IMG/VR virus record: IMGVR_UViG_3300025530_000275 | Span: 32,001 to 96,000 of that record | Length of the DNA: 64,000 nt | Source of the DNA: a virus | Direction: 5' to 3' (one strand) | Part shown: piece after piece, positions 1 through 64,000 of the stretch | Layout: the number at the start of each line of letters is the position of its first letter | Position numbering within the stretch: position 1 is the stretch's first letter | Position numbers and translations under genes: made by a program | Notes under the pieces: model-generated | Told to the model about the DNA's origin: nothing | The model's database searches: none | The model's input: only the letters and a program-made list of their open reading frames with translations

Positions 1-2066
1 AGCCTTTCATTATAAATTTCTTCAAATCGTGAACGTACTTCTTCACGGGTCTTTTCCAATAAAAAGGTTTCAGGGTTTTTTATTTTAACATATAAATCTT
101 TAACCGTTTTATTAGGTAAAGATAATTCCTGTTTAGTTTTTCTATAGATGATTCGACCAAAACGTTCCTTAATAATATCCATAGCCATAGTTGATTCAAG
201 ATTAAAACATTTATTGTATATAGATGCAACTTCTTCAGTGAACAATGGATCGATAAGTCGTAACATTGGGCTAATTTCATTGGGAGTAGCTTTAATTGGC
301 GTGCCTGACATGACTAAAATACTATCAGGATTCATTTTTTCTTTCAGTGTGATAAGGTCATTTACTCTTGAACCATCAATATTTCTAAAATTGTGTGATT
401 CATCAATTATAAGCATATTCTTACCATTTTTAATGAAAGGATACATTTTAGGAATAGATTCATTATTTATTATGAAAAATCTTGCTTGAGATGAAGAATC
501 TTTATCTTTACATAATACAACTTCTTTTCTCCATAAAGCTTCATCTTCATTATATTTATCATAATATTTTCTAATTTCCAACATCCAGTTTTCTTGAACC
601 GAATTTGGGCAGACGATGTAAATATTATCTACACCCAAACATTCAGCAAGACCTATGGAAGTTAATGTTTTACCCATACCTTGCTCAAAAGTGAGAATAT
701 AACCATTGAGATTTAGATAACTCTTTAGTTTATTGTAATTCCTTATGAATTCTTTCTGATAATCATTTAATGTGAGCGAAAGATTTTTTAAATTATCAAG
801 AGGTATGAAATCAACAGATCTAGAATCACATTTGGACAACCAAGTCTTTTCATATATTTGCTTAGAAATTCTACCATAAGCAGGTTCTCTAAATTTTTTG
901 TATAACTGATCAAAAATTGATACCAATTCTAGTGCAAAAAATAGTGGAGTTTTAATATATGTGATTCTCATTTTATTTCTTGAAATTTTCTTTTTATTAA
1001 ATTTCTTTAGATCTTTTTCATCATATTCTTTTAAGAATATATTCCACAAGTTACTTTCATTATAAAGGTTTTTAATTCTAAACATTAAACGTTTATAATT
1101 TATTCCTCTTATATAGATATATTTATCATCAACGATTACATTATGAAAAGGAGAAATAATTTTTCCAATAAAACTTCTATTATTGAAAAGCTTTTTCTTC
1201 CATGAACTAAATTCATAAGAATCACTTTTAGACGATGCTTCTAATAAAAATTGAGGTGTTTCAATTGATTCTTTTCTATCAAGTATTGTATTAATAGATT
1301 CGCCAATTACAACCAGACGTTCTTTAGTTTCAAAACTATTATTTTCAATTAATTTAAACATTGTTTTCAATAAGGGGCCAAATTTATTATCTACTACTTT
1401 TATATAATTATGAGTAGTATTTTTCTTAATTGCATCTTCCTTAGCTTTATCTTTTTTTACATCAATTGCCTGGATTTTATGATGGAGATTTGGATTATCT
1501 CCGCCATGTTTAACTTCAATAATTAAATCAAGTATATCTATATAAAAATCAGGAGTATAAGCATGTGTTTCCCCATCATATTCATAATATATCGTAAATG
1601 GACAAGGGGCATGTATATATTTCGGATTTATATCAAGAATATTGTCTAAGAAGCTAAGAAGTCTTTTTTCATAAGATCCCACATATGGAATTTTTGTTCT
1701 TCCGTCAGACCATAAATATTCTCCGGAGATTTTTCTTCTTGAAAGCATATACATTTGATGATCTTGATTGTTTAGAAGATGTGGGACTCCATATTTTTTA
1801 ATATTCCTAGACTGAGCAATTTCGGCAAAAGTTTGTTTACATTTTGGATTATCACAAAATATTGCAGGTCTTCCTATTTTCTCATCAAATTTTGTATCAT
1901 CACCACAAATTCTACAACTTCCTGTAGTTCTACCTCCATGGATATGTGCAAATAAAAATTTTGCAGGACTCATATTTTCAGGGAGTTGTCTAGAATGTCT
2001 TACAGAAATGTGATGAACCATATCTTTTTTATATTGATACCTTTTTCCACAAAATGGACATTTCAC
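1..2066 (-). CDS. C2H2 zinc finger + PD-(D/E)xK (TnsA-like) nuclease fused to SNF2-family helicase (3' end runs off the window)
   Basis: Absent from ORF track; translated by hand from GTG at 2066 (RBS GAGAGGG, in-frame TGA just upstream), open to position 1. KCPFCGKRYQYKKDMVHHISVRH, CRIC...CDNPKC, YTPDFYIDILDLIIEVK, then FEQGMGKT, IVCPNS, IIDESH, MSGTP. Confidence 0.85.
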   Translation of the reverse strand, partial: MKCPFCGKRYQYKKDMVHHISVRHSRQLPENMSPAKFLFAHIHGGRTTGSCRICGDDTKFDEKIGRPAIFCDNPKCKQTFAEIAQSRNIKKYGVPHLLNNQDHQMYMLSRRKISGEYLWSDGRTKIPYVGSYEKRLLSFLDNILDINPKYIHAPCPFTIYYEYDGETHAYTPDFYIDILDLIIEVKHGGDNPNLHHKIQAIDVKKDKAKEDAIKKNTTHNYIKVVDNKFGPLLKTMFKLIENNSFETKERLVVIGESINTILDRKESIETPQFLLEASSKSDSYEFSSWKKKLFNNRSFIGKIISPFHNVIVDDKYIYIRGINYKRLMFRIKNLYNESNLWNIFLKEYDEKDLKKFNKKKISRNKMRITYIKTPLFFALELVSIFDQLYKKFREPAYGRISKQIYEKTWLSKCDSRSVDFIPLDNLKNLSLTLNDYQKEFIRNYNKLKSYLNLNGYILTFEQGMGKTLTSIGLAECLGVDNIYIVCPNSVQENWMLEIRKYYDKYNEDEALWRKEVVLCKDKDSSSQARFFIINNESIPKMYPFIKNGKNMLIIDESHNFRNIDGSRVNDLITLKEKMNPDSILVMSGTPIKATPNEISPMLRLIDPLFTEEVASIYNKCFNLESTMAMDIIKERFGRIIYRKTKQELSLPNKTVKDLYVKIKNPETFLLEKTREEVRSRFEEIYNER

Positions 2067-2095
2067 ATACTTTCACCCTCTCATTACTATTACTT

Positions 2096-2107
2096 TAATT
2101 GGCTGTT
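2096..2107 (-). promoter_or_regulatory. late-type promoter AACA-N6-TA
   Basis: AACAGCCAATTA, 30 nt upstream of the nuclease-SNF2 gene; matches AR9 nvRNAP consensus. Confidence 0.65.
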
Positions 2108-2119
2108 TTTCATATAAAA

Positions 2120-2131
2120 AACACAAAAATA
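2120..2131 (+). promoter_or_regulatory. late-type promoter AACA-N6-TA
   Basis: AACACAAAAATA upstream of baseplate operon. Confidence 0.65.
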
Positions 2132-2172
2132 ACATATGATATTTAAAAATTGATAAAAGGAGGAGCTTTAAA

Positions 2173-2535
2173 ATGAAGGATGTGTCGTTCGAAATAGATG
2201 AATTTTCTAAAAATAAAATTTATGATGGAGCCCATGCTCTAGCAATGCAACTATATGTATTACTTATTATGAAACCAGGAGATCATCCTGATGACCTTGA
2301 GAAAGGAATAGATATATTTAAATACAGAGTCGATTTTTCTGAAGAAACGGCAAGTGAATTAGAAATGGTAATAAATAGGCAAGTCGAAGAATACTGCGAT
2401 TTTTCGATAAATGATATGATCATTGAGTATGTGGACGGGGAATTATATATTGGAATCCAATCCCCGAGTTTTCAGGAAATTGTTTTATTTAATACAGATG
2501 GTGATGAAGTCCTTGTCACGCTTTCTGAAGAGTAA
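2173..2535 (+). CDS. gp25-like baseplate wedge subunit
   Basis: 120 aa, acidic, LLIMKPGDHPDDLEKGIDI resembles the gp25 LxTxxGExPxxPxxG motif; strong RBS AGGAGGAG. Confidence 0.6.
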   Translation: MKDVSFEIDEFSKNKIYDGAHALAMQLYVLLIMKPGDHPDDLEKGIDIFKYRVDFSEETASELEMVINRQVEEYCDFSINDMIIEYVDGELYIGIQSPSFQEIVLFNTDGDEVLVTLSEE

Positions 2536-2601
2536 TATTGAAAATAATTATAGAAACATTGTAAAAACTACCATTACTTTTACAGTAAAGGAGAATTAGC
2601 T

Positions 2602-4293
2602 ATGAGCGAGAATGTAAAGGCTACCGAATCAAATGGTGCCCAGCAAGCATCATCTCCCCTTAGAGAAAAAATGTCCGAGCTGCTGGCTCAAAAGAGAGTT
2701 ACTACTAACAATACTACTCCTACATCTCAACTTGAAAGTATGGCCAATTCTGTTACTGATCAACAGGATTCTGCCCCTCAGGATCAGCAGGCCACTGCTG
2801 GAACTCCTAATATTAATGAGGCTCTTAATGATTTGATGGAAACTCAATGGTTCAAAGATCTTCCTAAAGAACATAAAGAATTTATTATGAATGGTGGAAA
2901 TCCTGATAAGCTTATGGATGACCTGGATAAGGCTGTTATTGAACAGCAGTTGGACGCCGTTCGAGAAATCAATCGTGTTCGCCGCGAAGTTGAAGGCAAA
3001 GAGGAAATCACTATGGAAGAGTACAGAAGCGGCGAATTCCTCGAAGAACGCGATGAAGAAAATAAGGATGAAGAAAACGAATTCATCAAAATGATGAAGG
3101 AGCTTGACGGTGGAGAAGATGATGGTGACGAAGAAGAGGCCCAAGAACGCTTCTTTAAAGAACTTGAACGTCGCTTTGAAAATTCCATTGATGTTGAGCT
3201 CACTGGTGCTACTAAAGAATATGACAGATCGTCAGCGGCTCTCCGTGTAGATATCAAGAGAAATAAATCATATGAAAAATCTATTAAAAATATTCTTGAA
3301 GCTAACGATATCAAAATTAAAACCACTAAAAAGGGTAATATCAAGAGGGCTGTACTTAAATCATATACACAGCGTCATGATCATGTGACTACACCTCTTG
3401 TAAATTCTGGGTTTCATATCACACTTTCTGGTGCATCCATTCCGGAAATCATTGCTATTGCTAGTATTGAAAATCCGAAATCTCTCTTGGAGCTCGAAAC
3501 TAAGAAACTCAGTGTGATCAAGAAACATCTTGTAGACACATCATTTGGAAATGTACCGTCTCTATATGATCTTATGAAAGTAATACACTACAAAGATGAG
3601 CAAACTTTATACTACAACCTATTCATTGCAACCTTCCCTGAAGAGAATGACTATCCGTTCACGTGTACGAATGAAAAATGTGGTGCTGAATTGAATCTGA
3701 AGATCCATGGTGCCGATTTGGTACTCAACCCTGAAGAATTCAAAGAAGATCATGATATTATTCTCTATAAAAATATGGATATTAAAGACGTCATCAAACA
3801 TACAAAATTATCTAAAATCAAGCAAATTATTCTCAGTGATGGTACAGTGGTTGGAATTAGAATCCCTTCACTGTATGATCGCCTCATGACTATGAGTAAG
3901 ATTGAAGCATGGGTAAATAAATATAATAAAGATACTACTAACCTTAACGTAGTATTTGGATATCTGATGTTCGTTGAATATATTGCACTCCTCACAGAAG
4001 ATGGGGAACATGTAAGATTTGATTCCATCGACGATCTCATTGAAATCTTGATCTCCATGGATTCTGAAGCTCATAACGAGATTGATATGGAGATAGAAAA
4101 GTATGACGACAGTAAAGAGATCGAATATGGAATTAAGTCGTTTGTCTGTCCGTCCTGTAAACGTGTTCATAAACAACAGCGTCAGAAGATGGATGATTTG
4201 CTTTTTACTTTATCCCAGGTAAGGGGGATGAGGAACACATTGGAGCGTCGGAAGAACAGAGAAAAGCTGAAATCCTTAAACGAAGAGAAGTAG
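2602..4293 (+). CDS. baseplate hub / tail assembly chaperone (T4 gp26/gp51-like) with acidic N-terminal extension
   Basis: Two Cys pairs (CTNEKC, CPSC) in C-terminal domain; follows gp25-like gene; RBS AAGGAG. Confidence 0.55.
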   Translation: MSENVKATESNGAQQASSPLREKMSELLAQKRVTTNNTTPTSQLESMANSVTDQQDSAPQDQQATAGTPNINEALNDLMETQWFKDLPKEHKEFIMNGGNPDKLMDDLDKAVIEQQLDAVREINRVRREVEGKEEITMEEYRSGEFLEERDEENKDEENEFIKMMKELDGGEDDGDEEEAQERFFKELERRFENSIDVELTGATKEYDRSSAALRVDIKRNKSYEKSIKNILEANDIKIKTTKKGNIKRAVLKSYTQRHDHVTTPLVNSGFHITLSGASIPEIIAIASIENPKSLLELETKKLSVIKKHLVDTSFGNVPSLYDLMKVIHYKDEQTLYYNLFIATFPEENDYPFTCTNEKCGAELNLKIHGADLVLNPEEFKEDHDIILYKNMDIKDVIKHTKLSKIKQIILSDGTVVGIRIPSLYDRLMTMSKIEAWVNKYNKDTTNLNVVFGYLMFVEYIALLTEDGEHVRFDSIDDLIEILISMDSEAHNEIDMEIEKYDDSKEIEYGIKSFVCPSCKRVHKQQRQKMDDLLFTLSQVRGMRNTLERRKNREKLKSLNEEK

Positions 4294-4304
4294 CACAGAG
4301 AAGG

Positions 4305-4517
4305 GTGGAGGAATATCGTAAGCTTCTTGATTTTGCTTACGATTTCCTTTCCCCTATCATGTCTGAAGAACGTATAAGAAATATGCCTTTAAGACAATTA
4401 CTTATAGAGCTCGAAAGAAGACGTCTATTCGTTGAACAAAATAGAAGGGAAATGGAACGAAGACAACTGGAAGAGCAATTAAAAGAACAAAGACGCTCTA
4501 ACCAGAATAGAAAATAA
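4305..4517 (+). CDS. small protein, probable -1 frameshift extension (GT-like) of upstream chaperone
   Basis: Frame is open from 4197, overlapping upstream gene in -1 frame; SEERIRNMPLRQLL resembles chaperone T-segments. Confidence 0.5.
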   Translation: MEEYRKLLDFAYDFLSPIMSEERIRNMPLRQLLIELERRRLFVEQNRREMERRQLEEQLKEQRRSNQNRK

Positions 4518-4534
4518 AGAAGGGAGGAGCGTAG

Positions 4535-4894
4535 ATGACTGAGGTTCGTGACGTAACACGAGTAGACATGTTATTGGAAATGATAAAGAAAAATAATTCA
4601 TATAGTGAAGAAATATTTGATATATTAGTGCCTAAATACTACTCTGAGTGTTATTCTTTATATAATATATTGGATCGGGCCGGAATACTGGATAAATGTA
4701 AGTTTAAAAACCCTGAAGTGTTCAATGATATACTCAGCTTTCCTATTAACCTTCCTTCAAAGTCTACTAAAAAAATAATGGAATACCTGGAATCGAAAAA
4801 ATTCAGGGTAAAGTATCTTAAACATGAGGACTTTACCGTTGATATAGTTAAAACTTCAAATGGAATTTTAGTCACATTTACTCGAAATGAATAG
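4535..4894 (+). CDS. hypothetical protein
   Basis: 119 aa, RBS GGGAGGAG, followed by terminator. Confidence 0.75.
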   Translation: MTEVRDVTRVDMLLEMIKKNNSYSEEIFDILVPKYYSECYSLYNILDRAGILDKCKFKNPEVFNDILSFPINLPSKSTKKIMEYLESKKFRVKYLKHEDFTVDIVKTSNGILVTFTRNE

Positions 4895-4896
4895 AA

Positions 4897-4931
4897 GAAG
4901 GAGTATGGGGTTTCCATACTCCTTCGTTTTT
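4897..4931 (+). terminator. rho-independent terminator
   Basis: GAAGGAGTATGG/CCATACTCCTTC stem followed by T run. Confidence 0.8.
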
Positions 4932-4939
4932 ATTTCCAA

Positions 4940-4951
4940 AACACACAGATA
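4940..4951 (+). promoter_or_regulatory. late-type promoter AACA-N6-TA
   Basis: AACACACAGATA upstream of RNAP subunit. Confidence 0.65.
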
Positions 4952-4969
4952 ATCAATGATTATTTAAGG

Positions 4970-6565
4970 ATGGTGTTCATAATGAAGCTCCACAAAGCTG
5001 ATATTGATAGAATAGTTCAGCTAAATGGTCTGCGACCTGTTAGCGGACCTGTTCCTATTGATAAGGGTTTGCCCACAGATGATTCTGTTTTTTCCTATAG
5101 CATTTTTGGACAGACTTCTTATGAAAGACAGAATATACCCGCATATATAGATCTTAAAGGACAGTATTTACATCCCTTGACTTACCATAACCTTAGGCTG
5201 ATAGATCGAAATTTTGAATCCTGTATCTCAGGAACACAGAATTTTTCTATAAAGGATGGAAAATTAACTCCCGATCCGGATGGTGAATCTGGGCTAGATT
5301 TTCTTTATAAGAATTGGGATAAATTAAAGTTTGAAGAACGTAAATCTGTTCTTTCTAATGAAAGAATAAAAAATGTTAAAGATAAATCTAAAGCATGGGT
5401 AACTAAATGGATTATCCTTCCTGCATTCTATAGAGATGTTAACTATAATGAGGAAGGGCGTCCGGCATATGATGAATTGAATGACTTGTATCTGTATATT
5501 ATAAGAATGGTAGAAAGTGTGGCTCAACAGGAGCAATATGGCCTAGTCTCAAATATCACTAAAGCAAGAATACAATTAGCATTGGTTGATATTCATGATA
5601 GAATTACTCATATGCATCTAAGAGAAAAGAGAGGCACATTTAAAAAATATGTATTAGGTAAAAATACAGATTTTGGTGCAAGGCTGGTAATATCGGCACC
5701 AATTGTTTCTGGCGACACATACGATCAGGTACAAGTAAGATTTGGTCGCATAGGAGTACCTCTTTCAAGTGTGTGTGCAATATTTATGCCTTTTGTGATT
5801 CATGGAGTTAGAGAGTTCCTACAGAATGAATTTCAGTTATCTGGTAAATATCCATATAAAAACGAAAAAGGGGAAATTGAGTATTTAACCTTAACAAATC
5901 CCGAATATTATACCTCCGAAGAATATATTATAAAAATGATAAAACGGTTTATTTATGGAACATCTACAAGGTTTAGACCTATTGAACTTCCTGAAAACGA
6001 AGAGGGTAAAAAAGGATATTTATATTTAACAGGCAAATTTGGTAAGGATCAAACTACAGTTTCTAATAGACCAATGACGTGGACCGATCTTTTATTCATA
6101 GTATGTAGCGACAAATTGGCTGATAAGCATGTTTACTTTACTCGATACCCAATTGAGGATAGTTTTGGTATAAATCCTTCTAAATTTACTATTCTCACTA
6201 CAAAGAAAACAATGCCTGCTCTTATTGGTGATAAATACTATCAATTTTATCCGATAGTAAATGTGGGAGAGGATAGTAGTATTGCATTTATTGACACTCT
6301 CCATGTTCATAATAGCTATCTTCCGGGGCTCGGTGGAGACTATGACGGAGATATGCTTACTCTTACTGGCGTATTTAGCGAAGAGGCCAATCAAGATGCG
6401 GAAAGATATATGCAAGACAAAAAATATATTATGACTTTGGTTGGAGAAAATATCAGAATTATTCAAAGGGACTTTGTTCAAACCTTATATCAATTTACCA
6501 AACAGCCAAAATCGGGGGATGGCATTCCTGAATTCAAAAATCTTTCAAGAGTTGCGAAATTTTAA
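4970..6565 (+). CDS. phage RNA polymerase beta' N-terminal subunit (probably virion RNAP)
   Basis: VFSYSIFG, YIDL..YLHP, ILPAFYRD, LGKNTDFGARLVI, RYP, catalytic GGDYDGD; late promoter and no N-terminal Zn motif suggest virion enzyme. Confidence 0.88.
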   Translation: MVFIMKLHKADIDRIVQLNGLRPVSGPVPIDKGLPTDDSVFSYSIFGQTSYERQNIPAYIDLKGQYLHPLTYHNLRLIDRNFESCISGTQNFSIKDGKLTPDPDGESGLDFLYKNWDKLKFEERKSVLSNERIKNVKDKSKAWVTKWIILPAFYRDVNYNEEGRPAYDELNDLYLYIIRMVESVAQQEQYGLVSNITKARIQLALVDIHDRITHMHLREKRGTFKKYVLGKNTDFGARLVISAPIVSGDTYDQVQVRFGRIGVPLSSVCAIFMPFVIHGVREFLQNEFQLSGKYPYKNEKGEIEYLTLTNPEYYTSEEYIIKMIKRFIYGTSTRFRPIELPENEEGKKGYLYLTGKFGKDQTTVSNRPMTWTDLLFIVCSDKLADKHVYFTRYPIEDSFGINPSKFTILTTKKTMPALIGDKYYQFYPIVNVGEDSSIAFIDTLHVHNSYLPGLGGDYDGDMLTLTGVFSEEANQDAERYMQDKKYIMTLVGENIRIIQRDFVQTLYQFTKQPKSGDGIPEFKNLSRVAKF

Positions 6566-6572
6566 TATAAAA

Positions 6573-6597
6573 GTGGTAGAGGAAGATCCTCTACCAC
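6573..6597. terminator. terminator between convergent genes
   Basis: GTGGTAGAGG/CCTCTACCAC stem. Confidence 0.7.
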
Positions 6598-6606
6598 ATA
6601 ATTTAT

Positions 6607-7143
6607 TTATTCTGGCTGATTGTAGCAGGTTGATAAGAAATCCTTCATATGATTGACTACCACATTAAATAAATATTCATTAGATGATAATTGTATAACT
6701 TTAGAATTTCCGGAATCGACTATTAAATCATCTATAAATTCGTCCCATTTTTCATTCATAAGATCTATAAACGGTTTTGGACTTCCCCTTGTTTTAAATC
6801 TTTCAATATATTCTACCTTCAAGAATTTTTTGGGATATACTAACACATATTTTATTCCTGAATCCTTTAGAGCATCTCTCACTTCTTTATGCGTGGAGAC
6901 AAATATAATATCTGCCTTACCAATATTGTCTTTAATAAATTTAATATAGTTATTAGGAAAATCCGGATTTCGCTCGCCTGGTCGAGACCATGAGAATTTA
7001 GATGAATCTGCGTCAATCACAATTGGAAGTCTCTGTCTATCATCTGGATCTACAAAATTACTATTCATTGTATTTTGTATCATATTGAAGAAAATAGTCT
7101 TGCCAACACCAGGGAATGCTGAAATTATAACAGTTTTCCTCAT
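6607..7143 (-). CDS. P-loop NTPase, nucleoside/nucleotide kinase-like
   Basis: ISAFPGVGKT Walker A, DADSSKFSW, FPNNYI. Confidence 0.65.
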   Translation of the reverse strand: MRKTVIISAFPGVGKTIFFNMIQNTMNSNFVDPDDRQRLPIVIDADSSKFSWSRPGERNPDFPNNYIKFIKDNIGKADIIFVSTHKEVRDALKDSGIKYVLVYPKKFLKVEYIERFKTRGSPKPFIDLMNEKWDEFIDDLIVDSGNSKVIQLSSNEYLFNVVVNHMKDFLSTCYNQPE

Positions 7144-7251
7144 ATTTCATCCTTCCCTATATAAAATACTTTTACTTATTTTAATGTCAGACTTTTATGT
7201 AATCAAAAAAAAATAATAATGGACGGGGTATTTCCCCGTCCAATGTTGACA

Positions 7252-7485
7252 TCACAAAACCTTCACATTCAATACGTATAGTTCAATATCCTGAGGAATG
7301 AAGATAACCTCGCCAGTTCCCAATTTTTTCCAAAATGTTTCAGCAATAACATCAACAAATTCAGGCATTGACGAATAATGCTCAGGAACTTTAATGATTA
7401 GATTGCTACCTTCTTTCAATTCAATAGTTTTTTCATTGACTACATTTCCATCAATATCAACTATTTGCAAGTTGGCAGTTTTCAT
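7252..7485 (-). CDS. hypothetical protein
   Basis: 77 aa with RBS AAGGAGGG; terminator hairpin at 7220-7242 downstream. Confidence 0.7.
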   Translation of the reverse strand: MKTANLQIVDIDGNVVNEKTIELKEGSNLIIKVPEHYSSMPEFVDVIAETFWKKLGTGEVIFIPQDIELYVLNVKVL

Positions 7486-7504
7486 CTATCGTCCCTCCTT
7501 AAAT

Positions 7505-9013
7505 TTATATCGCACTTAACGCGTAAAGTTCAGACAGTACAATCGCATAGTCTTTAATAAACGACATGCGTGTACTATATTTGCCATTTGTTCTAGAGAT
7601 ATAATTATATCTTGGGCTGAGAGTATATTCAAATGTCTTAATGAGTCTCCAATCTTTGAGAGGGATATAAGCAAGAGAATCACCATCATAATCTCCAGCA
7701 AATCCATCTAAAAGACTTGGACTTAGACTAAGAGTCAAATCATCTATATCGTCTTTGACCTTTCTTACTCGAAGTAATCTAAAAGATCTATCGGAGATTG
7801 ACGGCTGTCTATTTACCAGCACACTTATAGGAGTTTTACTTCTATCCACAATATTCTGAGCCAAAGCATGTATTTTTGGATTGAATTCTCTTAATGCTCT
7901 ATTCAGAATTGTGTATGCTTCGTTTTCAGTTATATTGTCGAGTCTTCTTAGAAGATATAGAATTTCTAATTCCAGAAATGTTATTGCTGTTACGTATGGA
8001 ATATCAACCTCATCCGGCTTAAGATCTTTTCCGTTCACGATAACAGATCTTGCACCATAGTCAATTCTTACTCCCCCAAATTGGGATCTAAACAATCCTT
8101 CTTTCCCAGCATAGGAGTCCACGATGAACTCATATAGCTCCATATATTCATACTGGATCTCAAAGAGTGCTGGAAGAATTGTCAACATATTACCCACATC
8201 AAGGGAGATCAATTCATATTGTTTCATTATAGTATCATAGTGTGTATTTGCTTTAAATGAACGAATTTTCTCATCAGATTTTATCAGCGGTCTCAATATC
8301 GCACTATATACAGGAATATAAGACGTGAAAATACAATCTTTATATTCCATTACCAACTCATAGATATCTTTCTTTTTTGGAAATTTCTTATAGTAAAACT
8401 CGATTATTTCATCGATCTTCTCCCTAAATTCCAGCATTCCAATATGTGCGTAAGGAGATTTAGGAGATCTTTCATAAATGATATTTCCATTAGAATCCAT
8501 TTTAGAGACATCAACTTTTAGAATATTTCTAATTTCATTTTTTCCAATGAGCATCTGAAGATGGATGAACAATGCTGGGTTAATAACACAATATTCGCCC
8601 AGAGGAATCCATCCCATTATAGTCAGGTCAGCATCAATGAACTCAACTGGTGTTCCGCATTTAGGACAAATTTCATCAATGAATATCGCACCAGCCAAAT
8701 TGCCACACTGGCATCTATACATATCTTTCGTCCCAAGCTGGTCATCGAATTGGGTATGACCAAACTTAGGAGAAAATATCCCATCGACAGTCTTTGTATT
8801 GTTTTTGCCGATAGAGACTGGGTTTGTAATGAGAAAATCTTTCCCCTTTTTCAGTCGCTCCTCGGCAATTTTATTCAGATTGAGTTTAACCAACCTTTCA
8901 GATTTAATTGCTTTTCCGTATTTTTCAAAATAGCGTTCGATTTTGGGGAGCTTGAATTGTTTTACGTCTCCAAGATCCAAAACATCCCCATTACTCATTA
9001 TTTCAATTCCCAA
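7505..9013 (-). CDS. phage RNA polymerase beta' N-terminal subunit (probably non-virion RNAP)
   Basis: DGIFSPKFG, CQCG...CPKCG zinc site, GWIPL, RIDYGARSVI, NRQPS, catalytic AGDYDGD; in early-promoter operon. Confidence 0.9.
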   Translation of the reverse strand: MGIEIMSNGDVLDLGDVKQFKLPKIERYFEKYGKAIKSERLVKLNLNKIAEERLKKGKDFLITNPVSIGKNNTKTVDGIFSPKFGHTQFDDQLGTKDMYRCQCGNLAGAIFIDEICPKCGTPVEFIDADLTIMGWIPLGEYCVINPALFIHLQMLIGKNEIRNILKVDVSKMDSNGNIIYERSPKSPYAHIGMLEFREKIDEIIEFYYKKFPKKKDIYELVMEYKDCIFTSYIPVYSAILRPLIKSDEKIRSFKANTHYDTIMKQYELISLDVGNMLTILPALFEIQYEYMELYEFIVDSYAGKEGLFRSQFGGVRIDYGARSVIVNGKDLKPDEVDIPYVTAITFLELEILYLLRRLDNITENEAYTILNRALREFNPKIHALAQNIVDRSKTPISVLVNRQPSISDRSFRLLRVRKVKDDIDDLTLSLSPSLLDGFAGDYDGDSLAYIPLKDWRLIKTFEYTLSPRYNYISRTNGKYSTRMSFIKDYAIVLSELYALSAI

Positions 9014-9051
9014 CTAGAAGTCTCCTCCTTATGTCTATTTTTTTTTACAGA

Positions 9052-9672
9052 TTATCTTCTGTAGCCGATGAAATCCATAAAGTTTTCGAGCAACACGTCG
9101 GAGAAAATATTGCCCAGTTTAGGGCTTACTGTAATATTAAGTTGGGCAATATATTTATTTCTATCTGCATAAGGGAGAATATTTTCAGCAAATTTTTTAG
9201 AAATCAATTCATATTCCCCTCTAAGTCTTTCATATTCAAACTCAGTTTTAGGCTGCTTTTTAGAGATATCCATTATGTCTTCAATAAAATCTTTTGAACA
9301 GATCAAATTATTGATTGTAGACAGGATAACCATAATAGCGGAATTCTGAAGACGCTTTCCATAATAGATTCTTTCAAAAATGGTGAAGTTACTATGGATG
9401 ATATTTTTGATAAATTTAGGGTAGATTACAACTTCAGTTACGTCAAATTTTCTAGATAACTTCAATTTGTATGGGCCGTTATCGACAGTCTTCTTGTCGA
9501 TGATAAATTTGTAGCCCCTAAAATATCTTTCTACCATAGTTTCAATTTGAGTAATAAGTTTTTTCATAACATTGACCTCCATTTTCCTTGATTGAAAGTT
9601 AGGTAAATAGTAAAAATAAAGAGACTTATTAGTAGGAATCTTTTTTAAAAGATTGATATTTAGTCTCACCAT
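9052..9672 (-). CDS. hypothetical protein (true start possibly ATG near 9567)
   Basis: ORF downstream of early promoter; GGAGG precedes internal MKKLITQ. Confidence 0.65.
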   Translation of the reverse strand: MVRLNINLLKKIPTNKSLYFYYLPNFQSRKMEVNVMKKLITQIETMVERYFRGYKFIIDKKTVDNGPYKLKLSRKFDVTEVVIYPKFIKNIIHSNFTIFERIYYGKRLQNSAIMVILSTINNLICSKDFIEDIMDISKKQPKTEFEYERLRGEYELISKKFAENILPYADRNKYIAQLNITVSPKLGNIFSDVLLENFMDFIGYRR

Positions 9673-9683
9673 AATAATATATA
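9673..9683 (-). promoter_or_regulatory. early-type promoter TATATATTATT
   Basis: Exact 11-mer, one of 11 intergenic minus-strand copies. Confidence 0.7.
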
Positions 9684-9746
9684 ATTCGTCGTTTAAGATA
9701 GGCTAAATAAATAATTCCCTAGTGGGACAGCCCACTAGGGATATGA

Positions 9747-10742
9747 TTATTTTTCTTCATCTTCAGAAGTTATTTTAATAGCAGAATGAATTAGCCTCAC
9801 ATATGCATTATAGCAAGATTCGGCTACTCCCATTCTGGCTGAATTTATTGAATACACTATTCGATTATATTGCTCCCTGGCATTAACCATATTTTTTGTA
9901 ATTTGATTGGGGTCTTTGCCCTCTTCGCGTTTATCGGGTTTATTAGGATCATCAGATCCAGAAGGTTGCTCTTGTTTATCCACTGTATTAGACGTTACCG
10001 GACCATCTTGTTCAAGCAACATATTGACAGTATCCAGAAATTCATTACTTTCTCTAAATACTGCTGATCTTATTTTTCTTATAGAGTTATTTAAAAATTC
10101 GATAATTTTATTATTTCTAGTATTTATACTTCTGGCAAGTTCCGCATAACTTTCAACATATTTAACCATGTTAGGATATTGTTCCAGGAACATCTTCTTA
10201 TTCATTACAACTTTTTTAGTCCCACCCTGGAATACTGCCTTAGGGTTAAATTCTGTTTTACCATCTTCAGTTATATAGAGATCTTTAAAATATTTCTGCT
10301 TGAATGATTCAACATCCTTAAGCTCTTCCAGAAATTCAGGAGTTTCCCTAAACTCTGGAAATCTATAATTCCTTAGTTTATCTTCGCCCCTCCAATAAGG
10401 ATAAACTTCGGCTTTGAAATTATCTGGGACTTTATCCCCAATGGCAGATTTTGCTTTAACTTTTGCCAACCAAGCTTTATTTTTTGTAATAAGTTTATTT
10501 GCAAGAGTTATGAATTTGCGGGATAGAGCTGTAATTGCGGCAATCAATTTCTTTAATGCTTCTATAAGAATATTTTTATTATTCTCAGTAGCTTCAGTTA
10601 TAAATAAGTGATCCGAAAAGTTTTCTTTTAAGTATACATTATTGAATAAATTTTCAGTTTCTCGTATAATTTCTCTTGTAATTTCAGAGAAATTTTCTAT
10701 GCCATATGAATTATCTGAATGGGTAATAATTATCTCGCTCAT
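9747..10742 (-). CDS. internal head (virion) protein
   Basis: Candidate hydrophobic-x-E cleavage sites (IRE, LKE, ITE-A, FRE-S, LLE-Q) and amphipathic helix shared with neighbouring paralogs. Confidence 0.6.
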   Translation of the reverse strand: MSEIIITHSDNSYGIENFSEITREIIRETENLFNNVYLKENFSDHLFITEATENNKNILIEALKKLIAAITALSRKFITLANKLITKNKAWLAKVKAKSAIGDKVPDNFKAEVYPYWRGEDKLRNYRFPEFRETPEFLEELKDVESFKQKYFKDLYITEDGKTEFNPKAVFQGGTKKVVMNKKMFLEQYPNMVKYVESYAELARSINTRNNKIIEFLNNSIRKIRSAVFRESNEFLDTVNMLLEQDGPVTSNTVDKQEQPSGSDDPNKPDKREEGKDPNQITKNMVNAREQYNRIVYSINSARMGVAESCYNAYVRLIHSAIKITSEDEEK

Positions 10743-10743
10743 A

Positions 10744-10884
10744 TCAGGACGCCCTCTCTTCTTTATTAGATCTTATAATACGAACCGGTTCAGGTTCTAT
10801 TGCAGTAATATTTAAATTATGAAGAGGTGCTATAATTAAAAGTGTACTAATAATGGAGATACTTCTGATCAATCTTTGCGTCAT
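10744..10884 (-). CDS. 46-aa peptide with signal-peptide-like N-terminus
   Basis: MTQRLIRSISIISTLLIIAPLHNLNITAIEPEPVRIIRSNKEERAS; RBS GGGGGA; fills the gap between two genes. Confidence 0.55.
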   Translation of the reverse strand: MTQRLIRSISIISTLLIIAPLHNLNITAIEPEPVRIIRSNKEERAS

Positions 10885-10899
10885 TCAAATTCCCCCATA

Positions 10900-11775
10900 T
10901 TACGCTGTACTGGAAATAAATCTCACTTCGTCAACGGGAATTTCTGTAGGGGAATCATAAAACTTACTTCTAGCTCTATGTGTGCAGCAGAAATATTTAC
11001 CATTTTTGGCATTCTTAAAGAAACTACATTCAACTTTTCCATATTTCTCTTTAACTGCTTCTCTTTCAGATGGCGTTAAGCTAACTTTTTCGATAGTGCC
11101 TTCAAAAAGAAATGATTGACTTTCCTGGATTTGTATTCTATTTAGAATACCCTTTTTGAGCATTTTATATTCATTAGTAGATTCAATAAAAAAGTCTTTT
11201 ATTCTTGTCACATTTTTAAAGATATCGTCCGGGATGTAGTTTTCATTAACCACATTTTCATTTTCATTAGAGTCTGGAATAAATTCTTCATGGTCTCTTT
11301 CAGCAGTTCCTTTATAAACCCCATAATACGTAGGGGTTGTTTTCAGATCCAACATTTTAATTGCCCCAAATCTATGGTTTCCATCTGTAAGGATTGCTTT
11401 TCCTTTAGATTGCCAGTTGAAACCATGTATCTTATTTACCACTATAAGTGGAGTTATATTACCTTTTTCCTCAATAGATTTTGCAATATCGAATACTTTT
11501 TTCATATTAAGAGGCTTATTAAAGGATTCAATTTTATCGACACTTAATTCCTTTTCTTTCCAATCATAGTTATTTACAAATTTAATACAGGATTTAACTG
11601 CCTTAATTTTCTTTTCAGGTGTGTTATATTCATGACTGCTAGAAAACCCGTAAGCGATAGCTTTCTTTATCTCATCGTCCCCGAAAGCTTCTTCGAACGC
11701 TTTAATCTTTCCATCTTTATCGGGGAGATAATATTCGTTAGGCATTGAGGCTTCTCTTAATAAATCGGTGAACAT
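10900..11775 (-). CDS. ParB/Srx-like domain protein, probably virion-packaged
   Basis: TPLIVV...ILTDGNHRFGA motif; leader MFTDLLRE-A; extra C-terminal domain THRARSKFYDS after VNE/FIE-S/IQE-S sites. Confidence 0.65.
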   Translation of the reverse strand: MFTDLLREASMPNEYYLPDKDGKIKAFEEAFGDDEIKKAIAYGFSSSHEYNTPEKKIKAVKSCIKFVNNYDWKEKELSVDKIESFNKPLNMKKVFDIAKSIEEKGNITPLIVVNKIHGFNWQSKGKAILTDGNHRFGAIKMLDLKTTPTYYGVYKGTAERDHEEFIPDSNENENVVNENYIPDDIFKNVTRIKDFFIESTNEYKMLKKGILNRIQIQESQSFLFEGTIEKVSLTPSEREAVKEKYGKVECSFFKNAKNGKYFCCTHRARSKFYDSPTEIPVDEVRFISSTA

Positions 11776-11829
11776 ATGACTTAACCATCCTTTCTTAATT
11801 GTAAATTATTTCTTAATATTTTTACCGTG

Positions 11830-12783
11830 TTAAACTACTAAACTTATAATCTTTTTCAATATTTCAGTTTCCATATTGTATTTATCTTTAAGTGCATCTA
11901 ATTTCTCTTTAAATACCACAGAATATGATTCCATTATTTGAGATATAAATGAAACAATCAGTGCCTGGTATTCTTTATGTCTATTTGCAGTTGCAATATC
12001 TACCACAACTTTTTCCCCTTTATCACTCTTCAAAGATGCCCCAAGAGAATCAACATCAAATTTAACGTTTATCACATTCAATGCAATTTTTACATATTTA
12101 TCATATTCTCTTAGAATATTATCTCTATCAGCTTCAATCATTTTCTTAACATCTTTATATTTTATAAAGTCATCAATCATTCTATTAAGGTCTCTCTTGG
12201 TAAGTTCTTTTACAAATACTTCATCGGAACCCCTGAATATGGATTTAATTCTGGAAGCGAATTCATATTGAGGTACCTTCTCAGAGACTCCTATTATTTT
12301 TCCTCTAATCAGATCCAATTGTTCGGTGTAAATATATTTAAAATTTTCAATATCTGCCGTAGTTATCTTTAATTTGGAAAGATTTGTTATGGATTTCTGA
12401 ATTATATTAAAATAACCATATGACGGCACATTTTTAGGAAAGTTAAATTCCTTATATTCATATACGATATTTTTCAAATCCTCATCGGTTAAATTTTTAA
12501 TGAACCCTGAGTATTTATTCAAAATATACTCGATATAATCAGTTTTCTTCATAAATAAAGAAATAAATTTTTCATACAAATACTTTATAAATTTCACTAT
12601 CTTTTGAGCTACGATATTTATAGCATCAATAAATGCTGATTCGTTGACGATGTTTGAACTTTCAATCATGTAGCTATTTATGATAGATTGGGTCTCAAAT
12701 GCGGATTCTAAAATTTCAGTAATCTCATCAGAAATATTCTCTTTAATAGACTCCTCGATTATGGCATCCGAAAATAATCTCAT
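11830..12783 (-). CDS. internal head protein paralog
   Basis: Repeated xxE-S sites in first 50 aa then KIVKFIKYLYEKFISLF amphipathic helix. Confidence 0.6.
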   Translation of the reverse strand: MRLFSDAIIEESIKENISDEITEILESAFETQSIINSYMIESSNIVNESAFIDAINIVAQKIVKFIKYLYEKFISLFMKKTDYIEYILNKYSGFIKNLTDEDLKNIVYEYKEFNFPKNVPSYGYFNIIQKSITNLSKLKITTADIENFKYIYTEQLDLIRGKIIGVSEKVPQYEFASRIKSIFRGSDEVFVKELTKRDLNRMIDDFIKYKDVKKMIEADRDNILREYDKYVKIALNVINVKFDVDSLGASLKSDKGEKVVVDIATANRHKEYQALIVSFISQIMESYSVVFKEKLDALKDKYNMETEILKKIISLVV

Positions 12784-12919
12784 TTTTTATATCCCTACCC
12801 TCAATTTGTTATATAGACATTTATTTAACGTTGTTTTTAATTTATAAGTATTATTCGTAATTGTGAAGGAAAAAAATAATATTAATTGTAGGTTTACTTA
12901 TGTAAAATAAAAACAAAAC

Positions 12920-12947
12920 GCGAGTAGTTCCGTAAGGAACTACTCGC
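12920..12947 (-). terminator. rho-independent terminator
   Basis: GCGAGTAGTTCC/GGAACTACTCGC stem with T-rich tail on minus strand. Confidence 0.8.
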
Positions 12948-12968
12948 TCGAATGAGGGGAGATGTGAA

Positions 12969-14111
12969 TCAGAATACGAAACCGTTTGCGCTTTCACCGA
13001 TTTGGTCTTCGTCGTCATCTTCCACATCTTCAATATTTTCAAAGAGCGGATCGAACGGAATCACAGCAGCGCTTTCATTTACCGGCTTCTTGTAGCGAGC
13101 AGCGTACATACAGAATGCACGAGCTTCGCTCAGTTGACGTTTCAGAGTGTTCAGCTTCAGGCTGAGCAGCTCAGCGAACACATCAGCAATTGCCGAAGTT
13201 CTCTTGCGAAGGTAGTTGAGATATGCGATCTTGCCGGATGCGAATTTGGCATTGGCGCCATCACCACCGGAACCTTCCTTCTTCGCATACTGAGCTTTTT
13301 GGGAGAGATAATCAACAAGCTTTTTAAATTCGCCTTTGGTCTTCTCCATAATGCTCTTGATATTGCCAGCATTGGCCGAATAATTTTCGATGACTTTGAA
13401 ATAGTCCATAGAGAATGTTTTCGTGGTCTTCTTTCCGCCGCCCAGGAGAGCGAGGCGCAGAGCATCTTTGTACTTGCCCCAATCTTTGGTTTCCGAGATG
13501 TTCACACGAGTCAAGCGGTTTGCAATATCGATCTTCTCAAAGTCGATAGCAGCACGCTTATCTTCGTTGTACTTCTGAACAATTTGGTCCAGTTTGTCTT
13601 TGTTCTGAGCATTGTACTCGGTGCGTGCTTCTGCTTCAATGTCGCTGAGGACAGTTTTCACATTGTCGATGTTGATCACGTCCGGCTTGTAGTCGTATGA
13701 CGTCATCGTAATCTTCGCCATATCCTGAGCCGACAGATTCTTCTTCTCAACTTCCGGCTTGATTTTCTCGATGAACTTCTTGTTGCTTGTCAACAGAGTG
13801 GCGATGAAGTTGACAGCCGAATCAACTATTTTCACAATCCACTCCCACAGACGCTTCAGAGCGGCGACAATCTTGTTGCCGACATGATCGTTTGCTTGTT
13901 CGAGGACCATGATGACGTTGTCATCAACAGAACCTGCACTTTCTTGCAGGGCCTCCGTCATCAGTCCGCGATACGACTGGATGAGAGTGTCGATTGTGGA
14001 ATCCGCCTCGCCAAGATATGCGGAGAACTCTTGCGCATCGAACGCAGAGCTCAATTGCAGTTGAGGTGCGGACTGTGTCGAACCTTCAAAAAGATCCTTG
14101 AACATTTGCAT
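12969..14111 (-). CDS. abundant internal head protein (phiKZ internal-protein-like)
   Basis: LKRLWEWIVKIV helix, MTE-A/LQE-S/VLE-Q/VNE-S sites, own late promoter, strong RBS and terminator, GC-richer codon usage. Confidence 0.65.
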   Translation of the reverse strand: MQMFKDLFEGSTQSAPQLQLSSAFDAQEFSAYLGEADSTIDTLIQSYRGLMTEALQESAGSVDDNVIMVLEQANDHVGNKIVAALKRLWEWIVKIVDSAVNFIATLLTSNKKFIEKIKPEVEKKNLSAQDMAKITMTSYDYKPDVINIDNVKTVLSDIEAEARTEYNAQNKDKLDQIVQKYNEDKRAAIDFEKIDIANRLTRVNISETKDWGKYKDALRLALLGGGKKTTKTFSMDYFKVIENYSANAGNIKSIMEKTKGEFKKLVDYLSQKAQYAKKEGSGGDGANAKFASGKIAYLNYLRKRTSAIADVFAELLSLKLNTLKRQLSEARAFCMYAARYKKPVNESAAVIPFDPLFENIEDVEDDDEDQIGESANGFVF

Positions 14112-14144
14112 TTCCTCCTTAATATTGTTTGGAATGATTTTCCT

Positions 14145-14156
14145 TATACCTATGTT
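14145..14156 (-). promoter_or_regulatory. late-type promoter AACA-N6-TA
   Basis: AACATAGGTATA. Confidence 0.65.
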
Positions 14157-14193
14157 ACAAGGAAACTGTGGATAGTATTACAATTGGATGTTA

Positions 14194-15288
14194 TTAATTA
14201 TCTTGATTATTTAAAAGAATTATCCAGTGTCCATTTAGTAATTCAGAATGTTTTTCCAGAATCTTTTCATTATTATGAGGGTTGATAATACCCTCCTTAC
14301 TTTCATGATCTTCAGAAATTGTTTCATATCCTCCAATAATGACTTTTCTATAATTGATGCACATTTGTTCGAACAGAGCCAGTTTCATCTTAATAATATC
14401 TTCTATAATTTCAAGACATTTTGTAATCAGATTACATTTGATAACCAAGGCGTTTGTATATACGCTATCCAAATATACATTAGTGTATTTATTAGAAATT
14501 TCTACTTTAAAGGAATTAGCTTCAAATATTTCTTTTTGTATCAAATTAATTATTTTATCAATAGGTTTAGTATCAATGTAGGATTCCCTGAGAGTTCTGA
14601 ATATCTCATCTCCAATTCTTTTAATTTGGAGGTTATTTTCTTTAACAAGGGAATTTTTGATAACTTCTTTTATATTTAAAATATTATAAGAATTCGGCAC
14701 TCCTAATGCAACTCGTTTCAATGTTTCTTCATACTCATGAGAATTATTTTCATATCTATTGACTATGCCGATCATAGCCTCGGGCGAAACACTATTATTT
14801 CCATAAATATTAAAACCAATTTTATTGAAGATATAGTCAATTACTCTATTATAAACGTCATCCGGCTCCAAGTTATCCAGAGTATATTCAGGAATTTGAT
14901 AACTCCATTTATGTCTGTCAAGGCGTTTCAGAAGAGGTTCATAAATTTCAATGACCTCTTTATTGACGTTCTTCAGGAAGTCCATTTCTTCCATAATAAT
15001 ATTTTTATAGATAATCAGAACGTCTATGCTAGATTCATATGTTTTAACTATATCGTCTAAGGTTTCGACACAATGTGCCTTCAGATCAGATTGCACATAT
15101 TCATTGTATACATAATTTGATTCGCGCAAGGAATTTTCTATAGTAGAATTATATTTTTCCATAGATTTACCAAACTCTATGCCAGATTCAGAGAGAAGTG
15201 AATTGAAATAATTTTTATTTTTTTGAATATTAATGGCTAATGTATCCCTTTTCATAGTCTTTCTCTCTAAAGTGAACAAAATAATCAT
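14194..15288 (-). CDS. virion structural protein (putative)
   Basis: 364 aa in head cluster; LSE-S, LRE-S sites; late promoter upstream. Confidence 0.55.
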   Translation of the reverse strand: MIILFTLERKTMKRDTLAINIQKNKNYFNSLLSESGIEFGKSMEKYNSTIENSLRESNYVYNEYVQSDLKAHCVETLDDIVKTYESSIDVLIIYKNIIMEEMDFLKNVNKEVIEIYEPLLKRLDRHKWSYQIPEYTLDNLEPDDVYNRVIDYIFNKIGFNIYGNNSVSPEAMIGIVNRYENNSHEYEETLKRVALGVPNSYNILNIKEVIKNSLVKENNLQIKRIGDEIFRTLRESYIDTKPIDKIINLIQKEIFEANSFKVEISNKYTNVYLDSVYTNALVIKCNLITKCLEIIEDIIKMKLALFEQMCINYRKVIIGGYETISEDHESKEGIINPHNNEKILEKHSELLNGHWIILLNNQDN

Positions 15289-15305
15289 CCTCCAGTATTA
15301 ATTAT

Positions 15306-15317
15306 TATAAAACTGTT
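15306..15317 (-). promoter_or_regulatory. late-type promoter AACA-N6-TA
   Basis: AACAGTTTTATA. Confidence 0.65.
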
Positions 15318-15355
15318 TTTCAAATGAAAAAAGGATACTCTTTTATGAGCATCCT

Positions 15356-16528
15356 TTAATGTATGATTCCATCATCATTATCCTCATACCAGAAGACATT
15401 ATCGTTATAATGAAGATCGTCCGGCTGTTCAAATACCCAACTCAGATTATCAATTTCGCTTTTTAGATGTATAAATACTTCAGCGTGCATTGTCGCAAAA
15501 ACTTGTATTATTGACATCTGATATTCAATCAGTTTTACTATCTTACCCAAGGCGGAATTTAGATTTTCAATTGTTTTTCTATCCAAAGAAGAATCCATAG
15601 ATCTATTTGTATTTATATCAAATTGTAATCTATTTATATGCGTTTGAAATTCTTTCTGTACATTATCAAGGGATTCGGGTAACGTCTTTTGTATCCATTT
15701 CGCAAAAACTTCACATTCATAATCTATCTTCTCAAGTTTTCTTGTAAGCTCTAATAAAAAAGTTGTAGTTACTTCTTTGGTTATTACATCACCATACAAT
15801 TTTTTAAATACCTGCTTCTTATCATATTCTACAGATAAAGATTTTTTAAATATTTTATCAAAAAAGTTTTTCTTTTGAAGTAGTTCATCTGTTGATATTA
15901 TTTCTTCATGCTTGGATGGATCATTTTTTAGCCGATCTATATAATCAGATATGGTTTTATATACCTTCATAAATCCTTCTTCAAAGAAGTTCTCCCTTTT
16001 AAATATGTGCTCAAATAATGTCACTTCATGCCTTTCTGGTATATATTCTATGGCCCCCGAATCTCGCCTATAAAACTCTTCATCATCAACGGGTTCATGT
16101 GATGGTTCGGGTTCAGGCGGAATATCTTTTACCTTAGTTTCAGTATTAACTCTTTTAACTTCTTTAGGTTTATTATAGGATGGTGCCTTTCTACCACTTT
16201 CAACTTTTTTAGCAGCAGTCCTTGCATCGCGGACTGTCTGTTTTGTCCCCTTTCTAATCCCAGAAAATTTACTAGCTATAAATCTAACAAATTGCATTAT
16301 TTTATCCCTAAGCCATCTTAATACTCTTTTAATAGTTTCAAGTAAAGATCTTTTTGTATTATTCATACTAACTTCCATTATATAGTTAATATCAGAAGTT
16401 AAAGAACTTGAAAGCATAGTGGTAAAATCTATATAGGAGTGCTCATATAGTGGAGAGAAATCCTGTGACTGTATATCTTGAAGCGAATATCCCTCCTTAA
16501 TAAAACGAAGTTTCTTTTGTATGTCCAT
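15356..16528 (-). CDS. internal head protein paralog (EGYSL leader family)
   Basis: MDIQKKLRFIKEGYSLQDI leader; IKRVLRWLRDKIMQFVRFIASKF helix. Confidence 0.65.
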   Translation of the reverse strand: MDIQKKLRFIKEGYSLQDIQSQDFSPLYEHSYIDFTTMLSSSLTSDINYIMEVSMNNTKRSLLETIKRVLRWLRDKIMQFVRFIASKFSGIRKGTKQTVRDARTAAKKVESGRKAPSYNKPKEVKRVNTETKVKDIPPEPEPSHEPVDDEEFYRRDSGAIEYIPERHEVTLFEHIFKRENFFEEGFMKVYKTISDYIDRLKNDPSKHEEIISTDELLQKKNFFDKIFKKSLSVEYDKKQVFKKLYGDVITKEVTTTFLLELTRKLEKIDYECEVFAKWIQKTLPESLDNVQKEFQTHINRLQFDINTNRSMDSSLDRKTIENLNSALGKIVKLIEYQMSIIQVFATMHAEVFIHLKSEIDNLSWVFEQPDDLHYNDNVFWYEDNDDGIIH

Positions 16529-16569
16529 ATATTAAACTCCTTTGAAAATAAATATCAAACTGAAGCTTT

Positions 16570-16812
16570 TTACTGCAAACCTTTAGCCCTGAGTTCATAA
16601 ATACGTTCCTCTAACCTGTCAATTTTCTCTAAACATCTTTTTTTCTCCATAGGATCTTTTGCTACAAGAGCTCTTGTTTTTTCAGCATCCAGTTCCTTTT
16701 TGAGTCTATATAATTCTTCAAACTCCTCTTTAGATAGTGCCATTTCTTCAATATATACATTTTCATAAGTTCCTTCCAAGATACTTTTAAGCTTTTCTTT
16801 AATAGAGCTCAT
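16570..16812 (-). CDS. small coiled-coil virion protein (putative)
   Basis: MSSIKEKLKSILEG leader resembles EGYSL family; RBS GAGGTG. Confidence 0.6.
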   Translation of the reverse strand: MSSIKEKLKSILEGTYENVYIEEMALSKEEFEELYRLKKELDAEKTRALVAKDPMEKKRCLEKIDRLEERIYELRAKGLQ

Positions 16813-16918
16813 TACATTCTCACCTCATTTATTTCTTATATAAATGTCTCAAATCAAAAGAAAACTGAGAGCCAAATTTTTTATGGCTCTCAGTCATTTT
16901 TATTAATTTATACACACA

Positions 16919-17368
16919 TCAAAATTTCCCATTAAGATATTTTACAACTTCATCAAGAGTTTTACACCATTTTGCACCATTAGATTGAACCATCATACCT
17001 ACTGAATTTAAAGAGCTTATTTGGTGATCATTAAATTTTAATTCTTTACCTTTAACATTATCAGTTAATAAATAGCAAAAAATTGTTTTATTAGGACGTT
17101 TGTTACTATCGTCAACTACTTCAGCTATGCTATAAACACCAGACATGGCTGGTGTTATTACATAAAGAAGATAGTCTGCAATGGATCTCATTTCAATTTC
17201 TTTTTGTTTGCATTCATCTGTCCAATTATCTACTATAGGATTGAAGTAATCTATTTTGAGTTCAGGTATAATTTTGTCTCTCCAAGTAGAACCATTGGCT
17301 GTTCCACCAAGAAAAACCAGCTTCTTCCTACCTGAGATCTTTTCAAAAATATCTGTAAACATGATCAA
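16919..17368 (-). CDS. nucleoside 2-deoxyribosyltransferase-like protein
   Basis: VFLGGTANGSTWRD...IDYFNPIVDNW...E...LYVITP..SGVYSIAE, typical of Nuc_deoxyri_tr2 family. Confidence 0.75.
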   Translation of the reverse strand: MIMFTDIFEKISGRKKLVFLGGTANGSTWRDKIIPELKIDYFNPIVDNWTDECKQKEIEMRSIADYLLYVITPAMSGVYSIAEVVDDSNKRPNKTIFCYLLTDNVKGKELKFNDHQISSLNSVGMMVQSNGAKWCKTLDEVVKYLNGKF

Positions 17369-18360
17369 AATAACATAATGTCTTCTGGGGTTAATTTAAC
17401 TTTAGATTCAATTTCAGCTTGCTTCTCACCTTTTTCATAGGTGAATGCAAACTTGTCTGATAGTTTGGTAAGCTTATCAGCAAACCATTTTTGGATTTTA
17501 TACGTTCTACTATCTTTACTTACGCCTTTATTTCTCAAGGCCTCAAGATTGCCATTAATCAAATTTGCCTGAATTGCAAACGCTTCGCTTAATTGCAATC
17601 TTGTATAATAGAAGAGATAAATCAGTTCTTTTACGATAGGAATAAATTTGAGGAGGGCAATGATACCAAAAATAATGAGTCCGGTCGTCAACGCTACGGA
17701 CTCGCTGATAGGACGCGCATTTTGTTTCATATAAAGCTGCATTGCTTTGTCGAACGTTCCGTTTTCTACTTGTTCATTAAAGCGTTTCAGAGCATCGATC
17801 ATAAGATAACTATTGTGTCTTCTATATTTATTATTAATAATGATATCCACATTTTCGGTAGTTTTAGACTGATCTCCACTGAGGCCTGCATTGATAAAGT
17901 CCACAAGAACTGAGATCATCAACGAAGTAGCGCAATATACGGCCATTGTGAGAAGATTGTACGTCATTATAATAGGGGAATTCTTCCGAACAAACCCTGT
18001 ATAGAAAGTATCCTCATATTTGATGATATTATCTACTGCTTTCGAGATAATACCAATTTCAGGGATGTTTTGTTTCGAGTCTTTTGCAATATTAGACAGA
18101 AGTTCCAAAGATGATACGAGGTTGTCATACTCCCTCATATTTCTGATTTTACCCATTGACTTTGGAATCATTTCGAAGTTTATAGACTTATAGCGCTCCG
18201 CAATGATTATATAGATTTGGTCAATGAGTCCTTTGCTTATTGAGACTTTATCAGCCTCAGTAAGAGTCATATATTTGTGCATAGTAAGAGAACCAGAGTA
18301 ATTCTCTTTAATCAACGAGTATAGATCGAGTTCCTCTCTTGTGAGATGCATTATATTCAC
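17365..18360 (-). CDS. virion structural protein with hydrophobic segments
   Basis: IKE-N, LTE-A, ISE-S sites; hydrophobic VALTTGLIIFGIIALLKFIPIV. Confidence 0.55.
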   Translation of the reverse strand: MNIMHLTREELDLYSLIKENYSGSLTMHKYMTLTEADKVSISKGLIDQIYIIIAERYKSINFEMIPKSMGKIRNMREYDNLVSSLELLSNIAKDSKQNIPEIGIISKAVDNIIKYEDTFYTGFVRKNSPIIMTYNLLTMAVYCATSLMISVLVDFINAGLSGDQSKTTENVDIIINNKYRRHNSYLMIDALKRFNEQVENGTFDKAMQLYMKQNARPISESVALTTGLIIFGIIALLKFIPIVKELIYLFYYTRLQLSEAFAIQANLINGNLEALRNKGVSKDSRTYKIQKWFADKLTKLSDKFAFTYEKGEKQAEIESKVKLTPEDIMLF

Positions 18361-18365
18361 CCCTC

Positions 18366-19484
18366 TTAGACACGTCCCATTGCGCGAATCATCTCACGCA
18401 ACGTTTTGTCTTGGTTGTTTGCTTCTCGTTCCAGTGTCCTATATGGATATTCTTGAAAATCCGGATAGGCATCAAACATCACGTATGCGATTTCATTTGT
18501 TTGGTCTAGAATTGTAAATCCTAAGAGATAGTATTGATTCATAATTTTTCTAGCTTCCTTGAATACATCAACGTCATATTGGTTTTTCAGAATATTGACC
18601 TCATTCATAGTCAATACAATGGTACCAATAGGTTTATAATTATCTGCTACTGTGCCCCATGCAAGCTTTGCAAGGCGCCGTCTGCGTTTAAATGCATCGA
18701 GCCATGGAGACTTAGTTCTGTTTAACAAGTCCTCTTTAATATTCGAAATTCCAAAAAGAAAATCAATCAAGGACTTTTGTTCACCAGAAATATATTTAAC
18801 GAAATTTAAAAATCCTTTACTTTGATGTATGCTTCCTACAATATCCTTTACTAATACTTGAGTAGGCACTTTATGCATAACTGCTTTAATATGAACAGGA
18901 ATTTCTACAGTTGTATCCTTTACATTCAAAGGAATGATAACCGTAGTAGGAAGAACTTCATTTGCCTTTTTCCATTCATGGTCAACAGTAGCAGTTGCCG
19001 ATTGAGAAGCTGCCTTTTTCTTTTGAGCATGAATGTCAGCCTTTTCTACAGAAACTTTTGATCTCAAATTTTCTACAAATTCTTTAGCTGCATTATTTTC
19101 ATTTAAAATACCATAATTAATTCTCTCGGAAGCCGCTTCTAATTTAATACTAACTGAGCCGATATTGGCCGGTACACCAATATTCTGATGCACTTTAGAG
19201 AGATGTTCCTTGATGCCATACTCACTGTTTGACATATCCACAAAGGGAATGAGGGAAAATGCAGTTCTCGTGAATACAGCATAGTTCCTTTCAAACATCT
19301 TCATCAACATCATGAGTTCATCAGATGTAAGCTGCTCCGAGCAGGCAATAGGGAAAAAGTACGTAGATTCCGTGGATGCTTGTGATAGAGACTTAAACCT
19401 TTGCGTAAGAGTAATCTTCTTTGTCTTCAAAATGTTATCTTTAATAATTTTCCTACCGAGCATAATGATATCCTCGATAAACAT
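18366..19484 (-). CDS. virion structural protein (putative)
   Basis: 372 aa, first gene after late promoter, KLE-A and LNE-N sites. Confidence 0.55.
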   Translation of the reverse strand: MFIEDIIMLGRKIIKDNILKTKKITLTQRFKSLSQASTESTYFFPIACSEQLTSDELMMLMKMFERNYAVFTRTAFSLIPFVDMSNSEYGIKEHLSKVHQNIGVPANIGSVSIKLEAASERINYGILNENNAAKEFVENLRSKVSVEKADIHAQKKKAASQSATATVDHEWKKANEVLPTTVIIPLNVKDTTVEIPVHIKAVMHKVPTQVLVKDIVGSIHQSKGFLNFVKYISGEQKSLIDFLFGISNIKEDLLNRTKSPWLDAFKRRRRLAKLAWGTVADNYKPIGTIVLTMNEVNILKNQYDVDVFKEARKIMNQYYLLGFTILDQTNEIAYVMFDAYPDFQEYPYRTLEREANNQDKTLREMIRAMGRV

Positions 19485-19524
19485 AAGAGACTACACTCCC
19501 TCCAATGGTGTTATAAATTATTAT

Positions 19525-19536
19525 TATTAGTGTGTT
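19525..19536 (-). promoter_or_regulatory. late-type promoter AACA-N6-TA
   Basis: AACACACTAATA. Confidence 0.65.
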
Positions 19537-19567
19537 CAGAAGAGATTAATAGATTTAATTTTTTAAG

Positions 19568-19722
19568 AAAAAAAATATCCCTTTCTTCTTTCGCAACCCT
19601 TTCGGGCTGCTACATGGCCTATATTAAATATTAAACGACCCAGTGTCTGCGTATGACTATTTTTTCGCATAGTGCGATAACATGAAGGTGCCCAGACCAA
19701 GGATTGTTTAATATTTAATATA
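19568..19722 (-). ncRNA. candidate structured RNA
   Basis: 17-bp perfect inverted repeat 19620-19636/19706-19722 enclosing inner stems, then GCAGCCC-GAAA-GGGTTGC hairpin and T tract. Confidence 0.4.
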
Positions 19723-19950
19723 TTAAGAACTAAAAATCCTTATAAGCTCCCTGATAAGCTTAGCCGACTTTCCAACTTTATTATCGGCCAATGCAACAAG
19801 GTCTAAGAGTTCATTCGCAACTGCTCCTACTTTCTTAAATGTAGCAAGTCGTCGCGTGACACTCTTTCCTTTATAATCAGCTATCTGGGAGACCTTTTTG
19901 AGTTGCTCAAATTTTTCGGCATCGAAAACGATTTTTAACAATATTATCAT
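19723..19950 (-). CDS. small basic early protein
   Basis: 75 aa, RBS AGAAAGGA, early promoter directly upstream. Confidence 0.65.
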   Translation of the reverse strand: MIILLKIVFDAEKFEQLKKVSQIADYKGKSVTRRLATFKKVGAVANELLDLVALADNKVGKSAKLIRELIRIFSS

Positions 19951-19973
19951 TCCTTTCTATTTTCTTCTACTAA

Positions 19974-19984
19974 AATAATATATA
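19974..19984 (-). promoter_or_regulatory. early-type promoter TATATATTATT
   Basis: Exact motif. Confidence 0.7.
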
Positions 19985-20028
19985 ATTGATTCTTTCTTGG
20001 CTCAATTCTGATACAAATATGTATTGAA

Positions 20029-20040
20029 AACACCAAAATA
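20029..20040 (+). promoter_or_regulatory. late-type promoter AACA-N6-TA
   Basis: AACACCAAAATA. Confidence 0.65.
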
Positions 20041-20078
20041 ACCGTATGAATAATAAAGGAAAGGAGTTGCTTAAATAC

Positions 20079-21164
20079 ATGTCACTCACATGGTCCAGTC
20101 TTATACAGGCTAGAAGAGGGATTTCTGCTACTGAATTTGAAAGACGACAAGATGAGAGAGCATTAATAGGAACCCACTCATCAAATCCATGGTATCAAAT
20201 GGAAATGTTTAATAGATATAACCTGCCACAAGGATTTCAATGGCCAGGTGGATTAAGAGGGCATATTTTCTTCACCAGGCCCGATTGCAACATAGTAGAT
20301 CTTGAAAATAAAGCTCTTCCTATAAGAGAGAAGCTTAGAGGAAGATCGGGATTTATTTCATTCCTCGAAGAAGATGTAGATAACGTTGAAAGTATTAAGA
20401 ATCCTGTAAATAAAGTAGTAATAAAACAATTGCAGCATAATACTGGACATCCAAGCGCATTCATGCCAGTGTTTTCAAATACATTTAGAGGGTACACACC
20501 TGAAGATCAAACTCTTGACACGGTGGAAAAAGGTGATACCTTACATGGAATTCGTCTAGTATATGCAAAGCATAGTATGAATTCTAGAACCTCTGGGACG
20601 TTTACTCTGACATTTCAAGATTTAAGAGATTTCCCAGTATATAAAACATTGTGTTTATGGACTGATTATATAGAAGCAGTATTTTTGGGCGACCATTCTC
20701 CAAATGAGTACTATATTAAATCTGGTATTATAGATTATGCAGTTGCTATGTACTATATAGTAACTAGAGATCATGTTGGGCCTGAAGTTGAAGCCTCAAG
20801 AGGAATTCTAAATAAAGGCGCATTAGAAATTGTATATTGGGAAAAACTTCTTGGAGTATTTCCTATTACAAGACCTGATAGTTCTTTTGCGACTGAAACC
20901 AGTAGATTCACTTATCCGGAATTTTCTGTGCAGTTTAAATATTCTATAAAAAGCAAATCTAGCATTCTTGATCCTTATGTCTTATCTGAATTGAATAGTT
21001 TATCCGCATTGCACCATAGGAAACCTAAAACTATAGCAGATAATTCTTTTAATGTCGGAGACGGTTGGACCGATACTGGTCATCCGTTTGTGAGCAACCC
21101 TATAGTGCAGAAATATAATGGTAAATTCTTTCTGAGTTGGAATATACATGATTCAGCAATTTAA
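20079..21164 (+). CDS. tail tube-like / baseplate tube initiator protein
   Basis: HIFFTRPDCNI, FTLTFQD..W.DY, LLGVFPI..P pattern of tube-fold proteins; start moved to ATG after AAGGAG; precedes gp6-like gene. Confidence 0.5.
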   Translation: MSLTWSSLIQARRGISATEFERRQDERALIGTHSSNPWYQMEMFNRYNLPQGFQWPGGLRGHIFFTRPDCNIVDLENKALPIREKLRGRSGFISFLEEDVDNVESIKNPVNKVVIKQLQHNTGHPSAFMPVFSNTFRGYTPEDQTLDTVEKGDTLHGIRLVYAKHSMNSRTSGTFTLTFQDLRDFPVYKTLCLWTDYIEAVFLGDHSPNEYYIKSGIIDYAVAMYYIVTRDHVGPEVEASRGILNKGALEIVYWEKLLGVFPITRPDSSFATETSRFTYPEFSVQFKYSIKSKSSILDPYVLSELNSLSALHHRKPKTIADNSFNVGDGWTDTGHPFVSNPIVQKYNGKFFLSWNIHDSAI

Positions 21165-21183
21165 AGAAAGGCGGGATAGATAA

Positions 21184-24100
21184 ATGATTCTAAGCTCGGA
21201 TGTAATCAATAAAATTATTGATGATATCGCACCGAAGTATTTTGATGATGATTTTGATGAAATATCTAAAAACCGAATTGGTATTTTTGGTATGGTTGCT
21301 GAAACAATGGCAACCCTTTATGAAAACTCTATTGTCAATAATGCAATTAAAGCCAGAGAGCGTCTTACCATAACTGCGTCAAAAAGCACTCTGATGCAGG
21401 AAGCATCTAGCTATCCTGAATTAGTTATACCTGGTGCAAATCCTGCTACTATAAATGTAAGTATCGGTGTTCCTATAAATTATCTCGAATCCAGATTTAT
21501 GATTGACTCATTTAACGTAAGGTTTGTGCTTCATAAAGATACCCTAATTACTATTTCAGGTTTCCCGTTCATGCTTCCTTACACTGTTAATATCATTGGT
21601 CGGAAAGTAAATAACCAATTTGTATATAGTGCCCAATATACATTGGATGGAGAGAACCCAATTTCGAATATTTCTAACCCGTTTTTGATAACTCAAAACC
21701 TTATGCTTAACGGAGAGAGATATCTCTTCTTTAATACAAACCTTATGCAAGTAAGTAAAAAATATGATAGCTACAATATAACTGAAACTGAACGAATCCC
21801 GCTTCAGGGAATCGAATTCACATATGACGATCAACTTGTATTCTTCAACGTATTTTATAGAGATAATGATAACTCTGAATTTGAAATGGTGGAGAAGTAT
21901 TATTACACTACTAAGATTGTAAATACGGGAAATAGATATATATTTTATAATGACACCGAAGATGGGAAGATTCGTCTTTCTATTCCGGAAGATTTCGATT
22001 TCACGTTTAATGGTGAGCTGAGAATTGATATATATACGACTAAAGGAAAAGCTGCGAATTTCACTTATAATGGCGGGACGATTGAAATATCCCCTCAATC
22101 ATATCTTAATCAGATTGACTATACCGGAAGCTACTTCCAGTTTGTCGTAGTGTCTGACTCAACCGGTGGAACGGATTCTCTCACTACTGAGGAAATAAGA
22201 GAAAGAATAATTAATTACAAATCTACGTTAAGATCAATTGATACTGAAAATGATTTGAATAAATATTTTAGAGAAATCGACAGAACAAACAATACCATCT
22301 TTATTAAGAAAAGAATTGATATCTATGAAAAGAAGTATACTGCATTTATGATAATGCGGGATGAAGATTCTAATATTATCAGTACCAACTCACTCGATGG
22401 GCTTATAAAATCTTCGGATATAAATGTTCATTATCCTCAAACTTCTCGTAGGATAGTTTATCCTTCTACTGCTTATTCATTAATGGATGGAGAGAGATTT
22501 AAGATAGAGAAGAATGATGAAATCTATAGGAAAATAAAAAGAATAAGACTGAGACTGACTGGGAATACTTTGGATAGTTATTCGAGGCTAAGGGAAATTG
22601 ATATACGTGATATGTATTCTAATAGATTAGATAGCACAGACTTTGTGTTTTCGCAAGGGGCCAATAACTCTGGTTCTTTGGATCTCGACCCTGAAGAAAT
22701 CGAAAAGGCTTTTGATGGTGACGGATCTACTTATTGGGTTATTGGTGACACTGAATATAATGGAGATGCTGAAAAATTTAGTGAGGTTATACTTACTTTA
22801 AATGAACCAACCCTCCTTTCGTTTATAACCATGGGAACTGCATATGATGAAGTTACAGAATATATCATGGGCTCAATTGAAGTTCAATATGAAGACCAAG
22901 CGGGAACTAATCCTGATGGTTCTGACGGAACTTGGGTTGAAATAATAACCCCTAGGAATTTTGTAATTAAAGAAATAGGAAATCCTCAGGGTAATACATT
23001 TAACGAGGTCGTGCCATTGAGGCGGAATAATAATGCAATTTTATCATATGAAGAGAATGCAGATAAATTCCTCTTTGCATGTCCATACTTAATGGTTATC
23101 AATGAAGATCCCCCTTCTACATCATTTTACCTGAATAGTGTAGATAGTGAACATACGCTGACTATCAGTTATTCGAATATTAATGCACCTATACAATTTA
23201 TTATTAACAGATTTAGAATTTCTAGAAATGCCATTGATAATGAATTTGCATATAAAATGAATTTCAATATAGTCCCTGCAAGTGAACTTCCTGAGGGAAT
23301 TGTAGATGAAGATGGGAATATAATTAGTTGGGATGCAATACGCATCTATGGTTTTGTATACTCGCCGACAGATGAAACCGATATTGTCGGATATTTTCCT
23401 ATGAATATTACTTCTTATAATAAGAATGAAAACTATTTCACAGTAACATCTGAACTTAGGACTGACGACTATATTACCCTTAATGATGAATTACGCATAA
23501 GAGATACTGTATATGCGAGGGGAACAGAGGAAGTTTTCGACTATATAACTCCTCTCAATAATATAAAAATAGGTATAGCGGTTTATTACAATGATGGTGA
23601 ATATAATGACAAAGGGGATTATGAATCCATAATTCCTGGACTGGATTCATATGGTCTTCTTAATATTTATACTAATGAATTCGATAAAGTCACTTTCATG
23701 ATTAATATGACTAGACTTGTTCAATCTGTAGTCAACTTTGTCCCAGATGAAGTTAACAGTGGGGTCATAAATTTTGATATAAAACAGATTCCGCTAGTAC
23801 GATATAGCGAGCTAAGGTCAAATTTTGATAGAATTTCTAATGTAATTATGAGAACCAATACAGAAATGAGATCTCTCTTGAATCAAATCAAAAACAACTC
23901 ATCTATCGATTATAAATTCTATGCCACATATGGAAAATCCAGATTCTTTAAGATGGAAAATACTAATGTGGATCTCGATCGTTTGGATATTAAGATGAGG
24001 TTCAGGGTTCGTATTCTTTCAACTAGAACTGATAATACTCTTATAGCAGACCTTAAAGCATTTATCAAACCTCTCATCGAAAGCATAAACGTTTCAAGCA

Positions 24101-24348
24101 TGAATATAAATCAAAGCATTTACTTCTCTAACATCATAACTCAAGTAGAAAACGAGTTTAAATATAGACAAGATAGAATACTGGCATTCGAACTTCGTCA
24201 AGTTAATGAATATGATACTTTATATCAATCTCTTATAAATACAACTCCTGATCTTGAAACTATGACTAAAGAACAATTACTACAATTTATACCTGAATTC
24301 GTAAAACTTGATATCAATAAAATCGAGATCGAAGTAATTCCTGTATAG
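21184..24348 (+). CDS. baseplate wedge protein (gp6/J-like) with inserted discoidin-like domain
   Basis: 1054 aa; PAT, YTTKGKAAN, STGGTDSLTTEEIRE..TENDL are J-like motifs; AFDGDGSTYW insert. Confidence 0.72.
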   Translation: MILSSDVINKIIDDIAPKYFDDDFDEISKNRIGIFGMVAETMATLYENSIVNNAIKARERLTITASKSTLMQEASSYPELVIPGANPATINVSIGVPINYLESRFMIDSFNVRFVLHKDTLITISGFPFMLPYTVNIIGRKVNNQFVYSAQYTLDGENPISNISNPFLITQNLMLNGERYLFFNTNLMQVSKKYDSYNITETERIPLQGIEFTYDDQLVFFNVFYRDNDNSEFEMVEKYYYTTKIVNTGNRYIFYNDTEDGKIRLSIPEDFDFTFNGELRIDIYTTKGKAANFTYNGGTIEISPQSYLNQIDYTGSYFQFVVVSDSTGGTDSLTTEEIRERIINYKSTLRSIDTENDLNKYFREIDRTNNTIFIKKRIDIYEKKYTAFMIMRDEDSNIISTNSLDGLIKSSDINVHYPQTSRRIVYPSTAYSLMDGERFKIEKNDEIYRKIKRIRLRLTGNTLDSYSRLREIDIRDMYSNRLDSTDFVFSQGANNSGSLDLDPEEIEKAFDGDGSTYWVIGDTEYNGDAEKFSEVILTLNEPTLLSFITMGTAYDEVTEYIMGSIEVQYEDQAGTNPDGSDGTWVEIITPRNFVIKEIGNPQGNTFNEVVPLRRNNNAILSYEENADKFLFACPYLMVINEDPPSTSFYLNSVDSEHTLTISYSNINAPIQFIINRFRISRNAIDNEFAYKMNFNIVPASELPEGIVDEDGNIISWDAIRIYGFVYSPTDETDIVGYFPMNITSYNKNENYFTVTSELRTDDYITLNDELRIRDTVYARGTEEVFDYITPLNNIKIGIAVYYNDGEYNDKGDYESIIPGLDSYGLLNIYTNEFDKVTFMINMTRLVQSVVNFVPDEVNSGVINFDIKQIPLVRYSELRSNFDRISNVIMRTNTEMRSLLNQIKNNSSIDYKFYATYGKSRFFKMENTNVDLDRLDIKMRFRVRILSTRTDNTLIADLKAFIKPLIESINVSSMNINQSIYFSNIITQVENEFKYRQDRILAFELRQVNEYDTLYQSLINTTPDLETMTKEQLLQFIPEFVKLDINKIEIEVIPV

Positions 24349-24356
24349 TAAAATAT

Positions 24357-24398
24357 GAAAACTGTATAGGATTTGAATATCCTATACAGTTTTCTTTT
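24357..24398 (+). terminator. rho-independent terminator
   Basis: GAAAACTGTATAGGAT/ATCCTATACAGTTTTC. Confidence 0.8.
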
Positions 24399-24406
24399 GT
24401 GGTTTA

Positions 24407-24418
24407 AACACATCTATA
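24407..24418 (+). promoter_or_regulatory. late-type promoter AACA-N6-TA
   Basis: AACACATCTATA. Confidence 0.65.
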
Positions 24419-24453
24419 AGGAAATCCAATATTAAGTAGGGAGGAAATAGCAA

Positions 24454-26724
24454 ATGTTCGATTTTTCAGAATTCGCGTTGCAAGATAGCATTGCGAACTA
24501 TAATCGGAAAATGATGCTTGAGTCAGAAAAAGCTGCAATTCAATCTCGTAAACGTCTGATCGAGAGTATTGTCGACACATTGGTCCATGAGTATGATAGG
24601 ACCTACAATACGGAAGCATCTAGAGTTATTGATAGAAAGTTCATCAGGGAAGGTGCGGTGATTCATATTGTCAAGGAAGCTGTTTATAGTATCTTCGAAT
24701 CCGCACTTCTTATTGATGAATCTGTAAAGGCTCAGTATAAAGATAATATTAAGATGATTTTCGAAAATTATTTCTACCAAATTCTTAAAGAGAGTAATAT
24801 TAAAACGCTTTCTCAATTTAAGCAATATGTAAAAAATTCGCACAAACTGTTTGAGAATGTTATCGAGCGCGCAGAGAAACTCGTTGAAATCAATGAAAGT
24901 GTGTATAATGAACTGCTTGAAACCACGTATAATAGCACGTCTCTGGATAATCTTATCATAGAGGCTGCTAATGCGGCAGCAGATCCTGAGACCCCTATTG
25001 ATGATAAAGTTGCCAAAGCGCGGGCAATGGTTGATAAGCTCAGTGAAGACTTTAGAAGATTTACTCTTGAACAGCGATTTGCCTCGGCGCATAAATTGAT
25101 TCAGGCTGCCATCATTATTCTCAAACTCGGCGTAGCGTTTGATAAGATATGGTACTCTCTTCTTGATAAACTCCTCTCCGTTGTCAACACTATATTTGGA
25201 CGAGAGTCTACCGAAAGCTTAAAAGAGAAATTGATGCGTAAGACGCTAAAAGAAGTTGATAATTACTATTATGTGGCAATCGACGTTGCAATTACTCTCA
25301 AGAAGCTGCAAAAGAAATTCCCTCCGGATTCTAAAGATTATATCAAGCTCGGAGATAGGATTGCTTCTATTTATAAGGCAATTGTAATAATAAACGATTA
25401 TCGACAAGAACTTATTGCTAAGTCTCAAAACAAGCCTCTTAAAGAAATGACTATCGCTGAGTTCATCACGGAATCTGATTCTGTTATTATGGATACATCT
25501 GCTAGGGATACTGTAATTGATGGGATTAAAGAAAAGCTTAATTCTACGATTGCAGATTTCGATCCATACGATGCATTAGAAAATCTTCAGCTTGTAAATA
25601 AAATCGTAGCAGAACCTCTTTATCAGCAAACATTTGTAACCCAAGGAAATTCGGGCTCGAATGTTGTCCTTGTTATTATCAAGGCACTGAAAACTCCTAA
25701 TATTCCTGATAAACTGAAAGCTCAATTTATTAAAGAAGCAAGAACTTTCAAACACAACTTGGACTCTGTGATTGAAACTGCTCGTAAGAGTGGTCGACAT
25801 GAACAAGTTCCTAGTTTGGTTAAACAAAGTAAGCGCCTCGAATCTTTCTTAGATCAATATGAAAAGAAAGGATACTTTGATACCAAGTTGGTTAGAGAAA
25901 GTATTTCCCCTCTTCTTTCCATTGACCATAAAGTTGGAATGGATGTGCTTGCATCTAATATCGCTGAAGCTACACAGTTCATTCTTCTCTACGAAACTAC
26001 TCCTGGAGATCTTGAATACATCACGCAAATGGTGAATGAAGCCGACGACCATGATCCTGATACGAAAGAGGATCTGAAAAATCTTTCTAAAATTATTAAA
26101 GAAGAAATTGATGACGATTCTGCGTCCGAGGATCTCTTAAAGGAAAGCTTGAAGCTGGAATCTGCCATTTATGAGAAACTTTACATGAATAGACCTGAAG
26201 GAATTTCTGAGGCTGCTGGCAATGAACTCAAGAAAGGGAAATATCCTAAGTTTGAGGACTTTATTGATGCTGACGAGAAAGAACTCATTGCGCACATCGT
26301 ATCAGCATCTGGTAAAGATAAAGTTGTTGATATTATTAAAGCTAAAATTATTAATGTGATTGAAAATGAGGAGAAAAAGATGGAAAAACTTGAGGAAGAA
26401 GAGCATAAGCTAATCTCAAGACTTTCTAAAAGATCTCCTGAAGGGGAAAAAGAGCTTCAAGAAGCTGTTAGGGCTGGTCTTGGCAGAATCAATGTCCCGA
26501 GAACTCTCTTTGAGTCGATTGTAATGAATCGTTCTAAAAAATATATTCAGGAAGCAGTTTCTCTTGGAACTGGTTTTGATATTGATATGCATAAAGAAAC
26601 TATTATGGGCGAAGCGATTACACTGTATACAATTCATGAAACTTTTAATACCCTTTATTTCGGAGGGTACAACCTCTCTAAGATCAATAAACTTACGGTT
26701 GATTACTATAATGGAAAAATTTGA
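24454..26724 (+). CDS. large helical head/core protein with many candidate cleavage sites
   Basis: MLE-S, LIE-S, IFE-S, INE-S, IIE-A, ITE-S, VRE-S, VNE-A, ISE-A, LQE-A, IQE-A; late promoter. Confidence 0.55.
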   Translation: MFDFSEFALQDSIANYNRKMMLESEKAAIQSRKRLIESIVDTLVHEYDRTYNTEASRVIDRKFIREGAVIHIVKEAVYSIFESALLIDESVKAQYKDNIKMIFENYFYQILKESNIKTLSQFKQYVKNSHKLFENVIERAEKLVEINESVYNELLETTYNSTSLDNLIIEAANAAADPETPIDDKVAKARAMVDKLSEDFRRFTLEQRFASAHKLIQAAIIILKLGVAFDKIWYSLLDKLLSVVNTIFGRESTESLKEKLMRKTLKEVDNYYYVAIDVAITLKKLQKKFPPDSKDYIKLGDRIASIYKAIVIINDYRQELIAKSQNKPLKEMTIAEFITESDSVIMDTSARDTVIDGIKEKLNSTIADFDPYDALENLQLVNKIVAEPLYQQTFVTQGNSGSNVVLVIIKALKTPNIPDKLKAQFIKEARTFKHNLDSVIETARKSGRHEQVPSLVKQSKRLESFLDQYEKKGYFDTKLVRESISPLLSIDHKVGMDVLASNIAEATQFILLYETTPGDLEYITQMVNEADDHDPDTKEDLKNLSKIIKEEIDDDSASEDLLKESLKLESAIYEKLYMNRPEGISEAAGNELKKGKYPKFEDFIDADEKELIAHIVSASGKDKVVDIIKAKIINVIENEEKKMEKLEEEEHKLISRLSKRSPEGEKELQEAVRAGLGRINVPRTLFESIVMNRSKKYIQEAVSLGTGFDIDMHKETIMGEAITLYTIHETFNTLYFGGYNLSKINKLTVDYYNGKI

Positions 26725-26731
26725 TGCAAAA

Positions 26732-26765
26732 GGTGAAGGATAGGGAATAGTTCCCTATCCTTCAC
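26732..26765. terminator. terminator between convergent genes
   Basis: GTGAAGGATAGGGAA/TTCCCTATCCTTCAC. Confidence 0.8.
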
Positions 26766-27472
26766 TTATTTTTTTTTATCTTTTCCTTCCATAAATCATA
26801 TATAGAATTTGCTATAATTTCAGGTGGATACCATTCATTAGATGAGTTAAATTTTCTTGTAGCAATCGGGTCCCAATTTTTTAGTGATATCAATGTATGG
26901 AGAAATTGCTCAACTTCTCCTTGATAGTTTATATCTCTTTCATTTATATCTAATTCTTTTCTATTACTCATAGCCTCTCGGGAGCTTTTCGAATCACTAA
27001 TAAGGACAAATACTCTATTAGGTTTAGGTATACGGAATAACTTATGCTCTATAAATTCTATAAAATTGGAAATACTGATCTTATCTTCATATGTTTTACC
27101 CTTAGCGCCCTGGTACAGCATATTTGAAGTACTATATCTATCAAATATTACAAAATCATAGTTTTTGATAATCGATTTTACTTTAGTATAGTACCCAATT
27201 ATTCTATCAAATGAATAGAATAATGATGCGATTCTTGGAGGAACTGAGTAGGGAGATTTCCCAAATTTTCCTTTAAGAAACCATCTTACAAGAAATGAGT
27301 GCCATTTATCATACATAGGAAAAGATACGGTTAAAACTTTATAGCCATCCTCTGTTAGAATATCATATAACTTTTTTGTAGTGGTTTCCTTTCCCGAACC
27401 GTCCAATCCTTCGATTACAAAAATATAAGGTGTCTTTTTCCCCACAATTTTCTCCCCTTCTATTATAATCAC
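26762..27472 (-). CDS. tmk: thymidylate kinase
   Basis: IEGLDGSGKET P-loop, SFP, FDRYSTSNMLYQ, PKP. Confidence 0.88.
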   Translation of the reverse strand: MIIIEGEKIVGKKTPYIFVIEGLDGSGKETTTKKLYDILTEDGYKVLTVSFPMYDKWHSFLVRWFLKGKFGKSPYSVPPRIASLFYSFDRIIGYYTKVKSIIKNYDFVIFDRYSTSNMLYQGAKGKTYEDKISISNFIEFIEHKLFRIPKPNRVFVLISDSKSSREAMSNRKELDINERDINYQGEVEQFLHTLISLKNWDPIATRKFNSSNEWYPPEIIANSIYDLWKEKIKKNK

Positions 27473-27497
27473 TTTTTCAATATCAAAAAAATATCTT

Positions 27498-27509
27498 TAA
27501 TTAAGGGTT
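27498..27509 (-). promoter_or_regulatory. AACCCNTAATTA promoter candidate
   Basis: AACCCTTAATTA upstream of tmk (overlaps upstream terminator stem 27505-27533). Confidence 0.45.
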
Positions 27510-27540
27510 AGTGAGATTATTACTCACTAACCCGTTTGAA

Positions 27541-28755
27541 TTAATCAAGCATTTTCATATTGTCAAATACTTTGGCAACCTGCTCTCTCATTACAGCTTC
27601 GCCAAGACCAAATTTATATTTGGCTACACCTATGACTGCACCTTTAAGGTATGCATCTTTAATTGCCTCAGCAGCCCAATGATCTGAAGGCACGTCTTCA
27701 TAAATGTCAGGAACTTCCCAAAAGTCATCGACTGTAATGAGGCCAAGATTTTCGAGAATTTTTACAAACTGCTCTCTAGTAAGAGTATCTCCCAATCCAA
27801 ATTTTTCAGAGGAGATACCATTAATGATGCCGGTCGTATATGCTTTCTTAATAGAATTAATAGCCCAATGGTTGTCAGGAACATCCTTGAACGGAAAATC
27901 TTCTCTAATGATAGGTTTATCATTCATAAGTCCAAGCCTATCAATTACCGCAACAACTTCTTCGCGTTTTACTTCCATATTAAGACCAAACTTTTTGTCC
28001 CCAATACCACTCATGATTCCTTTATTATATGCTTTCTTAATAGATTCAGCAGCCCAGTGATTTTCCGGGACATCGTCAAACATTTCAAGAGTTTTTATAG
28101 GTTCAATAACTACTGGAGGTTCAGGCTGCTCAACCTTTTCTTTATATTGACCCCAGAAGATTTCAGGATTGAAGCATTCATTTAAATCGACATTAATTCC
28201 ATTGACCATAATATCATTCTTATATTGATATAGATCGGCATATTTCGAGAGTTTTCCTTTACTCCAGGCATAGGTTTGCCAGAAGTATTTACAAGCCCCT
28301 CGTTTAGCCATCTCTTCGATTACGTCGAATTTACCATATATTCCGGCAAAATAGTCATCTCCGAGAATTTCTTGTGCGCCTTTCAAAAATGCTTCAAATT
28401 GGTCGTAATCCGATTTAGGGGCATCATAATCTACAGCAAAGAAAATTGCGCTCTTTTTAGGCTGACCAAGGGCAATAGCGCGTTGTTTGGCTTTATTAGC
28501 AGCAACTTTCCCTGCACTGTACCCATATTTGGGACCATCTTTTCCTTCTTGGAAAACCGAACCGATCATAAATCCGGCTTTCTTAAGGTTTTCAACCTCT
28601 GTTTTGGAGAAATATTTCCAAGATTCAGGTCCTGCGAGGTAACGTATGAAGAAGCTCCCAAATTTCCCATTTTGATAACTTGCAAGACTTTTAGCCTGAG
28701 CTAAACTAAGGCCAGCGCCTCTGTCATATCCGAAGATACTTGACATTGTTATCAT
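27541..28755 (-). CDS. endolysin: GH25-like (DUF1906) muramidase + three SLH domains
   Basis: FFIRYL, IFFAVDYD, GIYG, WQTYAWS, VDLN; three F.DVP..HWA...I....G...G..F......REE/Q repeats. Confidence 0.88.
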   Translation of the reverse strand: MITMSSIFGYDRGAGLSLAQAKSLASYQNGKFGSFFIRYLAGPESWKYFSKTEVENLKKAGFMIGSVFQEGKDGPKYGYSAGKVAANKAKQRAIALGQPKKSAIFFAVDYDAPKSDYDQFEAFLKGAQEILGDDYFAGIYGKFDVIEEMAKRGACKYFWQTYAWSKGKLSKYADLYQYKNDIMVNGINVDLNECFNPEIFWGQYKEKVEQPEPPVVIEPIKTLEMFDDVPENHWAAESIKKAYNKGIMSGIGDKKFGLNMEVKREEVVAVIDRLGLMNDKPIIREDFPFKDVPDNHWAINSIKKAYTTGIINGISSEKFGLGDTLTREQFVKILENLGLITVDDFWEVPDIYEDVPSDHWAAEAIKDAYLKGAVIGVAKYKFGLGEAVMREQVAKVFDNMKMLD

Positions 28756-28781
28756 CCTTTCCTATGAATTTATATAAGGTT

Positions 28782-29474
28782 TTAAGATATTACATCTGAT
28801 ATCTCAATATCGGCTGGTATACTTTTAAAGCTTTTTCTATTCTTAATCTTTTTATATACATATATAGATGTAAATTTATCTTCATAATAGATAGTCATTT
28901 CAATCCTGGGTAAGAATGAATAAAACTTCTCTATATGTGCTTTATAGATCAAATCATCATCTAATAAAAGAGTGCCAATAAGACTGTCAGTATATGTTTT
29001 AAAAGCATTATCTATATCGGGCTTTGTTGCAGGAGGAATGATTCCAGCTTCGAATAAAACTTGCTCTTCTATAGACGCACTAGAGGGCATTGGATGATAG
29101 AAGTTGATTTTTATAAACATCGGAGTATGGATATTTATGTCTTTTCTAAGTTTTTTTATAAACTTAGTGATATAGTTCTTATTATCCTTAGCATTTGGTA
29201 CATAGGGGGATATGAATCCACCAATTGACCTATACCTGGGACGTTCACTCTGAACAGGTTCTTCGTAAATAGTGATATTTATACACGAATAACTTCGCTT
29301 TTCAAGTATTCTTTTCTTTCTATTTATTATATCTTTCACACGTTTTTCAGTTAATTTATCTCCAATACAATACATGACTCTTTCTATTGGGTCATATTTT
29401 GGGACACCCTTATATTTTGAATTATATTCATCAATTCTATTCTTCCTGGATTTTATTCTTCTTTTTTTAGCCAT
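28782..29474 (-). CDS. rusA: RusA-like Holliday junction resolvase
   Basis: RPR, KPDIDNAFKTYTDSL...DDDLI. Confidence 0.85.
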   Translation of the reverse strand: MAKKRRIKSRKNRIDEYNSKYKGVPKYDPIERVMYCIGDKLTEKRVKDIINRKKRILEKRSYSCINITIYEEPVQSERPRYRSIGGFISPYVPNAKDNKNYITKFIKKLRKDINIHTPMFIKINFYHPMPSSASIEEQVLFEAGIIPPATKPDIDNAFKTYTDSLIGTLLLDDDLIYKAHIEKFYSFLPRIEMTIYYEDKFTSIYVYKKIKNRKSFKSIPADIEISDVIS

Positions 29475-29564
29475 TAACCTCCAACCTTTTTTAGTATTTT
29501 ATCTAACGTTTGGGAAATAATAACAAAAGCAACTCCAAGGGCTTTAAACCCTTGGAGTCTTGTA

Positions 29565-30170
29565 TTATTTTTTCTTACGTACTTGTTGTTTTTTGGTCTT
29601 AGGCTTCTCCGTCGTCTGTTGATCTTCTTCGGGTTCGCCAGTTTGACCATCTCCCGCCTCAGTGGATTCATTCTGTTCAGAATTTGACTCGTTATCGGAA
29701 TCACTGGGATCGGAAACTTCACCAATCGGTTGTTCCGGCTCAGTCGGTTCAGATTGTTGTCCATCGGTATCCACGGGATCTTCAGTCTTAGGCGTCTCGT
29801 CTTCCGGTTCCTTAGGAGGTTGTTCAGTATTTTTGTCTTCCTCTTTAGGAGGAGCCTTGGGAGGATCGACAGTTTTTACACCCTTCTCCCACGGGAATAC
29901 CTTTCCAGGATTTTGTTCTTTCCAAATTTCCTCGAAAGATTTGCGATAGTTCGATTTGTTGAGAAGAACTCTGAGAGAATGGTCTTTTTCATAAACTTCA
30001 TACATAGCAGTAACCTTTGAAATGTTCAAAAGCTGCCCAATTGTTTCTACAGGAAATCTAGAAGGTTTGTAGATCGGGCTCTGAAAGCCGAACCCAATAG
30101 GGGAGAGTTCTCGATTTAAGTCATTGATAACAATGAGTTTATGAGTAGGTGCGTTTGACATTGTATTCAA
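29565..30170 (-). CDS. hypothetical protein with acidic Pro-rich tail
   Basis: 201 aa, RBS AAGGAG. Confidence 0.7.
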   Translation of the reverse strand: MNTMSNAPTHKLIVINDLNRELSPIGFGFQSPIYKPSRFPVETIGQLLNISKVTAMYEVYEKDHSLRVLLNKSNYRKSFEEIWKEQNPGKVFPWEKGVKTVDPPKAPPKEEDKNTEQPPKEPEDETPKTEDPVDTDGQQSEPTEPEQPIGEVSDPSDSDNESNSEQNESTEAGDGQTGEPEEDQQTTEKPKTKKQQVRKKK

Positions 30171-30190
30171 CTCCTTAATTTGTTTTTGTA

Positions 30191-30532
30191 TTACTTACAG
30201 TCGCTACAGTCGTCTTTGTTGATAGATTCAAGCTTTTCCATGATGTGACTAGCAAGAGAATTCAATTCCTCGTTACTCATGTTTTCAACATCTTTATTCT
30301 TGATAATATCATCAATAACTTGATTTTCTTCAGGAGTGAGATCGAACTCATCGCTATCGTCCAGATCAACGAGAAGTCCTACATCATTAACAGAGATTTC
30401 TCCAGTTTCTTCATCCTCATCAACATCGAGGACACATTCGCGGATGATTCTATTATGCATAGCATCGATTTCTTTCTTTCGACGTTCCCGCGCAAGTGCT
30501 CCAAACATATTTGTACCACCTTTCTCAAACAT
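30191..30532 (-). CDS. small acidic protein (start probably second ATG, ~30508)
   Basis: RBS AAAGGTGG precedes MFGALARE. Confidence 0.65.
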   Translation of the reverse strand: MFEKGGTNMFGALARERRKKEIDAMHNRIIRECVLDVDEDEETGEISVNDVGLLVDLDDSDEFDLTPEENQVIDDIIKNKDVENMSNEELNSLASHIMEKLESINKDDCSDCK

Positions 30533-30565
30533 ATTAAGCTTCTTATTGGTTTGTTGCTATAATAA

Positions 30566-31777
30566 TTATTTTAACAATGCCTTTATTTTCACTTTCAGAA
30601 TAAATAAAACGTATGGTATCAGGTAAAATCTTTCAATATCATTCGCTTCATAGTCATCTATTACCGAATTAAATTCTTCTATAGTTATTTCCTCATTATT
30701 ATATGCTTTAGCTATGACCAATTTTAATCCGGAGAGGTCTTCATAGTCCTTATCTATCATTTTATTTATAAATTCATAATCGAGCACTTTAATAAATTTA
30801 TTAAGATTTTCCTCATCTTCTTTATACACAAATTCTACGGATTGGAAAAGATCAATATCTTCAATCTCTTTGAATAGGCTTACGGCTAATGGTCTGAAAA
30901 GCACATAAGCATTCTTATCCCTCTCCATGGATTTGGTTATAAATTTCTGGAGAAAGAATGTTCTATTATATAAGCGATTATGCTTTGGTTCAAAGGGTAT
31001 CGGAGTCTCGAACGCAAAAATTAACTCCAATACCTCATCAAAGTAAATTACTCTATTATCCATCAAAAATTTTATCAAATATTTACAAGTTCCCATACCG
31101 GGAAGCTCATCGGATAATATATCCGGGGTTCTTAAATATCCAATACTGTCATCATAGTTTTCTTCAAGATATCTTGTAAGAATTTTTGAGTATGAATCAG
31201 TGCATTTTTCCAGGATGTTATAGTCTTCACGTCTTATAATAGCCTTATCTTCTGTACCAATATTTCTATAGATAGTATCATAAACTTCAGTGACCTGGTT
31301 TTCAATCTTCTTTGATCTAGAAGTTGGTACTACTGAATAATCTATAATATAATGATCTTCGCCTTTAATGGCCCTAATCTGAACATCAGTTACTATAAAT
31401 ATTATCTCAGAATTAAATGAGGGAATTATAAATGCGTCGCCTGCAACTGGCCTAATGGTTTGGTTAAGCATCATACACTGATCAGAATATTCAGTATAAG
31501 TACCATTTACCTCATCGTAAGTAATAGTTGCAGTGATAGCATTTACTGCAAATAATGGAAAGTTAAAAATCTTATTATATCTTACAGGAGAATCATCTCC
31601 AACATAAGACATTATATCCCTAGTACCAATCTCAGCCGTAGATTCCGCATTATTGATTGAAAAATAGGTACATGGAACTGGGTTAGTATCTAGGAATCTT
31701 GCGAATTGACTAAGGTTTCTCTCTTGTCGTAACCTGGCCTGAGACTCAATTAGATTTTGTACATCTAATACTCTCAT
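30566..31777 (-). CDS. virion neck / head-completion protein (putative)
   Basis: TYFSIN...SPVRYNKI.NFPL...P.AGD.F pattern; late promoter. Confidence 0.5.
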   Translation of the reverse strand: MRVLDVQNLIESQARLRQERNLSQFARFLDTNPVPCTYFSINNAESTAEIGTRDIMSYVGDDSPVRYNKIFNFPLFAVNAITATITYDEVNGTYTEYSDQCMMLNQTIRPVAGDAFIIPSFNSEIIFIVTDVQIRAIKGEDHYIIDYSVVPTSRSKKIENQVTEVYDTIYRNIGTEDKAIIRREDYNILEKCTDSYSKILTRYLEENYDDSIGYLRTPDILSDELPGMGTCKYLIKFLMDNRVIYFDEVLELIFAFETPIPFEPKHNRLYNRTFFLQKFITKSMERDKNAYVLFRPLAVSLFKEIEDIDLFQSVEFVYKEDEENLNKFIKVLDYEFINKMIDKDYEDLSGLKLVIAKAYNNEEITIEEFNSVIDDYEANDIERFYLIPYVLFILKVKIKALLK

Positions 31778-31852
31778 ACTTATACACCTCTTTATAATAT
31801 TTTATGCGTCGTATTATAATATTTTATATTTATTTTTTACAGTATTATCCGT

Positions 31853-31864
31853 TATTGAAGTGTT
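31853..31864 (-). promoter_or_regulatory. late-type promoter AACA-N6-TA
   Basis: AACACTTCAATA; a divergent AACT-N6-TA variant at 31866-31877 (+) faces the next gene. Confidence 0.6.
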
Positions 31865-31925
31865 TAACTTGAAGATAGTACAATAGGGAATTATTTTCCG
31901 GAAAATAAAAAATAGGAGGTAAAAT

Positions 31926-32798
31926 ATGAACCTGGCAGAAAAGCTTAAGCTTATACAGGAAGGTTATTCATTAGAAGATATTAATTCCGGTAGTATTAGT
32001 TTAGGGGCTTTAGTTGAATCCTATAATGATGATTTCACATCTTTCTATGAATCTATAGTAGCTGATCTTAATCATATAAGTCAATTTAACTTTAATATTA
32101 TTAATGAGAGCGAAAATAGGAATATAATAAAGAGATTCATTGATTGGGTAATCGAAAAACTCCGTCAATTTAAAATGTTTATACGAAATCTTTTCAAGAA
32201 AAGACAAGAGGAAATAGTAAAAAAAGAATTTTCCGATGTTAAGAAGCGGGTTGATGCTGGTATTGAATTTAAACCTTTTATGGTATCTAATAATTTAGAA
32301 AAAATAATAAATTCTCCTGACGAGGCTATAGATATTTTGAAAAAAGTATTTGATCAATTTGAAGAAATAAGCGTATCGTTTATGGATAATGCTTATAAAG
32401 GATATAATGATACTATAACCCCTGATACTGATATTGTAAAATTTCAGGCAATCATATGGAATAAGATTCTCGGAAATAATAAAATCGTAGAATCGAATAA
32501 TATAACTGAAAGTGCTATTGATAAATTATTAGGAAAATCCTCTATAATCAGAATATCAACTACGACTCAAATAGAAAATATAGTAAGATTTGCAGACAAA
32601 TTTTATACACTATGGGAAGATGTTAATCAGTCCCTGACATATTATGAAAAACAATTAAAGCAACTTGGAGAGTTCGCAGATGATGGGTTTAAGATAATTA
32701 AACTTATTTGTGAAACATTACTCCAAACTCTTCCTGAAATAATTAGATACGTTGATTCTAATATAAGAAGACTCTCAATAATCAAAAAATATCTATAA
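31926..32798 (+). CDS. internal head protein paralog (EGYSL leader family)
   Basis: MNLAEKLKLIQEGYSLEDI; INE-S; IIKRFIDWVIEKLRQFKMFIRNLF. Confidence 0.65.
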   Translation: MNLAEKLKLIQEGYSLEDINSGSISLGALVESYNDDFTSFYESIVADLNHISQFNFNIINESENRNIIKRFIDWVIEKLRQFKMFIRNLFKKRQEEIVKKEFSDVKKRVDAGIEFKPFMVSNNLEKIINSPDEAIDILKKVFDQFEEISVSFMDNAYKGYNDTITPDTDIVKFQAIIWNKILGNNKIVESNNITESAIDKLLGKSSIIRISTTTQIENIVRFADKFYTLWEDVNQSLTYYEKQLKQLGEFADDGFKIIKLICETLLQTLPEIIRYVDSNIRRLSIIKKYL

Positions 32799-32816
32799 AA
32801 GTAGGAGGGCCATGAA

Positions 32817-33785
32817 TTGAACATAGCTGATCAACTTCGATTGATTAAAGAGGGATATTCATTGGATGACATTAGTGCCATCTCACCCTCTTATTTTACT
32901 CAAGAATCTGTACTAGATAAATTTATTATTGATAGTGAATATTTATCAGAAACGGCCTACGGATTTATAACTGAAAGTGCAGGTGGCATTGTATCATATA
33001 TAAAGAAATTTTTTGAATGGCTGAAGCAAAAAGTGATGCAGTTTTTAAATTTTATAAAATCAAAATTTCAGCCTGAAAAACGATTTGATAACATTTCAAC
33101 GAAACTCAGGGTGATGAGTAATAAGATTACTAAAAATACTGTTTATGAAATCGAAATGCGATCAAATATTTATAACAAAGATGATGATTATGTAGGAAAT
33201 ATCAAAAAACTCTTTTATGAGACCAGAGATCATCTGGTAGGCATTCTGGATGATACTATATACACTTCAAAAGTAGTAACTCTTGGAGACTCATTCGTTA
33301 ATGACGAGAATAAATTTATCAATCTTATCTTTAAGACTGTATTTAATATCGAATTTGATGATGAACAGATAATTCAAAAGTTTTATGGTCAGAACAAAAA
33401 GGTTTTAGTTATATTTAAAAATATAGATCAGATTGTGGATAAAATATACCATATGAAAAAACAACAGCAAGAGATGATTAATTTTATTAATACACAAATC
33501 CCTAGAGAAATGAGAGCATATAAAGATAATGTAGATAAAGTGGTTGAAGAACTTCTTCAAAATTATAATAAATACACTGATATGGGGAATTATGAAAAAG
33601 CATATGAATATCACGTAATGTTGGACAAATATACAGTCAAACTTCAGAAGTTTCTAAAAATATTTAATCATACTATAAAAATGACTACAAAGATGTTAGA
33701 TATTCATAAGCAGATGACCTCTGAGCTTAGTGATGTGGTAGATAGTTTAATTAATATGATAGATTCTAAACCCAAAACTTCATAA
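32817..33785 (+). CDS. internal head protein paralog (EGYSL leader family)
   Basis: MNIADQLRLIKEGYSLDDI; ITE-S; IKKFFEWLKQKVMQFLNFIKSKF. Confidence 0.65.
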   Translation: MNIADQLRLIKEGYSLDDISAISPSYFTQESVLDKFIIDSEYLSETAYGFITESAGGIVSYIKKFFEWLKQKVMQFLNFIKSKFQPEKRFDNISTKLRVMSNKITKNTVYEIEMRSNIYNKDDDYVGNIKKLFYETRDHLVGILDDTIYTSKVVTLGDSFVNDENKFINLIFKTVFNIEFDDEQIIQKFYGQNKKVLVIFKNIDQIVDKIYHMKKQQQEMINFINTQIPREMRAYKDNVDKVVEELLQNYNKYTDMGNYEKAYEYHVMLDKYTVKLQKFLKIFNHTIKMTTKMLDIHKQMTSELSDVVDSLINMIDSKPKTS

Positions 33786-33836
33786 GAAAAAAAAATAATA
33801 ATCCCGATCCTTCCTATACTGGATGGATCGGGATTA

Positions 33837-34886
33837 TTAATTCCAAATATAATTTTCTTGAACTTCAATTTCCTTTTTACTAACTCCAAAATCTTTGTGC
33901 ATCTTATTGTAATAAACATACATTTCTAGGCTATTAGTAAATTTTTTTATATTCTTATAGATTCTTTCATAGTAAGAAAGTTCAATTCCTTCATCCGAAT
34001 ATATCTTTATCACAAGATCTAATAATCCATATTGTCTTATATAATGATTTATAGTTTTCTCATATGATGAACCTGAGACTGAGCAATATATTTTATTGAA
34101 CGTATCCTCATTTTCTAAATTATAAAAAACGGATATAATATCGAATGTTCCTTCAGCCATTATCAGCTCTATAGGGGAGTCTGATAATAAATCTATTTTA
34201 GTTGGGATATTATAAGTTTTGAACTTATCAATATCGTCATCATCTTCAAAGATGTTCACTATGGTGTACCTTCTTATTTTTTCAGTACCTGTTACATTTC
34301 TTATAATTACATAATCGTTATAAGTTGATATAAATCCTATCCCATGATCGGATAGGTTCTTATAATAATATTCCTTATTTTTTGACACTTTTACATCATT
34401 ATACTTAAATAGCTCATTCATATTAGTGTGTATTTTCAGCCGAAAAAGATCATCAAATGAAAGATCTAACCCTAATCTTTTATTTATATATTTTAACTTC
34501 GCCTTTGATAATTTATCTTTTGGTGAAGGGAAATTCTTAATATAACGTGTACTTTTTTCTATAAATCGTTTTTCTTTTGACCTCTGCTTATTCAAATTAT
34601 TAAGATAAACATTTGCTTCGTAATTGTTACAATCAATCATTCTAAGAAAATCCGGAGTCACATAACCTTTTGTCTGACCTTGTCGACAGGAGGCCCTGAA
34701 GCATTTATATAGAAACCGGGGTTTCTCTTTCGTTGGAATTGATATATAAAATGAACGTTCCTTTTTTCTCCCGCCATTACAGTATGGGCATATTGAAACG
34801 ATTTCAGTTTTAGCAGTATTGAAATCTGCTTTTTCAAGAGAATTGAGTAATACTTTTGTGATATAATCTATTTTCTGGATATCCAT
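33837..34886 (-). CDS. DNA primase (Zn finger + Toprim)
   Basis: CPYC...CFRASC, AEGTFDIIS, IYSD, KDFG. Confidence 0.78.
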   Translation of the reverse strand: MDIQKIDYITKVLLNSLEKADFNTAKTEIVSICPYCNGGRKKERSFYISIPTKEKPRFLYKCFRASCRQGQTKGYVTPDFLRMIDCNNYEANVYLNNLNKQRSKEKRFIEKSTRYIKNFPSPKDKLSKAKLKYINKRLGLDLSFDDLFRLKIHTNMNELFKYNDVKVSKNKEYYYKNLSDHGIGFISTYNDYVIIRNVTGTEKIRRYTIVNIFEDDDDIDKFKTYNIPTKIDLLSDSPIELIMAEGTFDIISVFYNLENEDTFNKIYCSVSGSSYEKTINHYIRQYGLLDLVIKIYSDEGIELSYYERIYKNIKKFTNSLEMYVYYNKMHKDFGVSKKEIEVQENYIWN

Positions 34887-34947
34887 GATTTCACCTTCTT
34901 TCCATAAAAAGTTGATGCAAAATTATTAAATAACCCGCTCACAATAT

Positions 34948-34958
34948 AATAATATATA
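34948..34958 (-). promoter_or_regulatory. early-type promoter TATATATTATT
   Basis: Exact motif upstream of primase. Confidence 0.7.
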
Positions 34959-35148
34959 TTTGTATGAAGAAAAAAAAATAAACCGGTGTAGATATTTACC
35001 TACCGGTTCTAACATATGAATTTAAAATTCCTAATATTTTTGAAGAGCCTCCCATTTTACTTTTGGCAGAAGCTTAATGGAGCACTTCTTACATCAAAAA
35101 AAAATAATCGCCATGGTGTATTACCATGGCGTTATTTATAAGATTAAT

Positions 35149-35568
35149 TTAAAGGGTTACTATCTCATACTCCAGATTTTCTATTGCACCAGTTTCCGTT
35201 ATACAAGTAAAATCTTTTATATCTATTATCATATATTCATTAATAGTAATGGGATCTAATACCCAATATTCTCTATGAATAAGGGCATCTGGTACTCTGT
35301 CCGCTATTTCTTCAGGAGTTAAAATTCTTACATTATACTTTTCAGTATCGAGTATAAATACTTTAAATTTAGAGCCCACAGATGAGATATAATCTTCTAA
35401 TCCTCTTCCCCCATCTGGAATTGATCCTAAACATCCATTTATTGAATCACTAAAGCAGATCCTGGGAGTTATGCTATCTTCTTCATCATCATAAAATGCA
35501 CTATCGGGAATATCCGGAAAGAATTCCCCATCATGATCCAAATTTACTGATACGTGATATAGTATCAT
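35149..35568 (-). CDS. conserved phage hypothetical protein
   Basis: LYHVS..F.P.IP...ED..TPRICFS.SI.GCL...VPDA....EYW. Confidence 0.7.
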   Translation of the reverse strand: MILYHVSVNLDHDGEFFPDIPDSAFYDDEEDSITPRICFSDSINGCLGSIPDGGRGLEDYISSVGSKFKVFILDTEKYNVRILTPEEIADRVPDALIHREYWVLDPITINEYMIIDIKDFTCITETGAIENLEYEIVTL

Positions 35569-35570
35569 TA

Positions 35571-36287
35571 TTATAAGAAATTAACCGAATTATCAATTTT
35601 ATACTTGTCTAAAAACTTTTGAAGGGATATTTTCTCGGTTGTTCCATCATGATATAAGATTTTAAGTATTTTTTCTTCCCCGACGAGAAGATAAAACTTT
35701 ACCAGCATAAAATTTTCGATTGCTTTATTGTAAGCATCCTCTATTGTTAGAGTATACAACAGCTCGTTTATAGAATAAATATAATCTCTTAATCTATCCG
35801 GTAATGTCTCCCAAATGACATTCATGGACTCATGCTCGAATTCATCGGGCAAACAGAATTCATAGTCTCGTTCAAAGATAATAAATTTTATCTTAAGAAG
35901 TTTCTTAAAGGTTTTAATAGGAATTCTTTTACTCAAACCATTTCCAAGATCTACAAGAACAAATGCTTTAGGATATTTAGAAATGATTTTATTTATCTTA
36001 CGACGTTTAATTTTTCCTTTAAACCTGAAAAGCTCCTTAATTCCATCATTTCTATCATCATAAATGATATATGTTTCAGATGATGGATGTTGGAATTTTT
36101 TAGGACGCTTTTTCTTTTCAGGTAAATTCGCTTGATACGCTTCAAGAAGTTCAGCTTCAAGTTTTTTACTAGGTAGTGAACTTTTACCGGGAGTATTTTT
36201 CATTATATTTTCCAGAATTCTTTCGCCAAAAATGTTTGGCACTAACTGTACAGTTGACATACCTACCATACCTCTTTTCATTTTCAA
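35571..36287 (-). CDS. hypothetical protein (start possibly ATG ~36260)
   Basis: 238-aa ORF abutting next gene. Confidence 0.65.
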   Translation of the reverse strand: MKMKRGMVGMSTVQLVPNIFGERILENIMKNTPGKSSLPSKKLEAELLEAYQANLPEKKKRPKKFQHPSSETYIIYDDRNDGIKELFRFKGKIKRRKINKIISKYPKAFVLVDLGNGLSKRIPIKTFKKLLKIKFIIFERDYEFCLPDEFEHESMNVIWETLPDRLRDYIYSINELLYTLTIEDAYNKAIENFMLVKFYLLVGEEKILKILYHDGTTEKISLQKFLDKYKIDNSVNFL

Positions 36288-36335
36288 TTTAGAAACACAG
36301 CATAAAGAAAAAATATATGGGAGCGTGTATCTAAG

Positions 36336-36776
36336 ATGAAATTACAAGTTTTATTGGCAACTCTTATTTTGAACACCCATAACGTTAGAGTTCTTCACTG
36401 GAATGTTGTGGGCGTTGATTTCGACCCTGTTCATAAAATTCTTGATAAGTATTATAATACTTTGCAACAATTTACTGATGAAATTGCTGAAATTAGTTTG
36501 CAATTAAATATTCCTACGCTTGGTATGATCGATGCATTTAAAGTGTTAAAAGATGATGAAAAAGAATACATTAGCTTAAGCGGTTCTAAATTTTATAATT
36601 CAGTAGAAGTTTTTGAGCAAGTCGAGAAAATATTTTCTGGGCTTATTACTGCATATGAAGAAGCATGTAGAGATGAAAATATTCCTTCAGATATAAATAA
36701 TAAACTTGAAGAACATATTTACTACCTTCGGAAAGAGCTTAGATATAAAAATCGCAGTCGGCTTGGAAGAAATTAA
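36336..36776 (+). CDS. dps: Dps / ferritin-like protein
   Basis: LHWNVVGVDFDPVHKILDKYY...DEIAE ferroxidase signature. Confidence 0.85.
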   Translation: MKLQVLLATLILNTHNVRVLHWNVVGVDFDPVHKILDKYYNTLQQFTDEIAEISLQLNIPTLGMIDAFKVLKDDEKEYISLSGSKFYNSVEVFEQVEKIFSGLITAYEEACRDENIPSDINNKLEEHIYYLRKELRYKNRSRLGRN

Positions 36777-36855
36777 AAATTGAAAAACAGTCGCCTACTA
36801 TCAAATAGTGGGCGACTTATTTTTTATGAAAGAAGTTCAAGAGCTTGTTTCAGAA
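36734..36855 (+). repeat. direct repeat, left copy (122 bp)
   Basis: Near-identical to 38109-38233; spans dps 3' end, terminator and 3' end of convergent gene. Confidence 0.95.
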
Positions 36856-37029
36856 CGGCTGGCTTGCAAGGGATTATAATTTTAATTGCAACGTTGCAAC
36901 TCGGTGTAACGCCAGCTCTCCTTTTCGCCGTTAGCTAAGATTATATTTTTTGGTTTTCACAAAAATAAAAATGAAATTAATAAACAATTGTAACTCCTCC
37001 TAAAAATTTACTTATTTCTATTTCATAAA

Positions 37030-37040
37030 AATAATATATA
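37030..37040 (-). promoter_or_regulatory. early-type promoter TATATATTATT inside the insertion
   Basis: Exact motif followed by AGGAGGAG RBS. Confidence 0.65.
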
Positions 37041-37239
37041 TTTATAATAATAAATCCAAAAATAATAAAAAAAAATAAATGGGTTAGATTTCTAACCCAT
37101 TTTATTTGAAATGATGCGGCATGGGTTGAGGGAGCAGCGCCGAGTCATCACTCGCCCTCAGCGATGGGGGTGAGTTCTTCGTTTTTTGCCGATCACATTG
37201 ACGATCGGTCTATACTCGCCTAGCGCACCGCTTCCGCCG

Positions 37240-37998
37240 TCACACAGTCACGTCCCTAAAGCGCAGGCGGATGTACTGGATCAGCGCCAGATACTCCTCG
37301 CCGTGGCGGTTGCCGTCGTGTCTGCTCTTGACTGCGGCCTCGAACTCATCCAGCGTGCCGCGGAAGCATCCACGCGTTACCTCGATTTCGCCATCTTTCC
37401 TTGTATATACAGTTATAGTGCCGTTTTCTAAGCCGACAGAGCTGGCCCAGAAAACGTGTTTGATAGATTCGACCATCGCGTCGCCAGATACCCGAGCGTC
37501 GCCAGATACCCGAGCGTCGCCGTATACCCAAGCGTTGCCGGACACTTGAGCGTCTCCGGACACTTGGGTGTCACCGAACACCCGAGCGTCGCCGTATACC
37601 CAAGCGTTGCCGGACACACGAGCGTCTCCGGACACCCTCGCGTTGCCGGACACGCAAGCGTCATCTGACACCCGAGCGTCGCCAGACACCCGAGCGTCGC
37701 CGTATACCCAAGCGTTGCCGGACACCCTCGCGTTGCCGGACACACGAGCGTCTCCGGACACCCTCGCGTTGCCGGACACACGAGCGTCTCCGGACACCCT
37801 CGCGTTGTCGTAGACACAAGCTTGGTCTGACACCCAAGCTTTGCCTACTTGGTCAAGGTTTTTTTCGCTGGCGATCCAGCCGCCGAGATCGCCAACCTTA
37901 ACCCCGATCTCAGGGATGTCCTTGACGGCTTTAATTTGATATAGTGTGATTCCCGACCACGCCTTTTTGTTATCTGTAAGGATGTATTTTTTGGACAT
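37240..37998 (-). CDS. hexapeptide-repeat beta-helix protein of temperate-phage type
   Basis: LYQIKA..D...V..GDLGGWI..E.NL, 20 VSG(D/N)AR-type repeats, C-terminal TRGCFRGTLDEF...H; start set at ATG after GGAAGGAAAG. Confidence 0.85.
   Translation of the reverse strand: MSKKYILTDNKKAWSGITLYQIKAVKDIPEIGVKVGDLGGWIASEKNLDQVGKAWVSDQACVYDNARVSGDARVSGNARVSGDARVSGNARVSGNAWVYGDARVSGDARVSDDACVSGNARVSGDARVSGNAWVYGDARVFGDTQVSGDAQVSGNAWVYGDARVSGDARVSGDAMVESIKHVFWASSVGLENGTITVYTRKDGEIEVTRGCFRGTLDEFEAAVKSRHDGNRHGEEYLALIQYIRLRFRDVTV
37474..37833 (-). repeat. 18-bp coding tandem repeat x20
   Basis: 360 bp encoding VSGDAR/VSGNAR/VYGDAR/VSGNAW units. Confidence 0.95.
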
Positions 37999-38108
37999 TT
38001 TCTTTCCTTCCTTTCCGGCTCCATGGTATAATGGAGCCAAATATAGATTTTTGTTTTGCCGCCTTTTTAGGCAATTTTTCTTTTTACAGCTCCGCTTTGA
38101 CCTACGGC

Positions 38109-38233
38109 AGAGCTTAGATATAAAAATCGCAGTCGGCTTGGAAGAAATTAAAAATTGAAAAACAGTCGCCTACTATTTGATAGTAGGCGACTTATTTTTT
38201 TTTATGAAAGAAGTTCAAGAGCTTGTTTCAGAA
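38109..38233 (+). repeat. direct repeat, right copy (125 bp)
   Basis: Matches 36734-36855 except terminator loop, one stem base and T-run length. Confidence 0.95.
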
Positions 38234-38588
38234 GCTTCTTTGCCTTCTTAACTGACTCAATGTTATGCTTAGAAATATAATCATCCACCAACAAAGGAGA
38301 TTTCTTGTTTTTATGTTTTTGCTTTTTAGAAGATTTCTTATCCTTAACTTTATTGTGATGCTTCATTAGCGCTTCCGAATGTTTTTTAGATTTTTTCTTT
38401 TTATTGCCCTTCTTATCAGATTTTTTGAGCTTCTTCAATTCTATATAGAGTTCATTTTCAAAGTTCTTGATTTTGTCCTTTTTCTTACGTTTCTTCTTAG
38501 ACTTTTTAGATTTTTTCTTCGATAGCTTTTTGTAATTATCCGAGAGGATTCCATGTTTGCTGATTACAATTTTGATACTATCAGCCAT
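38202..38588 (-). CDS. lysine-rich protein
   Basis: 128 aa with poly-Lys tracts; RBS AAGGAG. Confidence 0.7.
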   Translation of the reverse strand: MADSIKIVISKHGILSDNYKKLSKKKSKKSKKKRKKKDKIKNFENELYIELKKLKKSDKKGNKKKKSKKHSEALMKHHNKVKDKKSSKKQKHKNKKSPLLVDDYISKHNIESVKKAKKLLKQALELLS

Positions 38589-38694
38589 ATTTTATTCTCC
38601 TTTACTATTTCTTTTTAGGGTCTAAAACCGATTTAGCGATGTTCAACATACCCTTAATTACTTTGATGATAAACACTTCTCCTCATCCTCCTTT

Positions 38695-39057
38695 TTATAT
38701 CTCGGCTAAAAGGTCTGTAAATACCGGATAATAATTTAGAATGCAGAGTGCCTGATCTTCATCAAATCTAAATTTATATCTGGTATCCCAGAACCCAACT
38801 TGAATATTATCTATATAAATTTTTTGCATTCCGTCGTCATATCTCATTAGTAAGCGACCTTGTTCAGTAAATAATCTAAAATAGTCTATATTTTCGCCCC
38901 TATAGCCAATATGTTTATCTACCAATCTTTTAAGCCATTTTTCATATTTTTTAGAGATTTTACCTATCAAAATATCATGTACTTTATTTAGCGCATCAAT
39001 ACTAGATCCTTTTTGTAAACCTCTTGGTAACTTAAAGTATACTTGAACAATATCCAC
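38695..39057 (-). CDS. hypothetical protein
   Basis: 120 aa, RBS GAGAGG. Confidence 0.7.
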   Translation of the reverse strand: MDIVQVYFKLPRGLQKGSSIDALNKVHDILIGKISKKYEKWLKRLVDKHIGYRGENIDYFRLFTEQGRLLMRYDDGMQKIYIDNIQVGFWDTRYKFRFDEDQALCILNYYPVFTDLLAEI

Positions 39058-39125
39058 TTAGATCTTTCCTCTCTTTAACTTAATTAATTAAAAAAGAGAT
39101 AGGTCATATGACCTATCTCTAATTT

Positions 39126-40649
39126 TCAAAACATTTCTATCAATCTAATCGTTTCATCAATGATCATGTTTTCATTGATTTCAATGTCGACACCAAGAAG
39201 ATCTTTATTTTGATGATCAACATAAGTTAGTGGATTATTGATGAATGTACCGATATATTTGATGATAATGTTCTCATTGATACTGGAGGACACATCTTTA
39301 TATTGCTTCATAAGATTATAATATCTTGGAAAAGATTTAATCTTGGCCAATTTCTTAGCCCCGATTTTTCTTCCCTTAATACGATTAGAGGGTTTACCAG
39401 TAATAAGATTAGGTACGACCCTAAACCCTCTTCTATAGAGTTCTTCTTTCATAATGATTATCAGTTTAATAAAGTCTTTTCGTTTAATAAACTTCATATT
39501 CTCTAAGCCTTTAAAGTCGTCCGCAAAGAATTGGAGTACCATGTTAGTTTGAGTCATGGACATATCGAGATTCTTTTCGTAAAATTCCATGTCCTCATCC
39601 TTAATCTCTACTCCATATTGTTGTATAAGTTTCTGGATCTTATGTTTACTTCCTTCAGATGATATAATAATATCCCGCTCATCAATTCTAGCAGCATTCA
39701 TTTCCAGTTGTTCAAGACCAGACATTTTGCTATCAGATCTTTTTGTATTGATGTCTGAATAGTCGTGAGTATCTTTTCCTTCTATAGTATACTTTAATGC
39801 ACCTCTGATGCCTACATAGTTCAAGTTTATAAGTATTTTATCAAACTCATATTTATATAGTAAATCCTGAATAATCATTTTGGTTATTCTAGTTTTCTCA
39901 GAGGCCGGAGTGATACCTTTATTTTTATTTCTCTTCCACATACCGCTATCGGTATGTGTGGAATTCTCCACAATTTTGTCAACGGTTGCATAAAGTTTAT
40001 TATAAATATTAGTGTCTTCTTCGAATAATGGAAAGAGTGCATAGAAGCAGTGATAAAGATACTTCTTCATCACTATATCTTCTACCATATCTTTTCTAAC
40101 TGAATAATAGTGAGAAATGATTGGTATAATAATTTTGATAGCAGTGCTAATAGCCATAAGAATCTTTCCATGTTTATTAGTGAACTGATATGGGTTCTCC
40201 TTATATTTTTCATCTTTATCAGACGAAACCTCAAGGTCAACCCTATATTGTTCCTCAACAAATAGCTTTACTTTTTGAACCATAGATTCGCTAAACATTT
40301 TGTTTACAATATCATTAATAAAGCTTTTGAACGTATAAGTAAGATTCTTGAGGTCTATCATCACCTTCATATTAATGTAACAAGTGATAAGTTCTTTATC
40401 CGGGTCATAATAATTCATGAAAATATTAATCGTGTCACAAATGAGTTTTCCTTTCTTATAAAAGGCCGGACGGGGGATGTAAAAGATGTTTAGACCTCTC
40501 TTCTCAATGTTAGGAAAAACTTTCTCAAAATCACAAATAAAAGTATCCCTTTTTCCAAGACGAAACAGAGTAGTTTCATTAGTTAAATACTTATGCGGTT
40601 TACAGACATCGGCTCTCATTCGTTCACATTTCCCCTCATCTTTCTTCAC
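39126..40649 (-). CDS. non-virion RNAP promoter-specificity (sigma-like) subunit, AR9 gp226 / phiKZ gp68 family
   Basis: Colinear motifs with AR9 gp226 as recalled (FEKVF, VEEQYRVDL, YQFTN, IIIPII, NIYNKLY, TDSGMW, SGLEQLEMN, GFRVVPNLI); two genes from chaperonin as in AR9; early promoter; start may be ATG 40619. Confidence 0.75.
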   Translation of the reverse strand: MKKDEGKCERMRADVCKPHKYLTNETTLFRLGKRDTFICDFEKVFPNIEKRGLNIFYIPRPAFYKKGKLICDTINIFMNYYDPDKELITCYINMKVMIDLKNLTYTFKSFINDIVNKMFSESMVQKVKLFVEEQYRVDLEVSSDKDEKYKENPYQFTNKHGKILMAISTAIKIIIPIISHYYSVRKDMVEDIVMKKYLYHCFYALFPLFEEDTNIYNKLYATVDKIVENSTHTDSGMWKRNKNKGITPASEKTRITKMIIQDLLYKYEFDKILINLNYVGIRGALKYTIEGKDTHDYSDINTKRSDSKMSGLEQLEMNAARIDERDIIISSEGSKHKIQKLIQQYGVEIKDEDMEFYEKNLDMSMTQTNMVLQFFADDFKGLENMKFIKRKDFIKLIIIMKEELYRRGFRVVPNLITGKPSNRIKGRKIGAKKLAKIKSFPRYYNLMKQYKDVSSSINENIIIKYIGTFINNPLTYVDHQNKDLLGVDIEINENMIIDETIRLIEMF

Positions 40650-40655
40650 TACAGT

Positions 40656-40666
40656 AATAATATATA
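40656..40666 (-). promoter_or_regulatory. early-type promoter TATATATTATT
   Basis: Exact motif. Confidence 0.7.
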
Positions 40667-40719
40667 TTTCTCATAAAAAACATAAGAGAACTGCCCTCCC
40701 GTCAGTTCTCTTATGTTTA

Positions 40720-41496
40720 TTAAATACGTTTTGCCCGTTTTGCTGTGGACGCCTTTTTCGCCCTAACTGAAATTGAAGCCGTTTTTGGTTTAGCGTCGTT
40801 TTTCTTCACAGCATCAATAGTATGTTCTCTTCCACGTATTTTTTCACGCTGTTCTTTTTTCTGTTGTTCGCGCTGCTTTTTCTTCTCAGCAGATTTTTTC
40901 TTTTGATCAATTTCTTTAGCTTTCATTATTTCAGAAAATTCTTTTAATTCTTTCAATAACTCCCTAAGATTTAACTTTGATGAAAATCTATCTACATCAT
41001 CAATACTAACAAAATTGTCCTTTATATATTTACAGGCATAATAAATACTCTTCTCAAGACCGAGTAGTCTATGAGGGTTTCTTACTTCAGCAAGCTCTTT
41101 TACTGCCTGTGAGGGCAACATTCCTCTTAATTCATCTATCAGCATCTTATTTCTCCTAAATGTGTTAGCGAAAGTGAACACAAATGAAGGAGAATTGCTG
41201 ATAGCTTTCATGGGCCAATTTAAGAAGTTTGCATCTTTAGATTGAAAAGACCTATCAATTTTGATTACAATATCATAGTATAAGTCCGGAGTAGTCTCAG
41301 ATGGAATTAATAAATGGAAATAATAGGCATTCCGATGATTATAAATATGAGTTTGAAATTTTTCATGGATATCAAGTAATGCCTCATATCTTGCATCATA
41401 TTCATTTTTAACTATTCTTAAAGAGCCAGCAGCTGACCCTTTTCCCAGGGGATTATTTATATACTGATTGATACTTAAAGTCATTAATTTCACCAC
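40720..41496 (-). CDS. conserved jumbo-phage protein with basic tail
   Basis: NPLGKGSA, IPSET...YDIVI, SNSPSFVFTFA; late promoter. Confidence 0.7.
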   Translation of the reverse strand: MVKLMTLSINQYINNPLGKGSAAGSLRIVKNEYDARYEALLDIHEKFQTHIYNHRNAYYFHLLIPSETTPDLYYDIVIKIDRSFQSKDANFLNWPMKAISNSPSFVFTFANTFRRNKMLIDELRGMLPSQAVKELAEVRNPHRLLGLEKSIYYACKYIKDNFVSIDDVDRFSSKLNLRELLKELKEFSEIMKAKEIDQKKKSAEKKKQREQQKKEQREKIRGREHTIDAVKKNDAKPKTASISVRAKKASTAKRAKRI

Positions 41497-41506
41497 CTAT
41501 TAGTAT

Positions 41507-41518
41507 TAATGAGGTGTT
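41507..41518 (-). promoter_or_regulatory. late-type promoter AACA-N6-TA
   Basis: AACACCTCATTA. Confidence 0.65.
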
Positions 41519-41574
41519 CCCTACAGGAATAGATATAAAGGGATGGATAATAGTTATCCATCCCTTGTTTTTAA

Positions 41575-43335
41575 TTACAAAGTGGCGTCCCACTCATTAT
41601 AAATGTCTGTCATAATTGTATTGGAGGTTGCCAATACAAGCGCGGAATCGATAGCCTGTTCCACAATAAGAATATCAGTAGCAGCAGGGTTAATAATAAC
41701 ATTTGCAAATTCATCATCAGATGCAAGATTTACAACTACAAAAACAGGATGATTTTCAAATTGAGTATCTACAGAAATTACAGTATTACCATTATCGTTA
41801 ATAGTAATTCTCTCATACGCATCCGCTGTCAAAATATACTGGAAAAATTCATCATCATTGGATAACGTGACTCTATTAGAGATAAGCTTTCTGTATACTT
41901 CAAGATATGCCTTGAGAATGATTTTCAAAAGATCTGAATATACATTATTCATGCTAGGATCTGCTTTATATTGTTGAATAAGAAGTTGATAGATTACGTT
42001 CATAGTAGAAATATTACACCCAGCAAAAAATCCAGTCTTTAATGCAGACTGAAGGGCTTTAATTCCATCTTCCGCAAGACGATAATTGATCGTTTTTCTT
42101 TGAGTTGTATCGCCGCCAACGAAGATGGTTGTTGTACCATGCTTCAATCTTGCAATACGAGCTTTAAGTCTATTGATTTCACGCTGAGCTTCCAATGCTT
42201 CATCCTTTGACACATTGGGATTCTCATTGAGATACTCAAGTTCCAGAATTTTATCTTCGATAGATTTGATATGATTATCAAGCTCTTGAGATTGTTTAAA
42301 TCCTGCAAGCGTTACTTTCTTGTCCTTAATCAGAACATTTTCCGCGTAACCTTTATTAATAGTACCAATAGTTTCTTTAGTCAGCTCAAGTCCTTCTTCG
42401 AGATATGCACAACCAGAAGATTTAATAAGATCATAGAAAGTATCTTTATCTTGAAGAATATTTGCAGTGCTATATACAACGGCCATATTATGCAAATATT
42501 CAGGTTGACGTTGAGAAAGGGCCTCGATAAATCTCAGGAAATTTTCATTCTTTATTCCAGAGCAAATGATTAAGAGAGATTTCCCGTTAAGTTTAAGATG
42601 GTTAGCATAGTCTACGATATCGTTATTGATCGTAAGAGCTCCATCAACTACAATAATTTCAACGTTTTTGAGCTTACAAGTTTCGATATCGTAGTTATTA
42701 AATGCTTGATTGATGACACGACCTTTGATGGTCATACCTTTAGTATTAGAGTAATAAGTAGAATCGCTAGAGCTATAGTCGAGTACAATATTTGTATCCT
42801 CAAAATTTTCAAGATTCTCATATACTTCAATAATTACATCAGTCAATTCTTTATTTCTATCCGTAGACGTATATACGAGATGAAATGCATCATCTTTAGA
42901 TTCGATTTTAGATGCAGCGTTTTTCAACAATCCTACGATGCCTCGTTGAATATGTTGTGCTGCATTATAAATAGAAGACGGTGTGTATTTCTTCCAGATT
43001 TCGCGATTTTCGCGAAGTTGTTTATATACCTGTGCCATGATGAGGACGGCAGATGTTGTACCGTCACCGACAATAGTAGCCTGTCGCTGAGCAACTTCAA
43101 TTGCCATTTGATGAACGGTGCGCGCAATGCTGCTGTCCATTTTCATCATCGTAAGATTTTCAAGGCCGTCTTTGGATGATTTGATTTCACCTGGGCCGAG
43201 CATAAAGATATTATGAGTACCACCAGGTCCATACGTTGCACCGACTGTATTGGTGATAATATCAAATACGTGAGATACAGTCCCGTGAAATGTTGCCGGA
43301 TTACAGATATTTTGTTTGAAGTACTCTCTGTCCAT
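41575..43335 (-). CDS. groEL: phage GroEL-like chaperonin
   Basis: TYGPGG, SKDG, VGDGTTS, IFVGG, AEDG, INP. Confidence 0.9.
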   Translation of the reverse strand: MDREYFKQNICNPATFHGTVSHVFDIITNTVGATYGPGGTHNIFMLGPGEIKSSKDGLENLTMMKMDSSIARTVHQMAIEVAQRQATIVGDGTTSAVLIMAQVYKQLRENREIWKKYTPSSIYNAAQHIQRGIVGLLKNAASKIESKDDAFHLVYTSTDRNKELTDVIIEVYENLENFEDTNIVLDYSSSDSTYYSNTKGMTIKGRVINQAFNNYDIETCKLKNVEIIVVDGALTINNDIVDYANHLKLNGKSLLIICSGIKNENFLRFIEALSQRQPEYLHNMAVVYSTANILQDKDTFYDLIKSSGCAYLEEGLELTKETIGTINKGYAENVLIKDKKVTLAGFKQSQELDNHIKSIEDKILELEYLNENPNVSKDEALEAQREINRLKARIARLKHGTTTIFVGGDTTQRKTINYRLAEDGIKALQSALKTGFFAGCNISTMNVIYQLLIQQYKADPSMNNVYSDLLKIILKAYLEVYRKLISNRVTLSNDDEFFQYILTADAYERITINDNGNTVISVDTQFENHPVFVVVNLASDDEFANVIINPAATDILIVEQAIDSALVLATSNTIMTDIYNEWDATL

Positions 43336-43357
43336 TCAAATCTCTCCTTTTTTATGA

Positions 43358-44044
43358 TTAAAATATAATATTATCGGATTCATCTGTGGCTAAAAGGTTA
43401 ACTATCCCAAAAAGAAATTGTTTTTCGTCTCTTAAATCCATAATTTCTGGTATCTTGAGAAATAATGCTTCATCTTCTTCCCGGTAATTATAACCAATTT
43501 TGGAAAGTAAATATGTGAATAGTCGAGAATCCATTTCAGGATGTTCAACTATATTTTTCATCATTTCAATATCATGAAGAAATAAACAAGTCATTTGATT
43601 TTCATTGATGTATCTAACAACTTGATTCACATCAAAGATATCAAACAATGGTTCTTTAATTTCTGGAAAAACCTCCTGCACATTTATACTCACAGGAGAA
43701 GCTATATGAATTTCTTTTATAAAACTTTGTCCCAATAGAATATTCAAATAATATTGTAAATAAGCAATTGGTGATTCATCAGTTATTTCTTTAAAATTTG
43801 CTTTAATAAAGTTAAAATAGAACTCTTCCTCTATAGTTTTATCAATAATTCTTGCAGTATTTTTATTAGCGAATTGTAATACATTCACAATATATTCAGT
43901 ATCATCATATTTAGAGAATGGATTATCAATACCATGCTTATTTTTCATAAAATTTAAAAATCCTACGGACTGGAGTAGAATTGTATTATAATTCAAAATA
44001 AGAATTCTCTGTTGTTCTTCTTTCCCCTCAAATACTTTTAACAT
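43358..44044 (-). CDS. hypothetical protein
   Basis: 228 aa, RBS AGGAGGTG. Confidence 0.7.
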   Translation of the reverse strand: MLKVFEGKEEQQRILILNYNTILLQSVGFLNFMKNKHGIDNPFSKYDDTEYIVNVLQFANKNTARIIDKTIEEEFYFNFIKANFKEITDESPIAYLQYYLNILLGQSFIKEIHIASPVSINVQEVFPEIKEPLFDIFDVNQVVRYINENQMTCLFLHDIEMMKNIVEHPEMDSRLFTYLLSKIGYNYREEDEALFLKIPEIMDLRDEKQFLFGIVNLLATDESDNIIF

Positions 44045-44083
44045 ACAATTCCACCTCCTTTATTAGAAAAAAGAAGGAGAGTA

Positions 44084-44926
44084 TTACTCTCCCTCTGTCA
44101 TTTGAGAAATGATTTTCTCCAGCTCATCACCAGTAGGATCAGTCACTTCAATTTCTTCACTGAAACTTGGAAGACCGCTTCGGTTAGATACGTTATTGGC
44201 ACTACCCGACCATCCAGATTGACGATCTCCACCGCCGCGACCGGAATTTAACGGTTTAGACAGATCGACATTAAGAGCAACCATCATAGAATAAATAGAT
44301 TGTTCGAGCCGACGTTGCTGATAGCGATTTTCGTGGTTTTGAGCATGTGTATATCCATTCGTCATCGCTTTAGCAAAATCAAGCATCGCATCCAAGAAAT
44401 ATTCGAATTCCGAATTATTTTCTTCGATCGAATACGTCCCGCTAGTAGGCTCATAATCTTTAACAATTTTATCTTGATTGAAAACATGAACCAGATATTC
44501 TTCAGTGCGTTTGTTATCATCCATGTTTGTATAGATGACCACACAGATATCATTAGGATTAACTTCGCCTGTAAGATGCTTCAATTTTTTCTTCAGATCT
44601 CTTGCCAATGCAAATTGGAGAAGCCCTCGTTTCAAAGGAATCCCGAATTCTTCAAAATTTCCAGTCTCTTCGAATTTCCGAAGAACCTTAATTCCTTTTT
44701 TGTGAAGAGCTTTGCAGTCTCTAGGTTGAAGATATGCAAAAGCTCCATTTTTGTAATCAAATTGCAAATAATCTTTATTCGTATCAGGATTCTTTAACGG
44801 GAGGTGAATTCCAATCGCGGCAGTAGATTCAAAATATCTTACTGTCAAACAGGTTTGAGTGTCATAGTTAACACTCTTGAACCCGAATGTTTGAACAGTT
44901 GGCCGACGTTCATTATTTTGCTGCAT
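44084..44926 (-). CDS. putative single-stranded DNA-binding protein
   Basis: Globular domain + Gly/Ser linker + acidic tail; inference from architecture only. Confidence 0.4.
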   Translation of the reverse strand: MQQNNERRPTVQTFGFKSVNYDTQTCLTVRYFESTAAIGIHLPLKNPDTNKDYLQFDYKNGAFAYLQPRDCKALHKKGIKVLRKFEETGNFEEFGIPLKRGLLQFALARDLKKKLKHLTGEVNPNDICVVIYTNMDDNKRTEEYLVHVFNQDKIVKDYEPTSGTYSIEENNSEFEYFLDAMLDFAKAMTNGYTHAQNHENRYQQRRLEQSIYSMMVALNVDLSKPLNSGRGGGDRQSGWSGSANNVSNRSGLPSFSEEIEVTDPTGDELEKIISQMTEGE

Positions 44927-44956
44927 TTTTTATTCTCCTTTTCGTTAAATTAAATC

Positions 44957-44968
44957 TAATTATGGGTT
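44957..44968 (-). promoter_or_regulatory. AACCCNTAATTA promoter candidate
   Basis: AACCCATAATTA 30 nt upstream of start. Confidence 0.5.
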
Positions 44969-45037
44969 TATTTTATAATGAAATATTACAATTCGTACAT
45001 TTTTGGAGCAACTTTTAAATAATTAACTGTAAAAGGG

Positions 45038-45412
45038 GTGATAAAAATGTACGACTCTGAATTTATTTCAGATTCATTATTCACGTTTGATACTCTTAAA
45101 ACTATAGGTGGGGCATCATTGCTCTGCTTCCTTATAGTTGCTTACACTAAAGATATAATTGATAGATTTATTCCATGGCTTCCTACTAACGCTTATTCGT
45201 TACTCGTGGCTTCAATTATCCTCCTTCTTGTACAAATAAATGACGATCCTTCATGTTTGACAAAATGGCAAACGTATTTTTTATCATTTGCTAATGGATT
45301 TTTAGTTTCAGCTGCTGCTAGCCATACTAATGAACTGGGTGTCCGATTTCCCAAACTTAAAAGAAAAATTAAAAGAAATGATGAAAATCTTAATGAGAAA
45401 AATTCTGAATAA
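45038..45412 (+). CDS. holin-like membrane protein
   Basis: Three hydrophobic segments, FTFDTLKTIGGA..IV.YTK..LPT, basic tail; AACT-N6-TA at 45010-45021. Confidence 0.65.
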   Translation: MIKMYDSEFISDSLFTFDTLKTIGGASLLCFLIVAYTKDIIDRFIPWLPTNAYSLLVASIILLLVQINDDPSCLTKWQTYFLSFANGFLVSAAASHTNELGVRFPKLKRKIKRNDENLNEKNSE

Positions 45413-45475
45413 TAAATGTAAAATCAAATAAGACTAGGAGGATTTACCTCCTAGTCTTCTAAATAGTTTTTTTTC

Positions 45476-48400
45476 TTAGCCAATTTCTACAATATTAGAA
45501 ATGTATTTACCAGATGCTGTTTTATAAACAGATTTGATTCCAAGACAATCCAAAATTGGTTCGATAAGATTCATATACTTCTGAACCATTGTCTCTACAT
45601 CCATTATTTTGAGCAACCATTTTGGGACCTCATGATCTAAAGGAATGGCAATCTGTGTAATCCCGCTTTTTAGATTTGGGTCCTTCAGAACTTCAACTAT
45701 TTTCTCAAACATTTCTCTATCTTCAACTGAAAGAATAGCTATATCTTTTGGAGATTTTATATCTACCTTTATTAAATTTACTACTGCCGGAAGTTCAATC
45801 TCCCAGTCAGGATATAGAGAATTCCATATATAAACTGCTTTAAATTGACCAATACTGAATGGATCTTTATATGCATCCAAAGTGTTAACTTTAGATAGAC
45901 TTAACAGTTCTTTATCGCCTGTAAGAAGATTCTTCCTGATATCTTCTTCGAGCTTCAAAAATTTCTTTAGAGCTTTTTGGATATCAACTTTATCAGATAC
46001 TATATGTTTGAAGATTATAGATTCGATTTCTTTCCTTAGCCTCTCTGGAGCTGCGGAGATTTTCATGAAATCGAAACCTTTAACATCTGTAATACCTTTC
46101 GGGAAGTATTTACCTTCCTGAAGTTTATAGTTTGAAAGATATCTTTTCTTACCCTCACCAACCAGAAGTGAGGTGAAATAGAACTCATTCTTAAACACAT
46201 AAGTCCCAAGAGGAGCCTTATCCACATTTGTAATTTTCTCAAATTTCTTAAGAGATCTTGAAATAGCTTCAGTTAAAATTACGGCAATAATATTAATAAT
46301 CTTCAATTTATAGCTTTCAGATATTCTTTCGTCTTCTCCATTTTTAACAATTTTTACTCTTTCTACTTTATCCCCAATAATCTTATCAATATGATCTTTA
46401 AGAGATCTTACAGTTATAATATTCGAGTCTGTATCAATGACCACTACTGAGTTTCTAGGGCTTTTTATGAGCCTTTCCACTCGACCATAATAGTGATAAT
46501 TGTAATGACAATATTCCATAATAATCTCCGTCGCTTCTCTTAAAAATTTAGAAGTACGACGCAGAGGTTCTTCTGGGTTCATAAATGTAGAAGTTTGATT
46601 AATAAACTTTCTCAGAAGTTTTTGTACATAATTGCTTTCAGAAATGAATTTCTTAAGATTATTCTTGTAATATAGTTTATTAAGGGATTCTTGAGGAACG
46701 TTCCTCAAATAATTTTCAAGAAGTTCTTCGTCAAAGTTCTCTATATTTTTACACTTCTTCTTAAGACGTTTCAAAACATCTTTAATAGTTTTATTTTCAT
46801 TTAATATCACAGAATCATCATAACTTGAAGATTCTCTGATGATATTATCACAATAGTGGAATAGTTCATTCATATCATAGAACTGCAATGTATCAGTTAA
46901 GAAGTCTTCAAATAGCGTCATAGCATTACTTATAAGTGTCTGACCTTTACTGGTTACAGATTGGGCAATATGGTAATTGTAGTTAAACGCCGCATTATTC
47001 CCAGAGACGCCATATTCGGAGTTGGCATAAACTTTTTTACGATTTTGCATCAGATCATACAACCTGAATTTATCCATATCACCCGCTTCTTTATAGTTTA
47101 AAGCTTGTTTCTTCAATATCTTTCTCTGTTTGAGAAGATTATCTAATATTAACAGACCAGGTATCAAACCTGACTCATCGTGTCTCTTAAAGAAAGTTCC
47201 AGATTCCGTCATGATTGGACGAACTTCTGCAATCCAATCAATTACAGAAAGTAGTGTAGTTTGATACTCAACGTCGTCATAGTTATTATAAATAGTAGCG
47301 TTTACATCTTTGATATCTCTTTTATATATATACTTTATAAAAGATTTGATATTAGATTCCTTTTTATCTGGAAAAATAGTCTTAAATACACTAACCATTT
47401 TCTCAGACCAATACTCAAAGAATTTATCAGTATTTTTACCTTTATAGTAAACGATAGTATTATCTTTTTTAGACCATTTTTTGTATTCCTCAATGTAATC
47501 CTCAATATTTTTAAGACTAAACCATTTTACACCGAGTTTGATCCAGTCTTGAGTTTCATAATCATCTACAAATTCCCCGCCTCTAAGTGCTGGTGTCGTA
47601 CCATATTCGAGATGAGAAACTTTACCTTTAATAATCAATCGACCATATTGGGTCGACCTCGCAATATTATTTTTAAGCTTGATATTTGGATACATAGCTC
47701 CAGCATCAAGGTCTATACAGTCGGAGAAAAGCCGATTGGATCTCTTGTCGCCAAAAATTTTCTCCCCGGTTCTAGTAAGATTTGTAGGATCACCTACAAG
47801 TGCACCTTTAAGTTTCTCCTCATCTTCTTCATCAATAACCACATCCTCTTGTCTACTATTAGAGATGTAGTCGATATTCATATTATTACCCATAACGTAA
47901 CCTTGTTCAAAATGCCCAAGACTCCAAAGATTTTTCAAAGACACAGTTTGTCTATTCGCCTTATCTATTCTTGTACCAGAATCATATCCTTTGAAGAAGA
48001 TATCATCAATATCTCCAGTTTTTCTTTCAATACCAGCGAGCAGCCAAACGTCATTTATGTTATATAGAACAAAGTTAAAGTATTCTTCAATAACCGCATT
48101 AATTGTATTTGTAGATGATTTATCCCATCTTCTTTTTTGCTCTTTCAGTTCGATTCTAGCAATATTATCAAGAGCATTGGACCCATAGTCTTTACCGCCT
48201 TTACGCCTAGCAGCATAGAACATCATTTGGTCCACGTATTTAGTATAGGAGAGACAATTGAAAGTATCCCCACGGTTCTTAAAATCATTTTTATATTTCT
48301 CATCCAAATGATAATGACACCATGCTGTTTTGAAATCGGGATGAGAAAACAAGACTTCTGGAGGAATTCCAAGATATACTGCTTTCTTATGAATAGTCAA

Positions 48401-49288
48401 AAGGTCATAAGGCATGTTCCAAATACCAGTGAAGTCGGGTTTCATCAAATGCTGAATTTGAAACATCTTGTAGAGCATTTCGATTTGATCATCGAAAAAC
48501 ATTACGTAGTAATCTGCCTCGCCGAATTTATGGTCAAACTCTTCATGACATACTTCAATAAATTTATCCAGATTATCCTCAAATTTTCTCTGTTGAGGAT
48601 ACCTTTTATAGTCTCTATGCAGAAAAGTAAATACTTTGGGTTTGTAATTCTTGTCCAATCCAATATCATAATCATAAATAGTCGTTATAGCAGATATCGG
48701 AGGTTTGCCCCTATCAATATCATACCTAGACGCCCCGTAGATATCAGACTCAATGTCAAGATATGATTTAGTTAATGTATTCTCTTTAGGTTTATAATGA
48801 AGGTTTGCGGTCAAATATACATAATCGAGAATATCATAATCCGAAAAATAGAATCCTTTATGCTTATGGATTTCCTTGATTCCATTCCATTTGCCCAATT
48901 CAAGGGCGCGGTCTATTACCATTTTAACAACTTTATCTTCTTCAGAATTGATATTATCTTTTAAGATATTATACATCGTCTTAGTAAGATTTCTATATGG
49001 GGCTTCCATTCTATCTACTTGGTCCAAAGATAAAAACTCCCGCTGACTCCTAAACTGACTTTGAACCTCTGGTTTGGCCATATAGAAATTTGTGACTGGA
49101 TTAGAAATAATTTGAAGGTTTTTCTTTTTTGTATCAAAATCTCTATACACAATGAATAATTGATCGTCGGTATAAGAACCATCTTCAAGTTTTCTAGGTT
49201 TCAAATATTGTACGTTTGTGATAAGAATATTATCTTTTCCTTCTGGCAAATTCAAAAGGGGTTTTGGTAGTTTGTCATAAAAATCCAT
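45476..49288 (-). CDS. family B DNA polymerase (phiKZ/AR9-type), single polypeptide
   Basis: ExoI DIESD, ExoII WNMPYD, ExoIII YNIND, motif A DLDAGAMYPNI, motif B KVYANSEYG, motif C DTDS, KKRY, KG. Confidence 0.92.
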   Translation of the reverse strand: MDFYDKLPKPLLNLPEGKDNILITNVQYLKPRKLEDGSYTDDQLFIVYRDFDTKKKNLQIISNPVTNFYMAKPEVQSQFRSQREFLSLDQVDRMEAPYRNLTKTMYNILKDNINSEEDKVVKMVIDRALELGKWNGIKEIHKHKGFYFSDYDILDYVYLTANLHYKPKENTLTKSYLDIESDIYGASRYDIDRGKPPISAITTIYDYDIGLDKNYKPKVFTFLHRDYKRYPQQRKFEDNLDKFIEVCHEEFDHKFGEADYYVMFFDDQIEMLYKMFQIQHLMKPDFTGIWNMPYDLLTIHKKAVYLGIPPEVLFSHPDFKTAWCHYHLDEKYKNDFKNRGDTFNCLSYTKYVDQMMFYAARRKGGKDYGSNALDNIARIELKEQKRRWDKSSTNTINAVIEEYFNFVLYNINDVWLLAGIERKTGDIDDIFFKGYDSGTRIDKANRQTVSLKNLWSLGHFEQGYVMGNNMNIDYISNSRQEDVVIDEEDEEKLKGALVGDPTNLTRTGEKIFGDKRSNRLFSDCIDLDAGAMYPNIKLKNNIARSTQYGRLIIKGKVSHLEYGTTPALRGGEFVDDYETQDWIKLGVKWFSLKNIEDYIEEYKKWSKKDNTIVYYKGKNTDKFFEYWSEKMVSVFKTIFPDKKESNIKSFIKYIYKRDIKDVNATIYNNYDDVEYQTTLLSVIDWIAEVRPIMTESGTFFKRHDESGLIPGLLILDNLLKQRKILKKQALNYKEAGDMDKFRLYDLMQNRKKVYANSEYGVSGNNAAFNYNYHIAQSVTSKGQTLISNAMTLFEDFLTDTLQFYDMNELFHYCDNIIRESSSYDDSVILNENKTIKDVLKRLKKKCKNIENFDEELLENYLRNVPQESLNKLYYKNNLKKFISESNYVQKLLRKFINQTSTFMNPEEPLRRTSKFLREATEIIMEYCHYNYHYYGRVERLIKSPRNSVVVIDTDSNIITVRSLKDHIDKIIGDKVERVKIVKNGEDERISESYKLKIINIIAVILTEAISRSLKKFEKITNVDKAPLGTYVFKNEFYFTSLLVGEGKKRYLSNYKLQEGKYFPKGITDVKGFDFMKISAAPERLRKEIESIIFKHIVSDKVDIQKALKKFLKLEEDIRKNLLTGDKELLSLSKVNTLDAYKDPFSIGQFKAVYIWNSLYPDWEIELPAVVNLIKVDIKSPKDIAILSVEDREMFEKIVEVLKDPNLKSGITQIAIPLDHEVPKWLLKIMDVETMVQKYMNLIEPILDCLGIKSVYKTASGKYISNIVEIG

Positions 49289-49319
49289 TTACAACGCCCT
49301 TTCTTTATATAGACTGTAC

Positions 49320-49331
49320 TAATTAGGGGTT
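49320..49331 (-). promoter_or_regulatory. AACCCNTAATTA promoter candidate
   Basis: AACCCCTAATTA 31 nt upstream of polymerase start. Confidence 0.5.
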
Positions 49332-49368
49332 CAAAAAACATTAATTTTATACATTTTATCTTCATTTT

Positions 49369-49379
49369 AATAATATATA
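49369..49379 (-). promoter_or_regulatory. early-type promoter TATATATTATT
   Basis: Exact motif upstream of polymerase. Confidence 0.7.
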
Positions 49380-49413
49380 TTCATATGATATTTATATTTA
49401 TCTTTACAGTAAA

Positions 49414-49425
49414 AACAGCAGTATA
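49414..49425 (+). promoter_or_regulatory. late-type promoter AACA-N6-TA
   Basis: AACAGCAGTATA. Confidence 0.65.
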
Positions 49426-49464
49426 ACCATTACCCAAATTTGTCAAGAGGAGTTGAAAAAATAA

Positions 49465-50706
49465 ATGGCACGGGTAAAGATCAGTAAAATTCGTGTGTCT
49501 GACGAAGAACTGGAAGAATTGGGTATAAACAAAGACTTCTATGAGGATTGGCGTTCAGAGAACGGATTTATTAAAGTTTCCCTATCTCCTTGGGGCGCTG
49601 CAATGCTTAATGAGAGTATGGAAGATAAAATTGAGCAGAAGCGTAAGGAACTTGAAGAACTACGTAAAAAGTATTCCCAGCTTGAAGATATTAAGGAGAA
49701 GGGTTTATCTAAAAAAGAAAAGAAAAAGCTGAAGAAAGAGAAGAAGAAAAAGAAGAAGGAAAAGAAACGTCTGAAAAAACTTCCTGAATCTACGAAACTT
49801 CTTTATGGGGCTATTGAAGAATATCAAGAAAAGTTCCATAAAGATAAGAAAAAGAAAAAATATGATATTGGATTTGAAGGTTTAAGTGTTAAGGAAAAAA
49901 CTAAAAGAGATTCTAAACTGTCTGAAGAGGAAGTTGAAAAACGTAAAGAGGAGAAAGAGAGTAAAGAATTCGAAAAACGATTCGAAGAACCTCTTGCTCT
50001 AATTCGTGAAAACTTGATTGATATGACTGAGACTCTTGTTGAACTTAATGATATGATAAAGGAGACTAAAGAGTCTCGGGCTAGAAATAAGCATGTTATG
50101 CTTAAGGATCTTCTTACGACTAAGGTAAACTTATTTAATGCCAGAGCATCCAGTGCAAGATCTATGGCTGATATTCAGAGAGCCAGGGTTGATCTTGAGC
50201 TTAAGAGGGTTAAAGAGAAAGGTGCTACCGGTGATGAGAGAACCAAAAATATTGCTCTCATGAATAAACTCTTCCCTCAACTTTTGGCATCCGGCGCACT
50301 CGATAAAGGAATTGGTAAGTCTAAGAATGATGACGATGATGACTATAAGAAGGATAAGAAGAAGAAAAAGAAAAAAGTTAAAAATAGAGATAGTGAGGAA
50401 AACTTTGAGAAGAGAGTTACTAAATTGATTAAAGAGGGAGAAATTGAATTGAGCCCTCATGAGCTGGCTATAGATATGGAAGGAAAATATAAAGTTGCTA
50501 TTATGAAATCTTTTAAAACTGGCGACTGGGCCGTGGTTGCCACTGATTTGAATGGTAAAATTATTCGTGACTTTAAGGAACGATATCCAGGTCTTCTTCC
50601 TAAAAAGAAAGATTTGGACCTCAGGTGGGACGATGAAAAGGATATCGCTAAAGATAGGAAGACTGATAGAATCTTCCCGGTTATTCAAGTACCACATCTT
50701 TATTAA
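49465..50706 (+). CDS. Lys/Glu-rich coiled-coil protein
   Basis: 413 aa, poly-K tracts, RBS GAGGAG, terminator 50722-50750. Confidence 0.75.
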   Translation: MARVKISKIRVSDEELEELGINKDFYEDWRSENGFIKVSLSPWGAAMLNESMEDKIEQKRKELEELRKKYSQLEDIKEKGLSKKEKKKLKKEKKKKKKEKKRLKKLPESTKLLYGAIEEYQEKFHKDKKKKKYDIGFEGLSVKEKTKRDSKLSEEEVEKRKEEKESKEFEKRFEEPLALIRENLIDMTETLVELNDMIKETKESRARNKHVMLKDLLTTKVNLFNARASSARSMADIQRARVDLELKRVKEKGATGDERTKNIALMNKLFPQLLASGALDKGIGKSKNDDDDDYKKDKKKKKKKVKNRDSEENFEKRVTKLIKEGEIELSPHELAIDMEGKYKVAIMKSFKTGDWAVVATDLNGKIIRDFKERYPGLLPKKKDLDLRWDDEKDIAKDRKTDRIFPVIQVPHLY

Positions 50707-50754
50707 CCAAAAAAAAAAATAAAGCTCTACAGGTATCAACCTGTAGAGCTGTTT

Positions 50755-50991
50755 TTATATTAGTCCTTGATACAGATCATGCCCGCATTCAATCTCCATC
50801 ATTTTTCTTTCTCTTCTAAGGTCCTCGTAACAATTGAGACACAGATTGCCAGTTAATTTTCCATCACCATAAATTTCATCTTTGTCACAAGAGCAAGGAT
50901 TCATAAACGGATTATTTTTTATCATACTCATTAAAAAGTGAACGATTGTCACCATCAGTAGAATATATACCTTGATTAGAACGTGCTTCAT
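50755..50991 (-). CDS. small Cys-containing hypothetical protein
   Basis: CSC...CLNC; start uncertain. Confidence 0.4.
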   Translation of the reverse strand: MKHVLIKVYILLMVTIVHFLMSMIKNNPFMNPCSCDKDEIYGDGKLTGNLCLNCYEDLRRERKMMEIECGHDLYQGLI

Positions 50992-51097
50992 TATAAGGTT
51001 CTTCCATGTCTATTTCACAGGAAATACACATACCATTCTTGAGTTCATCAGTGTATTCACCACAGACAGTACACCTATCAACAAAAATCTTACCCAT
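50912..51097 (-). CDS. small zinc-ribbon protein
   Basis: CTVCG...CISC; start set at MGKIF after AAGGAGG. Confidence 0.55.
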   Translation of the reverse strand: MGKIFVDRCTVCGEYTDELKNGMCISCEIDMEEPYNEARSNQGIYSTDGDNRSLFNEYDKK

Positions 51098-51116
51098 TTT
51101 ATCCTCCTTAATACAA

Positions 51117-51380
51117 TTAATCAGCCAACCAAGGATACCAGGTTCCTTGGTCAACTTTATAATTAAATGTCTTGAAAGAGATACCGTAACGCTCACGGAT
51201 TTTGAAATATTGAAAATATATTCGACGTTTTTTCAAAACTTCAAGTCGTTCACGTCTTTCCTTTATTCTTTCTTTCAAATCTTCTACTGCCTGCAAATAA
51301 TGTTCATCAATGAATTCCTCATTTTCTTCTTCCACAATTTGTTTATGAAAAATATTTTTCACTTTATCCAAAAGTTTCAT
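51117..51380 (-). CDS. hypothetical protein
   Basis: 87 aa, RBS GGAGGT. Confidence 0.7.
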   Translation of the reverse strand: MKLLDKVKNIFHKQIVEEENEEFIDEHYLQAVEDLKERIKERRERLEVLKKRRIYFQYFKIRERYGISFKTFNYKVDQGTWYPWLAD

Positions 51381-51446
51381 AATTATCTACCTCCATGAAA
51401 AAATAAAGGAACACAGAAAAATTTATTCTGTATTCCTATTTAGAAG

Positions 51447-51674
51447 TCAGGTATTCAAAGTGTTTTCATTTTTCATTTTTTTATACTCTTCCAAGTCATC
51501 AAAAACTGCGACCACGAGTTCATGATATGCTTTAACCGGACATTTATCGCAGTCCAGTTTAATTCCTCTTGATGAACAAATGTGGCATGAAGTATTGAAA
51601 TTTTTCACTGCTTCTTCCTTCGTGTTGGCCATATCCTGATGAATTTTAGACAATTGAACAAACTTTTCTTTCAT
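51447..51674 (-). CDS. small Cys-rich protein
   Basis: CHIC...CDKCPV; RBS GAGGTG. Confidence 0.7.
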   Translation of the reverse strand: MKEKFVQLSKIHQDMANTKEEAVKNFNTSCHICSSRGIKLDCDKCPVKAYHELVVAVFDDLEEYKKMKNENTLNT

Positions 51675-51686
51675 AATAAATCACCT

Positions 51687-52082
51687 CTATAAAAATAGTT
51701 TGAATGACACAATAATTCTCTCTTCGAACTTTTTTTGAAAAGTCGGGTATTGACAAATAGCAATATTTACCTTCTTGTTATATCGACCCACTAGAAGCTT
51801 TACTTTATGTATTTTATTCATATGATTAAACTCCTGAGTAGGATCGAATATAAATCCTGCAATATTTTTTGTCATGACGACTTTTGATTCATAAAGTTGT
51901 AACGAATAAAGCATGTAAGGATGATGTAAGAATAATGGACAGATTAGACCACTCTTCATGGTTAAATAACCATGAACTTGAATATAACATCTGCTACTCC
52001 TATCATACAATATAAGACCAGGAACAATACTTTTTATTAGATTATCAGTATCACCTCTAGTTTTTAACATATTTTTAATCAC
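51687..52082 (-). CDS. hypothetical early protein
   Basis: 131 aa after early promoter. Confidence 0.65.
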   Translation of the reverse strand: MIKNMLKTRGDTDNLIKSIVPGLILYDRSSRCYIQVHGYLTMKSGLICPLFLHHPYMLYSLQLYESKVVMTKNIAGFIFDPTQEFNHMNKIHKVKLLVGRYNKKVNIAICQYPTFQKKFEERIIVSFKLFL

Positions 52083-52099
52083 CTCCTCTATCTCAGTTA

Positions 52100-52110
52100 A
52101 ATAATATATA
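52100..52110 (-). promoter_or_regulatory. early-type promoter TATATATTATT
   Basis: Exact motif. Confidence 0.7.
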
Positions 52111-52165
52111 ATTGAATAGTATTATACTTACAGAAAAAAGGCGGTATGGGAATTACCCATACCGC

Positions 52166-54892
52166 TTATACTATTTTAATCATATTATCAGGATCAAAAT
52201 TATCAATACCATGACCAGGAAATAGTATGAAACATACAGAATCTTTATAGTTTTCATAATACTGTCTTGCATGAGTTATCATAAATACTTGCGTAATTCC
52301 TATACGCTTAATTTGCTTCATGAGAATATTACAATAAACGGACTTATTATACTCAGAGAATCCACCATCCACTTCATCAAGAGCCAGAATACCATATGAT
52401 GCAATAACTTGCTCAATAAGTGCCATTGACAGACATGTTGATATGAATGCTCTCTCTGAGGTGGATGCATCAGATATATCATCTCCAGTCTCTCCATTAT
52501 GAGTAAATGGAATTGTAAACTCATTCTCATCAATAATGAATGGATGAAGATGTAATGTACCATCAAAAGTTTCACTCAATAATACATTTGCAGTTTTTCT
52601 AATTTCATCTACATACATATTCAAGAGACTTACTGCCATACCTTTATTAGTAGATAGAGCTTTCTTTATAAGAGAAAGGACTTTAAGATTTTCTTCTAGA
52701 ACTTCTTTTTCCATATTAAATTCTTTAATTTTGATTTCTTGATATTTATATTTATCTCTCTCTTGAGTAAGAGGCTTCAACTTATGTTCAATAATTTTGA
52801 GTTTTTGCTTTCTTTCATCAATTTTTTCATGAAGTTCATTGATTCTATTAATATCACTTTTAATCTTATCAAATCTATCAGATAGTTTGATTATTTCATC
52901 TTTACCTTCCTGAAGCTTGATAAACATTTCTCTAGCATCTGTCAACACTTGTTCTCTTTCTTTAAGAACTTCAAATAGTTCCTCCATTTCTTCAAGTTGT
53001 TTATCTTCTACCTTTATTTCTTCCATAAGGGATTCATACTTTTCAGTAAGTTTCTTTAAGTCGGATTTAATTGAATCCACCATATTCTTATTAGAATCGA
53101 ACTTTTCAAGCTCCATTTTTATCTTCGGAATTTTAATATTCTTGATTTCCTCATATTCAGCTTTATCTTGTAAGATTTCAATAAGATCATAATAATCATT
53201 CTCTACCGGCTCTATGGTTTTATACTTTTCCAATATTTTTAAAAGTTTTTCCTCGGTAGAAAATGAACTGTTGAATGGTAGCTTAGAGATAAGATAATAT
53301 TGACTTCTATAAATATTTACAAGATTCTCGACTTTAGCCTTCACTGTAATCATTTCAGCATATCTCTCAACCTTATCAACAAGATCATTATATTCTTTAT
53401 TAATTTCCCCAAGCTCGGATTCAAATTGTTTAATTTTCCTGTCAATCTGAACCCATTTGTGGTAATCTTGAAGGAATTCACATGAATCAATAGTGCAATC
53501 TTTTGGCCTCTTTGATATACTTTCTTTTAAGTACTCATAAGCTGAAAGTTTTGTTATGTTAGAAGTTAAATTATCTACTCGCTCTTTAATCTTATCATGC
53601 TTTTCTTTGGTTTGAATGTACTTTTCTTCAAGTTTATTTGTAAATATAGATTCAATAGACTCCTTCAATACTGAAGGGCTATCACAATTATTATATATAT
53701 CAATCATAAATTCTCTTAACGATTCTATTACATTTATACCCTGCTTTAAATCTTCTGCTGTTAATGAACTATTCAACTTTTTAGTTCTAGAGTCAAATTT
53801 TTCGATGGCTTCTTCATATTCTCTCAATAGTTTTACCAAATCCGATTTAGATAAATCACCAGATATCTGATTGAGAAATAATTCTTTCTCACTTATTTGA
53901 TCATATAAAGTAGACTTCATATATTTCTTAGAATTAAGTCTGGATCTTAGATCTACAAGCTCTCCCCAGATTTTATTTTTTAAGGCGGTAATTTCTTTAA
54001 GCTTCTTATCACATTCACTAAGAGTTTCAATATTGAAATCTTTTCGAATAACTTCAATTTTTGATAATATTTTCTCTTGAGTTTTCTCAAGGTCTTTTAA
54101 ATTAGACTTAATTTCTTTATACTCGGATTCCAATTTCCCTTCCGGATCAATAGAATCCAGCTCGGCTTTAAATTTGTTTAGCTTTCCTATAGTTTTATCA
54201 CGCTTTGCTACAAGTTCATTTGTCAAAGATTCTATTTCAGACAGTTTTTCTTTTACAGTAATCTCATCGTCCATTTTACCAAGTTTATCTGTAATAGACG
54301 TTAACAGAGATTTAACGTCTCTATATTTTTTATCAATTATTTTCTGATAAACTTGAGTGTCGTCTGCTTTAGGAATAAATTTATAGATATGATTTTTACG
54401 GTTGGCTCCGGTCATTTTGACTAAACCGACCATGTCTTCATTTTGAGTAGAAAGTCTCAGGAAATCTTCATCAATTCCAAATTCTTGTTCAACTGCTACA
54501 AGAAATGATGAAACATTCCCATTTGGATTAAGATCTTTTTCTACCCCATTCTCAATCTTAAAGATATAAGATTTAGTAGAATGAGATCCTGATTTATTTG
54601 GAATGTATACGTGCTTTATTTTTATCTGTTTTTCTTCGTCATAGATATCTTCATAAATTAAAAGTTTGTATCCTTCTTTTCCTTTTCTAATAAATTTATC
54701 CCTATTATCAGTAGTGCCAGAAAATGGGTGAAGGATTGATAATAGTGTAGATTTTCCTTTAGCATTTGGACCAAGAATAATAAATATGGATTTATCTCTA
54801 AATTCCTCTAAATTCAGAGAAACTGTCTTCTTTCCTAATCCATTATATAATCCAATAAAATTATGTGCTTCAAAATATCTTAATCTATACAA
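52166..54892 (-). CDS. sbcC: SbcC/Rad50-like SMC ATPase
   Basis: GPNAKGKST, long coiled coil with central CTIDSC hook, ASTSE signature, LALDEVDG, ITH. Confidence 0.9.
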   Translation of the reverse strand: MYRLRYFEAHNFIGLYNGLGKKTVSLNLEEFRDKSIFIILGPNAKGKSTLLSILHPFSGTTDNRDKFIRKGKEGYKLLIYEDIYDEEKQIKIKHVYIPNKSGSHSTKSYIFKIENGVEKDLNPNGNVSSFLVAVEQEFGIDEDFLRLSTQNEDMVGLVKMTGANRKNHIYKFIPKADDTQVYQKIIDKKYRDVKSLLTSITDKLGKMDDEITVKEKLSEIESLTNELVAKRDKTIGKLNKFKAELDSIDPEGKLESEYKEIKSNLKDLEKTQEKILSKIEVIRKDFNIETLSECDKKLKEITALKNKIWGELVDLRSRLNSKKYMKSTLYDQISEKELFLNQISGDLSKSDLVKLLREYEEAIEKFDSRTKKLNSSLTAEDLKQGINVIESLREFMIDIYNNCDSPSVLKESIESIFTNKLEEKYIQTKEKHDKIKERVDNLTSNITKLSAYEYLKESISKRPKDCTIDSCEFLQDYHKWVQIDRKIKQFESELGEINKEYNDLVDKVERYAEMITVKAKVENLVNIYRSQYYLISKLPFNSSFSTEEKLLKILEKYKTIEPVENDYYDLIEILQDKAEYEEIKNIKIPKIKMELEKFDSNKNMVDSIKSDLKKLTEKYESLMEEIKVEDKQLEEMEELFEVLKEREQVLTDAREMFIKLQEGKDEIIKLSDRFDKIKSDINRINELHEKIDERKQKLKIIEHKLKPLTQERDKYKYQEIKIKEFNMEKEVLEENLKVLSLIKKALSTNKGMAVSLLNMYVDEIRKTANVLLSETFDGTLHLHPFIIDENEFTIPFTHNGETGDDISDASTSERAFISTCLSMALIEQVIASYGILALDEVDGGFSEYNKSVYCNILMKQIKRIGITQVFMITHARQYYENYKDSVCFILFPGHGIDNFDPDNMIKIV

Positions 54893-54937
54893 ATATAATT
54901 CATCCTCCCCATTGTGAGATATTTATAAGAATAAGAG

Positions 54938-55237
54938 TTAATTCTTTTTCAATTTTGCTTTCAAATCCCTACATGCAAATTCATCAGCAGTATAAACATC
55001 AATTCCCTCATTATAATAATTAAACCCAAGGACATCATCTATTAATTTTTGGAAATGTTTCCGCAAATTCTGATATTGTAATAGAGATATTTTATCATGT
55101 CGATTATTCCATCGTTCAATTACTTCTTCTTCTGTGTTTGCAAACATTGTTACAGTACAATTCTGACATTTAATAATTATCTTATTAATGTGAATCGGTT
55201 GAGAACCGCAAAACGGACATGGAGTTATGATTTTCAT
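54938..55237 (-). CDS. Lar-like (restriction alleviation) zinc-finger protein
   Basis: PCPFCG...CQNC...TEEEVIERWNNR; start set at MKIITP. Confidence 0.65.
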   Translation of the reverse strand: MKIITPCPFCGSQPIHINKIIIKCQNCTVTMFANTEEEVIERWNNRHDKISLLQYQNLRKHFQKLIDDVLGFNYYNEGIDVYTADEFACRDLKAKLKKN

Positions 55238-55354
55238 AACGTCTTCCCTCTTTTGCAATTTTTACATATTTCTCGCATATCATGTCACTCACTTTATCAT
55301 CTTAATAATCTAATAAAAAGTTCTTTATAAAATACATTTTCGTTTACCTATGTA

Positions 55355-55365
55355 AATAATATATA
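55355..55365 (-). promoter_or_regulatory. early-type promoter TATATATTATT
   Basis: Exact motif. Confidence 0.7.
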
Positions 55366-55428
55366 CCTTATATAATAGTAAGATTATAGGGGATTGAAGA
55401 AAAAAAAATAAGCTAGCGGGTAGCTAGC

Positions 55429-56379
55429 TTATTTAAAATGCTTCTCAACGAATTTCAGCCTTCTGTCCCAATTGGGATGGGTTGAGAAAATATCCAGAGA
55501 TCTTACGTTGCCGAAAAATGCCAAAGTTGCGTTTTCTACCTTCGGATTTTCAATATTTTTGAATTCGTTTATTAGTTTAGTATATCTATCTAAGCCTACA
55601 ACCTTTGCAGCAAAAAGATCGGCTCTGAACTCCCTACGTCTAGAATAGGTGAGAGAAATTAATTTGAGGAGCCACATCACCACAATGTCCATAATGATGC
55701 CGACAATGAAATATATTGCATTCGAAAGATTGATTCCAAGATATTCTTCAATGGCTGTAGTGATAGGATATAGTACAATTTTAATGGGCAGAGTAAGTAG
55801 CGTAGTTGTTGCCACAAGGAAGAGATCCAAAAATGTTTGATTTCTCATGTCTCCGTTTACAATATGCCCCATTTCATGGGCTATAACTGCGAGCGCGGCA
55901 TCCTCAGACATATTTTCAAGGAAGGCAGATGTGATTACAATAAGACCCTTATTTCTTGTAGGCCCTATAGCATACGCATTAACCTCATCGGTTTCTTCAA
56001 TAGCTACTCTTGGGATATTGATTCTCAATTTGTCCGCCATTTCGACGATATACAGATATAGTTTCTTTTCGTATTCACTACCTATGAAACTACCATCTTC
56101 TGCGAATCCAATTTGTCTAACATTTTCTTTTTCCAAATACCTGTCTCTATGTGTGAAAAGATTGAAAAGAGTAATGATAAATTGAAATATCAGAATACCT
56201 GGAATTACATATAATAAAGCTCCGGCAGATACAATAGTTAAAGTCGTGAATGTAGACATAATCAAAAGAGTGATTATAACCGTGAATCTCCATCTACCTT
56301 TGCCGACTTTGATGTCATCCTTCGAGAAATCTAATCTCTCCGGATATTCCTTTCCAAGAATGTTTATCATAGTAATCAA
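55429..56379 (-). CDS. htpX: HtpX-like M48 membrane zinc protease
   Basis: TM helices, NAYAIG, AHEMGHIVNGD, SRRREFRAD, FSTHP. Confidence 0.88.
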   Translation of the reverse strand: MITMINILGKEYPERLDFSKDDIKVGKGRWRFTVIITLLIMSTFTTLTIVSAGALLYVIPGILIFQFIITLFNLFTHRDRYLEKENVRQIGFAEDGSFIGSEYEKKLYLYIVEMADKLRINIPRVAIEETDEVNAYAIGPTRNKGLIVITSAFLENMSEDAALAVIAHEMGHIVNGDMRNQTFLDLFLVATTTLLTLPIKIVLYPITTAIEEYLGINLSNAIYFIVGIIMDIVVMWLLKLISLTYSRRREFRADLFAAKVVGLDRYTKLINEFKNIENPKVENATLAFFGNVRSLDIFSTHPNWDRRLKFVEKHFK

Positions 56380-56478
56380 CTCCTTTAAATTAAAATTTTT
56401 TATGTGTAAGACTTAATACAAGGAACATAGAAAAAAATAAGGGGAAGGATTTTTGAGCCTCCCCCTTATACTGAATTA

Positions 56479-56928
56479 TTACATCGGGTATTTGTCGCTG
56501 AATTTTTCGAGCTTGGCGTTGATTTTTTCGATGAGCTTTTTTCCGTCTTCGATGAGGTCGGAAAAATGATGTTTAATCACCGGCCATACGATGTTCATGA
56601 CAACCTTTTTAACAAAGCCGTAATTTTTCTCGACCACATCTTTGTGACGATCGGCGAAGTCTGCAATCTCCATGGATATGTCGCAGAAAAGTTCGAGCGA
56701 GTCCGAGATGAACTCATCCGAATACTCGATGTGGACGTTGTCTCCCTCCAACCACAATTTGCAAACAGGGCTTTCAATCGTTTCGTCCGGCCCCAACAGT
56801 TTGTCAATCTCGAAGTTTGCCTCAACGAGCTCATCAATGTACATGTCTTCGATGCCCAGCTTCGTAAAAACTTTGTTCATAGATGCAAAGAAATTTTTGA
56901 AGTGTTCTTTCTTGATAGTAACGATCAT
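56479..56928 (-). CDS. hypothetical early protein, GC-richer codons
   Basis: 149 aa, RBS AAGGAG, terminator 56437-56469. Confidence 0.75.
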   Translation of the reverse strand: MIVTIKKEHFKNFFASMNKVFTKLGIEDMYIDELVEANFEIDKLLGPDETIESPVCKLWLEGDNVHIEYSDEFISDSLELFCDISMEIADFADRHKDVVEKNYGFVKKVVMNIVWPVIKHHFSDLIEDGKKLIEKINAKLEKFSDKYPM

Positions 56929-56961
56929 AGGTAAAACATCTCCTTTAAATTAAAATTTTTA

Positions 56962-57132
56962 GTAGAAGATTATGAGAATCATTGTGAGCAGAACATCAAC
57001 TTGATACAAAGGAACATAGAAAAAGTTTCATTCAAACATTTTTTAATCCTCCTTCTATCTTTATTCATTACAATAATATATAATCTCAAGGCTTCCTACT
57101 TGCACCAGTTATAGTCTTCAATAAGAGGCCAT
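56962..57132 (-). pseudogene. internally deleted duplicate of the 57158-57454 gene with intact promoter block
   Basis: 57033-57132 matches 57448-57547; 57004-57032 matches 57328-57355; 56962-57003 matches 57194-57235. Confidence 0.85.
57072..57082 (-). promoter_or_regulatory. early-type promoter TATATATTATT
   Basis: Exact motif in duplicated block. Confidence 0.7.
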
Positions 57133-57157
57133 AAATATTTTGTGATATTAGCGAGAA

Positions 57158-57454
57158 TTACATTGCATCAAGCCAATTGTTACAGGCACCGATGTAGAAG
57201 ATTATGAGAATCATTGCGAGCAGAACATCAATTTGTGCAAACCTTCTTAAAAATTTCCTAGCAAGAGTCTCTTCTTCGTTAAATTCCACGTATACCACAA
57301 TTGCCATTTCAATGATAATCATTCCAAATACAAGGAACATAGAGAAAGTTTCATTAATAGGATTAAATCTGTTGAAAATTAACATGAATCCGAGAGTGAT
57401 TAGTAAAACATAGTTGAATTTGAAATACATGTTTCTAATGACTCGTGCAAACAT
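57158..57454 (-). CDS. small three-TM membrane protein
   Basis: 98 aa, three hydrophobic stretches, RBS AAGGAGG. Confidence 0.75.
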   Translation of the reverse strand: MFARVIRNMYFKFNYVLLITLGFMLIFNRFNPINETFSMFLVFGMIIIEMAIVVYVEFNEEETLARKFLRRFAQIDVLLAMILIIFYIGACNNWLDAM

Positions 57455-57486
57455 TTTTTAATCCTCCTTCTATCTTTATTCATTAC

Positions 57487-57497
57487 AATAATATATA
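57487..57497 (-). promoter_or_regulatory. early-type promoter TATATATTATT
   Basis: Exact motif. Confidence 0.7.
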
Positions 57498-57736
57498 ACC
57501 TCAATGCTCTCTACTTGCACCAGTTATAGTCTTCAATAAGAAGCCATTTATGCTTAATATTCAAAAAGAAGAAGAGATAAAATAACCGTTTCAATGCTTC
57601 AAGAAAAAGTATTAGAAGGAAAAAATGAATATGAGATAATAAATTTTATCAAAAAATAATAAAAGTGTAAAAGGGAGCAGACCCATTTGGGCTGCTCCCT
57701 CATTTTATTTATATCAAATTACTCAAGGTATAATTT

Positions 57737-59152
57737 TTATGATAGCAACGAAAATTCAACATCTGCATTGTCCTTTTTGACTATTTTTATATAACCGATG
57801 GATTCTTCTTCGTCATCCACTATATCATCAAAATCAGGACTTTCGTTATTATCAATAGGCTGAGGTTGAAATCTCATATCGTTGCGACTTTTAATATAAT
57901 TCATATTTGCTTCAAAATGTCTCTCTTTATCACCTTTTATCTTAGAGGAGGAAATTTTAATAGCTTCCTCAATACTCATTTTAGGATTGTTTGCGAGTAT
58001 ATACTTAGTAGAAGTAATAATTTCTTTCAATGATGCCATTGGCAGTCCTTTAGTATATTTGGCAAACAATTTACTTATATTTTCTTTAGTATCAAAGACC
58101 TCATTAAGATTCTTACTTTCAAAGAAAAGCAATCTAGTCTTATATGACGGGTTGTCAATTTTATAAGTTCTATCAAATCTACCTGAGCGATTCACAAACG
58201 CTGGATCGATTCTTTCAGGATAGTTTGTAGTTCCTATTATATATGACCCGGATTTCACATCAATGCCATCTAAAAGATTAAGAAATTCGGAACGGTTCTC
58301 AGTGTTAATAAGAGAATCCATATCTTCAATAATGATAATAGCTGATCTCCCATTTAATGCCCTAAGTAAAGATGATAATACATGAGTTATATCAAATGAT
58401 ATATTCGGATTTATTACAATCTTACTTACTTTTTCCCCAATACGTCGAATTATTTCTCTAATCAATGCAGATTTTCCTGTACCGGGGGGTCCATGTAATA
58501 TAGCTCCTCTTTTATAGGGGATGTCCATCTTCTTGTACAAATCTTTAGTTTCTTCGGAGAAGAATGAAGTTATATCGTTAATTACTTCACTTAGTATAGA
58601 TTTCTCTTCGAAAACCAGATTTTCATCAGATACACGTTTCTTTATAACATCGACCGGTTTATCAGATTTGCTACCGGCTTTAGATATTTCAATATATTCA
58701 CTAGGTTTACATTTAAAATCAATATCATTAAAGATATTGACCTGAGAAAAATCTTGTTGCAGGATAGGTTTAACGATCTTTGCAAATTTCTTCAATTTCT
58801 TGATATCGATCATAAATATGCAATAGAATGCATATTCATATACAGAATATATCATTGCAGTATTCAATTTTTTCGATATCGCAATTCTTTGAAACCGTTT
58901 GAAATCACTTATAAGTTCAAAGCTTCCGATAGGTCTAGTTGGTGGAAATAGCTTATGATAATCATATACATTTCCAATGTCCTTGAACTTACCCGCTTTT
59001 AATAACTGAGTTATAATAGTTGGATTATAGACATACATTGTACTAATCTGATAACGTTTAATGTTAAGCCTATTTTTGGGCTTAACTTTCTCTGTAACAA
59101 GCGTGTACAGAGCTTGTTCAATTGCCGGATCAAAAAATGACACTCGTATCAA
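57737..59152 (-). CDS. AAA+ ATPase (classical clade, BCS1/FtsH-like module)
   Basis: YKRGAILHGPPGTGKS, IIIIEDMD, GTTNYPERIDPAFVNRSGRFD. Confidence 0.9.
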   Translation of the reverse strand: MIRVSFFDPAIEQALYTLVTEKVKPKNRLNIKRYQISTMYVYNPTIITQLLKAGKFKDIGNVYDYHKLFPPTRPIGSFELISDFKRFQRIAISKKLNTAMIYSVYEYAFYCIFMIDIKKLKKFAKIVKPILQQDFSQVNIFNDIDFKCKPSEYIEISKAGSKSDKPVDVIKKRVSDENLVFEEKSILSEVINDITSFFSEETKDLYKKMDIPYKRGAILHGPPGTGKSALIREIIRRIGEKVSKIVINPNISFDITHVLSSLLRALNGRSAIIIIEDMDSLINTENRSEFLNLLDGIDVKSGSYIIGTTNYPERIDPAFVNRSGRFDRTYKIDNPSYKTRLLFFESKNLNEVFDTKENISKLFAKYTKGLPMASLKEIITSTKYILANNPKMSIEEAIKISSSKIKGDKERHFEANMNYIKSRNDMRFQPQPIDNNESPDFDDIVDDEEESIGYIKIVKKDNADVEFSLLS

Positions 59153-59230
59153 ACCTCTCCTCTTCCCTAAATTAACCTATAAGGGTTATGGGATTGATGT
59201 TCCCATAACCCTCTTGAATCCACACTATTC

Positions 59231-59962
59231 TTAAAGAAGCCTTTCCAGATCCTCAGGAGTTGATATAATTTCAATATTTTTATCGTTGATCGGGAAGTGT
59301 TCATCATTGAATACAAGAATAGCCTTCCCTTCTTTAGAGATCGGATCTTTAGCCGTTTGTTTATCAAATATCAATATACCATAATTGAAATCAAACAGAT
59401 TCGCATATTCATCAAGTTTAAAGAAAGTGAGAGTACTTCCTTTTTCTAAAGCTTTCTTCGTATTCGCTCTATCCCAGTTTTTCTCCAACCTATTAAGATA
59501 TTGAGCGAGATCAATTTGCTTAGAAATCAGTGCCAGTCTAACTGCTTTTATTCCCGTGTCATCATTTTCTTTGATTTCGGGTTCGAATACATTGCCAGCA
59601 CTTTTGAGTTCTTCGATAGGAACTTCATTCAGATATTCATTGAGCTTTTCTTTGATAGTTTCAGGAGTAATTTCAAAAATCCTCGAAATGTGATATATTT
59701 TCCGTTCTTTCTCATTCCGAGGATAAACAACAACTACCCGTTCATCTTTGTCAAGATAGACGCCGGGCTCAATTGAATTTTTCTTATATCTCCCCATATA
59801 AGGAAATACATATGGGTAGCTTATAGAAATATTTCCTTTACCACCTCCAAATACATAGGCGTTACCAAGTTCCAGTTCATCAACTTCTCTGAAATTATAG
59901 ACTCGGTACATATATTCGCCTATTTTTATTATCTTATTTGATAGGGTATTTCGGTTACTCAT
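59231..59962 (-). CDS. hypothetical protein
   Basis: 243 aa, RBS AAAGGA. Confidence 0.7.
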   Translation of the reverse strand: MSNRNTLSNKIIKIGEYMYRVYNFREVDELELGNAYVFGGGKGNISISYPYVFPYMGRYKKNSIEPGVYLDKDERVVVVYPRNEKERKIYHISRIFEITPETIKEKLNEYLNEVPIEELKSAGNVFEPEIKENDDTGIKAVRLALISKQIDLAQYLNRLEKNWDRANTKKALEKGSTLTFFKLDEYANLFDFNYGILIFDKQTAKDPISKEGKAILVFNDEHFPINDKNIEIISTPEDLERLL

Positions 59963-59986
59963 GCCAATTCATCCTTTCTCTTAAAA

Positions 59987-60751
59987 CTACCAACCTTTCG
60001 ATCTCGAAAATCCAGGGTTTTGTAATTTTAATTTGTCTATTCCCGTATTAGAGCCATCGTTATCTAGTCTAATTTCAGGCTCTTTGTAATCATCAAAGTC
60101 TTCAAGTAGAGATTTTGAAAACTCGTATTCAAATTTTCCTATTTCTGAAGATTGAAGATAAGTTATAGCCATAAGACCTGCCATATGAAAATCAAATTTC
60201 TTTATGAACTTTAACATTGTTTTAAACCTATCTTCTTTTATATCAATAAAAGTCTTATTCTTATAGTCTAAACATAGCTGAATCATTATTTCTGGTTCGC
60301 TATATTCTTCGTTCATTACCAGAATCGGGTTTATGATTATAAATTTATCTTTATAAAATTCAATTATGTCAGTAGAGATATAATTACTATTTATTTTGTA
60401 AGTATCTCCGATTTTTATTATCAAATCGTCCTTTTTTAGAACTTTATTTATCTTCTTAAGATATTTACAGAAAAAATCCCTATTAGTTATATTCAGTATC
60501 AATGAATCTGAGTATATCTCATCCTTAAACTGAATTGATAGTATTGAGGAATGAGATAATCTTAATGTGGTTATTTTAGGAGTATCCTTGTATCTAGATT
60601 GATAGGTAAATTCTTTGTGATAATAGTCCCTATTTCCTAATTTGTTAGGCTGAGACAACTTTACCTTATGATACAAGATAACATTACTTGATAATTTCAT
60701 TATAGGAATAGATATTACATCAACAAGCTCTTTCTTAGTTATTCTAATCAT
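59987..60751 (-). CDS. hypothetical protein
   Basis: 254 aa in early operon. Confidence 0.7.
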   Translation of the reverse strand: MIRITKKELVDVISIPIMKLSSNVILYHKVKLSQPNKLGNRDYYHKEFTYQSRYKDTPKITTLRLSHSSILSIQFKDEIYSDSLILNITNRDFFCKYLKKINKVLKKDDLIIKIGDTYKINSNYISTDIIEFYKDKFIIINPILVMNEEYSEPEIMIQLCLDYKNKTFIDIKEDRFKTMLKFIKKFDFHMAGLMAITYLQSSEIGKFEYEFSKSLLEDFDDYKEPEIRLDNDGSNTGIDKLKLQNPGFSRSKGW

Positions 60752-60752
60752 C

Positions 60753-61007
60753 TTATACCATAAATACTTCCTTTACTTTTGTATCATCTACACCATCTAT
60801 CTCTTTTACATCAATTTGAAGCAGATTTTTCTTGTTTTGATATTGCGGAGTTTGGACCTCTGCATATATCGTGATTTTAGTGCCAATGTGAATCTTTATG
60901 ATGTCGCCTTTCTCCAAATTCGTTCCAGATGAAACTCTTGTTACCAACGTTATATTCGGAAGCTTAATGTACAACTTTTTTCGATTACTCTCTTTCATTT
61001 TCTTCAT
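60753..61007 (-). CDS. hypothetical protein
   Basis: 84 aa, RBS GGGAGGA, early promoter. Confidence 0.7.
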   Translation of the reverse strand: MKKMKESNRKKLYIKLPNITLVTRVSSGTNLEKGDIIKIHIGTKITIYAEVQTPQYQNKKNLLQIDVKEIDGVDDTKVKEVFMV

Positions 61008-61036
61008 TAAAATTCCTCCCCATACATTCCTAAATT

Positions 61037-61047
61037 AATAATATATA
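61037..61047 (-). promoter_or_regulatory. early-type promoter TATATATTATT
   Basis: Exact motif. Confidence 0.7.
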
Positions 61048-61062
61048 TTTGTGCCAAAAAGC

Positions 61063-62649
61063 CTAGTCTACTAGCACGGTGATAAGCTTGTTCCCTTTTG
61101 CTTTCTGGACAAGATATTTACTCCGCCTATTATATTGAGCAGCAGCCTCATTGAAGTCAATATTAACTATTTCTATATAGTAAACATTCTGACCGGGTAT
61201 TTCCCTACAACGTCCCGGTAATTGATTTGCATAAACTGGATTGCTATAGGGAATAAGGTTTATCATAACTTGTAAATCTGGAACATTTGCTCCGGTTCCA
61301 ATCCCTTTTTCAGTAGCGAGAATAATGTCCTTAGTTAGTTCAAGTTCGCGTTCCTTGATATTTTTAATTTCACTTGAATATAATCCTATACTATATTCAG
61401 GGAAATTTACTTCAAGGAATTTCTTTATGGTTTTAAGAAAGTCTATAGTTGCCCCAAGAATGAGCATTTTTCCTCTAAACTTCTCAGTTTTATTTAAACG
61501 GATAAATCCTTTTTCATTTCTTATATACTCACCATGAGAAACTTTTTCATGTTGTACATAGTTTGATTTTTCCCTACTTCTTATAAATATATCTCTTATA
61601 GCTCTATTTAAAGCTGTAAAAAATTGATATCTGGCCCCTTCCTTTGAGACCAAATAGTCAGAATATTTCACAGCAGATAGTCCTTCTTTTACTTTACACG
61701 AGGCTCTTTGCTTCATAGTGGGTTTATGTTTAAATTGATAGATTAGCATTATAATATAATTCTCTTCAGGCTTAACAAGTTCTTTCCCATATATTGGAAC
61801 TCCATAAAATATTTTCTTAAAGATTTCATTTTCAAATCTATCGCCCCTGTAAGCAGAGGCGGTCAAATAAATATTTTTCTTAATATTTGTATAGCAATCT
61901 ATAAGAACATTTGTTCTTAGATCCATATGTGCCTCATCAATTATTTTAACTCCTGCCCTAGTCTTTTCAATCATCTCTTGAAACTTAGGCCATCCATAAG
62001 TGTTCGCATATGATAGAACAGTTCCTTTAGTAATTATGAAAATCTCTTTATTCTCATATTTTCCTTTCCTAATATCTTCACACATATCAGAACCTCTAAC
62101 TACCAGAATATTATCATCCCTCTTATTTGTGAATGCAGTAAAAGCTTCGTACCATTGATCAATCAGCTTGCTTAATTTTGAGGGAATGAATATAATAGCT
62201 TTGGTTCTAAAATATGATAGTGATGCAACTGCACAATATGTTTTTCCTTTACCCGTATTGAGATCACAAAATACTTGAGAGAATTTATCAGTATAAGAAT
62301 GCTTTCCAAGACCACATAAAAATGAAATCATTTCAACTTGTAAAGTCTCTCTAGGTTGCTGATATAGTCTAATATCTATCTTATCATATTCTTGAGGTTT
62401 GAAATTAGTTGTTATTTTCCTTTGAAAGTCAAAATAACGGAGAATATCCTTATATGGATATCCTCTTGGTATTCTTAATTCATCTTTATCTTCATCATAA
62501 TAATAACCTATAGGAATATACTTATAAATTCTTTTATCAAAAACACTAAGTCGTTTTTCTAAAGTAGTTAAATCTTCATTCCCTTTTTTAAAATTGGGAA
62601 TTATATAGTGAGAAAAATTTGCAATTATATTATCATTCATCGCAATCAT
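61063..62649 (-). CDS. SF2 helicase (UvsW/XPB-like)
   Basis: NTGKGKT, IIDEAH, LTAS, GTGANVP, QLPGRCRE. Confidence 0.88.
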   Translation of the reverse strand: MIAMNDNIIANFSHYIIPNFKKGNEDLTTLEKRLSVFDKRIYKYIPIGYYYDEDKDELRIPRGYPYKDILRYFDFQRKITTNFKPQEYDKIDIRLYQQPRETLQVEMISFLCGLGKHSYTDKFSQVFCDLNTGKGKTYCAVASLSYFRTKAIIFIPSKLSKLIDQWYEAFTAFTNKRDDNILVVRGSDMCEDIRKGKYENKEIFIITKGTVLSYANTYGWPKFQEMIEKTRAGVKIIDEAHMDLRTNVLIDCYTNIKKNIYLTASAYRGDRFENEIFKKIFYGVPIYGKELVKPEENYIIMLIYQFKHKPTMKQRASCKVKEGLSAVKYSDYLVSKEGARYQFFTALNRAIRDIFIRSREKSNYVQHEKVSHGEYIRNEKGFIRLNKTEKFRGKMLILGATIDFLKTIKKFLEVNFPEYSIGLYSSEIKNIKERELELTKDIILATEKGIGTGANVPDLQVMINLIPYSNPVYANQLPGRCREIPGQNVYYIEIVNIDFNEAAAQYNRRSKYLVQKAKGNKLITVLVD

Positions 62650-62683
62650 CCTTTATAGCTTATGCTATAAAATAAAATTTTAT

Positions 62684-62695
62684 CATAATTTTGTT
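62684..62695 (-). promoter_or_regulatory. late-type promoter AACA-N6-TG
   Basis: AACAAAATTATG. Confidence 0.5.
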
Positions 62696-62771
62696 GTGTA
62701 AAATTTAAAAAAGAAACGCCATTAATATGGCGTTTCTTGTATTTTTTATATAATTATTCAGAAATTTACCA

Positions 62772-63989
62772 CTATGCTTTTCGATTCAGTGCATATCTTC
62801 TACCAAAATTGTTACAAGATCCTGTACACCACATGGTTTTAAGTTGTACCTTGGATAAATTATCCAAGTCAATTTTTGGAAAATCTTGATGAATTTTATG
62901 CTCGGGGTTGGATAATTCCAAACTTCTTTTATATTTGATGAAAGTTTCTTTAGTTTGTCTCATAATTTCATTTTGTGCCTGACAGCAAAGTCTTTCATAA
63001 CATTTAAGGATAAAATGTTCATAAAGCCCTCTCTCATTTACGAGAACTTCTGTTGCTTGAGGATATGAGTCTTCTGGGAGAGAAATGAGATCCTCAAGCC
63101 ACTCATCTTGATAAGAGGTATTCTTAATCAGATTCGGAACGTATAAGCGAGTTGTACTGTTTTTAGCATCTAAATTATCCATAAACGCCATATAATGCAG
63201 TGTCCTATGGCGCTGAGCTTGTGCCAATTGAGCAAATGATGCCCAATAGTAGGTGCTGTATACATCATCAAAATAATCAGTCGGATTTTCAGGGGCTTTC
63301 CTAAGATTAAACAAAGAAAGCTTTACATTTTTATTTTTTCTATTCATTCCTTCAACTTCAAAAGGCTTCAGTGTTTCAAAAAACTTAATAATCTGTTTAT
63401 TTAGCTTTGTAAAAAATGGATGACCTGGATATTGTTCTTGATTTTCACGAATGAACTTTACAAGCATTTCAATCAGATAATTAATTTGGCAAAGATTTGT
63501 TGTATATACCATGGTGGTGGGTGTAAATACGCTGATTACGTATCTAGCATTTTCCATTGCAAGTTTTTTAATATGATTATCTTTAAGTAGAGGATATTCC
63601 TTTTTGATCAATTCCTCGAAGATAGAACACCATTTTTCGTAAAGTGTTCGCTCACCTTCAGAAATTTTTTTCATTTTTGTATATCTTGCAGATTTCTCAG
63701 AAGTAGTATATGGTTTTTCATTATTAATAAGCATTGCTACAATTTTTGGAATATCCCTGAATACCAGAGTATAATGAACGTGCTGATATACCGAATGATG
63801 ACCGCTGTTCAAAGTGAGATCAATTCTTCTTTGAGTTTTCTCAATATCTTCATTTAAAATAGATTCAATGTCATCCTTCATATAACAAACACCTGCGGCA
63901 TAGGATGACAATTTTAATGCTTCGTCAATGGGTATTGTATATCCAGTTTTTGTCGAACCCAACACAATTGTTTGCAAAATAAAACACAT
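62772..63989 (-). CDS. thyX: FAD-dependent thymidylate synthase, tandem Thy1 domains
   Basis: GHHSVYQH, SEKSARY, ENARYV, second domain AQAQRHR and ERLC..AQ.EI. Confidence 0.85.
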   Translation of the reverse strand: MCFILQTIVLGSTKTGYTIPIDEALKLSSYAAGVCYMKDDIESILNEDIEKTQRRIDLTLNSGHHSVYQHVHYTLVFRDIPKIVAMLINNEKPYTTSEKSARYTKMKKISEGERTLYEKWCSIFEELIKKEYPLLKDNHIKKLAMENARYVISVFTPTTMVYTTNLCQINYLIEMLVKFIRENQEQYPGHPFFTKLNKQIIKFFETLKPFEVEGMNRKNKNVKLSLFNLRKAPENPTDYFDDVYSTYYWASFAQLAQAQRHRTLHYMAFMDNLDAKNSTTRLYVPNLIKNTSYQDEWLEDLISLPEDSYPQATEVLVNERGLYEHFILKCYERLCCQAQNEIMRQTKETFIKYKRSLELSNPEHKIHQDFPKIDLDNLSKVQLKTMWCTGSCNNFGRRYALNRKA

Positions 63990-64000
63990 CCTTTTCTTAT

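Follow-up and report, generated by a model that had tools for sequence, protein, structure and literature searches.

An AR9-type promoter-specificity subunit with glycine at the site of AR9 V206, from a phage whose DNA very probably contains thymine

We show that an uncultured 207-kb phage encodes an orthologue of AR9 gp226, the sigma-like subunit that gives the non-virion RNA polymerase its promoter specificity, and that glycine occupies the position of AR9 V206 in this protein. The phage probably has the AR9 system of late transcription in a form that acts on thymine DNA, and this form is not a one-residue switch. In AR9, a distance of 3.9 A separates V206 from C5 of the -10 uracil, the V206G mutant accepts thymine at -10, Y210 stacks on the -9 G, and Arg363 of the beta-N subunit stacks on the -10 base (PMC9209446). 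The explanation that we consider clearly the most credible is an AR9-type system acting on thymine DNA, with a base pocket remodelled at several walls and with a glycine that is compatible with thymine but represents one clade's solution. An earlier sequence-only reading, which had stated the AR9 facts on V206 and V206G correctly, proposed a thymine-DNA counterpart of the AR9 system; the gp226 orthologue, the late promoter and the thymine genes support this, but the glycine alone may not explain the reading of thymine. The window analysed, meaning the whole stretch of 64,000 nucleotides, is part of a single 206,953-base viral contig that was rated complete, and its features are listed in Table 1.

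Table 1. Features of the window, with positions counted from its first nucleotide
Feature	Position	Strand	Evidence or remark
gp226-type sigma-like promoter-specificity subunit, non-virion RNA polymerase	39126..40619	-	phmmer, PHROG, model, synteny
Gly codon GGT at AR9 gp226 V206 position	39942..39944	-	phmmer alignment, model, motif spacing
Arg240 codon at AR9 Y210 position	39930..39932	-	invariant in Gly clade
TATATTAT, early-promoter-like motif	40657..40664	-	directly upstream of sigma-like gene, after terminator-like hairpin
Conserved upstream neighbour, orthologue of gene adjoining AR9 gene 226	40720..41496	-	E 2.7e-30 to AR9 neighbour; PHROG 20045
GroEL-like chaperonin	41575..43335	-	gene order as in AR9, BpSp, phiR1-37
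RNA polymerase beta'-N with DYDGD motif	7505..9013	-	PF00623; E 3.6e-41 to AR9 ORF
Second beta'-type subunit with DYDGD	4970..6565	+	E 1.7e-64 to AR9 ORF; AACA-N6-TA at 4940 upstream
Late promoter AACA-N6-TA, example	4940..4951	+	motif search
Other intergenic AACA-N6-TA starts	2120, 20029, 24407, 49414	+	motif search
Other intergenic AACA-N6-TA starts	2107, 14156, 15317, 19536, 30555, 31864, 41518	-	motif search
Predicted ThyX, tandem-type flavin-dependent thymidylate synthase	62772..63989	-	PF02511 E 1.1e-16
dTMP kinase family protein	26762..27472	-	PF02223 E 2e-18
Glycoside-hydrolase endolysin	27541..28755	-	S-layer homology domains
Beta-solenoid repeat gene	37240..38040	-	PF18836

The open reading frame at 39126-40649 on the minus strand encodes 507 amino acids when counted from a GTG at 40649. 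Translation probably begins at an ATG ten codons in (40619), since this is where homologues start and since an early-promoter motif lies just above the GTG; the protein would then have 497 amino acids and the glycine would be residue 226. A phmmer search against the PDB matched residues 34-484 to AR9 gp226 (7s01_A) with an E value of 2.5e-17, and the protein also matched PHROG 25005 (E 3.8e-25), which together place it in the gp226 family by full-length homology. An AlphaFold2 model (pLDDT 92) aligned with 7s01_A over 457 residues (Z 28.7), the rmsd of 19 coming from a domain shift, and its C-terminal domain alone aligned with 7um1_A with Z 15.5 and rmsd 3.3. phiKZ gp68 was matched with Z 12.5-12.7, and the scores of both 7s01_A and gp68 were far above those of unrelated folds. 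The model predicts all parts of the gp226 fold, namely an N-terminal domain, a sigma-2-like domain with the 2.1bis helix, and a C-terminal domain. We conclude that the product is an orthologue of AR9 gp226; by analogy, the predicted role of the subunit is to bind the core and to be needed for promoter-specific initiation.

The gp226 family comprises 406 clusters at 50% identity. A relative (G001) has a second, truncated gp226-like gene (L003:14774-15553), which encodes 259 amino acids of the N-terminal part only, carries isoleucine at the 206 position and is closest to a distant clade; the window's own genome lacks a copy of this kind. Another relative (G053; L115 and L123) encodes two full-length gp226 paralogues, each with proline at the 206 position, and shows a strong AACA-N6-TA signal. 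In many relatives (L011, L012, L017, L074, L085, L093 and L109-L113) the sigma-like gene lies in two frames with an insert between them, and these split genes are probably due to introns.

Both AR9-type RNA polymerases are present in the phage. Four split core subunits are encoded, beta-N with an E value of 1.7e-51 to 7s00_c, and beta-C, beta'-N and beta'-C found by AR9 homology and Pfam. The beta'-N listed in Table 1 probably belongs to the non-virion enzyme as the counterpart of AR9 gp270, and the second beta'-type subunit probably to the virion RNA polymerase. Beta-N itself is encoded in the phage's own genome (L199:5364-7286) and has 640 amino acids, its C-terminus being about 140 amino acids longer than that of AR9 gp105. 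Outside the window, at L199:16797-17987 of this genome, lies a Tubulin/FtsZ-family gene (PF00091), for which no AR9 homologue was found. The PF18836 gene close downstream of the sigma-like gene is missing at the same place in a relative of 89% identity. The S-layer homology domains of the endolysin suggest an S-layer-bearing host among the Bacillota. The bacterial genome collection contained no relative.

Promoter counts were restricted to regions upstream of genes. There AACA-N6-TA was the top spaced motif and occurred 39 times, compared with 12.8 times on average and 22 at most in shuffles, and the spacing of 6 stood out; AR9, used as a positive control in the same upstream test, gave 68 sites against a shuffle mean of 19.3. 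Across the whole window the count was not above chance (25 against 20.8), because coding sequence swamps the signal. The earlier claim that the AR9 late consensus is kept is borne out upstream of genes only. All four bases of AACA are under selection, including the A at -11 and at -10. Most sites are located 20-60 bases ahead of a start codon, and the sites precede large genes and virion-polymerase genes, such that the AACA-N6-T[A/G] consensus of AR9-type late promoters is found upstream of late genes. The motif directly upstream of the sigma-like gene matches the one described for MarsHill early promoters, and AR9 gene 226 likewise has an annotated early promoter. A late motif at the two probable virion-polymerase genes and an early motif at the sigma-like gene correspond to the regulatory logic of AR9. 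By its fold and its consensus, the system probably recognizes the template strand, as in AR9. A different motif in one relative (G024) was rejected as repeat-derived coding sequence.

We infer from gene content that the genome very likely consists of thymine DNA, since ThyX, a dTMP kinase and a dUTPase are present and neither Ugi nor a dCMP deaminase was found. ThyX and thymidylate kinase had both been named in the sequence-only reading, and both are indeed encoded in the window. The predicted ThyX has a Thy1 domain above the PF02511 cut-off with RHR and S-x-R-Y, and its motifs GHHSV, SARY, ENARY and QRHR are conserved across homologues; against the TIGR02170 equivalog it scored below the cut-off. 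In this two-repeat form RHR and S-x-R-Y lie in different repeats, and 4,555 relatives share it; our literature search found no paper on it. A dTMP kinase was not found in AR9 or S6. The dUTPase is encoded in the phage's own genome, outside the window, and scored above both NCBIfam cut-offs, and a search for the dimeric dUTPase family gave no matches. Ugi was found in the AR9 control and not in this genome, which is weak evidence as the profile detects the protein of AR9 only and not that of S6; dCMP deaminase was likewise found in the AR9 control and is absent here. The genome contained no ThyA-family gene, which argues against hydroxymethyluracil, and the thymine-hypermodification family PF18723 had no match in any genome, controls included.

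According to a published survey, a uracil jumbo phage is determined by its lack of thymidylate synthase and dUTPase (PMC7824862), and the cultured AR9-clade phages tested fit this rule. The present phage encodes both enzymes, and it has glycine and tyrosine where the uracil clade is marked by valine at gp226 position 206 and arginine at beta-N position 363. We regard it as very improbable that its DNA nevertheless contains uracil, wholly or in part, and that its enzyme still reads dU. The A kept at -11 and -10, where AR9 needs dU in the template, speaks for such a genome, and no mechanism for -11 T is known, but dUTPase, ThyX and dTMP kinase oppose the use of dUTP, and Ugi and dCMP deaminase were not detected.

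The segment T-D-S-G-M-W contains the glycine, and in the phmmer alignment with AR9 gp226 D-S-G-M-W pairs with D-V-V-I-W, so that G236 (in 507-residue numbering) corresponds to V206. The anchor is free of gaps, since the K-[LI]-Y-x17-W spacing is identical in both proteins. The codon and the assignment to position 206 thus agree with the sequence-only reading. In the model, G236 is the second residue of a short predicted helix at the place of the AR9 2.1bis helix. Among 17 close relatives of 53-89% identity, glycine is found in 15 and arginine in two; the Asp, the Met, the Trp and the Arg at the AR9 Y210 position are each present in 17 of 17, the residue preceding the glycine is variable, and the glycine codons are both GGT and GGA. 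At the 206 position, the lineages nearest to this clade have Pro, Ser, Gln, Val or Ile. The glycine that had been described as a natural Val-to-Gly change is confirmed in place but not as a change from valine. In the literature outside subscription journals, we found no account of Gly206 occurring naturally and none of thymine phages with AACA promoters; the AR9 structure paper described the valine as absolutely conserved among the twelve homologues then available (PMC9209446).

The glycine is not the only difference from AR9. At the beta-N Arg363 position tyrosine was found in 4 of 4 Gly-clade genomes and in 0 of 27 others, most of which keep arginine, and beta-N Lys375 is retained in 3 of the 4. 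From these sequences, the whole pocket looks remodelled in the Gly clade, differing from AR9 on both walls. The joint presence of glycine and beta-N tyrosine in one clade is a co-occurrence, not co-evolution. It is conceivable, with somewhat less than even odds in our judgement, that in this clade the bulky tyrosine of the partner wall makes the glycine a requirement for thymine, in which case the pocket would be co-adapted and a valine would block -10 T. The near-uniform glycine amid a variable adjacent residue and two different codons, the confinement of Tyr363 to the Gly clade, and the AR9 mutant, which shows that such an effect is possible, agree with this. However, two members have arginine, and a weak promoter signal is still seen in one of them (G004, with Arg, Tyr363 and ThyX); moreover, one clade amounts to one event, and the glycine could serve helix packing.

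The residue at position 206 was followed across the family by aligning the query with 172 homologues. Glycine (30) and valine (29) were commonest in this column, ahead of Lys (17), Ile (15), Thr (14), Leu (12), Pro (10) and others, and the conservation of the column by entropy ranked 413 of 470, which places it in the most variable 15% of the protein. We compared residue and gene content in 60 subunits from 59 long genomes in which ThyA and ThyX were scored; the Val/Ile sister clade yielded no viral contigs for it. Among the 46 rows with thymidylate synthase were Thr (10), Val (7), Gly (6), Ile (6), Pro (5), Lys (5) and Leu (3), and valine was found in 9 of the 14 rows lacking it. Glycine was not predictive (6/46 versus 1/14, p 1). 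Valine was in excess among genomes lacking thymidylate synthase (9/14 versus 7/46, p 8e-4), but this excess stems from the AR9 clade and gave no signal in independent pairs, a test of low power here.

The sequence-only reading had gone further and offered residue 206 as a marker of U versus T genomes in this group, which implies a switch in which Gly admits thymine and Val excludes it. We hold such a switch to be highly improbable. The engineered AR9 V206G, the valine in 7 of 7 cultured AR9-clade phages examined, the raw association of valine just given, and the thymidylate synthase and dUTPase in all Gly-clade genomes that have the glycine are all in its favour. Yet valine or isoleucine occurs in 13 of the 46 rows with thymidylate synthase (seven and six rows) and glycine in six, and five of the Val genomes (G012, G034, G040, G042 and G044) also have a dUTPase-family gene. 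Promoters of relatives were tested on samples of 80-100 kb, and in the five Val genomes with thymidylate synthase tested, the count of ACA-N6-TAA equalled or exceeded the highest of 100 shuffles, the -10 A being retained. The model of one homologue of this Val group placed the valine in the same helix register, so valine together with thymidylate synthase is not a misalignment. Conversely, Ser or Thr is found in two AR9-clade genomes that lack thymine genes; G005, at 90% completeness, has glycine and no thymidylate synthase, dUTPase or dTMP kinase. The variable column, valine alongside thymine genes, the retained promoter and the restriction of the association to a single clade lead us to reject residue 206 as a U/T marker. 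Four near-complete genomes, G005 (L007), G017 (L026), G018 (L028) and G015 (L022), have no thymidylate synthase or dUTPase and carry Gly, Ser, Thr and Val, respectively, at position 206; they are candidates for uracil DNA, and the GC content of G015 is 64%, unlike that of cultured uracil phages.

The promoter was retained alongside V, I, L, P, S, T, G and R at position 206; with Ile, Leu, Pro, Ser or Thr, AACA-N6-TA was present in most of the genomes sampled. These data bear on a further explanation, to which we give a chance not far below even, that the glycine is incidental, being kept for local structure or by descent, and that thymine-type enzymes hold the -10 base in a different way. An incidental glycine fits the variability of the column, in which the same promoter is found with Pro, Lys, Arg, Leu and Val alike; against it stand the near fixation of glycine in its clade and the only solved structure, where this position forms part of the wall of the base pocket. 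Whether the glycine is needed or merely tolerated in this clade, we rate about equal.

Under the reading that we prefer, a thymine-DNA system with a pocket remodelled at several walls, the sigma-like subunit would be made early and join the four-subunit non-virion core. The holoenzyme would be directed to AACA-N6-TA late promoters and open them on thymine DNA, for which it would have to accept T at template positions -11 and -10. If the template strand is read as in AR9, as fold and consensus suggest, the -10 base would be flipped between the 2.1bis helix and beta-N, where the glycine would leave room for the thymine methyl and may help. In this clade several walls of the pocket differ from AR9 together, with Gly where AR9 has V206, Met where it has I207, Arg where it has Y210 and Tyr where it has beta-N Arg363, Lys375 being kept; the roles of these single residues are proposed. 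Most of the family combines thymine-synthesis genes and this promoter with almost any residue at 206, valine included. Strict uracil dependence thus looks like a property of the whole pocket of the AR9 clade.

A bolder version, which we put forward tentatively, is that the Gly clade has a natural, co-adapted, thymine-reading AR9-type pocket (Gly206, beta-N Tyr363 and Arg210) that also solves the clash at -11; a promoter system widespread on thymine DNA would then have specialised late, in AR9, towards uracil dependence. If true, the enzyme of this phage would read the template strand of ordinary DNA as a sigma-independent polymerase. The AR9 structure paper ties this promoter type to uracil DNA (PMC9209446), but the same promoter occurs in many phages that have thymine-synthesis genes and almost any residue at 206, and uracil dependence seems to belong to one clade. 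Residue 206 is unfit for calling uracil genomes, which are better recognized by their lack of thymidylate synthase and dUTPase. The value of these results lies in the family-wide pattern more than in a single codon, and this phage offers a direct test case for how T is taken at the two positions -10 and -11, a point left unexplained by the AR9 structure.

The closest known system is gp226 and the non-virion RNA polymerase of AR9/PBS1 (PDB 7S01, 7UM0, 7UM1; PMC9209446, PMC5449584), to which the match is full-length in sequence and fold. The two phages share the neighbouring GroEL, conserved upstream and primase-type genes, the split beta and beta' of two polymerases, the early promoter on the sigma-like gene, the AACA-N6-TA late consensus and beta-N Lys375. 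They differ in the pocket, which has Gly/Met/Arg here for V206/I207/Y210 and Tyr for beta-N R363, and in gene content, with ThyX, dTMP kinase and dUTPase here and Ugi and dCMP deaminase only in AR9. At about 24% identity, the pocket geometry of AR9 may not transfer. The engineered AR9 V206G (PMC9209446) has the same residue at the same position as the natural glycine, but it is reported to accept T at -10 only, whereas the natural enzyme would have to take T at -11 and -10 and its other walls differ. AR9 requires the -11 uracil nearly as much as that at -10 (PMC5449584), and this requirement has been ascribed to a clash with the DNA's own backbone and not to V206 (PMC9209446). Since the A at -11 is kept, an enzyme acting on thymine DNA should differ from AR9 by more than V206G; proline at 206 likewise cannot donate the backbone hydrogen bond of AR9, yet the promoter is kept in G053, which again points to pocket differences beyond V206G.

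The non-virion RNA polymerase of phiKZ, with gp68 (PDB 8QUE, 9RJS; PMC7618050), has a homologous sigma-like subunit and works on thymine DNA; its promoter is TATG at the start site and identity is 10-12%, whereas this phage has the AR9 consensus. The gp226 orthologues of phiR1-37, BpSp, LPJP1 and the Staphylococcus phages S6, Machias and SA1 belong to the same family and share the helix register. All of them have valine and no thymidylate synthase, and they form one clade with AR9 (support 100); the protein encoded in the window falls outside this AR9/S6/phiR1-37 clade, in a separate clade that also has support of 100.
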